IMG/VR virus record: IMGVR_UViG_3300043399_000272
Span: 196,149 to 260,148 of that record
DNA: 64,000 nt
Strand: one strand, 5' to 3'
Both the position numbers and the translations under genes were made by a program. This document shows, piece after piece, positions 1 through 64,000 of this stretch. Within the stretch, counting starts at the first letter, position 1, and each line of letters starts with the position of its first letter. Under the pieces are notes generated by a model that ran no database searches, was not told the DNA's origin, and saw only the letters and a list, made by a program, of their open reading frames with translations.

Positions 1-1
1 A

Positions 2-166
2 ACTACAGACACAGATACAGTTGACAGGTGGTGTTACGAACATTTTGGTGAACAGGGTGACAAATGGGATGCTTGGTTCGCAGATGATAGTCTCTGGAAT
101 TATGACCAAATTTATGCTTTCGTTAACCACGAAGATGCAGTACTTTTTACTCTAACTTGGGTATGA
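2..166 (+). CDS. LRW-family small protein, partial (5' end outside window)
   Basis: Manual translation of frame 2 gives ...VDRWCYEHFGEQGDKW...AFVNHEDAVLFTLTWV*. The TGA overlaps the ATG at 163. Not in the ORF track. Confidence 0.8.
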   Translation, partial: TTDTDTVDRWCYEHFGEQGDKWDAWFADDSLWNYDQIYAFVNHEDAVLFTLTWV

Positions 167-396
167 GAAGATTACATTTTGATGGCTCTACTTGGCATGA
201 TACCAAACCCGGTTGGCATGAAATTGAATTGAATTTGAACGGTCAACCAAAACGCTATCGTGAAATACTAGAATGGCTGTATAATACTATAGACAAGCCG
301 GAAAGGCATTGTAGGTGGTTCCAAACGTCTGTTGGAATCAAAATTAAATTTAGGTACGAACGAGATTTTATTATCGCAACATTGAGGTGGACATGA
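163..396 (+). CDS. LRW-family small protein
   Basis: EWLYNTI...W...FRYERDFIIATLRWT; ATGA overlap with the upstream gene. Confidence 0.8.
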   Translation: MRRLHFDGSTWHDTKPGWHEIELNLNGQPKRYREILEWLYNTIDKPERHCRWFQTSVGIKIKFRYERDFIIATLRWT

Positions 397-746
397 GAGT
401 AGGTGTTTGGTATCGTACAGAATTACAACAACCCCCTAAGTCAGGTTACTACCTTAGCTACAGAGGATGGGGTATCGCTGGCAAGGCAGATGACGACAGC
501 GATTGGGGTTATGTCTATTACGATAAGAAAATAAATGAGTGGCGTGATTATCAAAATGTTAGCAGTAGCTATGCTATTGTCTATTACTGGACTGACGCTA
601 CGCCTGATGATTGGGTAAATCAAGACCCACCCGGTGTCACATTACATAAAGTAAAAGAAGAACACAATGTAGCACTGGAAGATGCGTGGAAGAAAGTTCA
701 GGAGGCAATCGACCAGTACAACATGATTAAAGAGTTGGTGCGATGA
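393..746 (+). CDS. hypothetical protein (not LRW family)
   Basis: ATG at 393 overlaps the upstream stop; GAGGTGG SD at 384-390. Confidence 0.75.
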   Translation: MRVGVWYRTELQQPPKSGYYLSYRGWGIAGKADDDSDWGYVYYDKKINEWRDYQNVSSSYAIVYYWTDATPDDWVNQDPPGVTLHKVKEEHNVALEDAWKKVQEAIDQYNMIKELVR

Positions 747-1117
747 CAATACAATTACACGACTATCAATTGTGCGTTTTAGAACACTTAAAGGGATGGA
801 AGCCGGGCGAAATGATGCTTATCTCTACTCCTAGACAAACTGGTAAAACTTATCTCAATCAATTATTCGGTAAAATGAGTAACAGACAAATTTTTATGAT
901 GGGACCAGAACCTAAGTATAAATTCAGTCGTGCCAACTGGTATCAAGCAGAATTTGACTGGCGAAAGTATGATGAAGTTGAAGAATGGTGCGAACAACAG
1001 TTTGGGCCGCACCCACAGAGACCAGATGCGTGGAGTCGCTGGTGGCATAAGTTTGAGAATAGCATTCTGTTCCGTGACGAAAAAGACTATGTATTGTTCA
1101 TGTTGAGGTGGTCGTGA
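743..1117 (+). CDS. LRW-family protein with an N-terminal terminase/helicase-like Walker A fragment
   Basis: N-term LHDYQ...ISTPRQTGKT; C-term EEWCEQQFG...FRDEKDYVLFMLRWS. Confidence 0.8.
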   Translation: MTIQLHDYQLCVLEHLKGWKPGEMMLISTPRQTGKTYLNQLFGKMSNRQIFMMGPEPKYKFSRANWYQAEFDWRKYDEVEEWCEQQFGPHPQRPDAWSRWWHKFENSILFRDEKDYVLFMLRWS

Positions 1118-1359
1118 TGTTTATTCACACATACCAACAACAGGAGGATTGGAGAGATCCCGTACCCTGGTTTGTTGCTGCATTTACGACACCTAAGGAA
1201 AATCGTAAAGAGATTACCAAATGGTGTTACAAAACTTTTGGTGCCCCTAGTATGAATCATCTTACTAAACAGATTCGTTGGAAAGATAGTATTCAATACG
1301 GTGAAATATATTTCAGTAATCAAAAAGACCTGGAGTGGTTTGTACTGAGGTGGTCATGA
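1117..1359 (+). CDS. LRW-family small protein
   Basis: KWCYKTFG...YFSNQKDLEWFVLRWS; TGATG overlap. Confidence 0.8.
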   Translation: MFIHTYQQQEDWRDPVPWFVAAFTTPKENRKEITKWCYKTFGAPSMNHLTKQIRWKDSIQYGEIYFSNQKDLEWFVLRWS

Positions 1360-1562
1360 CTATGCACAAAGTTGTTTATGCTCAAACTACAGATGGCACA
1401 CTGTCTGCGTATCAGCGTAGCTATAAAGACCACCTAGTAGACGAATGGCTTAAAGAATATTGTAAAGGCCCTTACTATCATAACCCGGGCTGGACTACAG
1501 AAAAGTTTATTGAGTTTGAACGCAATGAAGATGCGTTTTGGTTTGCGTTAAGGTGGTGTTGA
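1356..1562 (+). CDS. LRW-family small protein
   Basis: EWLKEYC...FERNEDAFWFALRWC. Confidence 0.8.
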   Translation: MTMHKVVYAQTTDGTLSAYQRSYKDHLVDEWLKEYCKGPYYHNPGWTTEKFIEFERNEDAFWFALRWC

Positions 1563-1804
1563 TGAATAACATTTCAGTTCATAATCTTATCGACAATCAT
1601 ATTATCAACTATCTTAGAGAGATTGATAAGCCCAGTAGAACATATTGGCCCTATCTAATTCAGCTAAAATCTTGGGCTGACGTAAGCCCTGCTGAAAGAT
1701 TCTGCTATACCCACTTCAAGAGTCGAAACTGGAGAAATATCAGCGCCGATTTTTATTTCAAACATAAAGAAGATTATGAATGGTTTATGTTAAGGTGGTC
1801 TTGA
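1562..1804 (+). CDS. LRW-family small protein
   Basis: RFCYTHF...W...FKHKEDYEWFMLRWS. Confidence 0.8.
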   Translation: MNNISVHNLIDNHIINYLREIDKPSRTYWPYLIQLKSWADVSPAERFCYTHFKSRNWRNISADFYFKHKEDYEWFMLRWS

Positions 1805-1983
1805 TGGAAACAAATATTGTATATAGAGCTATGGCAGCAGGCAACTGGGATGAAAAAGTCGAATGGTGCAGAGAAAACTTGTATCCTGGAGGACACTATG
1901 AACCAAAATGGTATATGCGTTATCCTTGGATAGAATTTGATGATGAAAAAGAATATATCTGGTTCAAGTTGAGGTGGGAATGA
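1804..1983 (+). CDS. LRW-family small protein
   Basis: EWCRENL...W...FDDEKEYIWFKLRWE. Confidence 0.8.
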   Translation: METNIVYRAMAAGNWDEKVEWCRENLYPGGHYEPKWYMRYPWIEFDDEKEYIWFKLRWE

Positions 1984-2180
1984 GCCTAATTGACGATATC
2001 GATGATTTGATGTGGCCAGTATTTGTCAAGTTTGATAAAGCATTGGTTCCTGACGAATGGTACGAACTAGATTGCTGGTGTAATCAGCAGTTTGGTAAAG
2101 ATGGTTGGTGGCTTGAGAAAGGTGTCATGCGTCTTAGAAAAGAAGAACATGCTACAATATTCTTACTAAGATGGGGTTAA
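1980..2180 (+). CDS. LRW-family small protein
   Basis: WCNQQFGKDGW...EEHATIFLLRWG. Confidence 0.8.
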   Translation: MSLIDDIDDLMWPVFVKFDKALVPDEWYELDCWCNQQFGKDGWWLEKGVMRLRKEEHATIFLLRWG

Positions 2181-2380
2181 TAGTTACAAAGTACATTTAT
2201 GAAAATTTTGATACCGACGCCGCGGTAGAGTGGGCCATAGAAAATTGTCCTAGTTTTGAAAAGTACATGATAATAGAACTAGACTGGGAAGAAAAAGAAG
2301 ATTTGGGTTGTTGGTTTAAATTTGAGGTATATTTTGGTGACGAAAAAGATGCAATGTTTTATTCATTGAGGTGGGCGTAA
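2171..2380 (+). CDS. LRW-family small protein
   Basis: EWAIENC...YFGDEKDAMFYSLRWA; start codon uncertain. Confidence 0.75.
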   Translation: MGLIVTKYIYENFDTDAAVEWAIENCPSFEKYMIIELDWEEKEDLGCWFKFEVYFGDEKDAMFYSLRWA

Positions 2381-2599
2381 TTGATTGAAGTGACATTAGA
2401 AGATAAATTACCTAGTGAGTTTTTAGAAATTGTTAGAGAAATTAAAGACAAAGGGTATGTTCAGGGAACTGACTTTGACTTTGCTTACCATCCACCCAAA
2501 TTTGATAACTTTTCAGGGGATGCAGTGTATAATAGATGCGTCATATTCAAATTTTATAAAGAAGAAATTGCAACATGGTTCAACCTAAAGTATCTTTGA
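2381..2599 (+). CDS. LRW-family small protein (divergent)
   Basis: TTG start after GAGGTGG; ends FYKEEIATWFNLKYL. Confidence 0.7.
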   Translation: MIEVTLEDKLPSEFLEIVREIKDKGYVQGTDFDFAYHPPKFDNFSGDAVYNRCVIFKFYKEEIATWFNLKYL

Positions 2600-2847
2600 T
2601 GGATGAAATAATCAAAGAAAAATTAGAAGAAATGGAAAAAAGTATAGACAACGATGTGATGAGGTCTTGTCTAGTCGAAGGTGGATGGACAGAAATTAAA
2701 TTTCATTATCACAGTGGTAAACACGCAGTTGATGTGTTAGAATGGTGCGGTGAAACGTTTAAAGAAAATCAATGGTCGAGACTGAATGGTTACTTTGTAT
2801 TTCGCAAGAAAAAAGATGCTGAATGGTTTATGTTAAGGTGGCTATGA
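2599..2847 (+). CDS. LRW-family small protein
   Basis: EWCGETF...W...FRKKKDAEWFMLRWL. Confidence 0.8.
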   Translation: MDEIIKEKLEEMEKSIDNDVMRSCLVEGGWTEIKFHYHSGKHAVDVLEWCGETFKENQWSRLNGYFVFRKKKDAEWFMLRWL

Positions 2848-3185
2848 AAATCATATGGGGAAGAAGCATAGGATGGAATATTTCCTATAATAATTACAGA
2901 AGCATACTGAAATACGCCGGCGATAATAATTTCGATATCACCCATAAAAATATTAAAATGGAATATACTATAATAGAAAACGGTGCAGACTGCTATCCCT
3001 GGATGGAATACTTTGCGATATTACCTAGAAAAACAGTGACAGGTAAACGCATATGGTGGCAGAAAGCATATAAGCGTAAAGTATGGGTAGTGTGGGGCAT
3101 AGGCTTTCACATGGAACCACATGTACAATATGCAACAGCCTTTGATTTGTTAATGTATGACAACAACTATAACACTAAAAGGTAA
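2844..3185 (+). CDS. hypothetical protein, partial paralog of 22390-22614
   Basis: WMEYFAILPRKTVTGKRIWWQKAYKR aligns with WEQWFAWYPVKVNGNRIWLKTVYRR. Confidence 0.7.
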   Translation: MKIIWGRSIGWNISYNNYRSILKYAGDNNFDITHKNIKMEYTIIENGADCYPWMEYFAILPRKTVTGKRIWWQKAYKRKVWVVWGIGFHMEPHVQYATAFDLLMYDNNYNTKR

Positions 3186-3378
3186 TTTAACTGGTGAACA
3201 AGAACAATGGCTCGCAAAGAATATCGGGCCTAGGATGCATTACATTCACAATAGTATAGGTGGTCAAGGTTGGATAGCAAGACACGAATGGAAACCTGGA
3301 ATGGTTTCTAAGTATTGGAATCTTTCTATTGAAGATGACCGTCTCGCTACATTTTTTGTACTGATGTTCCCGCAATGA
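3157..3378 (+). CDS. divergent LRW-family-like small protein
   Basis: QWLAKNIG...GW...IEDDRLATFFVLMF. Confidence 0.65.
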   Translation: MTTTITLKGNLTGEQEQWLAKNIGPRMHYIHNSIGGQGWIARHEWKPGMVSKYWNLSIEDDRLATFFVLMFPQ

Positions 3379-3719
3379 TAGAAAATCATCCTTTTAAAAT
3401 TACAGAGTACGACAGGTTTGTAACTGTGACTTGGCCTGCTTTTCATGACATACGAGACAAAATGACTAAAGTAAAATTAGTTGAGGCAGCATTTCAGCAA
3501 TCTAAAGCAGTTGAGGTCGGGTTTGTATTAGAACTCAATAACAAAGAATATGATATCATGTGGATCAATTCTTTTCTTAGTTTAACTCAAAATGATTATG
3601 TGCATTATGTACAAGACATGTATGTGATTAGAGGTGTTGCTTATAGAGATAAGCAAGACGCAGAAAAGTTATATAATTGGTTAGAAGGAAAGTATATATG
3701 GCAGCTATTAAAGGACTAG
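3375..3719 (+). CDS. hypothetical protein
   Basis: 114-aa ORF with ATGA overlap in the operon. Confidence 0.7.
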   Translation: MIENHPFKITEYDRFVTVTWPAFHDIRDKMTKVKLVEAAFQQSKAVEVGFVLELNNKEYDIMWINSFLSLTQNDYVHYVQDMYVIRGVAYRDKQDAEKLYNWLEGKYIWQLLKD

Positions 3720-3952
3720 GAAGTTTTCAACCAATGATTGAGTATGTTGATGTGGTTCGTAATAACACGGATTACACCTCAAAGAAAACGTATATCCCTA
3801 AGCCCAATGATTCAGATGAACACATTAGATGGTGCCGCAGAAATTTAGGAGCTAGGGGTGATGGTTGGGACTTTGCAGGTTCTGGTAAAACGTTGACTAT
3901 TTTTATTTGGTCACACAAATTGCAATTTATGTATGAAATGTGGCAACAATAG
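3677..3952 (+). CDS. divergent LRW-family-like small protein
   Basis: RWCRRNLGARGDGWDF...FMYEMW; the true start may be an internal ATG. Confidence 0.6.
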   Translation: MVRRKVYMAAIKGLGSFQPMIEYVDVVRNNTDYTSKKTYIPKPNDSDEHIRWCRRNLGARGDGWDFAGSGKTLTIFIWSHKLQFMYEMWQQ

Positions 3953-4776
3953 TGAAGAATAAAATAGGTATTGATATCGGCAAAACCAAAACTGAATGCT
4001 GTGTCATTTCACTTAACAACGAAGTGTTGTTTCGTGAAAGATTACCTACAGGTACCGTCTTTAATGAAATAAAAGAATTGTATCAAAAGGCTATCAAATA
4101 CACAGATACAACGAATCACACCATCGGTGTGTGTATGCCGGGAAAATTAAGCAACGTTAGTGGGTTAATGATTAATTCTAGTATTGAATTTTTGAATAAT
4201 ACTGACTTTGTAAAAAATCTACAACTTGTTTTAAACCATGATTTTAAAACAGCAAATGATTCACAATGTTTTGCATTAGCAGAAGCATTACTAGGGGCAG
4301 GGAAAAATTATAATATTGTTTATGGCTTAATATTGGGCACTGGCGTGGGCGGGGGCATCGTAATAAACGGTAGAAGTACACAAAGCGAGTTTGGTCACAC
4401 TAGTCTAGATAGTTCAAACAAAATACTATGTAGATGTAAGAGAATTGGTTGCGTTGAAACATGGCTCAGTGGCTCAGGTGTCGATGTATGGGCAAAAGAA
4501 TTGTTAGGGATCGATATGTCTACTGTAGACTATATGAAAGATCCCAAAGTAAAGCAGATATACTTTGAAAAGTTTGGATTAGCTCTATCTAATTTAATTC
4601 AAACAGTTAATCCAGAATGTATTGTAATCGGTGGTGGAATCAGTAATAATAGTGAAGTATATTCCGTAGGTGTAGAGCGCATCAAACAAAAGTTGTTTGA
4701 TGATGAATTGTCTATACCTGTAGTCAAAGCAGAACTAGGAGATAGTGCAGGCGTTATAGGTGCTGCACTTTTATAA
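3940..4776 (+). CDS. ROK family sugar kinase
   Basis: GIDIGKTK, NDSQCFALAE, LGTGVGGG, EFGH, CxCxxxGCVE zinc motif, IGGG, AGVIGAA. Confidence 0.9.
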   Translation: MATIVKNKIGIDIGKTKTECCVISLNNEVLFRERLPTGTVFNEIKELYQKAIKYTDTTNHTIGVCMPGKLSNVSGLMINSSIEFLNNTDFVKNLQLVLNHDFKTANDSQCFALAEALLGAGKNYNIVYGLILGTGVGGGIVINGRSTQSEFGHTSLDSSNKILCRCKRIGCVETWLSGSGVDVWAKELLGIDMSTVDYMKDPKVKQIYFEKFGLALSNLIQTVNPECIVIGGGISNNSEVYSVGVERIKQKLFDDELSIPVVKAELGDSAGVIGAALL

Positions 4777-4778
4777 TT

Positions 4779-5348
4779 ATGGCAAATGATATAATGATTG
4801 ACCTTGAAACACTTGACACGACACCGTATTGTGTAATTCTCACAATCGGTGCAGTCAGGTTCGATCCTAGAGGTCAAGGAGTGGTTGAACGATTAGAACT
4901 ACGTCCTACGATTGAGGATCAAACAGAAATTCATAATAGAATAATTGATGATGACACATTACGGTGGTGGTCTACACAGAGCCCTGATGCACTTGAAGAA
5001 GCATTGGGAGACAGGGGACGTACATCATTTAGAGAGTGCATGGAGGCCCTTTATAAGTTTTGTTGGAACCGTCGTGCTGTTTGGGCTAATGGTTCTGCAT
5101 TTGATATCGTAGCATGTGAAACAGGTATGCGTCAGACATTGACTGATTATCCTAATCCTATTCCGTGGCCATTCTGGACAGTTAGAGATACACGAACACT
5201 GTATGAAGTAGCAGGTGTTAGTTTGAAGGATAAGAAATACGGTAGCAAAACAACGCACAAAGCAGTCGAAGATGCAGAACACCAAGCGATTGTTGTGCAA
5301 GACGCATACATGAAATTGATGAAAGCAGGATTGGCAACACCGCGATGA
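4779..5348 (+). CDS. DEDDh 3'-5' exonuclease (phage type)
   Basis: MIDLETL, ANGSAFD, RDTRT, HKAVEDA. Confidence 0.85.
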   Translation: MANDIMIDLETLDTTPYCVILTIGAVRFDPRGQGVVERLELRPTIEDQTEIHNRIIDDDTLRWWSTQSPDALEEALGDRGRTSFRECMEALYKFCWNRRAVWANGSAFDIVACETGMRQTLTDYPNPIPWPFWTVRDTRTLYEVAGVSLKDKKYGSKTTHKAVEDAEHQAIVVQDAYMKLMKAGLATPR

Positions 5349-5806
5349 AAACATACGGTGAATTATTACCTGGCTTAAAGATCATTGAACATACAAAGTA
5401 CAATGATAATAGAGGTAATTTTTGTGAAACATGGAAGATAACAAATGATGGGATGCGAGGATCGTTCCGTCAATTGAACACTGCAACATCTAAACAAAAT
5501 GTCATTCGTGGTATGCACAGACAAGACCAATCTAAGTTGATTATGCCTGTTTATGGTAGAATATTTGACGTTGCACTAGAACCTGAAACTGGTAAGTGGT
5601 TTGCGATTGAATTAGACAACACCTCAGGTTTATTAGTACCACCAGAATACGCACACGGTTACATGACATTAACTGAAAACACGATAGTGCAGTATATTGT
5701 AGACATGCCCTATAATAAAGACGTTGAAGAAAATTTCAAATGGGATCAATATAACATCGCTTGGCCAATCGTTGTTACACCCATACTATCAGAGAAAGAC
5801 AAATGA
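5345..5806 (+). CDS. rmlC: dTDP-4-dehydrorhamnose 3,5-epimerase
   Basis: DNRGNFCETW, VIRGMH, GRIFDVA, VPPEYAHGY, W...ILSEKD. Confidence 0.88.
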   Translation: MKTYGELLPGLKIIEHTKYNDNRGNFCETWKITNDGMRGSFRQLNTATSKQNVIRGMHRQDQSKLIMPVYGRIFDVALEPETGKWFAIELDNTSGLLVPPEYAHGYMTLTENTIVQYIVDMPYNKDVEENFKWDQYNIAWPIVVTPILSEKDK

Positions 5807-6294
5807 AAGTAGGATTTAATTGTTCAAGTTTTGATTTGTTTCATGCTGGGCATGTTACCATGCTTAAAATGGAAAAAAAGTTATGTGACTATCTAATTGT
5901 TGCACTTCAAGTTGATCCTACTATTGATAGGCCTGGCATCAAAAATAAACCTACACAATCTGTCTATGAACGATACGTACAATTGCAGTCATGTAAATAT
6001 GTAGACGAGATACTAGTATATTCTACCGAATATGACCTACTTCAATTATTGATGACCCAAAAGATCGACATTCGTTTTTTGAGTGAAGAATATCTTAACA
6101 GAGATTTCACGGGCAAGCAATATTGCATTCAAAATGGAATCGAGTTATACTATCACAAACGTGAACATGATTATAGTTCAACCGAGTTGCGTAACAGAAT
6201 ATATATGTTAGAAAAACTCAAGCGTGAAACAACTCAACCAGAAACAGAGATACCGCAACACAGTCCTGAATTGGTTAAAAAGAATGAAATTTAA
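5803..6294 (+). CDS. glycerol-3-phosphate cytidylyltransferase-like (HxGH) protein
   Basis: FDLFHAGH, ER...CKYVDE, YSSTELR. Confidence 0.85.
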   Translation: MKVGFNCSSFDLFHAGHVTMLKMEKKLCDYLIVALQVDPTIDRPGIKNKPTQSVYERYVQLQSCKYVDEILVYSTEYDLLQLLMTQKIDIRFLSEEYLNRDFTGKQYCIQNGIELYYHKREHDYSSTELRNRIYMLEKLKRETTQPETEIPQHSPELVKKNEI

Positions 6295-6865
6295 TAGTGA
6301 CATTGACATTGATTTTAGTAACCGTGATGATATACTAAAGCATATCAGGCACATACCTGCAGCCATGCGTAATGTTAATCCAATTCGTAAACATGCGACT
6401 GGAATCTATGTGACAGACATTCCATATGATGCAGTGAATGACATGGCTAACATTGATTATGTAGAAGCAGAGGATCGTGGATATATTAAGTTAGATATGC
6501 TTAATGTGCATGTATATAATCAAGTCAAAGACGAAATGCACTTAATCGAGTTGATGCGTGAGCCTGACTGGAATAAGTTAAAAGATCGAGAATTTGTTGA
6601 AAAACTGATACACTTGTCAAATCACTACAATAGTCTTTGCAAAATGCCAGAACCAGTTGACAGTATTCCTAGACTAGCTATGTTTTTGGCTATTATTCGT
6701 CCAGGAAAAAAGCATTTAATTGGTCTGCCCTGGAAAGAAGTAGCTAAAACTGTATGGGAAAAAGGAAGTGACGGGTATAGCTTCAAAAAAGCACATGCAA
6801 TTGGGTATTCTTGGTTAGTAGCAGTTCATATGAACTTGCTTACAGAATCTTCTTCACAAGGGTAA
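6284..6865 (+). CDS. DNA polymerase III alpha (DnaE)-like C-terminal piece (palm plus partial fingers)
   Basis: SDIDIDF, KHATG, GYIKLDML, AIIRPG and GYSFKKAH match the DnaE motifs DxD, KHAGG, KxDxL, RPG and YxFNKSH. The start is placed at ATG 6284. Confidence 0.85.
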   Translation: MKFNSDIDIDFSNRDDILKHIRHIPAAMRNVNPIRKHATGIYVTDIPYDAVNDMANIDYVEAEDRGYIKLDMLNVHVYNQVKDEMHLIELMREPDWNKLKDREFVEKLIHLSNHYNSLCKMPEPVDSIPRLAMFLAIIRPGKKHLIGLPWKEVAKTVWEKGSDGYSFKKAHAIGYSWLVAVHMNLLTESSSQG

Positions 6866-7220
6866 TTGATTTTCTTTTAGATTTCTTTTTACTGAGTTCA
6901 AGCATACTACATATAGGTCCGTGTAATACTGTCAAACTCTTATTGTTAAATGTTCTTAAGTAGGGCTTAAAGATAGCCCAGTCTTCTTTTAGAAACATAT
7001 TAATGGGTACTAATCTGTTTGATTCCCACCACCAAACATCCCCTAATAACAAAAATTGCTCTCTTAACTCTTGTTGTGCTATAGATCCATAATCATATAT
7101 AGTGGTGACTAAATCATCACGGTTTTGTACTATACCAACATAATCTTGGCCAGCATAGGAACAAACGGTGATGAATGGGTGATTTTCTGTTAGTTTTTTA
7201 AAGAAATCGTTATGAAGCAT
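6840..7220 (-). CDS. hypothetical protein
   Basis: Clean ORF with GATAAATA upstream on the minus strand (7238-7245). Confidence 0.75.
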   Translation of the reverse strand: MLHNDFFKKLTENHPFITVCSYAGQDYVGIVQNRDDLVTTIYDYGSIAQQELREQFLLLGDVWWWESNRLVPINMFLKEDWAIFKPYLRTFNNKSLTVLHGPICSMLELSKKKSKRKSITLVKKIL

Positions 7221-7294
7221 AAAAATCAATTACCAAATATTTATCAAATCTCGTTACCCAATATATTTTTATAAATATATAAAAGGAGCAAACT

Positions 7295-8065
7295 GTGTAT
7301 TCAACAAGTGTTTATTTTTATATCCCAAGACAAACTGTTGTGGTTTACAGTGGCAATTCTACTAGGAGGTATGCGATTGTGTATGCTAAGAATCTAACAT
7401 TGAACAAGGGCGTGGATAATAAAATCCAATTTCAGTTCTTAAACCAAGAACAAAAACCATTTGATATTACAGGTAAGAGTATTACCTTTAGACTATTAGA
7501 TGAAAGTGGAAGTGAAATCTTATTGCAAAAAGGAGTATTACCTACACTAGCTTTAAAGGGAATATGTGAATTAACAACTACTGCAAGCGAAATTGAAGAT
7601 ATTAACCCACAGTATTGTTCATATAGTTTAGAAATCTCTGATAATGATTATGATCTTCCGGTATTTGTTAGTTCAGAAGCCTCTGCAAGAGGGGCAGTTA
7701 GTGTTGTAGACAGTGTGTTTCCTAGTTTTGTTCCTGCAATAAATGTAGAAATCCCCACACATTTGTTGCCTAATACTATCGCTAATACAAGCACTGTAAA
7801 TTATTCAACTAGCATTATTAACACCAAAGATAATCCTATGCTAAGTATTCAGTGCTATCTTGACAGCTATAGTGGTACTGTCGAGATATATGGATCCACT
7901 ATTTATAGCCCGGATTTGTCTGCAATAGGATATCAAATATCCAATAATGGTCCTTATACCACTGAATCTGGTTCTAAAGGCTATAGTATTTCAGGATATC
8001 ACCCGTATGTGCAATTAAAATTTACCAGCACTGAGGGTAATGTCACCAAAGTATTAGCCAGATAA
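7295..8065 (+). CDS. putative virion/baseplate protein
   Basis: TATAAATA at 7270 plus AAGGAG SD; beta-rich composition. Confidence 0.6.
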   Translation: MYSTSVYFYIPRQTVVVYSGNSTRRYAIVYAKNLTLNKGVDNKIQFQFLNQEQKPFDITGKSITFRLLDESGSEILLQKGVLPTLALKGICELTTTASEIEDINPQYCSYSLEISDNDYDLPVFVSSEASARGAVSVVDSVFPSFVPAINVEIPTHLLPNTIANTSTVNYSTSIINTKDNPMLSIQCYLDSYSGTVEIYGSTIYSPDLSAIGYQISNNGPYTTESGSKGYSISGYHPYVQLKFTSTEGNVTKVLAR

Positions 8066-8067
8066 TA

Positions 8068-8096
8068 TTGATTTATTCTAGTAAGAAGTATACAAT
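8068..8096 (+). promoter_or_regulatory. sigma70-like promoter of the primase gene (predicted leaderless)
   Basis: TTGATT-17 nt-TACAAT; ATG 7 nt after the -10; no SD. Confidence 0.6.
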
Positions 8097-8102
8097 ATAA
8101 GA

Positions 8103-9074
8103 ATGTTCGACATTCTAGGTTTAATTCCGGGTAAAAAGAAGCATACAAACAGCGGGTGGACTAGCTTTAACGCAGTCTGCTGTAGCCATCGCGGCCATAA
8201 TCCAGACAGAAGAATGCGAGGCGGGCTACGTATTGATGGAAATAATTGGGTGATGCATTGCTTCAACTGCGGATATAGTTGTAGCTTTATGCTCGGTAGG
8301 AGTATAAATGCAAAAACCAGACAGTTCCTTATTTGGTGCGGAGTAGATAGTGAACAAGTACAAAAATGGAGTTTAGAAAGCCTTCAGAAAAAAGATTTGC
8401 TTCAACTATACCTAGAACAGAAAAAACGCTTTACGATTAAATTTAAATCTAAGAGGCTGCCGGACAATTCTGAACAAATTACTGAACAAGGTACTCATAA
8501 GTTCTATGTAGATTATTTGAAAAAGCGCAAAATAGACTATGAAAAATATGTTCTCTATTGCAACCCTTCCGGTGGTCAACGTAAAAAATATGGTATTATA
8601 ATTCCCTACACATATAAAGGAAAAATAGTAGGACACACTACAAGGTTTCTGGATAACAAAAGTCCTAAATATATCAATGAACAACAACAAGGCTATGTCT
8701 TTAATATTGACATGCAGAAACCAGAATGGAATGTATGCATTGTAACTGAAGGTATTTTTGATGCAATGGCAATCGATGGTGTTGCACTGATGCATGACGA
8801 TATTAGTAATGAGCAAGCAATACTACTAAGTACACTAAACAGAAAAATTATTGTAGTGCCGGATTTTGACAAAACTGGTTTGAAAATTACAGATAGGGCG
8901 TTAGAACTTGGATATCATGTCAGCTTACCCAACTGGGGTCCTGATATTAAAGACGTTAACGATGCAGTAGTAAAGTATGGTAAGCTCCCTACATTATTGG
9001 CAATACTTGAAAACGCAACGATGAGCAAGATAAAAATTGAAATGAGGAAGAAACAGATTGCTAAAGGATTATAA
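8103..9074 (+). CDS. DNA primase (Zn-finger plus TOPRIM)
   Basis: CC...HCFNCG, PKY, TEGIFDA, VPDFD, KDVNDA. Confidence 0.9.
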   Translation: MFDILGLIPGKKKHTNSGWTSFNAVCCSHRGHNPDRRMRGGLRIDGNNWVMHCFNCGYSCSFMLGRSINAKTRQFLIWCGVDSEQVQKWSLESLQKKDLLQLYLEQKKRFTIKFKSKRLPDNSEQITEQGTHKFYVDYLKKRKIDYEKYVLYCNPSGGQRKKYGIIIPYTYKGKIVGHTTRFLDNKSPKYINEQQQGYVFNIDMQKPEWNVCIVTEGIFDAMAIDGVALMHDDISNEQAILLSTLNRKIIVVPDFDKTGLKITDRALELGYHVSLPNWGPDIKDVNDAVVKYGKLPTLLAILENATMSKIKIEMRKKQIAKGL

Positions 9075-10485
9075 TATTGATGTACAGACCCTATTTCTGC
9101 GTATGTTAGTAACAAACGCAGAATTGTTTACAAGGGTTACAAACATCATGAATCCACAAAACTTTGATAAGTCTCTCAGACCTGTGGCTGAGCTACTTAA
9201 GGAGCACAGTGAAAAATACAGTGTGTTACCTTCTCCTGAACAAATCAAAGCAACGACTGGAGTTGAAATTGATGTAGTACCAGAGTTAAACGAAGGTCAC
9301 TCTGAATGGTTTTTAGATGAATTTGAAAAATTTACTAAGCGCCAAGAACTTGAACGTGCTATCCTTCAAGCAGCCGATATGCTTGAAAAGGGTGATTACG
9401 GTCCTGTTGAAAAGATGATTAAGGACGCTGTACAAATCAGTTTACAAAAAGACATGGGTACAGATTACTTTGCTGACCCCAAGACACGAATTAATAAGTA
9501 TTTCAATGCAGGTGGGCAGGTTAGTACAGGATGGCCACAACTTGACAGACTACTATATGGTGGTTTTAGTCGGGGTGAACTAAACATCTTTGCAGGTGGT
9601 TCTGGTTCAGGTAAGTCTTTGGTTATGATGAATATTGCATTGAACTGGTTGAACGTAGGTCTAAGTGGTGTTTACGTTTCACTAGAACTTTCAGAAGAAC
9701 TAACATCATTGCGTACTGATGCGATGTTGACCAGTATGAGTACCAAAGATATTCGCAAAGATATTGATTCTGCTGAATTGAAGATTAAAATGATGAGTAA
9801 GAAGTCTGGTCAATATCGAGTTAAAGGTATGCCTGCACAATCTAACGTTAACGATATTCGTGCTTATTTGAAAGAAGTACAAATTCAGACAGGAATCAAA
9901 ATTGATTTTGTGATGATTGATTATTTGGATCTGGTTATGCCCGTGTCTGTTAAAGTAAATCCCAATGATCAGTTTATCAAAGACAAGTATGTTTCAGAAG
10001 AATTGCGTAACTTAGCAAAAGAGCTAGGCATTTTAATGGTAACTGCATCTCAGTTGAATCGTAGTGCTGTAGAGGAAATTGAGTTTGATCATAGTCACAT
10101 TGCAGGTGGCATTTCAAAGATTAACACTGCGGATAACGTCTTTGGTATATATCGTACTAGAAGTATGATGGAGCGAGGAAAGTATCAGATTCAATGTATG
10201 AAATCTCGTAGTAGTACAGGCGTAGGTCAAAAAATCGATTTAGACTATAATATGGAAACTATGCGTATTACAGATGATGATCCTGAAGGATACGCAGACC
10301 AGCAAGCAAAGTATAAACAGCAACCTAGTGCAAATGACATAATGAGTAAATTGAAGCCGCAAAGCACTATAACAACAAACGATCAGGTTCAGTCTTTTGT
10401 CCAACCAGAAGCAAAACGAGTAGTAGGTGATGTTCAGGGTGCTAAATTAAAAGCACTATTGAATACGATTCAAAAAGATAAATAA
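9058..10485 (+). CDS. replicative DnaB/gp41-like helicase
   Basis: GGSGSGKS Walker A, SLE, IDYLD, TASQLNR, KSR. Confidence 0.93.
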   Translation: MLKDYNIDVQTLFLRMLVTNAELFTRVTNIMNPQNFDKSLRPVAELLKEHSEKYSVLPSPEQIKATTGVEIDVVPELNEGHSEWFLDEFEKFTKRQELERAILQAADMLEKGDYGPVEKMIKDAVQISLQKDMGTDYFADPKTRINKYFNAGGQVSTGWPQLDRLLYGGFSRGELNIFAGGSGSGKSLVMMNIALNWLNVGLSGVYVSLELSEELTSLRTDAMLTSMSTKDIRKDIDSAELKIKMMSKKSGQYRVKGMPAQSNVNDIRAYLKEVQIQTGIKIDFVMIDYLDLVMPVSVKVNPNDQFIKDKYVSEELRNLAKELGILMVTASQLNRSAVEEIEFDHSHIAGGISKINTADNVFGIYRTRSMMERGKYQIQCMKSRSSTGVGQKIDLDYNMETMRITDDDPEGYADQQAKYKQQPSANDIMSKLKPQSTITTNDQVQSFVQPEAKRVVGDVQGAKLKALLNTIQKDK

Positions 10486-10503
10486 TAGTAGGACATATTT
10501 ATT

Positions 10504-10743
10504 ATGCAAAGAAAAACTCGTAGCTTACTAGAGGAATTAGAGTCCCTAGGACAAAATCGTGATACTAAGCATATCATCGAAAACCGAGCCCAACATATCA
10601 TCACTAGTGCTATAAATTTGCTAGAAATGATCAATAAATATTACGATCCTGACAAGGCCCAGATCCTAGAGCGTAAACTTTTAAACGCAATCAAGACTAG
10701 AGATCAAGAAAAATTCAGCAAATCCATCAAAAAAGATAGTTAA
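10504..10743 (+). CDS. hypothetical late protein
   Basis: GATAAATA at 10477; AGGA SD. Confidence 0.7.
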   Translation: MQRKTRSLLEELESLGQNRDTKHIIENRAQHIITSAINLLEMINKYYDPDKAQILERKLLNAIKTRDQEKFSKSIKKDS

Positions 10744-10830
10744 AAATCTATCTGCAAACCCAACTTTTTTTGCAAAAGGCATAAATAAAAGTAGAGCCTA
10801 TATGGCTCAACTATTTAAAGGAAAATTAAA

Positions 10831-11220
10831 ATGGCACAACAAACTAAAGTTCACGGTGATTTCAAAGGCGTAGCTAACTATGACGTTCGTGATTATACAG
10901 TAGGTTCTCTAAATGCAGTTACTTCTGCTCAAACAGTACAACCACAAGGTCCTAAGCTAGACTTTGGTACTATCACTTTCACAGGTGCAGCAAGCCCATC
11001 ATTAGCTGACATCAAGACAGCTATTGACACAATCCAACAATTAGCAGTTGTTTATGTATATGAGTATACTGAAGTTGGTGACAATACTGACACTCTAGCA
11101 GTTGCAGTATACCCAACAGGTGCATGGGATTTCGCAAACGGTGGTTCTTTAGACGCAGCTTTAACTTCTGCTCTAGGATATGCTGTTACTACAGCCGCTA
11201 CAGCAACATTCACTAACTAA
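10831..11220 (+). CDS. putative virion structural protein
   Basis: CATAAATA at 10780, AAGGA SD, A/T/G-rich, followed by its own terminator. Confidence 0.65.
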   Translation: MAQQTKVHGDFKGVANYDVRDYTVGSLNAVTSAQTVQPQGPKLDFGTITFTGAASPSLADIKTAIDTIQQLAVVYVYEYTEVGDNTDTLAVAVYPTGAWDFANGGSLDAALTSALGYAVTTAATATFTN

Positions 11221-11235
11221 TTTAAAACTTAGTCT

Positions 11236-11265
11236 AAAAACCCGAGAATATTCTCGGGTTTTTTT
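11236..11265 (+). terminator. Rho-independent terminator
   Basis: AAAAACCCGAGAAT/ATTCTCGGGTTTTTTT inverted repeat with U tract. Confidence 0.85.
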
Positions 11266-11270
11266 ACCTC

Positions 11271-11278
11271 TATAAATA
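11271..11278 (+). promoter_or_regulatory. T4-type late promoter
   Basis: Exact TATAAATA 6 nt before the ATG. The same nATAAATA motif occurs at 7270, 10477, 10780, 12225, 14045, 15319, 22620, 28090, 29916, 30729, 31252, 34374, 40300, 41136, 46401, 52021, 57385 and 62433. Confidence 0.75.
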
Positions 11279-11283
11279 TCATT

Positions 11284-11742
11284 ATGAGTTATAGAATAAG
11301 ATGCTATACGTTATTTGATATCACGCAAACCGGAGTTTTGATTAGACGACCCCCGATAAATTTGTCAGACGACCAAAGAGTCGATTGGGAAAATCGCAGA
11401 AATTCACAGTCTAATTTTGACACGGTTGTTCAGGTGATAAATCTAAGAAGCCAACCTGAAGAAATGTCAATAACTACCTCGTCTTACATCAACTTCAAAG
11501 AATTTCAAAACTTTGGATTTATGTATGAAGATGAAGAAGATCAAATGTGTTGGCAATTTGATTTTTCGATTAGACATAAAAGTGTATTTGACGACGGAGT
11601 AAGTGAACTAGGAGCATTATTCGATGATTGCGAAGGTGTACCTATGATTAAACACGGTATAAAGTGGGAGAAACTTGCATCATTTTTAGATACATCCCCT
11701 GAATTTCGAAATATTTATTTTGAGGTACTATCAAATGAGTGA
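11284..11742 (+). CDS. hypothetical late protein
   Basis: ORF immediately after a late promoter. Confidence 0.7.
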   Translation: MSYRIRCYTLFDITQTGVLIRRPPINLSDDQRVDWENRRNSQSNFDTVVQVINLRSQPEEMSITTSSYINFKEFQNFGFMYEDEEDQMCWQFDFSIRHKSVFDDGVSELGALFDDCEGVPMIKHGIKWEKLASFLDTSPEFRNIYFEVLSNE

Positions 11743-12208
11743 GCAAAACATGTTTGACATTCTTAAAAAGATGTTAGATAAAACTAATATCACCGAACTT
11801 TCAGAAAAATTGGTGTTAACGACTGAAAGCGGTTATGAATTATTTGGAAAATACGTAATAACACATGTAAATAATCAGTATATAGTTTCTGCTCATAAGA
11901 GGCACCTGTCACAATCATTTTATACATTAAAAAATGCAGTAATATGGACTACCTTATACGCTAATAATAAGATATCAGATTCTAAAAGAATTTTAGATTT
12001 AGATGTTGCCTTAGAAGGTGCAAACTTTGAAATAAAATTACATGATACTTTAGCCAAAAAAGCTAAATCGTTAGAAGCTAAATCAATCCATGCAACCAAA
12101 GTTGTAGAAAATAAACACCGAAAATACCTTATAAATCGTGAATTAGCTGAATATGAGGAGAGAGTCAAGAAATGGCAATATACTCAGTTCTCTAAGATAA
12201 CTGCCTAA
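11735..12208 (+). CDS. hypothetical protein
   Basis: GAGG SD before the ATG at 11735. Confidence 0.7.
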   Translation: MSEQNMFDILKKMLDKTNITELSEKLVLTTESGYELFGKYVITHVNNQYIVSAHKRHLSQSFYTLKNAVIWTTLYANNKISDSKRILDLDVALEGANFEIKLHDTLAKKAKSLEAKSIHATKVVENKHRKYLINRELAEYEERVKKWQYTQFSKITA

Positions 12209-12258
12209 AAATAATTTAGAAAAAGATAAATACATAATCAGTACTCTAGGACAATACT

Positions 12259-12975
12259 ATGAAACTAACCGAATTTAACGCAAAACCATTACAAGTCACT
12301 AAGAAGGCTCTAAAAGAGCATTTCAATACTGACATGAAATTAGATGGAATGAGTCTATATGACACACAAAGAATGATGAGAAAAGTAAGCACATTAATGG
12401 CTGAAATGCGTCAGTCTTCAAATGGGTTGAATACAGAAAACAATCCGGCATATTTAAAACTAGTGTTCATGGAACAGGCATTAACTCATCACTACGGTGA
12501 ACTTAAAGCTCTACCAATGTACAATACTAGAATGGTAGTAGAAAATGAAGAGGTTGAAAAATCTCAAGTTATTCTTGCTGCACAAGAAATGGTCGATTCA
12601 ATTCAAAAAATGGTTGAGCAAGTTTCTGATATGTTAGTCAAAGAGCTACCTGCAGTTGTAGACGGCGTCAATAGTGAAGTCGGCACACAGCAAGGACAGC
12701 AATTCAACACAACCATGACAGAAGCTCTATCTGGATTGCAGGGCGCATTGACACAAGCTAAATCAAGCATTCAAGGTGGTCTAGGTATTATCACTGGTCA
12801 AAGCAGCGATATGGCTGATATGGGTATGGGCGGTGAAATGGGCGGAGAAGCCGATCTAGGTGGCGAAGACATGGAAGATTTAGGTGGTGAGCAACCTGAC
12901 GCAGAATTGCCTGAGCTACCTGAAGAACCTGACGAAGACGAGACTGTTGCCGGCGTCGGCCGCGCAATGCGCTAA
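12259..12975 (+). CDS. putative prohead core/scaffold-like protein
   Basis: Late promoter at 12225; MKLTEF N-terminus; helical, with an acidic C-terminus. Confidence 0.5.
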   Translation: MKLTEFNAKPLQVTKKALKEHFNTDMKLDGMSLYDTQRMMRKVSTLMAEMRQSSNGLNTENNPAYLKLVFMEQALTHHYGELKALPMYNTRMVVENEEVEKSQVILAAQEMVDSIQKMVEQVSDMLVKELPAVVDGVNSEVGTQQGQQFNTTMTEALSGLQGALTQAKSSIQGGLGIITGQSSDMADMGMGGEMGGEADLGGEDMEDLGGEQPDAELPELPEEPDEDETVAGVGRAMR

Positions 12976-12978
12976 AAT

Positions 12979-13308
12979 ATGAGAATTTTTGAATTCGCAG
13001 GAGATGATCCTCTTCGTGTTAAATTAGCAGCAATTGCTAAACAATTACAAACACGAGCTATTGAAAAAGATCGTCCGATGGACACAGATGAGTTCCTGCG
13101 TTTTCTAAATGACAGTGGTATTAGTTTAGAATTATCCGACTTGTTTGATATAGTTCAAAAAGAACCACTGAGTAACATAGTTCAATCAGTGAACAAGGAT
13201 CAAGTCATATTCAAAGGACAAAAAGGCGCCGAAACTACAGGGACTACGCCCGATAAATCAGATGCTGAAAAGGTTCGTCAGCAGATGGCTAGAAAAGCAA
13301 TGAAATAA
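12979..13308 (+). CDS. hypothetical late protein
   Basis: MRIFEF N-terminus; operonic. Confidence 0.7.
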   Translation: MRIFEFAGDDPLRVKLAAIAKQLQTRAIEKDRPMDTDEFLRFLNDSGISLELSDLFDIVQKEPLSNIVQSVNKDQVIFKGQKGAETTGTTPDKSDAEKVRQQMARKAMK

Positions 13309-13316
13309 CCAAATAG

Positions 13317-13352
13317 ATTGTACTATGTAGAAATATATAGTACAATTTTTTT
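13317..13352 (+). promoter_or_regulatory. dual element: terminator-like hairpin that also forms a sigma70 promoter
   Basis: ATTGTACTATGTA-GAAA-TATATAGTACAAT plus T tract. The same bases read TTGTAC-17-TACAAT, with the ATG 7 nt downstream. Confidence 0.55.
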
Positions 13353-14039
13353 ATGTATATTCCTGATAAATTCAAATATGTTGCTATTAATAGAATTGAC
13401 ACTCCTGAGGGTCGAAGATACGCAACTCCCGACGGTGAAAAACTTCCTAGCGTTACAACTATATTAGACGCAACTAAATCTGAAGAATCTAAAAAAGCAC
13501 TACAAGAATGGCGCAATAGAGTAGGACATAAACAAGCACAAGCAATTACTACAGAAGCAGCTGGCCGCGGCACACGAATGCATAAGTGGCTAGAGAACTA
13601 TGTAAAGACAGGAGAAACAGGTGAGCCCGGAAGCAATCCATACAGTATCCAAAGCCATAAAATGGCGCAATCTATTATCTATCAGGGACTATCTAAATGT
13701 AATGAGTTCTGGGGTACAGAAGTTCCTCTCTATTTTCCTAAAGTATATGCCGGAACAACTGACTTGGTTGGCGTTCATGACGGTAGTCCTGCTATCATGG
13801 ATCACAAACAAGCTAACAAACCAAAGAAAAAAGAATGGATCTCTGATTACTTTATTCAATTAGCAGCCTATGCTAACGCACACAATGAAGTACACGGGAC
13901 TGACATTCGAAAAGGTGTCATTTTCATGTGTACCGCAGATAATAAATACCAAGAGTTTATAATTGAGGGTTCTGAGTTCGACCACTGGACTAATGAATGG
14001 TTTAAACGTGTAGAGAAATTCTACATGCAGTTCTTATAA
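13353..14039 (+). CDS. PD-(D/E)XK exonuclease (Cas4/RecB-like phage exonuclease)
   Basis: LPSVTTIL, RGTRMH, E...AGTTD...IMDHK, QLAAY. Confidence 0.85.
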   Translation: MYIPDKFKYVAINRIDTPEGRRYATPDGEKLPSVTTILDATKSEESKKALQEWRNRVGHKQAQAITTEAAGRGTRMHKWLENYVKTGETGEPGSNPYSIQSHKMAQSIIYQGLSKCNEFWGTEVPLYFPKVYAGTTDLVGVHDGSPAIMDHKQANKPKKKEWISDYFIQLAAYANAHNEVHGTDIRKGVIFMCTADNKYQEFIIEGSEFDHWTNEWFKRVEKFYMQFL

Positions 14040-14049
14040 TTCGAGATAA

Positions 14050-14078
14050 ATAGTATAATCAAATAAAGATTATACTAT
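14050..14078 (+). promoter_or_regulatory. start-codon-occluding hairpin overlapping a late promoter
   Basis: ATAGTATAATC-7-GATTATACTAT is a perfect 11-bp IR ending in the AT of the ATG; GATAAATA at 14045-14052. Confidence 0.65.
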
Positions 14079-15315
14079 GGCTATCGTACAAATATCTAAA
14101 GTTCAAGCAAGAACAGGCGCAAACGTTGATTTACCACAATTAGATGTGGGGGAATTAGGTTACGCAACGGATGAAGGTAAATTATATATCGGAAATGATC
14201 CAGCAGAACCACTGCCGACCATTGATGGTAAATATATTTCTGAAATTCTAACGACTACATCATCACTTGACTTTTCAAGATTAAACGGTTCTGATAACGT
14301 GTCAATGGACATGACTAGCGTAAGTTCAGGTGAGTTATTAGGAATTAGTGTATCTGGGAATATTGCTACAGTAGTTAATGTAGGTGGTGATGCCGGCGGC
14401 GAGATTAACTTAGGGGATGCTAGTAACGTCAAAATTTCAGGTAACGGTGTCGTTGGTGGCTATGTCCTAGCAAGTGACGGAAATGGTGGACTAACTTGGG
14501 TAACTAACGGTGTTTTAAAATCAGTTATTCAGTCTATCGGAAACGCAAGTGGTACGGCGTTGTTTACTACGCAAGGTGATCACTTATTCGGTACTGGTAC
14601 AATTTGTTCAGTAACAAATATTCAGCCATCAGGTGTCCAGGGTATTATTCAAGTATCAGGGGTTGACGATAGTAATAAATTTTATGTTAACCGCAGATCA
14701 AGTAATACATTCTCCTTGCACAAAGCTGCCAATGCAATGGCGGGTAATTTACCATACGATATTCAATTCGCTAACTATACTGCAAATAGTGGTTCAATAG
14801 TTGGCATGATAACACCTAGTGGAAACATAAGTATTGCCGGTACTAGCAATACTCAACTATTTTTTAATGACACTGGAGCTACAATAGGTGGTAGTAGTAA
14901 TCTAACATTTAACAAAACCACATCAGTTTTAACGCTAATTGGTAACATAACAACCACTAATGCTAATTTAGGTAATGCTGCAACTGCGAATTATTTCATT
15001 GGTTCGTTTAGGGGTGCAGTTGGTAATGCAGCGACCGCTAACGCCGGAACTTTTACTACAGTAATAGCTAACAATAGTACAGTTTCAGGAAATATTGATG
15101 TAGGTGGAAATTTAGATGTAACTGGAAACATTACATTTGATTCTAGTTCAGGTGCTAATGTTACTGCAACCGGATTTATGCAGCTTCCTGTATATGCCGA
15201 CGATACAGCACGTGATGCAGCTATCTTATCCCCTTCAGAGGGTATGATGATTTTCAATCAGTCCGGCGCCAAGTTTCAAGGATATGACGGTACTGATTGG
15301 GTAAATCTCAATTAA
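14077..15315 (+). CDS. tail fibre/structural protein
   Basis: LPQLDVGELGYATDEGKLYIGN fibre N-terminal motif; G/N/S/T-rich; C-terminal GMMIFN...FQGYDGTDW. Confidence 0.7.
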   Translation: MAIVQISKVQARTGANVDLPQLDVGELGYATDEGKLYIGNDPAEPLPTIDGKYISEILTTTSSLDFSRLNGSDNVSMDMTSVSSGELLGISVSGNIATVVNVGGDAGGEINLGDASNVKISGNGVVGGYVLASDGNGGLTWVTNGVLKSVIQSIGNASGTALFTTQGDHLFGTGTICSVTNIQPSGVQGIIQVSGVDDSNKFYVNRRSSNTFSLHKAANAMAGNLPYDIQFANYTANSGSIVGMITPSGNISIAGTSNTQLFFNDTGATIGGSSNLTFNKTTSVLTLIGNITTTNANLGNAATANYFIGSFRGAVGNAATANAGTFTTVIANNSTVSGNIDVGGNLDVTGNITFDSSSGANVTATGFMQLPVYADDTARDAAILSPSEGMMIFNQSGAKFQGYDGTDWVNLN

Positions 15316-15334
15316 ACAGATAAATATATAATAC

Positions 15335-15388
15335 ACTCTTAATTCTGAGAGTTTATGCGGTCCCCGCCGCGTAGTGGCTAGAACCCAC
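15335..15388 (+). promoter_or_regulatory. structured three-hairpin 5' leader (candidate cis-regulatory RNA)
   Basis: Stems 15335-41/46-52, 15354-60/67-73 and 15374-77/85-88 lie between the late promoter at 15319 and the AAGGAG SD. Confidence 0.5.
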
Positions 15389-15408
15389 AACTAACAAGGA
15401 GAAAACAA

Positions 15409-16269
15409 ATGGGACGCCCAATTAAAGCAAATAAATGGAATGGATCAACCAACATCGACTATGGTTATCCTAACGACGGTACTACCGATAATGGCTACGA
15501 TACAGATAAACCAGGTGTAGTAATCGGAGACCCTGAGGATAGATGGGAAATTGTACAATCATATGTATGTATTAAAGTAAATGGATTAGGAACTATCACT
15601 ACTGATTCCACTGCCACCACAGTTACCGGTACAGGTACAAACTTTACTGGACTACTTTTAGGCGGTGCTAAACTTTACACATCTGCAGGAGTGTATATCG
15701 GTACCGTTGATTCAGTAACCGATGACGGTGAACTAGAATTAGCAGCAAACGCAGAAGTGGATGTTACTGACAGTGCCTTCTACTATGGTGATGCAGACAG
15801 TGAAGGTATAATTCTTCGTCAAAAAGGTAAAAGAAAGTTTTTAGTAGCTAGAAGGGACAATATCCAAGATGAATATATCGTAGCAGGCAATACATATTTC
15901 ATTGATACTGTCGGTAATACTGATTGGGAAGCATTAGGAGCCGGAGTAGGCGCAGGGTACGGAAAAGTGTTTACTGCTACTGCAAACGGTACAGGTCTTG
16001 GAACAGACGGCTCAGTGTACAATGTAGGTATATGCTCATTAGTCGATACCACTGATTCAACTGAATTAGAGCCCGGAGAAATGTACATTTCTTACTACGA
16101 TCCAGTACAAGACGATACTTATGCTGCAAGTGAACTTACTAACCATTGGTTAAGACCGTGGGGTGCTCAAGCTTCCGCAACCAAGTATGTTGCACAATTG
16201 ACTGACTCTAGTTCAACACCTGATCCAGCTACAGGATATACAAGTGTTGACGTTAATGATTGGGATTAA
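15409..16269 (+). CDS. putative virion structural protein
   Basis: Late promoter, strong SD and terminator; ILRQKGKRKFLV motif; T/D/G-rich. Confidence 0.65.
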   Translation: MGRPIKANKWNGSTNIDYGYPNDGTTDNGYDTDKPGVVIGDPEDRWEIVQSYVCIKVNGLGTITTDSTATTVTGTGTNFTGLLLGGAKLYTSAGVYIGTVDSVTDDGELELAANAEVDVTDSAFYYGDADSEGIILRQKGKRKFLVARRDNIQDEYIVAGNTYFIDTVGNTDWEALGAGVGAGYGKVFTATANGTGLGTDGSVYNVGICSLVDTTDSTELEPGEMYISYYDPVQDDTYAASELTNHWLRPWGAQASATKYVAQLTDSSSTPDPATGYTSVDVNDWD

Positions 16270-16287
16270 TAAATCTCATTTGACAAC

Positions 16288-16315
16288 AAAAAAGCCGCAT
16301 TATGCGGCTTTTTTT
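16288..16315. terminator. bidirectional terminator
   Basis: AAAAAAGCCGCAT/ATGCGGCTTTTTTT between convergent genes. Confidence 0.85.
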
Positions 16316-16713
16316 ATTAGTACTTTTAATTTTTCTTGTACTATATCAAAGTTAATCGTATTGAACAATCCCGGATGTAATGGTTTAGGGTATTGTCCTG
16401 ATTCTACCCAAGCATATCCGCAATGCTCATCGTTTAATTTAGGAATAAATTCATCTTCAATTTCACAAAAGAATGTGTGATACACAAATGAATGATTAAT
16501 AAATTTTTGAATAGGTATTAATTTAGCTTTAAGGGGGAAGTAACCTATTTCTTCTTCACACTCTCTTTGAATACCTTCAATCAAAGTTTCATTATCTTCT
16601 ATTTTGCCACCAGGAATTCCCCAATTACCTGGATTCTTTTTATCTGTTCTTAGTAGGAACAAGAATCTTTCAGTATTTTTTGAATAAAAGAAAACGCCGG
16701 CTGAAGTATTCAT
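16300..16713 (-). CDS. NUDIX hydrolase
   Basis: Nudix box GGKIEDNETLIEGIQRECEEEIG. Confidence 0.9.
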   Translation of the reverse strand: MNTSAGVFFYSKNTERFLFLLRTDKKNPGNWGIPGGKIEDNETLIEGIQRECEEEIGYFPLKAKLIPIQKFINHSFVYHTFFCEIEDEFIPKLNDEHCGYAWVESGQYPKPLHPGLFNTINFDIVQEKLKVLIKKAA

Positions 16714-16731
16714 ACTATCATTTATCTTAAT

Positions 16732-18105
16732 TTAGATAACGATAGAATAATCTCCTTCACCATACCATCCCTCATATGATTTCATCCACATTCCTTCTGC
16801 ATATCTATATTGAACTCTAGTAGTTAAGTTTAATACATATTGCACATCCGTTAATAATGTACTGTCAAAACTGACAAACCAATTGGTTCCATCATATTCA
16901 ATAATATCATTCGCAACAGCAACTAAATCACCCCACGCTATTGTTCCCGGGAAGTTAACATCATTGCTACCTATGTCTTCTACTATCAAGTAGCGTTGCC
17001 CTGCTTCTGCGGGCGGTAAGTTATTGCCCGGACTTTTTTGTTGAGGATTAATGATACTATCTACTGGTTCTAACGTGTTCTCCGGTAAAGTATCCGGGTC
17101 AATATTGTATATTAGTAATCTGTCATCTGTCGGATTAAATGTAATAGTGCCTGCAATTTCAGTACTCATATACGGATTCTGTAACCATATCTGACTTATT
17201 CCCGGTCTTACAGTGCCGTATACTTGCAAAACACTTTGCCAATACACACTAGTGTTTGGATTAGTCGGTAAATCAGTTGATGCATTATTTGGATTGAATG
17301 GTTGATTAGCAGGTAGAATTTGAAGACTATTTCCAACTAATAATAACTTGTATCCATATGGAGTAATCTTTTGTCTGGTACCTAATAATAAATCATCATC
17401 TTGCATGTCCGATATTGCTTTACCCTTAAAGATACTTGCAATAATCTTGTGAATAACACCCATCTTTGTAATTTTAGCACTAGAACTAATCCAGATTGGC
17501 ATGTAGAATTTCCAAGACAGTACATCTATCGGATTTCCTGAACCTTGAGGTATCTGTCTGCTAGTAAAAGTTAATCCATCCTGGTATACTACGCTTAGAG
17601 ATGTCCAGTCAATAAAGTTATCTGTACTTTGTAATTCCATACTCGGGTTAAACAACACACCTAACTGTTCAATCAATTCTAATTTTTGCAAATAGTTAGT
17701 TGTCCAGAAATCCACTGTGATACGTAATGTATACGGTACTGGCATGATTCTTTGTACACCAAACGCCTCGCCTTGGGTAGTTTCATATGTTCCTGTTTCT
17801 TGATTGAATGTACGCTGACGTACAGATAATTTGTCGATAAAAAATGGGTCTTGTGTTCTTTTTTGATCGTATTCTAAACCGCTAATGTAATATGTAATTA
17901 ACGGAGCACTAGGTAAACTGCTAGCACTGTTGCCTGCAATTTGCGTAGCTGCCATTCTACTGCTATCACCGTACATGATAGGTACCCTAACAAGAATATT
18001 ATTACCTGCAGGATCCTTACCTTTAGTAACTTGCCAGTTGCTAAAAATACGTGCGAACTGAAGTAAAAAACGCTTTATCTGATTGTCATAAAAATAATTT
18101 GCCAT
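16732..18105 (-). CDS. tail terminator/sheath stabiliser (T4 gp15-like) with C-terminal extension
   Basis: YFYDNQIKR...F..IF, VPIMYG, MPVPYTL, QKLELIEQ...FNPS. Confidence 0.75.
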   Translation of the reverse strand: MANYFYDNQIKRFLLQFARIFSNWQVTKGKDPAGNNILVRVPIMYGDSSRMAATQIAGNSASSLPSAPLITYYISGLEYDQKRTQDPFFIDKLSVRQRTFNQETGTYETTQGEAFGVQRIMPVPYTLRITVDFWTTNYLQKLELIEQLGVLFNPSMELQSTDNFIDWTSLSVVYQDGLTFTSRQIPQGSGNPIDVLSWKFYMPIWISSSAKITKMGVIHKIIASIFKGKAISDMQDDDLLLGTRQKITPYGYKLLLVGNSLQILPANQPFNPNNASTDLPTNPNTSVYWQSVLQVYGTVRPGISQIWLQNPYMSTEIAGTITFNPTDDRLLIYNIDPDTLPENTLEPVDSIINPQQKSPGNNLPPAEAGQRYLIVEDIGSNDVNFPGTIAWGDLVAVANDIIEYDGTNWFVSFDSTLLTDVQYVLNLTTRVQYRYAEGMWMKSYEGWYGEGDYSIVI

Positions 18106-18113
18106 TGTCTTCC

Positions 18114-20018
18114 TTAATCTGGAACTATACTGAATAATGTACTTAGTGGTTGCTGTGACGGAACTACAGTACCGTCAGTTAGCACTAGTGTCTGTTCATT
18201 ATTAATGAACGAAGACAATTGATTTTGTTCGCTAGGTATCGTAGAGTCAAACGCAACACCTGCTCTATTGCTAATACCAATTCTTACCCATAGTGTGCCA
18301 TCCCAACGATATAGTAAGTTAGGTAGATAGTCAACTCGTAAGAAATAATCACCTACGTTAGGATTTACTGGGAATGTAATACCTGATCCAACCGGTAATC
18401 CGTTAGGAGCAGTACCGTCACCTATTAGATACCCATCTGTGTATCCAAAATCTCTAGGACTTACCCTCGCAATAAACACAAATCTAGGATCACTATCCGC
18501 TCTAAAATCCATTTGTTGTGTAACAGTATATGTAAAGCTAGGTGCAATTTGAATAGCAGTTCCTGCAGGCATGAGCTGAAGTGTAGGATTGTTAACTGTA
18601 ATAACGCTGTTTACAAAATCTACACTCACTACTCTAGTATCTGGTGGGAATACAGATAATACTGTACCGTTGGAAGTCGTTAACGTTGCAGCAACATCTA
18701 CTTCTGGCCAAGGATCTTGCTGAGGTGTAAATGCTTGGCAAGGTATTACTGTACTTCCTATAGGGACTTCTAATGAAGTTAATTCAAATGATGGGAAATT
18801 ATCAGCAGTCGAGTAGGTATTATCAGCAGTGCCGTAAGGTCCTGTAATATCACCCATTGATTTTGCTGTTAATACTAGTGTTCCATCAACTTGACCTGAA
18901 CCAGTCTCCGTCCTTTCAGGAGCTAATTTCCCCGTGCTTAATGACAAGTTAAGAAACTTTCTTAGAGCATCACTTTCATTAGATGTTAATTTTTCTAATT
19001 TTTTTCTTGCTTCTGCACCAATACGCAACACTGGACTAGGGACTCTATATAAAGGACTAGTGACCATGAAAACTTCAGCCCTAATTGGTTCTGGGTTTCC
19101 GGGTGTTATTACTACGTTTACTGGTGGTGCTGGTTGATTATTTTCATATGTAGGTACTAGGTATAACTGACTTCTATCATATCCTGCTTGAGGTAGAATA
19201 CGTCTAGCTTCTTCTATTACTGCGTTATTGATTTCAATGTTTTTGTTATAACGACCTAAGATATCACGTAGATTGTCCGCAGGATCTAGTTCCCAATAAT
19301 TAGGATCAGTTGGTGCGATTCCTGCTGGTACAGGACCTTTTGGTCTATATGTTTTGTCCCCGTATGTTACAGTATATCCAGGTACATATGTTTTAGTAGG
19401 ATCCCAGTCACCTAGATAATTGTCTTGGTCTATTGGTTGACTTAGAATGTTACTAAATTCTTGACTGTCAACCAATGGTTCGCACTTGATTCTCCAAAGA
19501 TGTGGGTACCAAGTTTGACTGAAACCCTCACTTGCATAATTTGCATCAGTAATTTGATAATATCTACGTAAACCTACAGGGATAGATTCATTTAATGGAT
19601 GATAATCAGTTAAATGTGGTAATTCAAGTACATCACCTACCATTAACTTGCGCCCAATTAAATCTATCATTTCGTTATAATGTACAGTAATGAAAATAAT
19701 ATCGTTATTTAAAAATAATCCAAATTGACTTAAATCAAAATCTAAATTTTGTACATTATAATGACCGCGAATTCTGTAAATACTAGTTTCATATTTTCTG
19801 TCACGGTTTTCCAGGAATAATAAATCTTGAATATTAGTGGGGTCTAATTGGTCATATTGTGGTAATGTAGCATCTTGACTGGGTCCAGTATTAGGTACAC
19901 CTAAATATTTGTGAATATATAAATCCGTGCCTCCCACGACTAATTGTTCTTTGACTATTCTATCTAAGAACTTATAATCCTTAGTTTTTTCGGGACGATA
20001 TAATGATATTCTAGGCAT
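18114..20018 (-). CDS. neck/head-closure protein (T4 gp14-like), extended
   Basis: DLLFLENRDRKY, LSQFGLF, GDVLELP; CBM-like segment WDPTKTYVPGYTVTY; adjacent to gp15-like; CATAAATA on the minus strand at 20039-20046. Confidence 0.65.
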   Translation of the reverse strand: MPRISLYRPEKTKDYKFLDRIVKEQLVVGGTDLYIHKYLGVPNTGPSQDATLPQYDQLDPTNIQDLLFLENRDRKYETSIYRIRGHYNVQNLDFDLSQFGLFLNNDIIFITVHYNEMIDLIGRKLMVGDVLELPHLTDYHPLNESIPVGLRRYYQITDANYASEGFSQTWYPHLWRIKCEPLVDSQEFSNILSQPIDQDNYLGDWDPTKTYVPGYTVTYGDKTYRPKGPVPAGIAPTDPNYWELDPADNLRDILGRYNKNIEINNAVIEEARRILPQAGYDRSQLYLVPTYENNQPAPPVNVVITPGNPEPIRAEVFMVTSPLYRVPSPVLRIGAEARKKLEKLTSNESDALRKFLNLSLSTGKLAPERTETGSGQVDGTLVLTAKSMGDITGPYGTADNTYSTADNFPSFELTSLEVPIGSTVIPCQAFTPQQDPWPEVDVAATLTTSNGTVLSVFPPDTRVVSVDFVNSVITVNNPTLQLMPAGTAIQIAPSFTYTVTQQMDFRADSDPRFVFIARVSPRDFGYTDGYLIGDGTAPNGLPVGSGITFPVNPNVGDYFLRVDYLPNLLYRWDGTLWVRIGISNRAGVAFDSTIPSEQNQLSSFINNEQTLVLTDGTVVPSQQPLSTLFSIVPD

Positions 20019-20069
20019 GATTAAATCCGTTTACTTACTATTTATGACAAAAGTATTACCGTAATTCTA

Positions 20070-20098
20070 TTGACAATAATTGGACATGGCTATACAAT
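20070..20098 (+). promoter_or_regulatory. strong sigma70-type early promoter
   Basis: TTGACA-17 nt-TACAAT, then a TAAGGAG SD. Confidence 0.8.
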
Positions 20099-20122
20099 AC
20101 ATACATTGTTTAAGGAGAAGTT

Positions 20123-21286
20123 ATGGCAACCCGCAAGCCTAAAAAGACAGCCGATCATTTTATCAAAGCACTAAATCCCCGAGACCCTGATACAAAGTAT
20201 ATGGGGGACGAGCCGTTCTTTGCCCTCCAGCCTGATTCAGGTTATCGTGGGGTAGCACTTGCACGTAGCTTCAATTGGTATAACCGTTTTTATAGCAAAA
20301 AAGATGCTAAAGAATTGATTTCTCAATATCTGGAACATCACGACCGGCATGATGACGCTAAAAAAATGCGTAAGGTCGATGACAAAGAATTCCTAATGAC
20401 ACTGTGTTGGCTTGCAAGAATGACTTTGCGCGGCCTTGAACTTACCGAACATGAAGAAGCCACATTGGAAAATGAAATTAGTCGATTGCTGAAATTGGTT
20501 GCCAAACCAGTTGTAGTTGAAAAAGTAGAAGACAAGCCTGTGATTTCTCGCCCCAACATTCAGGATATTATGCGAGACAAAGCACGTGAGGCTGCAGGCG
20601 AACTTGAAGGTATGTTTGATGAATTTGTTGCTACTGGAAAGGTATCTGACAAGACAGTTGATGTGGTTGCAAGATTCAATGTGATGCCTCAACACATTCC
20701 ACTGATTGTTGAATTCTGGAAGCGTAAGCAGGAAGAATTTGAAGTCCTGCAAGAAGGTAATGATAAAGATATCAAAGAAGCATACAGTTTTCTGGGCAAA
20801 ATTCAAGTACGAAACATTCTGAAATTTATTGATCAGGTACTGGGTGATTTGAATAGTTACATTTCTATTAAGAAAGCAAGCAAAGCTCCTCGTAAGAAGA
20901 AGGCTGTACCGATCGAAAAGGTTGTAGCTAAACTTAAGTATCTCAAAGAATTTAAAGACCCTGCAAACAAACTGGATCTCGTCAGTGTACATCCTACTAA
21001 ATTGCATGGTGCAAGTGAGGCGTGGGTTTATGACACTGCGAAACGTAAACTCCACCACTACATTGCGGATGAGTACAGCAAAACCTTCACTGTCAAAGGT
21101 AATACTATTCTCGGCTTTGATACAAACAAATCTGAGATTAAAACACTGCGTAAGCCCGGTGAACAAATCAAAGAAGTAATGGGTTCAAAACCCGCGGCTC
21201 GCAAATTCTTTGCAGATATTAAAGCGGTTGCTACTACACCCAATGGTCGCTTTAATGAGAACATGCTGATTTTGAAGGCGTTTTAA
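20123..21286 (+). CDS. hypothetical early protein
   Basis: 387 aa, K-rich, strong SD, downstream of an early promoter. Confidence 0.8.
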   Translation: MATRKPKKTADHFIKALNPRDPDTKYMGDEPFFALQPDSGYRGVALARSFNWYNRFYSKKDAKELISQYLEHHDRHDDAKKMRKVDDKEFLMTLCWLARMTLRGLELTEHEEATLENEISRLLKLVAKPVVVEKVEDKPVISRPNIQDIMRDKAREAAGELEGMFDEFVATGKVSDKTVDVVARFNVMPQHIPLIVEFWKRKQEEFEVLQEGNDKDIKEAYSFLGKIQVRNILKFIDQVLGDLNSYISIKKASKAPRKKKAVPIEKVVAKLKYLKEFKDPANKLDLVSVHPTKLHGASEAWVYDTAKRKLHHYIADEYSKTFTVKGNTILGFDTNKSEIKTLRKPGEQIKEVMGSKPAARKFFADIKAVATTPNGRFNENMLILKAF

Positions 21287-21287
21287 T

Positions 21288-21512
21288 ATGATTACAGGAG
21301 CCCTTTGGTATACAGGTAGCCACTGCATTGGTATTGTTCAAGTCGTTCAAGGCCACCAAGTAGAAGAATATCGACAAACCGGCGAAGCAGAATTTAAGTA
21401 CTACATTGGTGTAGGTTTGGGTCAGGAAGAAAAATCTGATGCCCAGTATATTGCAGATTACGGCATGCCTTTTGACAAGGTCGCAGGTGATTCGTTATTC
21501 AGAGTAAATTAA
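21288..21512 (+). CDS. hypothetical protein
   Basis: operonic ORF. Confidence 0.7.
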   Translation: MITGALWYTGSHCIGIVQVVQGHQVEEYRQTGEAEFKYYIGVGLGQEEKSDAQYIADYGMPFDKVAGDSLFRVN

Positions 21513-21522
21513 GGAGATAAAA

Positions 21523-21753
21523 ATGAAAGTTAGTAAAACAGATATGATTGTAAAAGATGAAAAAGCATTTAGGTTGCGTGTACGTCACTGGAAGGCAGAT
21601 AACCCATCTGATCTAAATGCTATTGAATTTGTTCAGGAATGCATCGGTAAAGACGGCGAAGTTGACTTCACTTCAACTTACCAGTACAATCTAACCAATG
21701 ATGATTTAAAACAATTGGCCATCACAATGTCCAGACTAGCAGAAAGCGCATAA
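21523..21753 (+). CDS. hypothetical protein
   Basis: TAAGGAG SD. Confidence 0.75.
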   Translation: MKVSKTDMIVKDEKAFRLRVRHWKADNPSDLNAIEFVQECIGKDGEVDFTSTYQYNLTNDDLKQLAITMSRLAESA

Positions 21754-22167
21754 ATGACACAACAAATTGATTTAAACAAATATCAGGACTTTGTCCAAGC
21801 AGTTACCAGTGACGCAAGCAACGACTTTGCGGCTATGGTTAAACGACTACAAGAACTTGATGACCAACCCAACCTGAACATCAGTCTACTGATGACTGCT
21901 GGTATTGGTCTAGCAAGTGAAGGCGGCGAGTTTAACGAAATCATTAAAAAGATGGTCTTCCAAGGTAAGCCATTCAATGAAGAAAATCGCTTTCACATGA
22001 AGCGTGAACTAGGTGATATCTTTTGGTATTGGACTAATGCATGTAGGGCACTTGGATATGACCCTAACGAGGTGATTGCTGAGAATGTAGGCAAACTTGA
22101 AGCACGATATCCAGGAGGCTCATTCGATGCGTTCTATTCAGAAAATCGCAAGGCCGGGGACCTCTAA
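21754..22167 (+). CDS. mazG: MazG-like nucleotide pyrophosphohydrolase
   Basis: GLASEGGEFNEIIKK...ELGDIFWY...N..KL..RY. Confidence 0.88.
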   Translation: MTQQIDLNKYQDFVQAVTSDASNDFAAMVKRLQELDDQPNLNISLLMTAGIGLASEGGEFNEIIKKMVFQGKPFNEENRFHMKRELGDIFWYWTNACRALGYDPNEVIAENVGKLEARYPGGSFDAFYSENRKAGDL

Positions 22168-22393
22168 AGTGCATCCTTGGGACGAAAACCTGACGTTGTT
22201 CACCCCCGAAGAATTTGACCAATTGCCTGATGGGACTGAATTATATTCAATCATGCAGGGTGATAAACCTGTAATCAAAGGTAAAGATGACATTGACATG
22301 GATACACGATTCGGGCACATTGCTTATGGAGTTAATGATCCATGGAATCATCCCTTGAAGGACTTGTTCTTGATGTTCAAACTCAAGCAATGA
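22097..22393 (+). CDS. hypothetical protein
   Basis: Operonic; the start is uncertain (possibly GTG near 22169). Confidence 0.55.
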   Translation: MKHDIQEAHSMRSIQKIARPGTSKVHPWDENLTLFTPEEFDQLPDGTELYSIMQGDKPVIKGKDDIDMDTRFGHIAYGVNDPWNHPLKDLFLMFKLKQ

Positions 22394-22614
22394 ACTTCAG
22401 CCCAGCTCCCAAGTATCATACTTGGAACGATTATGTTGCGAGAAAGATTGTGAAATCTCCCTGGGAGCAGTGGTTTGCGTGGTATCCTGTCAAAGTTAAT
22501 GGAAATCGAATCTGGTTAAAGACAGTATACCGCCGATGCATCAACACATATGTTGACATGGATAATTGGAAAAGATACGAATACGGTAATGTATTTGATA
22601 TACTGAAAGACTAA
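22390..22614 (+). CDS. hypothetical protein, paralog of 2844-3185
   Basis: ATGA overlap; WFAWYPV...RIWL motif. Confidence 0.7.
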   Translation: MNFSPAPKYHTWNDYVARKIVKSPWEQWFAWYPVKVNGNRIWLKTVYRRCINTYVDMDNWKRYEYGNVFDILKD

Positions 22615-22641
22615 CTCCTGATAAATACACTATCAGGAGTT
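22613..22641 (+). promoter_or_regulatory. SD-occluding hairpin containing a late promoter
   Basis: AACTCCTGATA-7-TATCAGGAGTT is a perfect 11-bp IR, with GATAAATA at 22620-22627 inside it. Confidence 0.75.
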
Positions 22642-22645
22642 TTCC

Positions 22646-23407
22646 ATGGCTAATCAGCGACTACAAGATTTAAAAGATGAATTGTTCAAAAATTTAAGAT
22701 TTCGTCTAGGTGATGGTATGGTTGATGTTGAACTTGACCCAGAGCATTACGAAGCTGCATACAATTACACCATTAAACTATATAGACAACGAGCACAAAA
22801 CGCAACGCAAGAATCATATACTTTGATGGAAATTCATAAAAATAAAGATGTGTATGTCCTGCCTTCAGAATTTATCAACGTAAGACAAGTATTTAGAAGA
22901 ACAGTGGGTTTAGAAACAGGTCCTGCGGCAAGTTCTTTTGACCCATTTTCTAGTGCGATTCTTAACACGTATTTGTTAAACTATAACTACGCAGGTGGTC
23001 TAGCAACATATGATTTTTATGCCCAGTACATCGAATTAGCTGCTAGAATGTTCGGTGGATACGTAATTTACACGTTTAACCCTGTAACCAAAGAAATTAG
23101 AATTGTAAGAGACCCTAAAGGATCAGGCGAAAAGATTCTAATTTGGGCTGATATTATTCGTCCAGAAGAACAATTATTACAAGATCCAGGGGCAGGGGTT
23201 TGGATTGGTGACTATACACTTGCGGTGCTTAAAGGCATATTAGGCGAAGCCCGTGAAAAATTCGCTAGTATAGCTGGTCCAAGTGGCGGAACTTCTTTAA
23301 ATGGTGCTTCGCTCAAAGCAGAATCAAAAGCAGAACAAGAAAGATTAATTGAGGATCTAAAACGCTTTGTAGATTATAGTCAACCATATTCATTCGTTAT
23401 TGGTTAA
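22646..23407 (+). CDS. neck protein (T4 gp13-like)
   Basis: LRFRLG...VDVEL, W..DY.LA..K..LG..R.KF...GG.SLNG. Confidence 0.85.
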   Translation: MANQRLQDLKDELFKNLRFRLGDGMVDVELDPEHYEAAYNYTIKLYRQRAQNATQESYTLMEIHKNKDVYVLPSEFINVRQVFRRTVGLETGPAASSFDPFSSAILNTYLLNYNYAGGLATYDFYAQYIELAARMFGGYVIYTFNPVTKEIRIVRDPKGSGEKILIWADIIRPEEQLLQDPGAGVWIGDYTLAVLKGILGEAREKFASIAGPSGGTSLNGASLKAESKAEQERLIEDLKRFVDYSQPYSFVIG

Positions 23408-23427
23408 ACTGCTCTTTATTTTAAGAC

Positions 23428-23458
23428 ACTCCTGTAATACAATAAGTACTGCAGGAGT
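23428..23458 (+). promoter_or_regulatory. SD-occluding hairpin of the dNMP kinase gene
   Basis: ACTCCTGTAATAC/GTACTGCAGGAGT, with ATAAGTA in the loop region. Confidence 0.6.
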
Positions 23459-23467
23459 TTTCTTTTT

Positions 23468-24100
23468 ATGATTATAGGTGTTACCGGATTGATCGGCAGC
23501 GGCAAAGATACTATCGCCGATTATTTAGTTACCCATCATGGGTTTAAGCGTATAAGTTTTGCAGCTAGTCTCAAAGATGCAGTATCGTCAGTATTTGGTT
23601 GGGACCGAGAATTACTAGAAGGAACGACTAAATCAAGTCGTGAATGGCGAGAACAAAAAGATGAATGGTGGAGCAACCGTCTAGGTAGAGAAATTACACC
23701 ACGCTGGGTACTGCAATTTTGGGGCACAGAAGTTTTACGTAATCATTTTCATAATGATATATGGGTTGCGAGTGTAGAAAACAAATTGCGCCAAGCAAAG
23801 GATGATATTGTAATCACAGATTGCAGATTTGCTAATGAGGTCAATGCTATAAAAGATGCAGGCGGTCTAACGATGCGTGTTTCACGCGGGCCCGATCCAG
23901 AATGGTATCAATATGCAACTGATTATAACAAAGGACCTGATGGAAATTCCATGTGGTCTATTAGTAAAACTAAATTAGATAAATTTGGTATACATGCCAG
24001 CGAATATTCTAGCGTTGGCTTGATGTATGACTATTACGTTGATAATAACGGCTCAATTGATGATTTGCATAATAAAGTGAAATCAATAGTCAACCTCTAA
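23468..24100 (+). CDS. deoxynucleoside monophosphate kinase (T4 gp1-like)
   Basis: GLIGSGKDT, SFA..LK, TPRWVLQFWGTE, ITDCRFANE, HASE. Confidence 0.92.
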   Translation: MIIGVTGLIGSGKDTIADYLVTHHGFKRISFAASLKDAVSSVFGWDRELLEGTTKSSREWREQKDEWWSNRLGREITPRWVLQFWGTEVLRNHFHNDIWVASVENKLRQAKDDIVITDCRFANEVNAIKDAGGLTMRVSRGPDPEWYQYATDYNKGPDGNSMWSISKTKLDKFGIHASEYSSVGLMYDYYVDNNGSIDDLHNKVKSIVNL

Positions 24101-24430
24101 ATCACCCCTGCGCCAAGTTACTTCCTTTCGTTTTACTACTTCTACGCAATTAAGACACACCGTTCTTAAGTTGACGTAGTTATTATTTTCTAGATTACCA
24201 TCTATGTGGTATACAGTCATCTGAGAAGAAAATAGACTCTTAAACCCGCATACGTCACATGTGGGTTTTTTCTTGTATCCTGCCCTTTGCCAAGTAGGAA
24301 CGCTGGGTTTCTTCTTAGCTTTCTTGCGCCCGCACTCATCACATATGCTGCGATAGTATGTTTTTCCTTTGCGGATGTAATTAACTGCACAAAGATTCTT
24401 GTTACAAGTCTTACATATTGGTCTTTTCAT
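24083..24430 (-). CDS. Zn-binding HNH-like protein
   Basis: Several CxxC pairs; YHIDGNLENN...NL..VC.NC. Confidence 0.7.
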   Translation of the reverse strand: MKRPICKTCNKNLCAVNYIRKGKTYYRSICDECGRKKAKKKPSVPTWQRAGYKKKPTCDVCGFKSLFSSQMTVYHIDGNLENNNYVNLRTVCLNCVEVVKRKEVTWRRGDLEVDY

Positions 24431-24548
24431 ACAGTATTTAACAAAACACCTTTAAAGGTATGGTTATTGGCTGTTTTTATAAATTTTCGCTAAATATTAT
24501 TACGTATAGGGCGTTAACCCTCAAAATCATAACATAAAGGAAAACAAC

Positions 24549-27500
24549 ATGGCACTAGTATCACCAGGCGTAGAAGTTACAATTATTGATGAAAGTCAAT
24601 ATTTACCTCCTGCCTCATCATCTGTCCCCTTCGTTCTATTAGCAACTGCACAAAATAAAGCGAACGCTACCGGGACAGCAATTGCGCCAGCGACTACAGC
24701 CGCTAATGCAAACAAATTATACACAGTAACAAGTCAGCGTGACTTAGTAAACTTATTCGGTAATCCGTTCTTTTACAAAACTTCGAATAATACCCCTATT
24801 CAGGGATATGAACTAAATGAATATGGTCTTTTGGCTGCATACTCATTGCTAGGTGCTACTAATCGTTGCTTTATCTTACGTGCTGACATTGACTTGGCTA
24901 GCTTAGTAGGTACATTATCTCGTCCAACAGGAGCTCCTGCTGACGGTACTTATTGGTTAGATACAACAACTACTACCTGGGGTATCTATGAGTTTAATCA
25001 ATCTACTGGTAAATTCACTAATAAACTACCACTAGTTATTACTGACGCTAACCAAATGTCTGGCGGCGCGCCACTAACATCATTGGGTACGATCGGATCA
25101 TACGCACAATATGCTGAATTGAATTCAGAAACTGGTGTTTATAGTAACCCTACATTCTTCTATAAGAACATGAACAACTCATGGGTTGTCGTAGGTAGTC
25201 AAGACTGGAAAAATTCAATACCTACTGTAACTACTGTTGCTCCTACAGGTGCATTACTTAGTGGAACAGAATACTCATTCACTATTACGTTTAATGGAAC
25301 TACCGGCAATGCTCAAGTAATAACGTTTGACGGAGCTACTGGCATTTACGCTATTCAGAATGCAATTCACAATGCAGGTGGATATTTAGATGCTCAAGTT
25401 GTAAACAACACACTTCAAATTTATTACTCTAATCCAGATCCTGATTCTTTCATCAATATTACTGACGGAGCAAATACACCATTAGCTACATTATTTGGAG
25501 CAGCAGCACCAGTTAATCTCAACTATTTTAACCCATTGATGGTTACTAGTCCATCATCTCAGATGCCTTTATGGACAGTTGGCCAATTAACTTCTAGACC
25601 TACTGGATCTGTTTGGGTTAAATCAAGTGTATCTGGTAATGGTTTGAATCCTGCTCTCAACGTTTATCGTAGTAGTTTAGCTAGTTGGGTAGGCGTAAAT
25701 GTATCTTATTATGACTTATCTGGAAATGCAATCTTTGCGTTAGATTCAACTGGTGGCCAATCAATACCAGTAGGCACTGTTATCATGTCTGGTGCACCTG
25801 CAGGCTTATTAAGAAGAAAAGCTACAGGTAGCACAATTGTAACTGGCTCTACTACTTCGCCAGAACCAACTGTAGGATCCGTATTGTATGCTACTGTATC
25901 AACTCCGGGTGTTCCTGCTGCATCGGTCCATCAAATTACTATGACCGGTTCAACAGGATCTTCGTTTGTAGTTGATTGGCTTGCAGCCGATATCCCTAAT
26001 ACAGATGCATATTTGACTACTAATGGAGCAATTCAAATCGAACACACCGCCGGCGGCGACATCTATTTAACTGATGTTAATCCTACAACAGGTATTAGTT
26101 CGGGACTTCTTGCTGAAATAGGTTTTGACACAGTATCTAACCCAGATGTACTAGTTGGTTTTGCTCTAAGTAACTACAACACATTCCAGTACACTGACAT
26201 TGGCGGCGCAGTATTCTCTGTAACTATTGAAAGAGATTACTATTCTGTTTCTGCTAACTTAGGATCCGGTAACTACTCTAGTTCTGGTACTACTCAGGTA
26301 GTAATACCAGGAACTGATTTAGGTGGTTCATCTCCTGCAAATGATATTACAATTAACATTGAAGGTGGTTCATCTCCTACTTGGACATTCATGTCCGGCA
26401 CACCTAACATTAAATATGTTTCAACTTTATCTAATTGGGAATGGTTGTCCTACACACCAAATGAAGGTCCACTAGCAACAAACCCAGCAAACGGAACTAA
26501 TTGGTACTACAGTACAATTTCTGAAGTTGACATTATGGTAAACCAAAATGGTGCTTGGAAAGGGTATCGTGAAGTATCTTACGATAGTAATGGTCACCCC
26601 CTACCAAGCGGTGTTAACACAACTGATCCTAACGGTCCGATTCTTGCAACCGATGAGCCAACTACTCAGAGTGACGGTACTGCTCTAGTGTACGGTGATC
26701 TATGGATTGACACTAATGATTTAGAAAACTATCCAATGATTTATCGTTGGCAATTGGTTGATGGTCAAGATCAATGGGTACAAATCGACAACACAGACCA
26801 AGTCAGTCAAAACGGTGTTCTATTTGCAGACGCACGTTGGGGCACTTCTGGTAGCGTAGATCCAGTAAATGATCCGATACCTGAAATCGTTGATTTGCTA
26901 GAAAGCAATTATCTAGATTTAGATGCACCTAATCCAGTTGCGTATCCACAAGGTATGTTGTTATGGAATACCCGTCGTTCTGGATATAACGTAAAGCAGT
27001 TTAGAACTAATTACTTTACAAGTGCTAACTATCCAGGTGAATCATTACCTACATTCTCATACACATGGGTAAGTGTAAGTGGATTGAATACTAATGGATC
27101 AGCTTACATGGGCCGCAAAGCTCAGCGTAATATGGTTGTACAAGCCATGAAAGCTGCAATTGGTACTAACCAGACAATTCGTGAAGAAGATACATTCTTC
27201 AACTTAATGGCTACACCAAACTATCCTGAGTTGCAACCTGATATGGTCGTTCTAAACAATGACCGTAACAACACTGCTTACATCATTGGTGATACACCAT
27301 TGCGCTTACCAGATCAAGCTACTGCATTGACTAACTGGGCTACAAACGCTGCAGGAGCATCAAGCACAGGTGAAGATGGATTAGTTACACGTAACGAATA
27401 TATGGGTCTATTCTATCCAAGCGGTATCACTGTAAACCCAACAGATGGTTCTGCAGTGGTGGTACCTGCTTCACATATGATGCTTCGTACATTCTTACGC

Positions 27501-28058
27501 AATGATACTATTGCTTATCCTTGGTTAGCACCAGCTGGTACTCGTAGAGGTAATATCGACAATGCAACAAACATTGGTTATTTAGACGCAACTACTGGCG
27601 AGTTTGTAGCTATCAAGAATCGTTTAGGAATTCGTGACGTATTGTACACAAACCAGATCAACCCACTAGCATTCTTCACAGGTGTTGGCTTGTTGAACTA
27701 TGGTAATAAGAACAGCAAGGATACACAGTCTGCACTAGATCGTATCAACGTAGCTCGTTTAGTTTGCTATGTACGTGAAAGACTGCAAGTTCTTGCTCGT
27801 CCGTTCGTATTCGAACCTAACGATTCTGTAACACGTAATCAAATTGCAGGTGTGGTACAGTCATTGTTTATAGATTTAGTCGCTAAACGTGGCCTATATG
27901 ACTACCTAGTTGTATGTGATGAATCTAACAATACTCCTGCACGTATCGACAGAAATGAATTGTGGATCGATGTTGCGATTGAGCCAGTGAAAGCTGCTGA
28001 ATTCATCTACATCCCAGTTCGTGTCCTTAACACAGGGGAAATTCAAGGAGCCCAATAA
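24549..28058 (+). CDS. tail sheath protein (gp18-like) with large insertions
   Basis: LVSPGVEV; PWLAPAG.RRG; INP; RINVARL; FEPND; VVCDESNNTP..ID; KAAEFIY. Confidence 0.95.
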   Translation: MALVSPGVEVTIIDESQYLPPASSSVPFVLLATAQNKANATGTAIAPATTAANANKLYTVTSQRDLVNLFGNPFFYKTSNNTPIQGYELNEYGLLAAYSLLGATNRCFILRADIDLASLVGTLSRPTGAPADGTYWLDTTTTTWGIYEFNQSTGKFTNKLPLVITDANQMSGGAPLTSLGTIGSYAQYAELNSETGVYSNPTFFYKNMNNSWVVVGSQDWKNSIPTVTTVAPTGALLSGTEYSFTITFNGTTGNAQVITFDGATGIYAIQNAIHNAGGYLDAQVVNNTLQIYYSNPDPDSFINITDGANTPLATLFGAAAPVNLNYFNPLMVTSPSSQMPLWTVGQLTSRPTGSVWVKSSVSGNGLNPALNVYRSSLASWVGVNVSYYDLSGNAIFALDSTGGQSIPVGTVIMSGAPAGLLRRKATGSTIVTGSTTSPEPTVGSVLYATVSTPGVPAASVHQITMTGSTGSSFVVDWLAADIPNTDAYLTTNGAIQIEHTAGGDIYLTDVNPTTGISSGLLAEIGFDTVSNPDVLVGFALSNYNTFQYTDIGGAVFSVTIERDYYSVSANLGSGNYSSSGTTQVVIPGTDLGGSSPANDITINIEGGSSPTWTFMSGTPNIKYVSTLSNWEWLSYTPNEGPLATNPANGTNWYYSTISEVDIMVNQNGAWKGYREVSYDSNGHPLPSGVNTTDPNGPILATDEPTTQSDGTALVYGDLWIDTNDLENYPMIYRWQLVDGQDQWVQIDNTDQVSQNGVLFADARWGTSGSVDPVNDPIPEIVDLLESNYLDLDAPNPVAYPQGMLLWNTRRSGYNVKQFRTNYFTSANYPGESLPTFSYTWVSVSGLNTNGSAYMGRKAQRNMVVQAMKAAIGTNQTIREEDTFFNLMATPNYPELQPDMVVLNNDRNNTAYIIGDTPLRLPDQATALTNWATNAAGASSTGEDGLVTRNEYMGLFYPSGITVNPTDGSAVVVPASHMMLRTFLRNDTIAYPWLAPAGTRRGNIDNATNIGYLDATTGEFVAIKNRLGIRDVLYTNQINPLAFFTGVGLLNYGNKNSKDTQSALDRINVARLVCYVRERLQVLARPFVFEPNDSVTRNQIAGVVQSLFIDLVAKRGLYDYLVVCDESNNTPARIDRNELWIDVAIEPVKAAEFIYIPVRVLNTGEIQGAQ

Positions 28059-28083
28059 ATGAAGCCCGAAAGGGCTTCATTTT
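28057..28083 (+). terminator. Rho-independent terminator
   Basis: AAATGAAGCCC-GAAA-GGGCTTCATTTT. Confidence 0.8.
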
Positions 28084-28117
28084 ATAAAAGATAAATATAT
28101 ATAACAGGAGAAATAAT

Positions 28118-28747
28118 ATGGCAACAGCCTCTCAATCATTGTTCAACATGACCGTAGCATCTGATAATGCTACAAATAGTCAAGGCTTGTTGATGCCAAA
28201 ATTACAATATCGCTTCAGAGCTTTATTTTTGAATTTTGGAGTTGGCGGTGCAACAACTGAACTTACTAAGCAAGTTATTGATATCGCTAGACCTAGTCTA
28301 TCATTTACTGAAATACCAATTGATATTTACAACAGTAAAATTTACCTATCAGGTAAGCACGAATGGGCTGCTACTACAATCAACTTACGTGATGATGCAC
28401 AAGGTAACGTAGCTAAGTTAGTAGGTCAACAGATTCAAAAGCAAATGGATTTCGTAGAGCAAGCAAGTGCTGCTACTGGTCAGGACTATAAGTTCCAGAT
28501 CAACTATGAAGTTCTTGACGGTGGAAATGGCTTACTCACACCTACAGTTTTAGAAACTTGGGAATTGTATGGGTGCTTCGTACAACAAGCTAACTATAAT
28601 ACAATGAACTATTCTACCAATGAACCTGCAACAATTTCGTTAACTGTACGTTACGATAACGCAATTCAGAGTCCGTTGACTTCTGGTATCGGTACTAACG
28701 TCGGTCGTGCATTCGGTGGCGGTACTGTAACAGGTATCGGTTCTTAA
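28118..28747 (+). CDS. tail tube protein (gp19-like)
   Basis: Follows the sheath; PKLQYRFR, RPSLSF, GKHEW, WELYGC, LTVRYD. Confidence 0.88.
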   Translation: MATASQSLFNMTVASDNATNSQGLLMPKLQYRFRALFLNFGVGGATTELTKQVIDIARPSLSFTEIPIDIYNSKIYLSGKHEWAATTINLRDDAQGNVAKLVGQQIQKQMDFVEQASAATGQDYKFQINYEVLDGGNGLLTPTVLETWELYGCFVQQANYNTMNYSTNEPATISLTVRYDNAIQSPLTSGIGTNVGRAFGGGTVTGIGS

Positions 28748-28759
28748 TTAGGAGCCTAA

Positions 28760-29917
28760 ATGGCAGGTTTTTTTCAAGACCTTTTAGGGGACGCTACCAA
28801 AGCGTTCTTCGGTAATGACTACTTGCGTGATTATACTCACGCAAGTCTTACCTTTAGATCCAACGCATACCAATACTCACCCAAGTTTAAGTTTTTATTT
28901 CATGTTTATTTTGATATAAACACAGAGTATATTTCTACACAATTTCCTCAAGGAAGTAACTTTGGATTAGCTGTTAAAAACATACAACTACCTAAGTACA
29001 CTGTTGATGTTACAACACTTAATCAATATAATAGAAAACGTCTAGTGCAGACGAAATTAAAATACGATCCCATCAACATAGTATTTCACGATGATAACGG
29101 TAATTTAATTAGAAATTTATGGAATGCATATTATACATACTACTATAAAGACGGATTACAAATAGATTCGTTTAGTAACGTCACTGCAGGTCCTCCTAAT
29201 CCAAAATTTGATTTAAATAAGAGAAATGTGTATGATAGTAGTATCTCAGGAAACGATGATTGGGGATACATCGGAGAATCTAGTAGAACACCGGTGACCA
29301 CAGCAGGATCTGCGTTGGGTCAGACGAAAGCTCCGTTCTTCAGAGCTATTAATATATACGGTTTTAACCAACACAATTTTGCATTGTATCGACTTATCAA
29401 TCCTATGATTGAAAGTTTTAGCCACGACACCTACGACTACTCACAATCAAACGGTGTAATGGAAAATCAAATGTCAATTGCGTATGAAACTGTAAATTAT
29501 TTCCAAGGTGCAATTGACGGTAGAAGACCTGATCAGATTGTTAAACAATTTGGTGTCGATGGTCAATATGATAGAACATTGAGTCCTATCGCACGTCCGG
29601 GATCGAATGCCGCAATATTAGGTCCGGGTGGTTTATTAGATGCAGCAGGTGGTATCTTAGAAAATTTAGAAAGCGGAAACATTTTAGGTGCAATCCAGAA
29701 AGCAGGAGCTGCAAAAAATACTTTTAAGAACCCTCAAAATATAGTGAAGATAGCAACTGCAGAGGCGTTGGGAATGGCTAATACAGCATTACAGGGTTCA
29801 CCTAACAGAAATACTCAGTTCACATTCCCAACTGAAGCAGCAACATTTATCAAGGGTGTTCCTGGACAAGTACAACAGGGTGTCCAGCAAATGTTGAAAA
29901 AGCCACCAACTGTATAA
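28760..29917 (+). CDS. tube-fold baseplate/tube initiator (gp48/gp54-like)
   Basis: LPKY...NQYNRK...YDPINIVFHDD tube-like motif. Confidence 0.6.
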   Translation: MAGFFQDLLGDATKAFFGNDYLRDYTHASLTFRSNAYQYSPKFKFLFHVYFDINTEYISTQFPQGSNFGLAVKNIQLPKYTVDVTTLNQYNRKRLVQTKLKYDPINIVFHDDNGNLIRNLWNAYYTYYYKDGLQIDSFSNVTAGPPNPKFDLNKRNVYDSSISGNDDWGYIGESSRTPVTTAGSALGQTKAPFFRAINIYGFNQHNFALYRLINPMIESFSHDTYDYSQSNGVMENQMSIAYETVNYFQGAIDGRRPDQIVKQFGVDGQYDRTLSPIARPGSNAAILGPGGLLDAAGGILENLESGNILGAIQKAGAAKNTFKNPQNIVKIATAEALGMANTALQGSPNRNTQFTFPTEAATFIKGVPGQVQQGVQQMLKKPPTV

Positions 29918-29928
29918 TAAATACTTTT

Positions 29929-30291
29929 ATGGCACAACTAATTGACGCACCTAGAAATAATCTAGATAACACTGTTAGAATTTATGACCAGTTTTACAAC
30001 TTTGATTTAGTTGTTGACGGTGGTCAATTTGATTTGGTTTATTCGTATTTCTTAAAGATCACTGGTAATAAAAATACAGCTAACAATTTCACCGGTATAA
30101 TGTTTAGAATTTCTAACATTACTGGTGAAAATGTATTGTCATTACTTGATCAAATGAAGAACACAAGTAATCTTACAACTAGTAATCTTCTGACTTATTA
30201 CTTAAACAGCTTAAGAAGTAAAACTACTTTGTACGGAATAGCCAATTTTCCTATACCTAATGAAACTGTTCAACGAAACGTAGTACAATAA
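29929..30291 (+). CDS. hypothetical late protein
   Basis: AATAAATA 6 nt upstream. Confidence 0.7.
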   Translation: MAQLIDAPRNNLDNTVRIYDQFYNFDLVVDGGQFDLVYSYFLKITGNKNTANNFTGIMFRISNITGENVLSLLDQMKNTSNLTTSNLLTYYLNSLRSKTTLYGIANFPIPNETVQRNVVQ

Positions 30292-30292
30292 T

Positions 30293-30730
30293 ATGGCTAA
30301 TTGGGCACAAGGTATCTATACTCCTAAAAACCCTGACAAATACATAGGAAAACATAAGCCTAAGTATCGCAGTGGTTGGGAGTTTACCTTTATGCAATTT
30401 TGTGACAATAACGCATCTGTTCTTAAATGGGCAAGCGAGGCAATATCCATACCTTACATGCATCCATTGACTGGTAAAAGAACTAATTACATACCAGACT
30501 TTTTCATAATCTACCAGAATAAATTTGGAAAACAATTAGCAGAAATAGTTGAGATTAAACCCAAAAAGCAAAGTTTGATTGAAAGCAGAGTAGCAAGTGC
30601 TAAGGACAGGGCAGTTGTTGCAATAAACCATGCTAAGTGGGCCGCAGCTATGGCCTACTGTAAACAAAACGGGTTTACATTCAGAGTTATCACAGAAGAC
30701 GATTTGTTTAGAAACGGTAAACGCAAGTAA
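30293..30730 (+). CDS. head completion nuclease (T4 gp4-like)
   Basis: PKNPDKYIG, YRSGWE, WASE, YIPDF, EIKP, N.AKW.AA, F.VITE. Confidence 0.9.
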   Translation: MANWAQGIYTPKNPDKYIGKHKPKYRSGWEFTFMQFCDNNASVLKWASEAISIPYMHPLTGKRTNYIPDFFIIYQNKFGKQLAEIVEIKPKKQSLIESRVASAKDRAVVAINHAKWAAAMAYCKQNGFTFRVITEDDLFRNGKRK

Positions 30731-30757
30731 TAAATACTACTATTACTTAATCGTCAA

Positions 30758-31249
30758 ATGACAAAAAAACTTTCAGAATTATTTGATTTACCTGAACCCG
30801 ACGAACCTGATAATCTCAATGAACAGATTATCGAAAGTGCTGAGGTCCGAGAAATTACTCAAGAAGCCTTTTCTAATTTAGAAAAAATAGAAAATGCGTT
30901 GCCACAAGTTAAGGGTTTAGAAGCTGCTGACGGCGAGATGGATGATCTTGCTCAATTAGCACAAGACAGTTATAAAGATTTAATGGATCTTGGTATGCAA
31001 GTTGACAGTCGTTTTGCTAGTGAAATCTTTGGTGTAGCCGGTACTATGTTAGGACATGCTATTACAGCTAAAACAGCAAAGATTAATAAGAAATTAAAAA
31101 TGTTAGACCTTCAATTAAAGAAGGCCCAACTAGATCAAAAAGCACTCTCACAAACTAAAGAAATAGAAAATACACCTGTCGGAGAAGGTCAACTGTTAGA
31201 TAGAAACGAATTGCTCAAGCAAATTCTAGCTAACAAAAAATCCGACTGA
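30758..31249 (+). CDS. terminase small subunit (gp16-like), putative
   Basis: Helical, DL..LA...Y.DL.DLG...; RNELLK C-terminus; follows gp4-like. Confidence 0.55.
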   Translation: MTKKLSELFDLPEPDEPDNLNEQIIESAEVREITQEAFSNLEKIENALPQVKGLEAADGEMDDLAQLAQDSYKDLMDLGMQVDSRFASEIFGVAGTMLGHAITAKTAKINKKLKMLDLQLKKAQLDQKALSQTKEIENTPVGEGQLLDRNELLKQILANKKSD

Positions 31250-31277
31250 TTGATAAATAATATATAGGAATAACAAA

Positions 31278-31877
31278 ATGAAGAACCTACGTCATTATCT
31301 AACAGAAAGTGCTAGAACGTATAACTACACCATCAAAATTCTTGGTGACGTTGACAGCAAGTTTATGGACATGTTTAAATACAATCTTACAAAGTTTGAT
31401 CCAGTAAAGATTGATGATCCAAAGACTACCCCTATTCAAAAAACTGTTGCTGGATTTCCTGATGCAGAGAACAATAGCTTAACTATTATTAGAGCAGAAT
31501 TTAGATATCCAGCAACAGAGCCAATGATTCAACAATGTGCTCAAGCATGCGGATGTAATATCAATCGTGTAAGAATGTTTACAACTGATTTTGCAGATTC
31601 AGTCGAGCACGAAGCAAAACAATATCAAAATGAGGTTGATGATAGTCCTTTATTGTTAGATTCTGAATTGTCAGATAGCGGGAAAGAAGCTAGCAAAGAA
31701 TACGCAAACCAATATCTAGATAGAGTTGTTCCTAAGAAACCTAGTGTTGATATCCCGTTCGCCGCAAAGCCTACTCCTATCGCACCTAAGAACAACAAAG
31801 AAGAAAGTCATATGAGTCCGATGAGTAAAATTACTCGTCCTCAAAAACCAGCTACAGGAGCTAGTAAGGCAAAATGA
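31278..31877 (+). CDS. hypothetical late (putative head) protein
   Basis: MKNLRHYLTES N-terminus; late promoter at 31252. Confidence 0.7.
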   Translation: MKNLRHYLTESARTYNYTIKILGDVDSKFMDMFKYNLTKFDPVKIDDPKTTPIQKTVAGFPDAENNSLTIIRAEFRYPATEPMIQQCAQACGCNINRVRMFTTDFADSVEHEAKQYQNEVDDSPLLLDSELSDSGKEASKEYANQYLDRVVPKKPSVDIPFAAKPTPIAPKNNKEESHMSPMSKITRPQKPATGASKAK

Positions 31878-32104
31878 TTGATTTTACATCTTCACAGTTG
31901 AGTTGGATACTCATCGGTGCTTGTAGTATCGGTGGCACCGGTTATATTACCATTGATAACAAAATCAATGATATGGACGTAAAAATGGCAATAGTTCAAA
32001 CTAAAGCTGATGCAACTGAGAAGAAGTTGAATGAAATGGCTGTTCAATTAGACAGGGTTGAACAACTGTTAATAGCACAAAATACGAAAAAAGGATCACG
32101 ATAA
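31874..32104 (+). CDS. small membrane-anchored coiled-coil protein
   Basis: N-terminal hydrophobic segment followed by a heptad-rich helix. Confidence 0.6.
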   Translation: MIDFTSSQLSWILIGACSIGGTGYITIDNKINDMDVKMAIVQTKADATEKKLNEMAVQLDRVEQLLIAQNTKKGSR

Positions 32105-34299
32105 TGGATTTTAGAAATATGTTACAATCGTTAACCTCATTAGCTGAAGGTGAAACAAAAGATACCAAGACTGGTCGTGTACATAAAGGCAGTTATGGTA
32201 CTTCTTATGACGGTGACGATGATAAAAAAGAAAAGAAACCTGAAGTAAAGCGTGGTCGTGGCCGCCCTAAAAAGGACGCAGGTGAAGACGGCGAAGTAAA
32301 GAAATATGATACTAAAGGTCTACATGATGTGTTCGGTGGCGGTAAGAAACCTAAGAAAGAAGTCGGCAAGACTTCTAAGAAACACTCATTAAAAGAATAC
32401 ATTGAAGAAGTTGCTGATAGCAAAACTCAGTTAGATGAGGCAGAGCAGATTACTATTCAACCTGCACAACAAAATACACAGGTCATCAAGCAAGGTAATA
32501 AGACATTAGGTACAGTTACTAACCCACAATTAGCTCAGCAAATTAAGCAGTCAATAGGTAAGGGTGAAATGTCTTTAGCCGGTGATGAGTTAACTGACGA
32601 AGGTGTAATGGACACCATGAAGAAAGCAGGTTCTGCTGTTTTGAATAAATTAGGTCACGGTAGTGATGCTGAATTATTGAAGAAGTTACAAAAACAAGCC
32701 GGCGCGCAAAATGCACAAGTTCACGGTAAGCCATCGATGGCATCTTCTAATACACAAAAGCCTGTAACAGAAAAAGCTCCTGAAGGTTGGGAAGGTACAG
32801 TTAAAGCGATGAAGAAGCACAAGGATGAGATTGATAATCCTTGGGCTCTAGCACACTACATGAAGAACAAAGGTTATAAGAGTCATAAAAAGGCTGAAGA
32901 GATGACTGAATCTTTTAAAATGGAAGACGGCTCTCTTTTGACTGAGGGTTCTTTAAGAAGTTTAGTTCTCTGTTTGATGGATGATCTAAGAAATGGTCCT
33001 GAAGGTTATAATATCTTACCTGCAGTAGAAATGCAAGATCGTGCAAAAGCACAGCGAACAATTGATAAAGTATTACAGCACGGTGATCGTTATAAGCGTT
33101 TAGCTGGAACATTAAAAGGTCATTTACGTGATGCTGCCTTAGAAGAATTTGGATTCACAGACTATGATGCCAGCTTAGAAGAAGCAGACACACGTCCTGA
33201 GCCAGAACTATTAGCACCTGTTCCTAGCAAAGAAGCGTTTAGAACTACTGGAATGGATAGCAAATTAGGCAATCCTAAAGAGTTTGTTCCTAGTAGAACG
33301 CAAGCTCCTGCAGCAAAGCCTGGTATTTTCAGAGCAGCTGGGTCAGTAGCTAGCAAATTAAATCCATTCAGAAAACTCGGAGAAAATAAAGAAATGAAAG
33401 ATACTCAATTAGAAAGCTGGGAACAGCATTTAAATTCATTATTAAATGAAGGTATTACTGTTACTAGCAGTACTGGACAGCAAGGCTCCCCAGACTCAGT
33501 GAGTATAAATGCCACAGACACTGACGCACAAGAATTATTAGCAATTGTAAGACAAGCTGGTCTAGGTGTTTTTGGTAATCAAGAACAAGAGGTTAGTGAT
33601 TACGGTGCTCCAATGAGTACTGGAAGTGAAGAACCAGCAGGACATGGAACAGACCCTGAGGTTTCACCTACTGTAGTTGGCGACGGTGACGATATGATGG
33701 CATTAATCAAAAAAATGACAGGTATTGACACGAGTGGTTCTGAAGACTATGCTGATGAAGAAGGTGAAGAAACACACACATTAGAACCTGCAGATTCTGA
33801 TGAAAGTGAAGATGACACAGAAGAAAAAACTGATGAAGGTAATGCTTTCACCGGTGCCTTAGCAAAAGCAAAAGCTGATGGTGTGCAGCCCGGTGAAAAA
33901 ATGAAAGTTGGTGGAAAAGAATATCCTGTCAAAGAAGAAGATGAAGTCGAAGAAGGTAACAAGTTTACTGGTAATTTAGCAAAAGCACGTGCCGCTGGAA
34001 AGAAAGAAGCTGACTTAGACGGCGACGGCGACATGGAAAAAGTGCATGAGGGTGAACATACTTGCAATGAATGTGGAATGTATGAGTCACAATGCGGTTG
34101 CGAAGAGCCTGTTGAAGAAGGATTCTCAAACGATGCGGGCGGTGACGCAATGGCCGATACAGAAATGGCAAAGTTAAAAGCACTCCTATCAATGGGAAAT
34201 GATCTACACAAATTAAAAAGAAATCAAACTGTAGGTAACCCCACGCAAGTTGCATTTGAATCACAAATAAATGACTGGAAGAAGTTAAGCGGTCTGTAA
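32104..34299 (+). CDS. large acidic/low-complexity putative internal head protein
   Basis: AT-hook KRGRGRPKK; many [LVIT]xE-G/A/S sites; duplicated EGN(A/K)FTG(A/N)LAKA. Confidence 0.6.
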   Translation: MDFRNMLQSLTSLAEGETKDTKTGRVHKGSYGTSYDGDDDKKEKKPEVKRGRGRPKKDAGEDGEVKKYDTKGLHDVFGGGKKPKKEVGKTSKKHSLKEYIEEVADSKTQLDEAEQITIQPAQQNTQVIKQGNKTLGTVTNPQLAQQIKQSIGKGEMSLAGDELTDEGVMDTMKKAGSAVLNKLGHGSDAELLKKLQKQAGAQNAQVHGKPSMASSNTQKPVTEKAPEGWEGTVKAMKKHKDEIDNPWALAHYMKNKGYKSHKKAEEMTESFKMEDGSLLTEGSLRSLVLCLMDDLRNGPEGYNILPAVEMQDRAKAQRTIDKVLQHGDRYKRLAGTLKGHLRDAALEEFGFTDYDASLEEADTRPEPELLAPVPSKEAFRTTGMDSKLGNPKEFVPSRTQAPAAKPGIFRAAGSVASKLNPFRKLGENKEMKDTQLESWEQHLNSLLNEGITVTSSTGQQGSPDSVSINATDTDAQELLAIVRQAGLGVFGNQEQEVSDYGAPMSTGSEEPAGHGTDPEVSPTVVGDGDDMMALIKKMTGIDTSGSEDYADEEGEETHTLEPADSDESEDDTEEKTDEGNAFTGALAKAKADGVQPGEKMKVGGKEYPVKEEDEVEEGNKFTGNLAKARAAGKKEADLDGDGDMEKVHEGEHTCNECGMYESQCGCEEPVEEGFSNDAGGDAMADTEMAKLKALLSMGNDLHKLKRNQTVGNPTQVAFESQINDWKKLSGL

Positions 34300-34319
34300 A
34301 TAACAAAACCGTACCTCAT

Positions 34320-34348
34320 AGCCCGAGTAAATTTACTCGGGCTTTTTT
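34320..34348 (+). terminator. Rho-independent terminator
   Basis: AGCCCGAGTAA/TTACTCGGGCT plus T tract. Confidence 0.85.
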
Positions 34349-34403
34349 ACGGGCATACTAAGAATAATAAAACGATAAATACTAGATAAGGTAGACTATT
34401 GAT

Positions 34404-37400
34404 ATGGCTCAACAATACATAGACTTTGGTACATTTCCAAACGATCCATCGGCTGATCCGATTCGATCAGCATTTCAGAAAATAAACGAAAACTTCAATG
34501 AACTTTACGGTACTTTTTTCTCGTCCGGTGTTACATCTATTACCACTACTGGTGGTATTACAGCTCCGGCAGGAGGAACAGGGGACGTATTAATTGAGGG
34601 TAATTTCCCTAGAATTCAGATTATTACAGGTAGTAATTTAACAGTTGGAGCAGGTGCACCTAACACTACCCAGTCAGCAAATATCACTACCTTTTCTGTT
34701 CCGTTTTATTTAGATTTAGCTAATTCGATTAATACACAATCAGCTACTTTTACAACAGGTGTAACTACATCTAATCTTAGCGTAGGCAACGTAGTAACTA
34801 GCTCATTAATTCCCAATGCATCTACCGGTCAATTAGGAAATAGTACCAATAGATGGGGTAATTTATTTGTTACTTCTAATATAAATTTAGGAGCAGCAGC
34901 CAATAGTCAAACGATTAGATCAAACACTTCAGGTGTAATTCTAACTAATCTTTTTGTAACATCAAACACTGTAATAGGTAATGCTAACATCACCGGATTA
35001 GTTACTGCAGGCAATGCTACTGTGACAGGTCTAACGACTACAAATAATTTAACAGTAACTGGAAATTTGATCGGTAACTTAATTCCTGATCAAGACGAAG
35101 TTTATAATTTAGGTAGCCCCACACGTAAGTTTAAAGAATTATTTCTTGCTGCGAATACTTTGACATTGGGTGCAGTTACAATATCAGCAGACTCAAATAG
35201 CATTATTGTTCCTAATTTATCAGTCACTGACACAATCAGTGTAGGTACGATAACTGCAGGATTTGTCGACGGTATAATAACTGCAACATCACAACCATTA
35301 ATTACTAGTTTGGGCGCATTAAGCAACTTGACTGTTGCTGGTTGTGTAGCGATTGGTAATACATTAATTGATTCTAACGGGGCAATCACAGTAGGTAGTA
35401 CAGTTATTGATCCTTCCGGTAACATTATACTACCGGCTAATGGTACAATTACTGGAACAGTTATTACTCCACCGGGCGGAACAGTTAGTGCTCCGGGTTC
35501 TAATACACAAATCTTATTCAATGATGACGGTAACTTAGCAGCAGTTCCAGGACTACAATTCAACAAAGTAACTAGTTTATTAAGTATTTCAGGTAATGTA
35601 GCAGGAGGAAACTTAGTATCTTCAGGTGCTCTATCAGTTACTGGTAACGGTAGTGTAGGCGGCACATTTAGTGCTACTGGAAATGTGAACGCTGGCAATT
35701 TAATTACCTTAGGTGTTTTAAGTGCTAGCGGCAATATTTCAGGCGGTAATATTTCAACTAATGGATTCTTACAAGTAGTAGGCAATGCTAGTTTGGGCAA
35801 TATTACAACAACTAGAATAGATGGTACTATAGTTAGTGTATCGGGTAATATTTCAGGCGCTAACTTAATTGCTAGCGGTATAATGCGAGTAGACGGTAAC
35901 GCAAACGTAGGTAACCTAACTACTAGTGGTTTAGTGTCAGCCGCAACAATAAATGCATCAGGAAATGTGTCTGCTGGTAATATTAGTGTTTCCGGATCAC
36001 TAGCAGTTGACACATTATCAGGAAATAACTTAAGTTCTAGTGGCAACTTAACTGTTACCGGTAATTCTTCTTTAGCAAATGCAATAGCTACAAGTCTATC
36101 TGCTATAGGTAATATTTCAAGTAGTAATTTAAATATTACCGGTAATTCTTCTTTAGCAAATGCAATAGCTACAAGTCTATCTGCTATAGGTAATATTTCA
36201 AGTAGTAACTTAATCATCACTGGTAATTCTACACTAGCTAATGCATTGGCTGCGAGTCTTGCAGCTACGGGTAATGTTTCAGGTGGAAACATATTGACTG
36301 GTGGACTAATTAATGCTACTGGTAATATATTAGGTGGTAACTTATCCACCACTGGTGTAGTTTCTGCTACAGGTAATGTTTCAGGTGGCAATATAACAAC
36401 TACAGGGTTAATCACTGCGAATGGCACCATCGTCGGCGGCAATCTATCCACTGCTGGTGTAGTTTCTGCTACAGGTAATGTTTCAGGTGGAAACTTAACT
36501 ACAAACGGATTAATTGTAGCTACAGGCAATGTCTCAGGTGGTAACTTATCTACTACAGGTGTAGTCTCTGCTACAGGTAATATATTAGGTGGTAACTTAT
36601 CTACTACAGGTGTAGTCTCTGCTACAGGTAATATATTAGGTGGTAACATTAATGCTAACGGTAGCGTTACAGGTAACTTGTTTAGTGCTAATTTCTTCAG
36701 CGGTGATGGAAACAGCATAACAAACTTGAATGCGTTAAATGCTAAGAATAAGATTGTGCCAACTGGTTTATTAATTGGTTCAGGAACAGCAACTATAACT
36801 TTCTCTACGCAATCTTTTGCCCCGTTTGATATTGGACAAACAGTAAATGTTTCAAACATTTTACCAAGTGGATTAAACGGTTCACAGACCATTACGTTCT
36901 GCAACGCAGACACATTAACATTTAGTACTGCACTAACCTCAAACGTTGGATTTGTGCCAGGTACATCAATAGTATCAGGTGACATTAAAGTTTCAAGTGC
37001 TATAAGTGCTGCTTCGGCAAATACTGCTAATTCTGCGAATACTGCTAACTCAGCAACGATTGCTGGACAAGTTACAGGTGCAACACAAGGAAACATCACA
37101 AGTGTAGGAACTTTAGTAGGATTGACTGTTGCTCCAACTGGATCAATAACCGGTGCTAATACTATTTCAGGTAATTTTATTTCAGGTAATTTTGTTCTTG
37201 CAAGTGTTACTAGTGGCATCGTTGCTTCTGGTACTACTCAAAGCACCGCATATCCGTTGATTAGTCAATATAATGTTGTTTCTACTTCTAGTACAGGAAC
37301 TGCTGATGGTGTACGTTTACCAACAGCTACAGTGGGTATGCAAGTTATTATCATCAATAATACTGCAAACAGTGTTAAAGTTTATCCAGCATCAAGTGCA

Positions 37401-37514
37401 AAAATAGATTCCCTAGCAACAAATGCATCATTCTCATTGGGTACAGGTGCAAGACTATTATTAGTAGCAACAGGGATTTCTCAGTGGTACACAATGGTTG
37501 GTGTTTACGGTTAA
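34404..37514 (+). CDS. long tail fibre-like protein with G/N-rich repeats
   Basis: GT.PND..AD.IRSAFQKINENFNELY N-terminus; ~17-aa TGNVSGGNL repeats. Confidence 0.8.
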   Translation: MAQQYIDFGTFPNDPSADPIRSAFQKINENFNELYGTFFSSGVTSITTTGGITAPAGGTGDVLIEGNFPRIQIITGSNLTVGAGAPNTTQSANITTFSVPFYLDLANSINTQSATFTTGVTTSNLSVGNVVTSSLIPNASTGQLGNSTNRWGNLFVTSNINLGAAANSQTIRSNTSGVILTNLFVTSNTVIGNANITGLVTAGNATVTGLTTTNNLTVTGNLIGNLIPDQDEVYNLGSPTRKFKELFLAANTLTLGAVTISADSNSIIVPNLSVTDTISVGTITAGFVDGIITATSQPLITSLGALSNLTVAGCVAIGNTLIDSNGAITVGSTVIDPSGNIILPANGTITGTVITPPGGTVSAPGSNTQILFNDDGNLAAVPGLQFNKVTSLLSISGNVAGGNLVSSGALSVTGNGSVGGTFSATGNVNAGNLITLGVLSASGNISGGNISTNGFLQVVGNASLGNITTTRIDGTIVSVSGNISGANLIASGIMRVDGNANVGNLTTSGLVSAATINASGNVSAGNISVSGSLAVDTLSGNNLSSSGNLTVTGNSSLANAIATSLSAIGNISSSNLNITGNSSLANAIATSLSAIGNISSSNLIITGNSTLANALAASLAATGNVSGGNILTGGLINATGNILGGNLSTTGVVSATGNVSGGNITTTGLITANGTIVGGNLSTAGVVSATGNVSGGNLTTNGLIVATGNVSGGNLSTTGVVSATGNILGGNLSTTGVVSATGNILGGNINANGSVTGNLFSANFFSGDGNSITNLNALNAKNKIVPTGLLIGSGTATITFSTQSFAPFDIGQTVNVSNILPSGLNGSQTITFCNADTLTFSTALTSNVGFVPGTSIVSGDIKVSSAISAASANTANSANTANSATIAGQVTGATQGNITSVGTLVGLTVAPTGSITGANTISGNFISGNFVLASVTSGIVASGTTQSTAYPLISQYNVVSTSSTGTADGVRLPTATVGMQVIIINNTANSVKVYPASSAKIDSLATNASFSLGTGARLLLVATGISQWYTMVGVYG
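36055..36208 (+). repeat. 81-nt-period tandem duplication in the fibre gene
   Basis: 36055-36127 is identical to 36136-36208. Confidence 0.85.
36536..36647 (+). repeat. 51-nt exact tandem repeat in the fibre gene
   Basis: Units start at 36536, 36587 and (partially) 36638. Confidence 0.85.
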
Positions 37515-37525
37515 TAGGAGTTTTT

Positions 37526-38149
37526 ATGATTACAGTAGATATTTTACAAAAAATATGCCCAAAGACGAAAACGGCAGTATTAGAAAGATATGCGTTACCT
37601 CTTCACGAAGTAGCAGAGTACTACGATATGTACAAAAATCCAAAACGTGCGGCTGCCTTTTTAGCACAAATCGCACACGAGTCAGGTGGATTTAATTTTG
37701 TAACAGAAAATTTAAACTACAGTGCTAAGGGGTTGATGACTACTTTCAAAAAGTATTTCCCAACAGAAGAATTAGCAAAGCAATATGAGAGAAAGCCTGA
37801 AAAGATTGCTAATCGTGTTTATGCTAATCGAATGAGTAACGGAGATGAAAATAGTGGTGATGGCTGGAAGTTCAGAGGTCGTGGATTAATACAATTGACA
37901 GGCCGAGCTAACTATACACGGTTTGCCGAAGACTTAGGCATTAGCCTTGACGAAACGGTTGCATATTTAGAAACTCCTGCAGGCGCAGTTTCTAGTGCAG
38001 GATGGTTCTGGGATAACAATAACTTAAATCAGTTATGTGATAAAGATGATTTCGTGACTCTTACGAAAAGAATTAACGGTGGCACTATTGGTTTAGAAGA
38101 TAGAAAACATCACTATCATATTGCATTAGAGGCATTAGGCGTTCACTAA
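37526..38149 (+). CDS. GH19 (chitinase-like) lysozyme/endolysin
   Basis: AAFLAQIAHESG, ENLNYS, GRGLIQLTGRANY, SAGWFW, TKRINGG.IGLEDR. Confidence 0.92.
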   Translation: MITVDILQKICPKTKTAVLERYALPLHEVAEYYDMYKNPKRAAAFLAQIAHESGGFNFVTENLNYSAKGLMTTFKKYFPTEELAKQYERKPEKIANRVYANRMSNGDENSGDGWKFRGRGLIQLTGRANYTRFAEDLGISLDETVAYLETPAGAVSSAGWFWDNNNLNQLCDKDDFVTLTKRINGGTIGLEDRKHHYHIALEALGVH

Positions 38150-38150
38150 C

Positions 38151-40301
38151 ATGTCACAACTATTATGGAATACACCTGCAGGTAATATAGGTACTTATCC
38201 TAGTCGATTGCCTATAACTTACACATTTTCTGCCATTGCACCTACTGTGGGAGACAGTGTAGAATACATTCTATTAAACGGAGTATTGCCTATTGGTGTA
38301 AGTCTTCTCAGTAACGGACAGTTAACAGGTGTTATTGGTAGCATCGCTGAAGAAACCGTATATAGTTTTACGATACGTGCTAAAGATAGTTTTAATTCTA
38401 TATCAGATAGAACATTCTCGTTGACCGTATCAGGTGTAGGTATACCTGTTATTTCAACTCCTGACGGTCAAATAGCTAACACATTAGATAGTGTGTATGT
38501 TGATAAGACCATTAATGTCACAAACTATGCTAATATACCTTATATTATTAAACTGTCTGGTGGAAGTCTTCCGCCTGGGTTATCAATATCTAATACAGGT
38601 AGAATAACAGGATATGCAGAACCACCTATTTTAACCAATGGTTCACCTACTACTAAAACATACGAATTTGCATTACAACTAATTAGTGAGTACGGTGTCG
38701 ATGGTGGAATTTTCAATATAGTAGTTCGAAATCAATTGTTAACAAAATCCCCACACCAGATCAATCCTGTAATTTTAAATAGTTACCCATTGGAATTGCC
38801 TATTAGTACTACTGATCCTTATTATTCTTATTATTTGGTTGACACTATAAATCTAGGTACAACTAAATCCGGTGAGTACTTCAACTTTAAATTTATAGGT
38901 TATGATTTTGAAGATGATAGTTTGACATATTCTTTCGGTTCTTTACCACCGGGATTAACTGGAAACAGTACTACTGGTTGGATTACGGGAGTACCGATCA
39001 TTGCATCTAATACGATAATAGAGTATGGTTTTACTGTTGTAGTATATAAAACATTATATCCTAGTATTAAGTCCTCTATCCAGCGATTTGTTATTCGAGT
39101 TTCTAACGAAGTTGATGAAACAATTACATGGAATACTGATTCGGATTTAGGTACATTACTAAATGGGGAACTAAGTGATTTGTATGTTGATGCAACTGGA
39201 TTTGGCAATCTTTCCTACGAATTAGTATCCGGTAGATTACCTGATAATCTATCTTTGTTATCTAATGGTAGCATTATTGGAAAAGTATCATTTGAGCCTG
39301 AATCTTTTCTAACTATGGTTGGTACTAAAATAACATATGCATTTACAGTTAAAGCATTCTTAACGGACAATCCTATCGTTTCTTCAACAAAAGAATTTAC
39401 TTTAACAACAGACAAACAGTTCTTAGAGCCAACTGAAAGTGTTTATTTGAAAGCGACACCTGATCTGCCTGGTCGTGCTATTATTCAATCATTGTTGACT
39501 GACACCTCTATAATTCCTAACGAATATTTGTATAGACCGGAAGATGTTTATTTTGGTAAAGCGTCGGATATTAGAGTTGTAGTGACATATGGAGTTAATG
39601 CTAGTAAATTAACAACGTATTTGGACACATTGAACACAAACTTTTATTATAGAAAAATAGTATTAGGTGAATTAAAAACTGCGATTGCAACAAATGAAAA
39701 CAACGAAACACTGTATGAAGTTGTCTATTCTGAGATAGTAGACGGCTTAATAACACCCGACGGAGTGTCAATACCGGATGAGATAGTTTGGCCTAGAAAA
39801 ATAAGTTTGAACCAAGGTGATTATTATACTTCCAATACCTCTATATATAATAGCTCGACAGAAGTATTCACTAGTGCTAGTCCTGGATTTGTTCAAAAAC
39901 TGTATCCAGCAAGTTTACAGAATATGAGAAATAAAATAATTTCTACTATTCCGTATAATAACAGTCAAACATTTTTACCACTTTGGATGACTAGTCAGCA
40001 GGCTGATGGTAGTACATTGGGATTTAAGCAAGTTTGGGTAATATGTTACACGTTGCCCGGAAAGTCACAGGAAGTTTTGAACAATATTAATGATTCCTGG
40101 CCATACAAACTTAACCAAATTGATTTCTCAATTGATCGTTTTATAGTAGATAAGAGCGCAACATACAATTATAACTTGTATCCAGGTATTCCTAGCTGGA
40201 GTTCATTACCAGGTGCAACGCCAACACCTGATCCGTTGGATACATATGATTTACCTGTGCTGTTTTCGAACACAAACATTTTACCTAACAGTAATCAATA
40301 A
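38151..40301 (+). CDS. putative Ig-repeat virion/baseplate protein
   Basis: Repeated G.LP.GL.L...G.I.G motifs (putative Ig domain). Confidence 0.7.
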   Translation: MSQLLWNTPAGNIGTYPSRLPITYTFSAIAPTVGDSVEYILLNGVLPIGVSLLSNGQLTGVIGSIAEETVYSFTIRAKDSFNSISDRTFSLTVSGVGIPVISTPDGQIANTLDSVYVDKTINVTNYANIPYIIKLSGGSLPPGLSISNTGRITGYAEPPILTNGSPTTKTYEFALQLISEYGVDGGIFNIVVRNQLLTKSPHQINPVILNSYPLELPISTTDPYYSYYLVDTINLGTTKSGEYFNFKFIGYDFEDDSLTYSFGSLPPGLTGNSTTGWITGVPIIASNTIIEYGFTVVVYKTLYPSIKSSIQRFVIRVSNEVDETITWNTDSDLGTLLNGELSDLYVDATGFGNLSYELVSGRLPDNLSLLSNGSIIGKVSFEPESFLTMVGTKITYAFTVKAFLTDNPIVSSTKEFTLTTDKQFLEPTESVYLKATPDLPGRAIIQSLLTDTSIIPNEYLYRPEDVYFGKASDIRVVVTYGVNASKLTTYLDTLNTNFYYRKIVLGELKTAIATNENNETLYEVVYSEIVDGLITPDGVSIPDEIVWPRKISLNQGDYYTSNTSIYNSSTEVFTSASPGFVQKLYPASLQNMRNKIISTIPYNNSQTFLPLWMTSQQADGSTLGFKQVWVICYTLPGKSQEVLNNINDSWPYKLNQIDFSIDRFIVDKSATYNYNLYPGIPSWSSLPGATPTPDPLDTYDLPVLFSNTNILPNSNQ

Positions 40302-40324
40302 TAAATATATTACGGAATACAAAT

Positions 40325-41116
40325 ATGAGCGCAATAAACACTAACAGTATCGATGCTAATTACCCTGTGCCGGGCGTTAATAATAGCACACAGGGTTTTA
40401 GAGATAACTTTTCAAGCATTAAGAATAACTTAAATACGGCAGGATCTGAATTAACAGACTTGCAATCCAAAGCAATATTAAAGTCACCGTTGACTGGTAC
40501 ATTGTTGAATAATGATATGGCTGGTGCTCCGCTAAGCAATGCACTAGTAAATGGATTTAGAGCCAAGACATATAATTTAGGTGAAAATTTATCAGGAACA
40601 GTAACTGTTAATGTCAGCAAAGCTGATGTGCAGTACGGTACAATACAGTCAGATTGCACTATCAACTTTGGTGGCTGGCCACCTACAGGAACTAGGGCAA
40701 GTGTCGAACTACATTTAACTATTGCTAATCCTAATGTAACAATTACATTACCGCCCACTACAGTTAACGCAGGTGAAATAACTTCAGGTATGCGTGATAG
40801 TGTTAAATTGTTGGAAAATTATTATGCTACCGGTACTACCGCTTCATATAGTAATTTTATCACTACCCCATATCAAGTAACTGAATTGGTATTGCAATTT
40901 ATAACACTTGATTGTGGCGCCACGTTAGATGTGATTCCTGTGAATCGAAACCAACGTAGTTCCCAGTTATCAATTAGGACTCCTACTAGTATAGGACAAC
41001 CTGGAGACTTTCCTGGACAAATGTGTATGGATCAAAATGGGTACGTTTACTTTTGTGTAGGTCAATATGACGGTGAAAACGTTATTTGGGGTAAAGTAAC
41101 ATTATCCGGAATTTAA
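40325..41116 (+). CDS. putative tail/baseplate fibre protein
   Basis: YPVPG..N.TQGFRDNF; C-terminal G..GD..G...YVYFC. Confidence 0.6.
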   Translation: MSAINTNSIDANYPVPGVNNSTQGFRDNFSSIKNNLNTAGSELTDLQSKAILKSPLTGTLLNNDMAGAPLSNALVNGFRAKTYNLGENLSGTVTVNVSKADVQYGTIQSDCTINFGGWPPTGTRASVELHLTIANPNVTITLPPTTVNAGEITSGMRDSVKLLENYYATGTTASYSNFITTPYQVTELVLQFITLDCGATLDVIPVNRNQRSSQLSIRTPTSIGQPGDFPGQMCMDQNGYVYFCVGQYDGENVIWGKVTLSGI

Positions 41117-41148
41117 TAAACCGATAATTGTTGCATATAAATATCAAT

Positions 41149-41385
41149 ATGCAACACCCATTCATAAACGATCTTAGTGGTAAGTCTATGGAAGACTTGC
41201 AAAACACAATCCAAGAACTAACCAAAAAATTAAATTTTGTATATAGGACTCAGAACGGTCCTATGATATCGCAAATCCAAATGGTTTTAGAAAGTTACAA
41301 AACTGAGTACACCAAACGAATGGATGATATCTACAAAAAACAAAACTTAACAAATAAAATTAACATTTCCAACGATAATAAATGA
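41149..41385 (+). CDS. hypothetical protein
   Basis: TATAAATA at 41136-41143; ATG 6 nt later. Confidence 0.7.
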   Translation: MQHPFINDLSGKSMEDLQNTIQELTKKLNFVYRTQNGPMISQIQMVLESYKTEYTKRMDDIYKKQNLTNKINISNDNK

Positions 41386-41981
41386 CAGCCCGAGTACAGC
41401 GAAACTTTGAGTTTGTGGCAGGTGTATTCATTGACAATGAGTTGCACATGAATGTATACGACATAGAAGTCAATTTCTTCATTGAAACTGACAGCATCTA
41501 TGAACAAAATATTGCCCTTGACAGAATAAAATATTTGTTTATTGAAAAAATAGAAAATGCAATTTTTATAAATGAGACAGAATCGGTAATTTTTGAGAAA
41601 ATATCTAATTTAGGTTTAAAATGTGTGCAACTACCAGAAGATCCGTACGATCAAATTTTGGGAATCGCATTAATGGCAAAAATAGATTCTGTTATAGAAG
41701 ACCGTTTAACTGTTTCTGATATAAGAATTTCTAGTAGGATGAGCGATGGTGTGAGCTATCTACACAGTATGGAAGAAAGTAGGGGTCCGCTCAGCGAAAA
41801 AGGTTGGTGGAATGATTCAAGCCCGAATACATCAACTAAACCCACAAAAAATAAAAAGGTTGTGAAGTTAAAAGAAATAACTACTAGTTGGGATGACTTA
41901 CTGCTTGGTTGGCAACCACCGATAAAAAGACCCGATTCTGACGTTATTATGGTAGACTTTGATTCTAAAACGGATAAATGA
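41382..41981 (+). CDS. hypothetical protein
   Basis: 199-aa operonic ORF. Confidence 0.75.
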   Translation: MTARVQRNFEFVAGVFIDNELHMNVYDIEVNFFIETDSIYEQNIALDRIKYLFIEKIENAIFINETESVIFEKISNLGLKCVQLPEDPYDQILGIALMAKIDSVIEDRLTVSDIRISSRMSDGVSYLHSMEESRGPLSEKGWWNDSSPNTSTKPTKNKKVVKLKEITTSWDDLLLGWQPPIKRPDSDVIMVDFDSKTDK

Positions 41982-41984
41982 TAT

Positions 41985-42013
41985 TTGCTTTTTTGTAATA
42001 AGTCTGCTAAACT
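41985..42013 (+). promoter_or_regulatory. sigma70-like promoter with extended -10 (predicted leaderless)
   Basis: TTGCTT-17-TAAACT with TG at the extended position; ATG at 42021. Confidence 0.55.
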
Positions 42014-42020
42014 AGTAGCA

Positions 42021-42527
42021 ATGAAAACTGACCAGTATAGCCGACAGATTTTATCAGAAGATGATTTGTGTGACATTTTCCTACGAAATCCAGAACACAA
42101 ACTATCAACGGTATTAACCGATACAGTAATACATTTTCATCCAGATTTAGAATTAAATAATACTTTTCATACAACAGAACCTACTACACAAACTATCAGC
42201 GTGTCAGAATTTGATGATATAAATCAATCAACATGGTTTATGCCTGATGAATATAAGTCAATGGATATTGCTAAATATCTTTTAGATTTATGCACCTCAG
42301 ATGAAGAATTACAGCGTGTAGGTAAAGAACTTATTCTTTATCAAGAAAGGAATATGTTTCCCTTGCTTAGATTCTGCAAATACTTGGTAGACACAATGAG
42401 AGCTAATAATGTAGTATGGGGAGTAGGTAGGGGAAGCAGTGTTAGTAGTTATGTACTGTTTTTGCTAGGAGTACATAAGATAAATTCAATATATTACGAT
42501 TTGGATGTAGAAGAATTTTTAAAATAA
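42021..42527 (+). CDS. DNA polymerase III alpha (DnaE)-like N-terminal palm piece
   Basis: RVGKEL...VWGVGRGSSVSSYVLFLLGVHKINSIYYDLDVEEFLK aligns to DnaE GPGRGS..GSLVAY.L.IT..DP...DLLFERFL. Confidence 0.85.
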   Translation: MKTDQYSRQILSEDDLCDIFLRNPEHKLSTVLTDTVIHFHPDLELNNTFHTTEPTTQTISVSEFDDINQSTWFMPDEYKSMDIAKYLLDLCTSDEELQRVGKELILYQERNMFPLLRFCKYLVDTMRANNVVWGVGRGSSVSSYVLFLLGVHKINSIYYDLDVEEFLK

Positions 42528-42573
42528 ACGATGTTTTTCAATAATTAAATACTTATTTAACAGGAGAGTTGCT

Positions 42574-42876
42574 ATGCCATTACATAGAACAGCACAAGGT
42601 AAAATGATAGATATGTCATCTATCGTTGCAAAAAATGAGAAAGTCAGAGCAGTGGGTAACATGAATGTTAATGCACGAGGAGATATTCTCGACAGCAATA
42701 ACAAAGTTATCAAAGACAACAACAAAAGAGTAAAGGCTAATTATCAAAAAGTCGTTAGCAAGGCACCGGCAAAGCCAGCACCCTCGCAGCCCGCCCCAGT
42801 TAAGTCTCAACCAGTAGAACAATTAACTAAAGAAGAAAGAGAAATTTTTGATGATGATGAGGATTTTGAAAAGTGA
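42574..42876 (+). CDS. hypothetical protein
   Basis: AGGAG SD; AVGNM.VNARGD motif. Confidence 0.75.
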   Translation: MPLHRTAQGKMIDMSSIVAKNEKVRAVGNMNVNARGDILDSNNKVIKDNNKRVKANYQKVVSKAPAKPAPSQPAPVKSQPVEQLTKEEREIFDDDEDFEK

Positions 42877-43244
42877 AAAAAGCAGCATTTGACCCGCATA
42901 AGATATCCAAAAGCAAATTCAAACCATTAGGTGAACATGTAATTGTTTATGATATGGTATTTGACGAACGTATTACTAGAAGCGGAATCATCATACCCAA
43001 CGATGACATGAAATCTCAAGGAATCAGACCACGCTGGGCACAAATCTATGCTGTAGGACCTGATCAGAAAGACCCTGAATTAGTACCCGGAAAATGGATT
43101 TGCGTCAGCCATGGTCGCTGGACGAGAGGAGTACAAATTGAAGATGAAACGGGTAAACACACTATACGCCGAGTTGACATTAATGATATACTGTTAGTCA
43201 GTGACGAACCCGTCAATGACATGACAATGAGTGATAAGGTATAA
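42873..43244 (+). CDS. GroES-like co-chaperonin
   Basis: KPLGEHVIV, T.SGIIIP, AVGP, DILLV. Confidence 0.8.
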   Translation: MKKAAFDPHKISKSKFKPLGEHVIVYDMVFDERITRSGIIIPNDDMKSQGIRPRWAQIYAVGPDQKDPELVPGKWICVSHGRWTRGVQIEDETGKHTIRRVDINDILLVSDEPVNDMTMSDKV

Positions 43245-43246
43245 TT

Positions 43247-43558
43247 ATGAAATGGTTTTACAAATGGCTAGGGTCTAAGATTCACGATTCTCAATATAGT
43301 GACGAGGCAATCCCTCAAATATTAGGAACCACTAAAGCCAATAGAGCAAGAAGAAGTTTGGTCAGTGAATCCGAGGATTTAAGTTCAGAACCCATTACGT
43401 TTAAAATGTTCAAGGCAAGCGGCGGCTGGGCAATTGAGTTTAGACAATACGACAACCGAAATGATAGAGTTGACGTTAATTTATATGTAGTGAATGATGA
43501 ACAAGAATTAGGAAAGCATATTTCACAAATTATTACTATGGAGGCATTAAAAAGATGA
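43247..43558 (+). CDS. hypothetical protein
   Basis: operonic ORF. Confidence 0.7.
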   Translation: MKWFYKWLGSKIHDSQYSDEAIPQILGTTKANRARRSLVSESEDLSSEPITFKMFKASGGWAIEFRQYDNRNDRVDVNLYVVNDEQELGKHISQIITMEALKR

Positions 43559-44241
43559 GTTATTCAGATACATTGATATATCGCAGTGCGGCTCAAATCA
43601 ACGAAGCAATGGGTCGTGTGTATGGCTACATGGGACTTGCTACATTGGTAAGTTTGTTTGTAAGCTATGTAGTAGGTTCCAGTCCAGAACTTGTGCAATT
43701 TTTCTTCACGGGGTGGATGAAGTGGGTAACTATTCTTTCTCCACTTGTAGCAGTTGTATTAATTACGATTGCATTGAATAGTAATCCCCCGAAAGAAATG
43801 GCACTGTTTATGCTAGTACTCTTTGCTGGCATCATGGGCTTGAGTTTTGCAGTAATCTTTGCTGTCTACACAATGGCAAGTATTGTTAGCGCATTTATGG
43901 GGTCAGCAGTGCTATTTGGAACTATGAGCATTTATGGTTACTTTACTAAACAAAGTTTAGATAGTCTGGGCAAGTTTCTATTTGTAGGCTTGATTGCAAT
44001 TGTGATTGCTAGTATAATCAATCTTTTCATAGGAAGCACAGTGGGACAGATGGTAATTTCTGCACTTGCAGTTATTATCTTCTTGGGACTTACAGCCTAT
44101 GATACACAAAAAATCCGTGAACAATTAATGGATTCTAGTGACTCGACTGTTGCAGAAGTCTCCGGAGCATTAACATTGTACCTAGATTTCATTAATATAT
44201 TCTTGTCGTTGTTACAACTTTTTGGCAATAAGAAAGACTAA
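43555..44241 (+). CDS. Bax inhibitor-1/YccA family membrane protein
   Basis: ~7 TM segments; YDTQKI; ALTLYLDFINIF. Confidence 0.9.
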   Translation: MSYSDTLIYRSAAQINEAMGRVYGYMGLATLVSLFVSYVVGSSPELVQFFFTGWMKWVTILSPLVAVVLITIALNSNPPKEMALFMLVLFAGIMGLSFAVIFAVYTMASIVSAFMGSAVLFGTMSIYGYFTKQSLDSLGKFLFVGLIAIVIASIINLFIGSTVGQMVISALAVIIFLGLTAYDTQKIREQLMDSSDSTVAEVSGALTLYLDFINIFLSLLQLFGNKKD

Positions 44242-45165
44242 ATGAAGAATCAACTTTGGGTAGAGAAATACAGACCGCAATCAGTAAAAGAGTACGTCTT
44301 TGTAAATGACAGTCAAAAGCAACAAGTAGAAGGCTGGATTAAAAACGAATCTATTCCTCACTTGTTGCTCAGTGGTGATCCTGGTACAGGTAAAACTACA
44401 CTAGCAAAAGTTCTTATACACGAACTTGGTATTGAAGATTATGATGTACTAGAAATTAACGCAAGTCGTGAAAACTCTGTGGATGTAGTCAGAGACAAAA
44501 TAGTTGGCTTTGTACAAACAATGCCTTTTGGTAAGTTCAAAGTCGTGTTGCTAGACGAGGCTGATTATTTGACTCCGGCAGGTCAGGCGGCGTTGCGTAA
44601 TGATATGGAAGCATATCATGCGACTGCTAGATTTATTTTGACTTGTAATTATCAGCATAGAATTATTCCTGCGCTAAAAAGCAGATGCCACGAGTTTCAC
44701 ATCAGTAAAACAGACAAAACTGAGTTTACAGCTAGAGTAGCTACTGTTTTAGTGACTGAAAATGTAGAATTTGATTTAGATACATTGGATAGTTATGTTG
44801 GAGCTACTTATCCTGATTTGCGTAAATGTTTGAATCAAGTTCAAGTAAATAGTAGTAGTGGTAAATTATTAGCGTCAGTTAATCAAACTAACAGTGAAGA
44901 TGAACTATTGATTGAAGCAACTAACTGCTTTAAGAGTCAAAAAGTATTTGAGGGAAGGCAATTGTTGTTGCAATATCTAAGTTTGTATCCTACACGCATC
45001 GAAGATGTATACAGATGGATGTATAATAACTTAGACTTGTGGGGTAACACTAATGAAAAACGTGATGCTAGTATTATCATTATTAGAAATGGTTTAGCTA
45101 ATTTGAGTTTAGTGGGTATTCCTGAAATTTCACTAGCAGCCACTCTGATAGAGTTAACCAGTTAA
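44242..45165 (+). CDS. clamp loader subunit (RFC small/gp44-like)
   Basis: WVEKYRP, GDPGTGKTT, NAS, LDEADYL, SRC. Confidence 0.93.
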   Translation: MKNQLWVEKYRPQSVKEYVFVNDSQKQQVEGWIKNESIPHLLLSGDPGTGKTTLAKVLIHELGIEDYDVLEINASRENSVDVVRDKIVGFVQTMPFGKFKVVLLDEADYLTPAGQAALRNDMEAYHATARFILTCNYQHRIIPALKSRCHEFHISKTDKTEFTARVATVLVTENVEFDLDTLDSYVGATYPDLRKCLNQVQVNSSSGKLLASVNQTNSEDELLIEATNCFKSQKVFEGRQLLLQYLSLYPTRIEDVYRWMYNNLDLWGNTNEKRDASIIIIRNGLANLSLVGIPEISLAATLIELTS

Positions 45166-45173
45166 GGATTATT

Positions 45174-45428
45174 ATGAGATACATGTTAATTACATATTAT
45201 AAAAAAGCCGGTGGTCAGATTGACGAACAGGTTGAAATTTCTAGAAATTTAAAACCTAAGGATCATTCTACTTGTAATGTTATTATGGACTTCAAAGAAA
45301 AGAAAGTCGAAAAATGCGTGATTGAAGGACAAACACTAACAAAAGAGTGGAACCAACTACGTGATTATTACTTTAAAGTATATCCTGATGTAGTTGAAAA
45401 AATAGAAAAACTTATGAACGAGAGCTAA
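45174..45428 (+). CDS. hypothetical protein
   Basis: AAGGA SD. Confidence 0.7.
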   Translation: MRYMLITYYKKAGGQIDEQVEISRNLKPKDHSTCNVIMDFKEKKVEKCVIEGQTLTKEWNQLRDYYFKVYPDVVEKIEKLMNES

Positions 45429-45452
45429 AAAGGGGCGTTAAGCCCCTTTTTT
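45427..45452. terminator. bidirectional terminator
   Basis: AAAAAGGGGC-GTTAA-GCCCCTTTTTT. Confidence 0.85.
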
Positions 45453-46242
45453 ATGAGTATAATTTTAAAACGTGCTCAATAATTTTATGCCGTTGAACAT
45501 CTTGCAGTTCAAACTCGCATAACTGCAACCCTGGAATCACCCCCTTTCTCAATCGATTTTGTAAGTCTAGTAGCCCATTGTCGGCTGTTTTTCTATCGGC
45601 TTGCTCAATGTCACCAGTAATTACAATCTTACTGCCAACGCCGATCCTAGTCATAATCATTTTGAGTTGACCAGGGGTTGCATTTTGAGATTCGTCTAAT
45701 ATTATATAACTATTTTTAAAGTTTCGACCTCGGCAAAATGCTAGGGGTGCAATTTCCACTATTTGTTCGTCTAGCATGCGGGTGATTTCACGCATTGTAT
45801 AATATTCACGTAACACATCTAACAACGGTCTTGTCCAGGGTTCCATCTTTTGATTTAAGTCACCGGGTAAGAAACCGTGTTCTTCTTCCTCTACACCTAC
45901 TGCAGGTCTTGATAAGATGATCCTATCAACTTCACCTTCTTTTAGTGCTTTGATGGCTGCTTGCATAGCTAGATAAGTCTTGCCTGTTCCAGCAGGACCG
46001 CTAACTACTACAATATCAGTATCAGCATCAGTTAATGCGGAGATATATTTTTTTTGATTAATTGTCTTTGCGCTTAAATTAACCGGTCTAGAGTTAGATT
46101 TAGTGCGACTATGATCAAAATTAATAGTTTTTGATTCTTTCGTGTAAAATGTGGGTGTGTCTTCGTAATTGTATTTGTCGGTTTGTGTGTATCGTGTGTC
46201 TATTTGTTGTTTGCGTAAAGCGCCTGTTTTTCTCTTTCCCAA
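45451..46242 (-). CDS. phoH: PhoH family ATPase
   Basis: GPAGTGKT, RPAV, GFLPGD, RGRNF, LDESQN, GD..Q.D. Confidence 0.93.
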   Translation of the reverse strand: MGKRKTGALRKQQIDTRYTQTDKYNYEDTPTFYTKESKTINFDHSRTKSNSRPVNLSAKTINQKKYISALTDADTDIVVVSGPAGTGKTYLAMQAAIKALKEGEVDRIILSRPAVGVEEEEHGFLPGDLNQKMEPWTRPLLDVLREYYTMREITRMLDEQIVEIAPLAFCRGRNFKNSYIILDESQNATPGQLKMIMTRIGVGSKIVITGDIEQADRKTADNGLLDLQNRLRKGVIPGLQLCEFELQDVQRHKIIEHVLKLYS

Positions 46243-46415
46243 AATATACTCCTTTTATTGTGAAAGCCGAGTTCTCATAACACTCAGAGATATTTAAAAC
46301 CTCATAACAAGCCTAAACTAGTAGAGTTTTAACGCATTTTTTAATGATAAATATTAGGCTAAGGGTTTTGTTCAAAGCATTTACGTATTCATACATATTT
46401 GATAAATACAATACT

Positions 46416-47024
46416 ATGAGCAAACTAAAAGCCGACGACTTTTTTAACAATATTGATTTCCCTAGCATTGTTGATACTATCAAGGGTGTGTATTCCAGTG
46501 ACGGCGCAATGAGCGCATTATTGGACTTCGAGCGAGTTCTTGACGAAAGTGATCTATACGCATACAAGAATTGGGACTTAGGGGAATTAGTATCCGGTCC
46601 TGATGTGAAACGCTACACTGTTTCTTGCATGTTTATGTACCCACTAAAATTAATGCCTGATCCAAGAGGTGCATTAAGATTACTAGGAGTAGGGTGCAAT
46701 CTACAATTTAAGAAAACTAAAATAAAAGTACCGGTTGCTATTAAAGATCCAGGGGACTATAAAGCGGGAACCCACTTTCCGAAAATGACGGAAAAAGAAA
46801 TCTGGTTAGTAAGAATTGAAATCCCCAAAACTCTAATGGATGATATTCGTGAAGGATCTATTGATTTAGCAGGTCAAAGCATTGACTTAGAAGAATTAGA
46901 TAATGCATATGAGGAAGATTTAGATAAAGAATCTGCACAAGGACAAGAAGACCAGGCGCAACAGCCTCAAGGAATGCAGCCAGCCCCAGCAGCCGGCACC
47001 CCACCAGCATTGCCAGGATTATAA
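46416..47024 (+). CDS. hypothetical late protein
   Basis: GATAAATA at 46401; LLDFERVLD..DLYAY.NW..GE motif. Confidence 0.75.
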   Translation: MSKLKADDFFNNIDFPSIVDTIKGVYSSDGAMSALLDFERVLDESDLYAYKNWDLGELVSGPDVKRYTVSCMFMYPLKLMPDPRGALRLLGVGCNLQFKKTKIKVPVAIKDPGDYKAGTHFPKMTEKEIWLVRIEIPKTLMDDIREGSIDLAGQSIDLEELDNAYEEDLDKESAQGQEDQAQQPQGMQPAPAAGTPPALPGL

Positions 47025-47025
47025 T

Positions 47026-47598
47026 ATGAAACAGATACTAGTTGAAGGTTTTGACTATCACGATTTAGTAGGTCAAATTTTCCCAGAAATATCAGTAGAT
47101 GAGTATTCTGCAAAAATGGGATCAGATGACAACATTGTCACACTTGCATTTACTGTTAAAGGTAAAGCCGTAGGTGAAGATTTGTCTGATTGGTTTGAAC
47201 GCGGTTATATATGGGTATTAGATGCACAAGTGAGTGAGGGAGAAATCACTCCGGGAAAATACTTAGTGTTCGTTGAAATTGATAGAAGAATGGCTGTACC
47301 TGAAAGAATTGTTCAGCTTATAGAAGATTTAGAAACATTGACAGACATGCCTCTTTCTGAATGGACTATTGAGGTAGATGATGAAAAACACAAAAATCCA
47401 ACAGTTGAAGTGTTGAAATCAAAAATAATTTTGAGTCCTCATCAGTATAGAGAAAAGTACGGTACAGAAGAAGAACAAGAAAAAAAAGATGACAATAAGA
47501 TTGATGAAATGAAAAATCTATCAGGATTAGATCCTAGCAAAAAGTTTAAAGAACCTGATAGTTTATTAAAAGATTTTATTGCAAAAGCAGGACTATAA
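47026..47598 (+). CDS. hypothetical late protein
   Basis: MKQILVEG N-terminus. Confidence 0.75.
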   Translation: MKQILVEGFDYHDLVGQIFPEISVDEYSAKMGSDDNIVTLAFTVKGKAVGEDLSDWFERGYIWVLDAQVSEGEITPGKYLVFVEIDRRMAVPERIVQLIEDLETLTDMPLSEWTIEVDDEKHKNPTVEVLKSKIILSPHQYREKYGTEEEQEKKDDNKIDEMKNLSGLDPSKKFKEPDSLLKDFIAKAGL

Positions 47599-47608
47599 GG
47601 AGAAAAAG

Positions 47609-48196
47609 ATGCCACAAACTTTACTAGCTAGAAAATCAGGTTCACAAGATATGGCAATTGCCACAGATGATGAAGCACATCAACAACTAGCAACAGATCC
47701 TTCTATTCCACAATTTCCTGAAAGTAATAGTTTTGGAGCATCAAATGGATTCAATGTATCATCAAGCAACACTTCAGCATTTGGCTCTTCTCCGTCAGCA
47801 GGATTCGGCTCCTCACCCAGCTATTCCGCACCATCAAGTAGCATTGGCGGAAGCATGTCTGGAAGCGTACCTCAACCAAATCTCACCCAAGCAGGTTCAA
47901 ATGCCGCCCAGGGTGCAGACGTATTAGTTCAGCACGATAAAGAAAGTTCAGACTGGATAAACAAAAAATGGCGTCCTGCAATGGGATGGATGTACATGTT
48001 AACATGTACTGTTGACTTTGTTGTATTCCCAGTTTTATGGTCGCTATTGCAGGCATTGAGTAAAGGTTCCGTCACAAGTCAGTGGCAACCACTTACATTG
48101 CAAGGTGCAGGATTGTATCATATTGCAATGGGTGCTGTATTAGGTATCGCAGCATACGGTCGAACAAAAGAAAAACTCGAAGGCGCTGCAAAATAA
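47609..48196 (+). CDS. putative holin (3TM-holin-like C-terminus)
   Basis: KWRPAMGW, TM segments, LG..AYGRT.EK. Confidence 0.65.
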   Translation: MPQTLLARKSGSQDMAIATDDEAHQQLATDPSIPQFPESNSFGASNGFNVSSSNTSAFGSSPSAGFGSSPSYSAPSSSIGGSMSGSVPQPNLTQAGSNAAQGADVLVQHDKESSDWINKKWRPAMGWMYMLTCTVDFVVFPVLWSLLQALSKGSVTSQWQPLTLQGAGLYHIAMGAVLGIAAYGRTKEKLEGAAK

Positions 48197-48199
48197 ATA

Positions 48200-48228
48200 T
48201 TGACACTTGCACAATAATGTGCTAACAT
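48200..48228 (+). promoter_or_regulatory. sigma70-like promoter (predicted leaderless dnaJ)
   Basis: TTGACA-17-TAACAT with TG extension; ATG 7 nt later. Confidence 0.65.
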
Positions 48229-48234
48229 CAATAT

Positions 48235-49017
48235 ATGACCGATTATTACCAAACTTTGGGTGTAGCGAAAAATGCTACACCGCAAGACATTAAAAAGGCA
48301 TACCGTCGTTTAGCAGGAATACACCATCCAGACAAAGGCGGTGACACTTCCAAGTTCCAAGAAATCCAAACAGCATATGAAACGTTGAGCGATCCAAAAA
48401 AGAGACAAGAGTACGACAACCCTAGTTCGTTTGGTCCTTTCAATGATCGGCACGGGTTCCATTTTAACTTTAATGGGTTTAACATTAATGATCTTTTCGG
48501 AGCAGCGTTTAGTCAAGGATTCAGACAACCTCAAATGCCTAGTTACCGCACGACTGTACTGGTTACTTTAGAACAAGCATATTCGGGTTCAGAACAAACA
48601 TTGCAATTCAATGCAGATGGGCAGCGACAAGTCGTAAAAATTCAAGTACCCAAAGGTGTCACTGATGGACAAACATTAAGGTATGAAAATCTTATTAAAA
48701 ATGCTATCTTACTAGTTGAATTTAGAATTCAGCCGCACCCTACATTCGAGCGTGACGGTTCTAATTTATATAGCATTCAAGATATCGATGTTTTGGATTT
48801 GATAATCGGAACTGAAATTAGATTTACTGCTATTTCGGGCAAAGTATTAACTGTAAAAGTGCCACCTAAAACACAGCCCGGTGCTAAGCTACGAATTCAA
48901 AATGAGGGGATGCCAGTTAATAATGGTTTCGGAGACCAATATATCTTGCTAAAACCGTTCATACCTGATAAAATAGACAATCGAATTATTGATAGCATTT
49001 TGCAATCAAGAGCCTGA
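48235..49017 (+). CDS. DnaJ/CbpA-type J-domain co-chaperone (no Zn finger)
   Basis: DYYQTLGV, HPDK, G/F region, DnaJ C-terminal domain. Confidence 0.92.
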   Translation: MTDYYQTLGVAKNATPQDIKKAYRRLAGIHHPDKGGDTSKFQEIQTAYETLSDPKKRQEYDNPSSFGPFNDRHGFHFNFNGFNINDLFGAAFSQGFRQPQMPSYRTTVLVTLEQAYSGSEQTLQFNADGQRQVVKIQVPKGVTDGQTLRYENLIKNAILLVEFRIQPHPTFERDGSNLYSIQDIDVLDLIIGTEIRFTAISGKVLTVKVPPKTQPGAKLRIQNEGMPVNNGFGDQYILLKPFIPDKIDNRIIDSILQSRA

Positions 49018-49042
49018 GTGAGACATTATTTAAAGGAAGTTT

Positions 49043-51316
49043 ATGAATTCACCCGAAATTGAAGTAATTATTGAGCAAGCATTAAATTTGGCTAAAGAGA
49101 GGTCACACAAGTATTGTACACTTGAACATTTATTGCTTGCACTGATTACTCATCAGCCCTTTAAAAAGTGCTTAGATAGTTTTGGTGCAGATGTTGAAAC
49201 ACTAACCAAAGAAGTTACTCATTATATTGACACACTACATGCCATTGTAGTTGATGTTAGTAACGGAGAAGAAGTGCATCCTCGCAAAACTAATTCTCTC
49301 GAAAGAGTCATGAACCGAAGCATTACACAAGTATTGTTTACTGGTCGTAAAATGGTAACTACTATTGATTTGTATCTGAGTATTTCTAGCGAAACCAACA
49401 GTCATGCACATTATTACTTGCTGAAATATGGTATCACAAAGCAAGAATTTGTAGCACACTGGCAAAAGAATTATAAAAATCAGGATGCAGAAACTAAACT
49501 TACTGATTCGCAAGCATCTGAAATTCTCGAAGAATACACAGTTAATCTTAGCGAACTTGCACGTAACCATAAACTAGAACCGCTTGTGGGTCGTAGTGAA
49601 GAACTGGACGACATTATAAATGTGCTAGCTAAGAGATTCAAATCAAACGTACTAATGGTGGGGGATCCAGGTGTAGGCAAGACCGCTATCGTAGAGGGAC
49701 TAGCACAGCGTATTGCTGATGGTAAAGTACCTGAGTTTCTTAAGGACCATGAAGTATATTCAGTAGAAGTAGGTAACTTGCTTGCAGGTTCAAAGTATCG
49801 TGGAGATTTCGAAGAAAAGATCAAAGTAATCATTGAAGCACTGATTACAAAGAAAAAGGCTGTGTTGTTTATCGATGAAGCACATACTATGAAAGGTAGC
49901 GGGTCTTCAAATAACGGCAGTGTTGACTTTGCTAATATGATTAAGCCTGCAATCACAAAGGGTAATTTGAAAGTTATCGCAAGCACTACATGGGAAGAAT
50001 TCTATGAGTCCTTCGAAAAGGATCGTGCATTGATGCGTAGATTCTATCGTGTGGGTGTAGATGAACCTGATCGTGATTCTACGGTTCGCATTTTGACAGG
50101 GTTAAGTACTCGGTTGAATGACTTCCATGATGTGGATATTTCTCCTGACGCTATCACTGCGGCAGTAGATAGCGCAATTAGGTATTTGCATGACCGTAAA
50201 AACCCTGATAAGTCTATCGACTTGCTAGACGCCGCATGTGCAAAACAGCGTGTAGCTGATAACAAGGGTGCAGTCATTACTAAAGAAATGGTGTATGACC
50301 AAGTTGAACGTATTGCAGGAGTTCCAGCAGATAAACTCAAGGATCAAACAGTTGATAAGATTCAACTATTGGAATCTAATATCAAAGATAAATTGTATGG
50401 GCAAGAAGATACGGTAGATAAAGTTTTGGAACGTATTTATGTTAGCTTTGCTGGCATCGGAAATCAAAGTAAACCTATTGCAAGTTTCTTATTCTTGGGC
50501 CCTACTGGTACTGGTAAAACAGAATTGGCTAGACTGTTAAGTAAGAACCTAGATATGCCGCTAATCAAATATGACATGTCTGAATATTCTGAGAAATTCA
50601 ACGTTAGTGCTTTGCTAGGTGCACCTCCCGGATATGTTGGGTTTGGAGAAGGTAGTCTTGGTGGCGGCAAACTAATTAACGACTTGAGTAAAAATCCGCA
50701 CTCTATCTTGTTGTTTGATGAAGTAGAAAAAGCACACCCTGATATCTTTAATATTTTCTTGCAATTGCTTGACGACGGTAAAGTTACTGGTACTAATGGT
50801 AAGTCAGTAAATGCAAAGAACTGTATTGTTATTATGACTAGTAACTTGGGAAGTCAAGATGCAGAAAGAAACAATATTGGCTTTGGCAGTCAAGAAAAAT
50901 CAGGTGAAGATGATAAAGCCTTGAAGGACTTCTTCAAGCCTGAATTCAGAAATCGTATTGACTTGATTTGTAAATTCGGTAAACTTGATATGCTAGCAAT
51001 CAAGAAAATTGTCATTAAATTTACTGATGATTTGAAGAAGTCATTGAAAGATACCCATGATATTACTCTTAATTTGCGTGAATCAGTTGTTGAATATCTC
51101 GCTGAAAAGGGTTATGATAAGAAGATGGGTGCAAGACCACTGGCTCGAAAGATCGATGAATTGATTAGGGTTCCATTGTCAAAGAAGATTCTTTTTGAAC
51201 GTATTAAAAACGCAACTATTAACGTTAGCGTCGGGGATGATGACAAGATTGAATTCGAAATTCAACAAAAATTAACTGCTACGGTGAATGAAGATGGGAT
51301 TATTGAAGTCAGTTGA
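49043..51316 (+). CDS. clpA: ATP-dependent Clp protease ATPase subunit
   Basis: Clp N-domain, GDPGVGKT and GPTGTGKT AAA+ modules, IGF ClpP-docking loop, GARPL. Confidence 0.92.
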   Translation: MNSPEIEVIIEQALNLAKERSHKYCTLEHLLLALITHQPFKKCLDSFGADVETLTKEVTHYIDTLHAIVVDVSNGEEVHPRKTNSLERVMNRSITQVLFTGRKMVTTIDLYLSISSETNSHAHYYLLKYGITKQEFVAHWQKNYKNQDAETKLTDSQASEILEEYTVNLSELARNHKLEPLVGRSEELDDIINVLAKRFKSNVLMVGDPGVGKTAIVEGLAQRIADGKVPEFLKDHEVYSVEVGNLLAGSKYRGDFEEKIKVIIEALITKKKAVLFIDEAHTMKGSGSSNNGSVDFANMIKPAITKGNLKVIASTTWEEFYESFEKDRALMRRFYRVGVDEPDRDSTVRILTGLSTRLNDFHDVDISPDAITAAVDSAIRYLHDRKNPDKSIDLLDAACAKQRVADNKGAVITKEMVYDQVERIAGVPADKLKDQTVDKIQLLESNIKDKLYGQEDTVDKVLERIYVSFAGIGNQSKPIASFLFLGPTGTGKTELARLLSKNLDMPLIKYDMSEYSEKFNVSALLGAPPGYVGFGEGSLGGGKLINDLSKNPHSILLFDEVEKAHPDIFNIFLQLLDDGKVTGTNGKSVNAKNCIVIMTSNLGSQDAERNNIGFGSQEKSGEDDKALKDFFKPEFRNRIDLICKFGKLDMLAIKKIVIKFTDDLKKSLKDTHDITLNLRESVVEYLAEKGYDKKMGARPLARKIDELIRVPLSKKILFERIKNATINVSVGDDDKIEFEIQQKLTATVNEDGIIEVS

Positions 51317-52016
51317 TGATGTTCCTGGTATTAATTATTACGAATACCGTGATAATTTATACTACAACAATTATGAATATCGTTTGAGGGCAACAATACC
51401 GTGTATTAAATATACTTGGTATTGTAAGAATCCCGAAGAACTGGATAAAAAAATTGAGGGCAAATTCAATAGATATGGCAATGTTCGTAAAGAAGATAAG
51501 CAAGATGTTATTGATAACTTACCGGCTTTAAAGTTTATAGTCAAATTACAAAAAGAAAAAAAGAAAAAGCAAATTGGTATTCGTATTGAAAGTGAAACAA
51601 TTGCGGTTTTTTCTAATGATATAGCTATTCTAAAAGATATTGCTACGGAATTAGGAACTCGATATAAATGTAACTACACTCAGGTAAAAACAAGTCAATA
51701 TGCTGGTATCAAACATTTTGTAAATGATCCTCCCCATAAATACCGTGTATATTTGAAGTCAAAGCGAGTAGAAGATAACTTTCACATTGAATTTCGTAAA
51801 ATGTGTGAAAGGCAACCAGGACTACACCCTAGTCCTGCTCTTAAAAGATGGTTGTACAACGACGGAAAACGCTATGGAATCTGGTATTTCCGTTGGGCTA
51901 GTTCAGCACATTTTATTGATTATGACGATGAAAGTACACTCAGTTACCTAGCACTTATGTACGGCGAAATCTTAGGTAAAAAGTACAAATTAGAAAAGCG
52001 TCCTGATAATATCTAA
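51288..52016 (+). CDS. hypothetical protein
   Basis: 242-aa operonic ORF. Confidence 0.7.
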   Translation: MKMGLLKSVDDVPGINYYEYRDNLYYNNYEYRLRATIPCIKYTWYCKNPEELDKKIEGKFNRYGNVRKEDKQDVIDNLPALKFIVKLQKEKKKKQIGIRIESETIAVFSNDIAILKDIATELGTRYKCNYTQVKTSQYAGIKHFVNDPPHKYRVYLKSKRVEDNFHIEFRKMCERQPGLHPSPALKRWLYNDGKRYGIWYFRWASSAHFIDYDDESTLSYLALMYGEILGKKYKLEKRPDNI

Positions 52017-52022
52017 AAGTGA

Positions 52023-52050
52023 TAAATACTCTATTACTATAGGGTATTTA
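52023..52050 (+). promoter_or_regulatory. SD-occluding hairpin overlapping a late promoter
   Basis: TAAATACTCTAT-TACT-ATAGGGTATTTA; GATAAATA at 52021-52028. Confidence 0.65.
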
Positions 52051-52052
52051 CC

Positions 52053-52220
52053 ATGGCAAAGATTGTAGAAGACGTATTAGTCGTTAAATTCAGCAAAATC
52101 GTTAAAGATGCAGACGCAGATAATGGTGGTTTAGTCAATAATGACATTCAAGCAGCATTAGAGCAAGTCGCCCAAGAATTAGTGGGTGACGGTGTCGTTG
52201 TAGAAGTGGAACGAGCATAA
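52053..52220 (+). CDS. small hypothetical late protein (55 aa, not in the ORF track)
   Basis: MAKIVEDVLVVKFSK...VVEVERA*; TAATG overlap with the next gene. Confidence 0.7.
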   Translation: MAKIVEDVLVVKFSKIVKDADADNGGLVNNDIQAALEQVAQELVGDGVVVEVERA

Positions 52221-52576
52221 TGTCACAAGCCACTACATTAATACTATTACCACAGACTTACTACCAAAATAACAACGTAAATGTTGTGGGTGAGAAGGTA
52301 CAAGCTGCTGCGTATTATTTAGGTAATCAAGATTTACAAACTTTAAGCTGGAGTCTTAATTCGTTTTACGGAGTCATAGACATTCAAGCCACACTTGCAT
52401 CAGACCCAACTGCAAATTCTGATTGGTTCAACGTTCATCAGATTTCAGGCAACAATACTACTACAAATAGTTTTGCAAACTTAACTGGTAATTATGTTTG
52501 GCTAAGAGCGAAAGTTAGTTTTAATAACAGCACCGGAAATCCAGGTGTAATTCAATACGTTAAAGTGAGTTATTAA
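52220..52576 (+). CDS. putative beta-sandwich virion protein
   Basis: G.IDIQATL..P...DWF...GNYVWLRA; resembles the C-terminus of 7295-8065. Confidence 0.55.
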   Translation: MSQATTLILLPQTYYQNNNVNVVGEKVQAAAYYLGNQDLQTLSWSLNSFYGVIDIQATLASDPTANSDWFNVHQISGNNTTTNSFANLTGNYVWLRAKVSFNNSTGNPGVIQYVKVSY

Positions 52577-52577
52577 T

Positions 52578-53339
52578 ATGAAATTGTTTGAGGGCGGAAA
52601 CATTTGGCCTGATGTTGTAACTAATTTTGATCCAGGTGTAGTTGGGAAACCACTCACCGCCGCCACACAAAAATATCTAGAACCATTAGGTGCAACAGTT
52701 CACACAATAGGTAGCGCATGGAAGCCTAGATTTGATAAAGACGGCAACGTTGTTCCTAGCAATGACTTAGATGCTATGGTCGATCTTGCTGAATTACAAA
52801 AAGCATTTAACACTACTGATGCTAAAACAACAAGACAAGCATTAGATGATTATCTACAGAAACAAGGTCTAAAGACTTATAAAGCAGGGGTAACAGTTCA
52901 CACTAGAATGCCGTTAGGTGGAAAGTTTTATCAAGCTGACTTAAAGGTTGTACCGAACGCAGCCAAAGTTGCACAATTTCATAGACACGAAATACCTCAA
53001 GGCAGTCAATACAAAGGTGTCAACAAGCAACTTGTAATGAACGCACTTGCTAGCAGTCAACGTATGCTATGGAGTCCCGATGAAGGATTGTATGCAAGAG
53101 ATGCTAATGGTAAGAAAGCTGAATTATTAAGTGATGACTGGGATACGATTGCTCAGTATTTACTAGGCAAAGGTGCAACAGGAAATGATTTAGGCAGTGT
53201 TGAATCTATCATGGCAAAGATTCCTGATCCTAAGCGTAGAGAAGAAATAATGAATATGGCACGTTCAGGTCATAGTTGGCAAGCTGCAACTCCTAATGTG
53301 ACTGAATGGTTCCGTAGAGCAATGGATATGTTAAAATGA
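52578..53339 (+). CDS. Pol-beta-superfamily nucleotidyltransferase-like protein
   Basis: TIGS...SNDLDAMV, third Asp in YQADL; MKLFEG N-terminus. Confidence 0.6.
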   Translation: MKLFEGGNIWPDVVTNFDPGVVGKPLTAATQKYLEPLGATVHTIGSAWKPRFDKDGNVVPSNDLDAMVDLAELQKAFNTTDAKTTRQALDDYLQKQGLKTYKAGVTVHTRMPLGGKFYQADLKVVPNAAKVAQFHRHEIPQGSQYKGVNKQLVMNALASSQRMLWSPDEGLYARDANGKKAELLSDDWDTIAQYLLGKGATGNDLGSVESIMAKIPDPKRREEIMNMARSGHSWQAATPNVTEWFRRAMDMLK

Positions 53340-54460
53340 AAATTCAAACACTATTAGAAGCTGCTGGACAAGTTGGGCGTAAGTATCAACACATTGAAGA
53401 TTTAGTAATAGCTAATGGTAGTGCAGGTGGACTACATGCAGTTGAACGCATGAAGCACATGGTTGACAATTACGATTCAATTGAACTTAAGTGGGACGGT
53501 ATGCCAGTAGTATACTGGGGCCGTGATGAAAAAGGTGTCTTTAGAATGATTCCTAAGAATGCTTGGGCTTACTTAAAGTCAGGCAAGACACAAACTAGTT
53601 CAGGTGCAAGTACAATCATGAACAGCCCCGATGACGTTTATAAATTTGTTATGGGCACAGGAGACGGTGGAGAAGGTCGTGCAGGATTTGCAAAGCAATT
53701 TGCTAGCTTGTGGCCACTGTTCGAAAAGATAAGCCCTAAGCAAGGCTTCCTTGAAGGTGGTTTATTATTCTTCCCTGGTTCAATGCCTGTAGTTAATAAA
53801 AACACAAATACATACGATTTCAAACCTAATATTACTACATTCCATGTACCAGTAGATAGCAATTTGGGTAAGCGCATTGCTAATGCTAAGATGATGGTTG
53901 CTGCCACTGGTTACTATACACAGATGGGTTCAAGTGATGAACAGCGTTATCCGGATGCACAGAAACTAAGCACACCTGATGTTATTGTACAAGGCACAAC
54001 GTATGTTGAAGAAATGCCAGGTGTTAGCACAGCAGGTCTAGACAGAATTGAACAGTTCATAAGGACAAACGCTCAAAAAATTGACAACTACTTAGCACCT
54101 AAGAAGGGATTAAGTAATCCAGGTGGTGAGTTATACACTTATCTAAATAAACATTTACGCACAACAGGTCTGTTGAAAGACTTTCCTGCTTGGGCACAAC
54201 AGAATTTAAGTGCAGGTAAAGCACAAGCAATGTTAGCAGATACTGAAGGGTTAAAAGCTACATTGGGAGCAGTAGAAGCATTGTCTAATGAAAAGATGAA
54301 GATTATCAAGTCATTAAGTTTGGGACTTCACGGTGGTATCATGCAAACTAATCCTGAAGGATACGCACAAGCACATCCTGAGATTAATTTCAAGTATGAT
54401 CTGCCTGGACAATTCTTAAAACTTATTGACCAACTAAATTGGAAGCCAAGAGCATTATGA
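53336..54460 (+). CDS. ATP-grasp ligase/nucleotidyltransferase-like protein (KxDG)
   Basis: HIED, ELKWDG.P, F.PN, PEGY, LKLID. Confidence 0.55.
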   Translation: MKIQTLLEAAGQVGRKYQHIEDLVIANGSAGGLHAVERMKHMVDNYDSIELKWDGMPVVYWGRDEKGVFRMIPKNAWAYLKSGKTQTSSGASTIMNSPDDVYKFVMGTGDGGEGRAGFAKQFASLWPLFEKISPKQGFLEGGLLFFPGSMPVVNKNTNTYDFKPNITTFHVPVDSNLGKRIANAKMMVAATGYYTQMGSSDEQRYPDAQKLSTPDVIVQGTTYVEEMPGVSTAGLDRIEQFIRTNAQKIDNYLAPKKGLSNPGGELYTYLNKHLRTTGLLKDFPAWAQQNLSAGKAQAMLADTEGLKATLGAVEALSNEKMKIIKSLSLGLHGGIMQTNPEGYAQAHPEINFKYDLPGQFLKLIDQLNWKPRAL

Positions 54461-56301
54461 AACGTACAGGGAACAGCAAAGTAGCAGTAGTAGGTTGGGG
54501 CCGTGGAATGGGCCATACTGGTCATATGTATCTAGCTGATGCAGTGATTCAACAAGCGGCCGATATGAAAGCTGACCCTTATTTCTTTATTAGCAAAACA
54601 GTTGGTAAAGATGATCCCATCTATCCAGAAGAAAAAGTAAAAATCTATCAAGCTGTATTCCCTAAATACGCAAACATCTTCATGCCTCAAGGTAACTTGA
54701 ATCAAGCGTTAACAGACTTATCTCAATTAGGTTATGACGGTGTCGTAGTTGTCGTCGGTGCAGATCAAAAACAAGCATTTCAATACTTAGAGAAACCAAA
54801 CAAAGAAGGTGTACCTGTATACCAAACAATGGGATTCAAAAAGCTAAGAGTTATTAGTAGACAAGAAACCCGTAGTAAGTTTGCCAATGAAGAAGGCCCT
54901 CGTGCTACTCCAATGCGTGAGATTCTAATGAATCCAAATGCAAGTGAAGAAGATAAATTTGCAGTATGGCGTAGAGACATGCCAAAGAATTTACCTGATA
55001 AACAAGTGTTAGACTTGATGCAAAAAGCAGAACAGCGCATGAGAGCTATTCCAGTTAAGAATAAGAAACTTAAAGAGTTCATTACTAAATTACGTCCATT
55101 GCTTAAAGAAGCGAACACAGCACAAAGATTGAAAGTGTTAAAGTTAATCAAAGAATCAATGGCACACAAAATTGATGAGACATTAAATAGAGATGGATAT
55201 CATGTTAGCGTACAGAAAGGCAAGTTTATGCCTAGTAAGTTCGGAGAAGATAATTATAACTATTTACATGACTTAATGAATAGCAGCGAAAGCAGCGGTA
55301 GCCCTATGTTAGTCACCATTGATGATAAGAAACTTGCACGTGAAATTGCTGCAATGTACGGCGCTGATGTAGAAGAAACTGGTTTAGGAACATATAGAAT
55401 TGTTCAAAGAAAAGGCTCAACACCACAACAAGTTAAGACACCAGAGTTATCCACTGTAAATGAATTCGCACCCAGTGATGATAAAAGACCAGATGCTGAA
55501 TATGAAGTATATCTATGTTCAGGATTAGACGACCAATTTAAGTGGGAAGGTGATCCACTATTACGCACAAATAACTTAGGCAAAGCACACACTGTTGCTT
55601 ATGAACTATGGAAAAAACATCCCAACAGAATGTTTATGATTTGGCAAGACAAGACTCAAGGTAGTCGCGGTGGATATGGACCTAAGGGGTCTGTTCTTGA
55701 ACCTAGTGAAGAAGAATTGAATGAATTTGCAGCAGGTGGTGATTTCAAACCACCTGCTCCCCCAAAACAAAAAAGTAACGATCCTTGGGGCAATGATGAC
55801 CGTAGCAAGATTATACAAGCAGTTGGGCAATTATTAAAAGCCGGTAACAAAGTAGATTGGAAAGTCCCGGGACAAATGGGACATGTTGTTAGAGTTAGTG
55901 ATGACAGCGTAACAATGAAGCGTTGGGGCAAACCGTATAGCAAGATCCATTATTCGTTGATGCTTACAGACGACCAAGATGACAAATATGAAATTCAACT
56001 GGTCAAACCCGGCTATTACAAAGTTGTCACTTCAGATCCTGATTGGCAATTAGATGAAGGTCCATACGAGTATCAGCCACCGGGAGCCGGTGCTGCACAG
56101 ACAAATAATGTACTGCGTCAAATGAACCAAAATTCAGGTAAGTTTGTTTGGAAAAAGCCAAACCAAATCGGTGGAAGTTTTACTGAACAAGAATTATTAT
56201 CAAAAGGTTTTAAGAAATCACAATATAATTCTTGGGGCGGAACACAAGAAATGTGGAACCGTCTACTAAACATACGTGAAGATTACCTAGACGAAAAATA
56301 A
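54457..56301 (+). CDS. HxGH nucleotidyltransferase fused to a modular C-terminal tail
   Basis: GR...HTGH, DP...EK, VVGAD, RAT.MR, then modules bounded by NEFA and LDE. Confidence 0.65.
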   Translation: MKRTGNSKVAVVGWGRGMGHTGHMYLADAVIQQAADMKADPYFFISKTVGKDDPIYPEEKVKIYQAVFPKYANIFMPQGNLNQALTDLSQLGYDGVVVVVGADQKQAFQYLEKPNKEGVPVYQTMGFKKLRVISRQETRSKFANEEGPRATPMREILMNPNASEEDKFAVWRRDMPKNLPDKQVLDLMQKAEQRMRAIPVKNKKLKEFITKLRPLLKEANTAQRLKVLKLIKESMAHKIDETLNRDGYHVSVQKGKFMPSKFGEDNYNYLHDLMNSSESSGSPMLVTIDDKKLAREIAAMYGADVEETGLGTYRIVQRKGSTPQQVKTPELSTVNEFAPSDDKRPDAEYEVYLCSGLDDQFKWEGDPLLRTNNLGKAHTVAYELWKKHPNRMFMIWQDKTQGSRGGYGPKGSVLEPSEEELNEFAAGGDFKPPAPPKQKSNDPWGNDDRSKIIQAVGQLLKAGNKVDWKVPGQMGHVVRVSDDSVTMKRWGKPYSKIHYSLMLTDDQDDKYEIQLVKPGYYKVVTSDPDWQLDEGPYEYQPPGAGAAQTNNVLRQMNQNSGKFVWKKPNQIGGSFTEQELLSKGFKKSQYNSWGGTQEMWNRLLNIREDYLDEK

Positions 56302-56351
56302 TTCGCACCCTCGTTACTGATGTAAATATTTGCATCATTAATGAGGACCTT

Positions 56352-57338
56352 ATGGCAACAAAGAAAACAACCAAACCTGCTGCAAAAGCAGCTACTAAAG
56401 CAGTAAAATCTGTACCCGTCGAAAAGGTACAAGAAATCAAAGAAGAAGCACAACAAGCTCCTGCAACTCCTACTCCAGGACAAGTTCAAGTTAACGTAGA
56501 TTATCTACGAACAACTAAAGTTCATATCGCTATGCCCTGCTATGGTGGCATGTTGACTGAATCAACATTTATGAGTTTCATTAAATGGGCTAACACTGCC
56601 CGCCAGCTTGGTATCGACTGGACTCTCGAAACCATGGTAAATGAATCTCTCATCAGCCGTGCCCGTAATACATTAACTGCTAAATTCTTGGAACAAGAAG
56701 GTGCAACTCACTTGTTCTTTGTCGATGCTGATATCGGTTGGGAACCATGGCACTTGCTAGTTTTATTGAACCGTGATGTTGACGTTATCGGTGGTTTATA
56801 CCCAATGAAGACTATGCCCATTAAGTGGGTTGTTAATGGATTCGAGGGTGCAGAAGAAGGTCCTGACGGACTACAAGAAGTTTCTAAAGCGGGTACTGGA
56901 TTCTTGCTAATGAAGCGTCATGTATTTGAAAAGATGAACAGTCACCCTGCTGTTAAGCAATATAAGAACGATATTGGTCTAGATCCTAAGTACGACAAGC
57001 ACTTGAAGACATATTTTGACACTGCTGTTCGTCAAAGTCGTTACTACAGTGAAGACTGGACTTTCTGTGAAAACTGGCGTGATTTAGGTGGTAAAATCTA
57101 CGTTGACAAGCGTGTATTACTACGCCACAGCGGTTCTTATGTATTCTGTATGGAAAATCAAGACAGTCTATTGAATACAATTGGTCCGATGTATGTTGAA
57201 GAATTGAAGAAGAAGCAAGCGCAGGTTCCTGCAGTAGCGACTCCTGTTGATGCTAAATCTGTTAAGAAACCAACAAAAGCTCCAGCAAAGACCCCAGCAA
57301 AAGCAACTAAGAAAGCTGCTAGCAAAAAGACTGGTTAA
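56352..57338 (+). CDS. GT-A fold glycosyltransferase with K/A/P-rich termini
   Basis: IAMPCYGG, ESLISRARN, FVDADI, GTGFLL, SEDW.FC. Confidence 0.8.
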   Translation: MATKKTTKPAAKAATKAVKSVPVEKVQEIKEEAQQAPATPTPGQVQVNVDYLRTTKVHIAMPCYGGMLTESTFMSFIKWANTARQLGIDWTLETMVNESLISRARNTLTAKFLEQEGATHLFFVDADIGWEPWHLLVLLNRDVDVIGGLYPMKTMPIKWVVNGFEGAEEGPDGLQEVSKAGTGFLLMKRHVFEKMNSHPAVKQYKNDIGLDPKYDKHLKTYFDTAVRQSRYYSEDWTFCENWRDLGGKIYVDKRVLLRHSGSYVFCMENQDSLLNTIGPMYVEELKKKQAQVPAVATPVDAKSVKKPTKAPAKTPAKATKKAASKKTG

Positions 57339-57356
57339 AGTTATCTAACCTTAACG

Positions 57357-57384
57357 AAGAGGCTGTCATATGACAGCCTCTTTT
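57357..57384 (+). terminator. Rho-independent terminator
   Basis: AAGAGGCTGTCA/TGACAGCCTCTT plus TT, immediately followed by CATAAATA. Confidence 0.8.
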
Positions 57385-57396
57385 CATAAATACATT

Positions 57397-58485
57397 ATGC
57401 TTTTAAAAGAATTAGATAATTTTAAATTAAGTGATGCCCTATATTTTCACAAAAACCTGAATCCTGCTATTTTTGACGGGGATAATATGAACCCTGAAGT
57501 AAGGGAGCAGTTATTGACTATTGCTCAGGATTTTATAGAACATTTAGGCATATCCAACTTAGAAGTTAAAGATATTACTATCTCGGGAAGTAATGCTGCA
57601 TATTCCTACACTCGTCACAGTGATCTTGATTTACATATATTAGTTGACATGAATCAGTTCAACAACGATGACGTATATAGAGAATTGTTTGATGCTAAAA
57701 AGACTATATATAACGACCAACATGATATCAAAATAAATGACATTGACGTTGAATTATATGTACAAGACACAAATCAGCCCGTGATTAGTTTGGGAGAATA
57801 TTCAGTATTAAACGATAAATGGATTCGTCTGCCTAGAAAACACAGAGCAAATTTTGATCAAGCAGCAACTAAGTTAAAGTTTGAGAAAATTGCGAAACTA
57901 GCTGAATACGCCATTAAATCTAACAACTACGAAAAGATTAGTAGTGTTCTAAAGACTATCAAAAAGTATCGACAAGCCGGATTAGACTTAAATGGTGAGT
58001 TTGGCCCTGAAAATTTAGCATTTAAAGCATTGCGTAGTAAGGGTATTATTAAAAAGTTATATGAAAAATTAGATGACTTGCATAGTCGAGAATTAAGTTT
58101 ACCTGAAGATGCTCAATCTGGTTCCTTAAACAAACCTACGTTAAACGTAGTTGATTTAGCTAGGTTACATAAAGTAACTAAAGAACATATACAGAATCAA
58201 CTTAAATTAGGCATCAAAGTTGAAATGGAACATACAAGTAAATACGAAGTTGCAAAAGAAATTGCACTAGACCATTTAAAAGAAGATCCTAATTATTACT
58301 CAAAACTACATAAAGTTGGTCTAGAAGAATCTTCCGGGTATATCCCCAGTGAAAAAGAAAAAAATGATCCTAGATTTAAAACTGCACTAACAGTTGATGT
58401 AAAGCCTGATGCCATCGAAAAGAATGCAAAGGCTTTTGGCTTTAAAGTTACTAGGGCAGGTATTCCTCCATTGCTAAGAAAATAA
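57397..58485 (+). CDS. Pol-beta-superfamily nucleotidyltransferase with extra C-terminal modules
   Basis: GSNA.Y.Y...SDLDLH, VELYVQD, EF..ENL.FK.LR; C-terminal GIKVE.EH...IALDHL.E.P.YY. Confidence 0.75.
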   Translation: MLLKELDNFKLSDALYFHKNLNPAIFDGDNMNPEVREQLLTIAQDFIEHLGISNLEVKDITISGSNAAYSYTRHSDLDLHILVDMNQFNNDDVYRELFDAKKTIYNDQHDIKINDIDVELYVQDTNQPVISLGEYSVLNDKWIRLPRKHRANFDQAATKLKFEKIAKLAEYAIKSNNYEKISSVLKTIKKYRQAGLDLNGEFGPENLAFKALRSKGIIKKLYEKLDDLHSRELSLPEDAQSGSLNKPTLNVVDLARLHKVTKEHIQNQLKLGIKVEMEHTSKYEVAKEIALDHLKEDPNYYSKLHKVGLEESSGYIPSEKEKNDPRFKTALTVDVKPDAIEKNAKAFGFKVTRAGIPPLLRK

Positions 58486-58497
58486 TAAGGATAAGAG

Positions 58498-60885
58498 ATG
58501 GCAACAGATCCAAGAACAATAATAAATGATAATGAGGATGCTGCGTTAAATCCAAGTGGTGTGGTGCCAGTATCGGCCCCCAACACTAACGCCACACTGC
58601 AAACAGTAACAGTTCAATACACTACTCCTCCGTATTACGGAGTACAAGACTTGCAAATTATAAATGATCCAGGTGGCAATACTGACGGTGCAATTCAATT
58701 CAATGCTAGTAATAGATTCGGCGGTGACGGTAATCTTCGTTGGGATAACAAAAATAAAACATTAAATGTTTCGGGTAACATTAGACTAACAGGTGAGCTA
58801 CAAGGTAGAATTTACACATCTACTGCCAAATTCAAACTATACGGCGGAGTAGCTAATTATGTTTTGAGTACAGACGGAAACGGTAACTTATCTTGGGTAG
58901 ATGTTGCAGATTCAACGTACGGTAATAGTAATGTAGCAGCATACTTAGCTAATTATACAGGTAATGTTAATGCAAGTAATATTAATGTATCTGATACCGC
59001 GTATTTGTACAATATATCAAGCACAGGTACAGCGACAATTACTAACCTGGTGATTCATTCTACCGGGACTGCTAACTTAGGACCACTATCAAATATTAAA
59101 ATTTCAGGTGGCTCTAATGGACAATTTTTAAGTACAGACGGTAATGGTAACTTATCTTGGGTTAACATAAGCAATGCTAATTATGCAACTTATTCAGGAA
59201 CTGCTAACGTAGCTAACAGCGTTTCGGTGGCAAATGTTACTGGTATAGGAAATATTGCAACTACTAACTATGATGGCAACGCAAGCAATGTATTACATGG
59301 TGACGGTACGTGGAGTCCTACACCAACTAGCGTAGCTAATGCCAACTACGCTAATACTGCAAACATAGCGAATGTTTCTTATTCTATTGACGGTGCTAAT
59401 GTCAATGGAACAGTAGCCAACGCAAACTATGCTATCTACTCAGGTACAGCAAACACTGCTAATTCAGTAGCAGTAGGAAACGTGACTGGCATCGGTAATA
59501 TTGCTACATTAAATTTAGATGGCAATGCAAGCAACATACTATATGGTAATGGTGTATTTGCGGCTGCTCCTAGTGGCGGTGGGTATGGTAATAGTAATGT
59601 CGCATCTTTCCTAGCAAGTTTTGGATCTAATACAATCACTACTACAGGTAACGTAAGCGTTGGTAACATCACTGCTACTAACCTAGGTAATATAAGCAGC
59701 ATAAACAAAGACGGCAACGCAAGCAATATTCTCTATGGTAATGGAGTATTTGCTGCACCCACAACACCGGCAGCTGCTGGCAGCAATACACAAGTTACAT
59801 TTAATGATGCTAACGTATCAAATGGCAGTAGTAGTTTCACATATAATAAAACTACAGGTACATTAACAGTACTGGGTGTGGCTAATACTGGTATTAGTGC
59901 AGGTGACTTTGGTGTTGTAAGTACTGAATTACCAAATACAGTAGTAAGTTTCACAGCTAATGTTAACAGTTATACCCAAGTAACACTACAGAACAAGAAT
60001 ACAGGTGCTGATGCTACAGCAGATTATATATTGACCGCAGATAACGGCACTGATACAGTTAATTACTTAGACTTGGGTATTATTAATAGCGGTTATGATG
60101 CTAATACTCCAACTAATAGTTTAGGAAACATAGTTTATGCTGCTGACAGTTACTTATATGCTCAAGGTAATGTGAGCAATACAAGTCAGCCAGGTGGTAA
60201 CTTAGCAATTGGTACAACTGTTGCTGGCAAATCTGTTAAGATTTTTGCAGGTGGCACCAGTAACTCAAACATCGTTGCTAATATTTCTAATACAGGTGTT
60301 GCAGTTACTGGTAATTTAACTACCACAATTAATGTAATTGCTACAGGAAATGTTAGTGGAAGTACATTAATTTCTACGAACGCATCAGGAGACGAAGGTG
60401 GCGAACTTCAATTAGCTAAAGCACCAAACAGTACATTATCTGGTAATATTATTGTAGATTCCTACATAAACAGAGTACGAGTATTTGACGGGGGCGGCAC
60501 AAATCGCGGAATGTATTTTGATATCGCTAATAGTCCAGCAGGCGTAGGTGCAGCAGTGGGTTATCGTGATATTCCTCAAGTTACTTTCTCAGGTAATGCA
60601 ACATTGGCAGCAACAGATGCAGGTAAACATTATTATTCTCAATTGTCTACTGCGAACACACTAACGATACCTAACAATGCAAGTGTTTCATTTAGTACTG
60701 GTGCAACTATAAACATTATAAATCAAGGAACAGGAAATATAACTATCGCTCAGGGAACAGGTGTTTCATTGTATTTGGCTGGTAATTCTACTAGTGCTAA
60801 TAGAACACTCACTTCGTACGGTATAGCATCTATAACCAAAGTTTCAACTGATACCTGGTTTATATCTGGAGTGGGGTTGTTATAA
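58498..60885 (+). CDS. tail fibre-like protein
   Basis: Repeated LSTDGNGNLSWV and GNASN(I/V)L.G.G; C-terminal TDAGK...TIP...F..G...W.ISG.L. Confidence 0.75.
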   Translation: MATDPRTIINDNEDAALNPSGVVPVSAPNTNATLQTVTVQYTTPPYYGVQDLQIINDPGGNTDGAIQFNASNRFGGDGNLRWDNKNKTLNVSGNIRLTGELQGRIYTSTAKFKLYGGVANYVLSTDGNGNLSWVDVADSTYGNSNVAAYLANYTGNVNASNINVSDTAYLYNISSTGTATITNLVIHSTGTANLGPLSNIKISGGSNGQFLSTDGNGNLSWVNISNANYATYSGTANVANSVSVANVTGIGNIATTNYDGNASNVLHGDGTWSPTPTSVANANYANTANIANVSYSIDGANVNGTVANANYAIYSGTANTANSVAVGNVTGIGNIATLNLDGNASNILYGNGVFAAAPSGGGYGNSNVASFLASFGSNTITTTGNVSVGNITATNLGNISSINKDGNASNILYGNGVFAAPTTPAAAGSNTQVTFNDANVSNGSSSFTYNKTTGTLTVLGVANTGISAGDFGVVSTELPNTVVSFTANVNSYTQVTLQNKNTGADATADYILTADNGTDTVNYLDLGIINSGYDANTPTNSLGNIVYAADSYLYAQGNVSNTSQPGGNLAIGTTVAGKSVKIFAGGTSNSNIVANISNTGVAVTGNLTTTINVIATGNVSGSTLISTNASGDEGGELQLAKAPNSTLSGNIIVDSYINRVRVFDGGGTNRGMYFDIANSPAGVGAAVGYRDIPQVTFSGNATLAATDAGKHYYSQLSTANTLTIPNNASVSFSTGATINIINQGTGNITIAQGTGVSLYLAGNSTSANRTLTSYGIASITKVSTDTWFISGVGLL

Positions 60886-62351
60886 TGGCTGGTATATTAA
60901 TGCCCATTATGGCAATTGCTGGTCAAGGAGGTATTATAGTACCTAGTGAAATTCCAAACTTGAACCTTTGGTACGATGCATCCGTTAGTGACGCTGCGTA
61001 TATACAATCACCGGGTGGTACTGCTCCCACTAACGGCGGTCCTGTTAAAGCTCTAATTGATAAAATGGGTTTTGGACGAAACGTTGACCAAGCAGCATCC
61101 AACCGTCAACCGCTTTGGCGCGCCAATCAACAAAATGGTTTAGGTACTATACAATTTGACGGAATTAATGATACTTTCACCTTAAATCCAATAGCATGGG
61201 CTTTGAGTTTACCTGGACAGACTACTTTTATTGTTGTTAAATTAGCTGCACAAGCGAATCAAATGCACGTGATGGCAACTAATACGGGCGGTTTCACATT
61301 TAACTTGAATGGTACTAACTGGGCAGTAGAAACTGGTGGCGGAATAGCATCAAGTAGTCAAGGCAGTGATACAACTAATTATCACTATATGGGTATGATT
61401 TTTGATGGTAGTCAAACTAATGCAGATATAACTACTCAGAATAATTTACGGGTGAGGTTCAGATATGACGGAGTACCGCAAACACTCACGTTCAGTGCCA
61501 ACGCCAATACCACTACATCAGCATCTGCAAATACATTAAACATTGGTTCAGATGACGCAGGAAACGCCAACTTCCTTAATGGATATATAGGCGAAATGAT
61601 GATCTGGACTAGAACATTAACTGCTACTGAAATTTCGCAAGTAGAAAACTATTTAAAGACTAAGTGGGGCATTACTAATCCAGTTACAAGTAATTTAGTG
61701 TTATCATATAATCCAGCAGTTTCTACAAGTTACGCAGGCTCCGGCACTACTATAAACAGTTTAGTATCACCTAACTTACCGGGTACATTAAGTAACATTA
61801 CATATACTACTCCTTATTTTAGCTATAATGGTAGCACCTCACAAGTAAGTATTGCAGACAATGCTGCACTAGAACCTGGATCAGGTAATTGGACTATGGA
61901 AGTATGGTTCAATGCTGCTTCAACATCAGGAAGTACAGTTATTCTAGGTAAATTCAATAATGGTGGTATGGCAGCACATGTTTCTTATTCTATCAGAACT
62001 TCAAGTGCTAGTCTCTTTGCCCAGATAGGTGATGGGACAGGAGCATTTGTAAATTCTACTAGTTATACTTTCTCTACAAATACTTGGTATCAGGTTGTTT
62101 ATGTTTGGCAAAACGGTGCAACTAAAACATTAACTACGTATATAAACGGCACAAATATAGGAACAGTATCTCATACTTTATCAAGTATACTAAATTCAAC
62201 AAATCCGCTGTATCTAGGACGTTACAACGGGGGTGAATACGCACAAAACTTTAACGGAAGAATTGGTATAACAAGATTGTATAATAGCACTTTGTCAGCA
62301 GCAGAAGTATTGCAGAACTATAATGCATCTAGGTCAACATACGGTCTATGA
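60885..62351 (+). CDS. LamG/concanavalin-A-like lectin domain virion protein
   Basis: LWYDAS, FDG.ND, GYIGE, WTMEVW, WYQVV, YING, FNGRIG..R.YN..LS..EV.QNY. Confidence 0.8.
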   Translation: MAGILMPIMAIAGQGGIIVPSEIPNLNLWYDASVSDAAYIQSPGGTAPTNGGPVKALIDKMGFGRNVDQAASNRQPLWRANQQNGLGTIQFDGINDTFTLNPIAWALSLPGQTTFIVVKLAAQANQMHVMATNTGGFTFNLNGTNWAVETGGGIASSSQGSDTTNYHYMGMIFDGSQTNADITTQNNLRVRFRYDGVPQTLTFSANANTTTSASANTLNIGSDDAGNANFLNGYIGEMMIWTRTLTATEISQVENYLKTKWGITNPVTSNLVLSYNPAVSTSYAGSGTTINSLVSPNLPGTLSNITYTTPYFSYNGSTSQVSIADNAALEPGSGNWTMEVWFNAASTSGSTVILGKFNNGGMAAHVSYSIRTSSASLFAQIGDGTGAFVNSTSYTFSTNTWYQVVYVWQNGATKTLTTYINGTNIGTVSHTLSSILNSTNPLYLGRYNGGEYAQNFNGRIGITRLYNSTLSAAEVLQNYNASRSTYGL

Positions 62352-62382
62352 CAGGTAATTTTATAAACATAAATGCGATATT

Positions 62383-62405
62383 AAAAGCCCTTAAAGGGGC
62401 TTTTT
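62383..62405 (+). terminator. Rho-independent terminator
   Basis: AAAAGCCCTT-AA-AGGGGCTTTTT. Confidence 0.8.
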
Positions 62406-62460
62406 CATTTATAGCTGTTAAAAGATAAAAACGATAAATACTCTAATAGCGGAATTTATT

Positions 62461-64000
62461 ATGAAAATAACCTCACTTTTAGAAGCAATGACGACCCCCG
62501 GGAGCGATCCGGCATCTAATCAGAGCCAACAAGCACCTAGGTTTGGTCGTGATCCTCATGTTTTAGAAGATGATGAAAAATTAGATGAAACTACTACATC
62601 AGGGGCGGTAGCATCAGTAGCCCAACCAATGGGAGCTATGCAACGCCGTGGAAAAGGTAGTATATTTTCGGGTGTAAAAACTAGCAAAAAATTTCCTAAT
62701 AGCCAAGCTGTAAAAGAAGATGTAAATGAGGCTAAGGTTGAAGAAGTTAATCCTGTTGTAAATGCTATTGCACGCCGAATTCTTGGCCAACGTATGGATT
62801 TATTGAAAAAATATGGACCTAAGTACGTAATGCAAGCAATTGATGATGTGTCTGATTCAGTCGGAGAAGTACAAGAAATAGGTTCAAGCGATGTGAGTGG
62901 TTGGGTAATTCAAGTAGAACGTAACTTGAAAAATAAACTTAATCAGTATGATAAACCAATGAGTGTGATAGATAATATTGAAGAAGCACAGAAATGTCCG
63001 CATTGCAACGGTCCTATGTTCAGCGATTTATTGTTAGCTGAAAAGAAAGATGCTTGCTATCACAAAGTTCGCAGTCGCTACAAAGTATGGCCAAGTGCTT
63101 ATGCATCGGGTGCATTAGTTCAGTGCCGTAAAAAAGGTGCTGCTAACTGGGGCAACAAGAGCAAGAACGAAGGTGTGGCGGAAGGCAAGGAAGACAAGGT
63201 TAAGCAACTAAAGCAAGATTATGCTACAGCAGTTCATTGGAGTAAGAATGATACCAATCCGCATAAGCGTGAGGCTGCTCGTCAAAAGGCTGAAAAGATT
63301 AAGCGTCATTTAGAAACACAATACAAACAAGGTGTGGCGGAGGCGGCTGGATTATATGGTCCTTTCACCGTAACCATCAACACAGGTGAGCGTCCTAAAT
63401 CAAGAACAAAAACCAAAAAGTTCCGTCGTGAAGATGATGCTATATTGTGGGCACAAGATTGGTTAGAAGATTTTTCACAATACCCATATGCCTCGGCCGA
63501 AGTCACAGATCCAGATGGCAATGTTGTTTGGACAACTGATGAAGAAGATAGTCCATGGGCACCTGCAAAACAGCAAGGTGTGGCGGAAGAAATAATTCAT
63601 GTAGGTCATCGTAATTCAAAAGGTGATTGGGTTAAGACTAGCACACATAGTAACTATGCTGATGCAGAAGCCGCAATGAAAGAATTAGAAAGACAAGGAA
63701 AAAAAGGTGTCCAACATCGTTATGACAATAAGGGCAACATTGATCCTGGTGCTATGATGACCGCAAGACCTGATACTGGTATGATGGAAGAACAAAATCC
63801 ACACACTAGCGCAATCGGTCGTGCTTTATATCGTGACCTAAGCAAGGAAAAGAAAGCAAGTCCTCAACAAGTTCAGCGTAACAAAGAGCGTTGGGCAAAG
63901 CGTCAGGCTGATATGGTAGGTGATCCTGCTCCACAACATTATCGTGACGAGTTGGCTAAAGATGCCGCAGAGTATAGAAAAAAGCAAGGTGTGGCGGAAG
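62461..64000 (+). CDS. modular polyprotein-like putative internal virion protein (open past the window end, absent from the ORF track)
   Basis: Manual translation shows no stop from ATG 62461 to 64000 (at least 513 codons): MKITSLLEA...DACYHKVRSRYKVWPSAYASGALVQCRK...EGVAEG...QGVAEA...QGVAEE...QGVAE. Late promoter at 62433. Confidence 0.85.
   Translation, partial: MKITSLLEAMTTPGSDPASNQSQQAPRFGRDPHVLEDDEKLDETTTSGAVASVAQPMGAMQRRGKGSIFSGVKTSKKFPNSQAVKEDVNEAKVEEVNPVVNAIARRILGQRMDLLKKYGPKYVMQAIDDVSDSVGEVQEIGSSDVSGWVIQVERNLKNKLNQYDKPMSVIDNIEEAQKCPHCNGPMFSDLLLAEKKDACYHKVRSRYKVWPSAYASGALVQCRKKGAANWGNKSKNEGVAEGKEDKVKQLKQDYATAVHWSKNDTNPHKREAARQKAEKIKRHLETQYKQGVAEAAGLYGPFTVTINTGERPKSRTKTKKFRREDDAILWAQDWLEDFSQYPYASAEVTDPDGNVVWTTDEEDSPWAPAKQQGVAEEIIHVGHRNSKGDWVKTSTHSNYADAEAAMKELERQGKKGVQHRYDNKGNIDPGAMMTARPDTGMMEEQNPHTSAIGRALYRDLSKEKKASPQQVQRNKERWAKRQADMVGDPAPQHYRDELAKDAAEYRKKQGVAE
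63170..63998 (+). repeat. interspersed in-frame direct repeat AAGGTGTGGCGGA x4
   Basis: Identical 13-mers start at 63170, 63329, 63575 and 63986 (periods 159, 246 and 411 nt), with unique sequence between them. Confidence 0.92.

What the first reader, a model, noticed from the sequence alone, without database searches (positions are those of the whole stretch)
62461..64000. Cassette-like polyprotein array: unrelated in-frame modules joined by an invariant GC-rich DNA repeat (x-G-V-A-E)
Seen: one unbroken ORF from 62461 to the window end, missed by the track because its stop lies outside the window. It carries four identical copies of AAGGTGTGGCGGA (63170, 63329, 63575, 63986; mostly CAAGGTGTGGCGGAAG), spaced 159, 246 and 411 nt (53, 82 and 137 codons), with mutually unrelated domain-sized inserts between them. 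The synonymous positions (GGT GTG GCG) are fixed, and GTG/GCG are visibly uncommon in this AT-rich genome, so the conservation appears to be at the DNA level, not only the peptide. Established: T4 prohead protease gp21 cuts head-packaged proteins after Glu in hydrophobic-x-E contexts, which V-A-E fits, and the gene has a late promoter and a MKITSLLEA leader. Inference: the repeat is both a recombination/insertion site for gaining, losing or shuffling mini-domain cassettes and a maturation cleavage site. The gene would then be an expandable, integron-like library of small effectors packaged into the capsid and released for injection.
Basis: partly seen in the sequence, partly recalled or inferred. 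Interest (0 to 1): 0.88.

Follow-up and report, generated by a model that had tools for sequence, protein, structure and literature searches.

The report
Phage polyprotein with a standard linker
A late gene of an uncultured T4-related jumbo phage strings unrelated small protein modules together with one short linker that is spelled with the same DNA letters in hundreds of other uncultured phages, and modules are swapped between phages exactly at that linker.

Summary
ORF 62461 to the window end carries four exact in-frame copies of AAGGTGTGGCGGA (x-G-V-A-E) between unrelated modules.

It is far larger than one gene. IMG/VR holds at least 200 contigs with such arrays, and the protein database returned at least 7,850 unnamed matches.

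With synonymous positions left free in the search, 75% of KQGVAEG sites use exactly GGT GTG GCG. Invariant peptides inside modules of the same contigs use mixed codons. The constraint is therefore on DNA or RNA as well as on the peptide.

Cassette exchange at the linker is shown directly:
- Near-identical genes differ by whole modules bounded by linkers.
- 19 of 25 right-hand breakpoints of ≥93%-identical blocks fall at the linker end.
- Window modules recur in many different contexts.

Cleavage after the Glu is inferred, not shown. In its favour:
- Linker variants keep hydrophobic-x-Glu, the T4 gp21-type motif.
- N-terminal leaders end in the same motif.
- Signal peptides start right after junctions.
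- The gene sits in T4-type late, head and packaging clusters.

Capsid packaging and injection are plausible but untested. "Integron-like" holds only as an analogy. No description was found in the literature searched.

The parts
62383..62404 (+). Terminator-like hairpin followed by a T run, after the upstream Laminin_G_3 structural gene (60885-62351)
   Evidence: 9-pair stem, 4 G-C pairs; 0.2 expected in shuffles; for the upstream gene
62433..62440 (+). T4 late-promoter-like box GATAAATA, 28 nt upstream of the ATG
   Evidence: NATAAATA lies at -25 to -34 of 12 of 46 window ORFs, including tail tube and adaptor genes. ATAAATA occurs 24 times on the + strand and 6 times on the - strand
62461..64000 (+). 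Polyprotein ORF, 513 codons, open at the 3' end (contig end)
62461..62484 (+). N-terminal leader M-K-I-T-S-L-L-E ending in hydrophobic-x-Glu and followed by Ala; candidate targeting and cleavage signal
   Evidence: 139 of 193 homologues have hydrophobic-x-E ending at residues 6-13 (mode 8-9), followed mostly by A/S/G. Only 6 of 45 control ORFs of the window do
62485..62745 (+). First module (to residue 95), shared at 50-71% identity with syntenic orthologues whose downstream cassettes differ
62746..62988 (+). Module M1b (NPVVNAI...IGSSDVSGW family). In other polyproteins it sits at other positions, usually between linkers
62989..63183 (+). Module M1c: CxxC plus the KVWPSAYASGALV domain, also present in 365 cyanomyovirus records; ends with linker 1
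   Evidence: AF2 model pLDDT 69.5 with no PDB fold match
63169..63183 (+). Linker 1: GAA GGT GTG GCG GAA (E-G-V-A-E)
63184..63342 (+). Cassette M2 (53 aa), ending with linker 2 (CAA GGT GTG GCG GAG at 63328-63342)
   Evidence: 15 full-length homologues (81-100% aa identity) in 15 different contexts. 14 are preceded by a linker; all 15 are followed by a linker or a close variant of it (one QGVVE)
63343..63588 (+). Cassette M3 (82 aa), ending with linker 3 (CAA GGT GTG GCG GAA at 63574-63588)
   Evidence: 68 hits, 45 of them full length, with differing neighbours
63589..63789 (+). Cassette M4a (67 aa), ending in the degenerate junction G-M-M-E (63778-63789)
   Evidence: occurs without M4b in other proteins, there followed for example by S-G-V-A-E
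63790..63999 (+). Cassette M4b (70 aa), ending with linker 4 (CAA GGT GTG GCG GAA at 63985-63999). The contig ends at 64000

Best explanation
The gene is a late-expressed polyprotein of a T4-superfamily jumbo phage. It is built from independent cassettes (median about 100 aa in relatives) joined by one standard linker. The linker consensus is K-Q-G-V-A-E|G, encoded almost everywhere as AAG CAA GGT GTG GCG GAA GGC.

Shown here: the linker is the boundary at which whole cassettes are exchanged, inserted and deleted between phages. Its nucleotides are held constant far beyond what the peptide requires.

Inferred: the peptide is a hydrophobic-x-Glu processing site. It is most likely cut by the phage's gp21-type prohead protease after an N-terminal leader of the same type brings the precursor into the prohead. 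One gene would then yield a changeable set of small proteins (enzymes, DNA- or RNA-acting modules, exported proteins) that are delivered or released as separate products.

Also inferred: the fixed DNA spelling persists because it is the shared homology that lets a cassette recombine into any other array. A cassette that keeps the majority spelling has the most possible partners. That is a self-reinforcing convention and needs no dedicated enzyme.
For: - Nucleotide fixity. With synonymous sites free in the search pattern, 105 of 140 KQGVAEG sites use exactly GGTGTGGCGGA. Over 246 sites in 98 contigs, GGT is 95%, GTG 84%, GCG 88% and GAA 91%. Invariant peptides WPSAYASG, IGSSDVSGW and CWxGY in the same contigs use mixed codons. 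The exact fraction is flat across GC terciles at 0.81, 0.84 and 0.73. Syntenic orthologues whose flanking genes are only 48-57% identical in protein still carry the exact linker.
- Exchange. L138 and L194 are 99-100% identical in DNA on both sides of a replaced block bounded by QGVAE and QGITE. One L194 cassette is 98.9% identical to a cassette of the otherwise different L022. L004 and L083 are 98.7% identical up to the base after linker 1, then unrelated. 19 of 25 right-hand breakpoints of ≥93%-identical blocks lie at -2 to +8 of a linker end. In all-against-all blastn, 38% of internal right ends lie within 12 nt of a linker against 4.6% for random positions. Window cassettes M2, M3, M4a and M4b recur in many contexts. 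Ten proteins with the same leader module have ten different cassette sets.
- Peptide constraint. One-mismatch variants are 69 synonymous to 40 non-synonymous, against 10:26 expected if neutral. The Glu is almost invariant, the Val position stays V/M/I, and there are no out-of-frame copies. T4 gp21 cuts after L/I-X-E and giant-phage homologues after A/S/G-X-E (PMC9026906, PMC5694885).
- Cleavage hints. Tat and Sec signal peptides always begin right after an x-x-E junction. The leader motif is present in 139 of 193 homologues.
- Context. There is a late-promoter-like box. T4-type TerL, sheath, portal, protease or MCP genes lie within 15 kb in 23 loci, and the order portal-protease-scaffold-MCP-(240-aa ORF)-polyprotein occurs in L070, with L033 and L111 holding parts of the same order. 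The window's sheath is 44% identical to PA5oct-type jumbo phages.
- Not an assembly artefact. Identical full-length proteins occur on up to 14 contigs from NCBI, JGI and ENA.
Against: - There is no proteomic or biochemical evidence that the linker is cut, by any protease.
- The window does not contain the phage's protease, portal or MCP genes.
- MCPs of related contigs have L-L-E|G and L-M-E|G-type sites, not GVAE.
- Signal-peptide modules would be an odd cargo for a capsid.
- The linker also contains AAGGUG, a 5-nt match to the anti-Shine-Dalgarno sequence, and the window phage uses SD sites. An RNA-level reason for the fixed codons is therefore not excluded.
- Eighteen to 21 nt is short for efficient homologous recombination.
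- Linker variants show no genome-specific clustering (p=0.61). This rules out local gene conversion but does not separate selection from cassette flux.
Confidence: 0.58

Rival explanations
1. The fixed codons serve translation or mRNA, not recombination. Each linker would be a pause element (SD-like AAGGUG followed by the rare codons GUG GCG) that separates the folding or processing of successive modules. Recombination at linkers would be a by-product of their identity.
For: AGGUG pairs with the anti-SD sequence. The two best-conserved synonymous positions (CAA 98%, GGT 97%) are the ones that create AAGGTG. 20 of 46 window ORFs have AGGA, GGAG or GAGG upstream. GTG and GCG are rare codons here. 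There is one global consensus with no genome-specific dialect, as expected for a universal partner such as the ribosome.
Against: A pause at the linker leaves the last 30-40 residues of the upstream module still inside the ribosome tunnel, so it is badly placed to help that module fold. The same spelling holds from 33% to 48% GC, where codon rarity differs. GCG GAA GGC is also fixed without any SD-like content. Exchange at linkers is directly observed whatever the reason for the fixity.
Confidence: 0.2
2. The polyprotein is processed in the infected cell's cytoplasm by another protease (host-encoded, or a dedicated phage enzyme). Its modules would act late in the producing cell or in its envelope, and would not be packaged and injected.
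For: Modules with canonical Sec (AxA) or Tat (RRxFLK) signal peptides start right after junctions. They need a free N-terminus and a cytoplasmic start. HicA-like, GNAT, deaminase and ParB-like modules need not be virion cargo.
Against: No protease domain was found in eight polyproteins or in the window protein. The gene sits among head and packaging genes. The leader and linker share the gp21-type motif. Two cyanophage records annotate the homologue as a structural protein, which is weak evidence.
Confidence: 0.25
3. The linker is only a flexible inter-domain spacer in an uncleaved multi-domain protein. The array would work as one large polyvalent protein.
For: No cleavage data exist. Polyvalent proteins can be packaged unprocessed, as the N4 virion RNA polymerase is (PMC5512222).
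Against: A spacer does not need an invariant Glu and a hydrophobic residue two positions before it. Signal peptides are placed exactly after junctions. N-terminal leaders put the same motif at the same distance from the first module as the linkers do. Linkers at C-termini are rare, 3 of 137.
Confidence: 0.12
4. The apparent shuffling is an assembly artefact: short-read assemblers join different phages at the shared 21-nt linker.
For: The linker is a repeat present in many co-occurring phages. Contigs often break in or near these genes: the window contig ends 2 nt after a linker. 3 of 49 whole contigs have a linker within 30 nt of an end against 0.72 expected.
Against: Twenty-one nt is below the final k-mer sizes of the usual pipelines; this rests on general knowledge, not on a test here. 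Identical full-length proteins were recovered from independent assemblies and sources, up to 14 contigs. The L194 replacement would need several switches and a return to the same partner.
Confidence: 0.04

Closest known systems
T4 internal head proteins (IPI-III, Alt): capsid targeting sequence plus gp21 cleavage
   Same: The gene sits in a T4-superfamily phage. It has a short N-terminal leader ending in hydrophobic-x-Glu, and its cut sites fit L/I-X-E. It is a diverse, fast-changing set of small proteins, as T-even internal proteins are described (PMC3012670, PMC9026906).
   Different: Here many proteins are fused in one ORF and separated by a repeated internal site. There is no sequence homology to any annotated internal protein family. 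Packaging is untested.
Polyvalent proteins of phages and conjugative elements (Iyer et al. 2017, PMC5512222)
   Same: One polypeptide carries many unrelated domains in highly variable architectures. It lies near late and virion genes and includes ParB-like, nucleotidyltransferase and zincin-like domains. Processing into units is predicted.
   Different: That paper's text never uses the word 'linker', so it describes no standard linker. It predicts processing by an in-cis metallopeptidase, and no peptidase domain was found in the window protein. No LPD-type Pfam domain was detected.
PeSL-mediated modular shuffling in T4-type phages (PMC2839356, PMC4122927)
   Same: Short conserved sequences bracket variable units, and insertions, deletions and replacements between close relatives occur at them, in T4-type genomes.
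   Different: PeSLs are intergenic promoter plus stem-loop cassettes that flank whole genes. The linker here is 18-21 nt, coding and in frame, and it has no promoter or hairpin.
Conserved-motif recombination inside T-even adhesin genes (gp38 glycine-rich motifs; PMC3157838), and the cassette exchange of polymorphic toxin loci noted in PMC5512222
   Same: Conserved coding motifs delimit hypervariable segments, and exchanges occur within or near the conserved motifs.
   Different: In those systems the motifs are structural parts of a single folded domain or a single pre-toxin boundary, and segment order is fixed. Here number, order and identity of complete domains all vary, and one spelling is shared across very distant phages.
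Integron gene cassettes
   Same: An expandable array of exchangeable units with a common boundary sequence.
   Different: There is no integrase and no attC-type inverted repeat. Cassettes are fused in frame rather than being separate ORFs, and there is no evidence of site-specific recombination.

Membership tests
T4-type internal head proteins | N-terminal targeting leader removed at a hydrophobic-x-Glu site | tested here: met
   The window protein starts M-K-I-T-S-L-L-E|A. The pattern is present in 139 of 193 homologues against 6 of 45 control ORFs. This tests the pattern only, not function.
T4-type internal head proteins | gp21-type prohead protease encoded by the same phage | tested here: inconclusive
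   It is found beside polyprotein genes in L070, L033, L141 and L154. It is not in the 64-kb window, and the rest of the 260-kb contig was not available.
T4-type internal head proteins | Cleaved products present in the virion and injected | not testable with these tools
   This needs virion mass spectrometry of an isolate or of a viral concentrate.
T4-type internal head proteins | Sequence homology to known IP or Alt families | tested here: not met
   PHROG hits are only to families of unknown function (phrog_727, 38880, 3477). There are no Pfam, NCBIfam or PDB hits.
Polyvalent proteins (Iyer et al. 2017) | Two to 15 unrelated domains in one polypeptide with variable architectures | tested here: met
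Polyvalent proteins (Iyer et al. 2017) | Signature domains (metallopeptidase, DdrB-type ParB, LPD domains and others) | tested here: inconclusive
   Relatives carry ParB_N, NTP_transf_2, GNAT, a deaminase, Amidoligase_2 and HExxH motifs. No LPD or peptidase Pfam hit was found, and the window protein has none at all.
Polyvalent proteins (Iyer et al. 2017) | Location among late or virion genes | tested here: met
Integron cassettes | Integron integrase next to the array | tested here: not met
   No integrase family appears among the eight proteins encoded between 52578 and the window end, the polyprotein included (PHROGs; five of them also against Pfam), or in the syntenic locus L281.
Integron cassettes | attC-type imperfect inverted repeat at each cassette end; each cassette a separate ORF | tested here: not met
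   The consensus AAGCAAGGTGTGGCGGAAGGC is not palindromic, and information content drops to background outside it. The cassettes are fused in frame.
PeSL modular shuffling | Promoter plus stem-loop motif flanking whole genes | tested here: not met
   The linker is coding and 18-21 nt long, and the flanks are not conserved.
PeSL modular shuffling | Indels and replacements between close relatives bounded by the conserved motif | tested here: met
   L004/L083 and L138/L194; 19 of 25 right-hand breakpoints.

The most novel reading that the evidence does not exclude
The 21-nt linker would be a population-wide docking standard: a natural in-frame adaptor that turns single protein domains into mobile genetic units shared by very different T4-superfamily phages. 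It might be recognised by a dedicated sequence-specific nuclease, annealase or recombinase, and cassettes might move through free intermediates. That would be a new class of mobile element, the in-frame domain cassette. It would also be a prokaryotic-virus counterpart of exon shuffling, coupled to a protease site so that every new insertion is automatically released as a separate protein.
Probability: 0.18. Interest if true: 0.95.

Novelty: new variant of a known kind. Interest (0 to 1): 0.85.

Why it matters
If the model holds, one late gene works as a plug-in rack for small effectors. Any cassette that keeps the standard linker can be dropped into any array and is set free by the same protease.

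This would explain how uncultured T4-related phages turn over host-takeover and counter-defence functions quickly. It would also place thousands of "hypothetical proteins" in one framework.

It gives a simple rule (cut after V-A-E) for splitting these ORFs into functional units before annotation or structure prediction.

It offers a clean natural case for testing whether selection can hold synonymous sites fixed for the sake of recombinational exchangeability.

Practically, assemblies break in these genes, so they are probably under-represented and mis-annotated in viromes.

Tried and rejected
- Megablast of the region against 50,697 phage records gave no match. Cultured relatives share only the KVWPSAYASG module, all in cyanomyoviruses apart from a few marine single-cell and roseophage records, and the two examined have no GVAE linkers.
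- Extending the ORF failed. The JGI contig ends at the linker, and two Logan assemblies stop 630 nt into the gene. An exact 29-mer across the last junction found nothing in metagenome contigs.
- No function could be assigned to the window modules. There were no Pfam, NCBIfam or PDB sequence hits. The AF2 model of M1c (pLDDT 69.5) had no fold match.
- A prophage or cellular origin is rejected. An 18-mer scan of 185,579 species genomes gave 56 hits. Most lie in genomes above 55% GC and count as chance; the few lower-GC single hits are not linker arrays. One 8.9-kb contig in a lake Bacteroidetes MAG carries a true array.
- Intragenomic gene conversion as the cause of linker identity is rejected. 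Variants do not cluster by genome (p=0.61).
- A "cassette = module + 3' linker" structure, as with attC, is rejected. Only 3 of 137 complete genes end within 12 aa of a linker.
- Codon rarity alone is unlikely. The exact spelling is equally frequent across GC terciles.
- Contig ends exactly at linkers are only modestly enriched: 3 against 0.72 expected within 30 nt, and 6 against 2.36 within 100 nt. This is suggestive of population heterogeneity, not proof.
- Single-linkage clustering of modules collapsed into one giant component, because many "modules" are still multi-domain. It was not used for the architecture claims.
- Literature searches for GVAE, phage polyproteins and the DUFs involved found no description of this linker.
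Full report
**Observation.** The region is as described. An ATG at 62461 opens a frame that runs 513 codons to the last base of the window. The 13-mer AAGGTGTGGCGGA is present exactly four times (63170, 63329, 63575, 63986), only on the + strand. It is spaced by 159, 246 and 411 nt and always reads x-G-V-A-E in frame. Chance gives 0.79 matches even with two mismatches allowed. The inserts are mutually unrelated by BLASTP. In the window's own genes GTG is 10.8% of Val codons and GCG 7.1% of Ala codons. The triplet GGT GTG GCG therefore has probability 0.004 per G-V-A, or 2.6e-10 for four copies. A fifth, degenerate junction (G-M-M-E, 63778-63789) divides the last insert into two units that occur apart elsewhere.

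**The window is the end of a contig.** L117 and L221 show that the window is the last 64 kb of JGI contig 3300043399 Ga0451681_0000005 (260,148 nt), which stops 2 nt after the fourth repeat. Two independent Logan assemblies of the same phage stop 630 nt into the same gene. No longer copy was found.

**The linker is not a peculiarity of this gene.** About 40 of them hold 2-7 copies, spaced almost always by multiples of three. The translated ORFs, roughly 240 to more than 1,700 aa, are strings of unrelated segments separated by [K/E/Q][Q/E/K]-G-V-A-E|[G/A/E/D/S]. A protein search returned at least 7,850 matches (candidate cap), essentially all unnamed or called 'hypothetical protein'. Of the best 120, 105 carry one to nine GVAE motifs. 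Among representative genomes of 185,579 bacterial and archaeal species only one true array turned up, on an 8.9-kb contig binned with a lake Bacteroidetes MAG. This is therefore a feature of uncultured, apparently lytic phages.

**DNA-level conservation, tested without circularity.**
- A second scan left all synonymous positions free (AARCARGGNGTNGCNGARGG). Of 140 matches, 105 (75%) use exactly GGT GTG GCG. In the 98 contigs not fetched by the first scan the figure is 83 of 115.
- Over all 246 x-G-V-A-E-x sites of those 98 contigs, Gly is GGT in 95%, Val GTG in 84%, Ala GCG in 88% and Glu GAA in 91%. The following Gly is mostly GGC.
- In the same contigs the invariant module peptides WPSAYASG, IGSSDVSGW and CWxGY use mixed codons. 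One Ala position, for example, is GCT 8, GCC 6, GCA 3, GCG 1.
- The consensus is AAG CAA GGT GTG GCG GAA GGC, and information content falls to background immediately outside it.
- The exact spelling is equally frequent in contigs of 33-38%, 38-42% and 42-48% GC.
- It survives in syntenic orthologues whose flanking genes are only 48-57% identical at protein level.
- Variants are not clustered by genome (permutation p=0.61). There is one global standard rather than local homogenisation.

**Peptide-level constraint.** Among in-frame 12-mers one mismatch from the consensus, 69 are synonymous and 40 non-synonymous, against 10:26 if neutral. The non-synonymous forms are mainly DVAE, GMAE, GVEE and GVSE. 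The Glu is nearly invariant, the residue two before it stays V/M/I, and the residue between them is free. No out-of-frame copy exists in 151 polyprotein ORFs. This is the short motif of T4-type prohead proteases: L/I-X-E for gp21, and A-X-E or S/A/G-X-E for giant-phage homologues, always cutting after Glu (PMC9026906, PMC5694885).

**Cassette exchange at the linker is shown.**
- *Near-identical genes.* L138 and L194 are 99.1% and 100% identical in DNA over 1,040 and 891 nt on either side of a replaced block bounded by QGVAE and QGITE. One cassette in L194 is 98.9% identical to a cassette in the otherwise different L022. L004 and L083 are 98.7% identical up to the base after linker 1, then carry unrelated cassettes, then are 98.2% identical again.
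- *Statistics.* 19 of 25 internal right-hand breakpoints of ≥93%-identical blocks fall within -2 to +8 nt of a linker end, and many blocks are single cassettes sitting at different positions. In all-against-all blastn, 38% of internal right ends lie within 12 nt of a linker end against 4.6% of random positions.
- *The window's own cassettes.* M2 has 15 full-length homologues (81-100% identity) with 15 different neighbour pairs; 14 are preceded by a linker and all are followed by a linker or a close variant of it. M3 has 45 full-length homologues. M4a and M4b occur separately.
- *Orthologues.* Ten proteins that share the window's N-terminal module have ten different cassette sets. One of them lies in the same syntenic position, downstream of the Laminin_G_3 structural gene, in a 300-kb contig.

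**Context.**
- The window belongs to a T4-superfamily jumbo myovirus. It has a 1,169-aa sheath 44% identical to PA5oct-type phages, two tube-like genes, a clamp loader and a DnaB-type helicase.
- The gene follows a terminator-like hairpin and has GATAAATA 28 nt before the ATG. That box lies at -25 to -34 of 12 of 46 window ORFs, including tail genes.
- In 23 related loci, T4-type TerL, sheath, portal, protease, MCP or UvsW genes lie within the fetched 15 kb. L070 shows the order portal, gp21-type protease, scaffold, MCP, a 240-aa ORF, then the polyprotein. L033 (from the protease onward) and L111 (MCP, the 240-aa ORF, polyprotein) hold parts of the same order.
- Cyanomyoviruses carry a homologous multi-module, Lys-rich protein next to the terminase genes, but without GVAE linkers. 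Two records call it a structural protein.

**What the cassettes are.** Relatives contain GNAT acetyltransferases, a dCMP-type deaminase, ParB_N, a nucleotidyltransferase, Amidoligase_2, HicA-like modules, HExxH motifs and several DUFs (DUF6321, DUF5872, DUF6934). Internal modules have a median length near 100 aa and a median pI of 9. The window's own modules have no assignable function.

**Evidence bearing on cleavage (indirect).**
- Tat (RRxFLK) and Sec-type (positive end, hydrophobic core, AxA) signal peptides occur inside these ORFs. In every case they begin directly after an x-x-E junction, often the canonical linker. Such signals need a free N-terminus.
- 139 of 193 homologues start with a leader ending in hydrophobic-x-Glu at residues 6-13, followed by A/S/G, against 6 of 45 control ORFs. 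The first module starts at the same distance from that Glu as internal modules do from the linker Glu.
- Linkers at C-termini are rare, 3 of 137, as expected for a separator.

None of this identifies the protease or the compartment.

**Mechanism proposed.**
- *Shown:* a standard in-frame linker marks cassette boundaries. Cassettes move between arrays at it. The linker is constrained both as a peptide and as nucleotides.
- *Inferred, in decreasing confidence:* the linker is cut after Glu (about 0.7). The enzyme is the gp21-type prohead protease, so the precursor is brought into the prohead and the products leave with the DNA (about 0.45). The nucleotide spelling is kept because it is the common homology for exchange, a frequency-dependent convention (about 0.5). 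The main alternative for that last step is an RNA or translation role of the SD-like AAGGUG and the rare codons.

**Comparison with known systems.** The array works like T4 internal proteins (leader plus gp21 site) and like polyvalent proteins (many domains, one gene, predicted processing). It evolves like PeSL-bracketed genes or gp38 hypervariable segments (recombination at conserved motifs). It is not a sequence member of any of these families, and it is not an integron. The literature searched, including the polyvalent-protein survey, describes no such linker.

**Limits.** All relatives are metagenomic. Chimeric assembly at the linker is unlikely, because identical proteins come from independent assemblies and the replacements would need multiple switches, but long reads have not been examined. 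The host is unknown.

Noticed in passing
window 63998-64000; L221, L222, L223: The 260-kb JGI contig ends 2 nt after the fourth linker. Two independent Logan assemblies of the same phage both stop 630 nt into the gene, inside the KVWPSAYASG module. Assemblies seem to break systematically in this gene, so it may be polymorphic in the population or repeated in the genome.
   Followed up: partly
L070 7870-8592, L033 3241-3987, L111 1956-2678: A conserved 240-aa ORF sits between the major capsid gene and the polyprotein gene in three related contigs. Its N-terminus looks like a GIY-YIG homing-endonuclease motif (my reading of the sequence, not a database hit). A nuclease next to a recombination-prone gene may be relevant or may be coincidence.
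   Followed up: no
window 63778-63789: GGT ATG ATG GAA (G-M-M-E) is a decayed linker between two cassettes that are separate units elsewhere. It suggests that old junctions drift away from the standard spelling.
   Followed up: partly
window 53336-54460 and 57370-58485: Neighbouring stand-alone genes carry DUF6267 (weak hit) and a weak nucleotidyltransferase match plus DUF5661. DUF6267 also appears inside a polyprotein relative (P0120), so modules may move between stand-alone genes and arrays.
   Followed up: no
window 34404-37514 (+) and 35102-37219 (-): A 1,036-aa Thr/Asn/Gly/Ser-rich, fibre-like repeat protein contains a 705-aa ATG-started ORF on the opposite strand. This is probably a compositional artefact of the repeats.
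   Followed up: partly
window 49043-51316: The phage encodes a 757-aa ClpB/ClpA-type double AAA+ protein (Clp_N, two AAA domains, ClpB_D2-small; phrog_4871 'ATP-dependent protease'). A chaperone or unfoldase in a phage that may process polyproteins could be worth a look.
   Followed up: no
L194 (polyprotein, junction before the cassette shared with L022): The linker at the left edge of the recently acquired cassette reads Q-G-V-A-A instead of Q-G-V-A-E, so the Glu is lost at a junction that is otherwise standard.
   Followed up: no
P0147-P0155 (relatives of window cassette M4a): Several polyproteins place a HicA-like mRNA-interferase domain (PF07927) directly after an M4a-type cassette. Toxin-type modules are therefore part of the cassette pool.
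   Followed up: no
L004 and L083, C-terminal third: A second type of junction (E-G-x-V-V on both sides of an inserted 60-aa module) bounds an indel between two 98%-identical genes. GVAE may not be the only exchange point.
   Followed up: no
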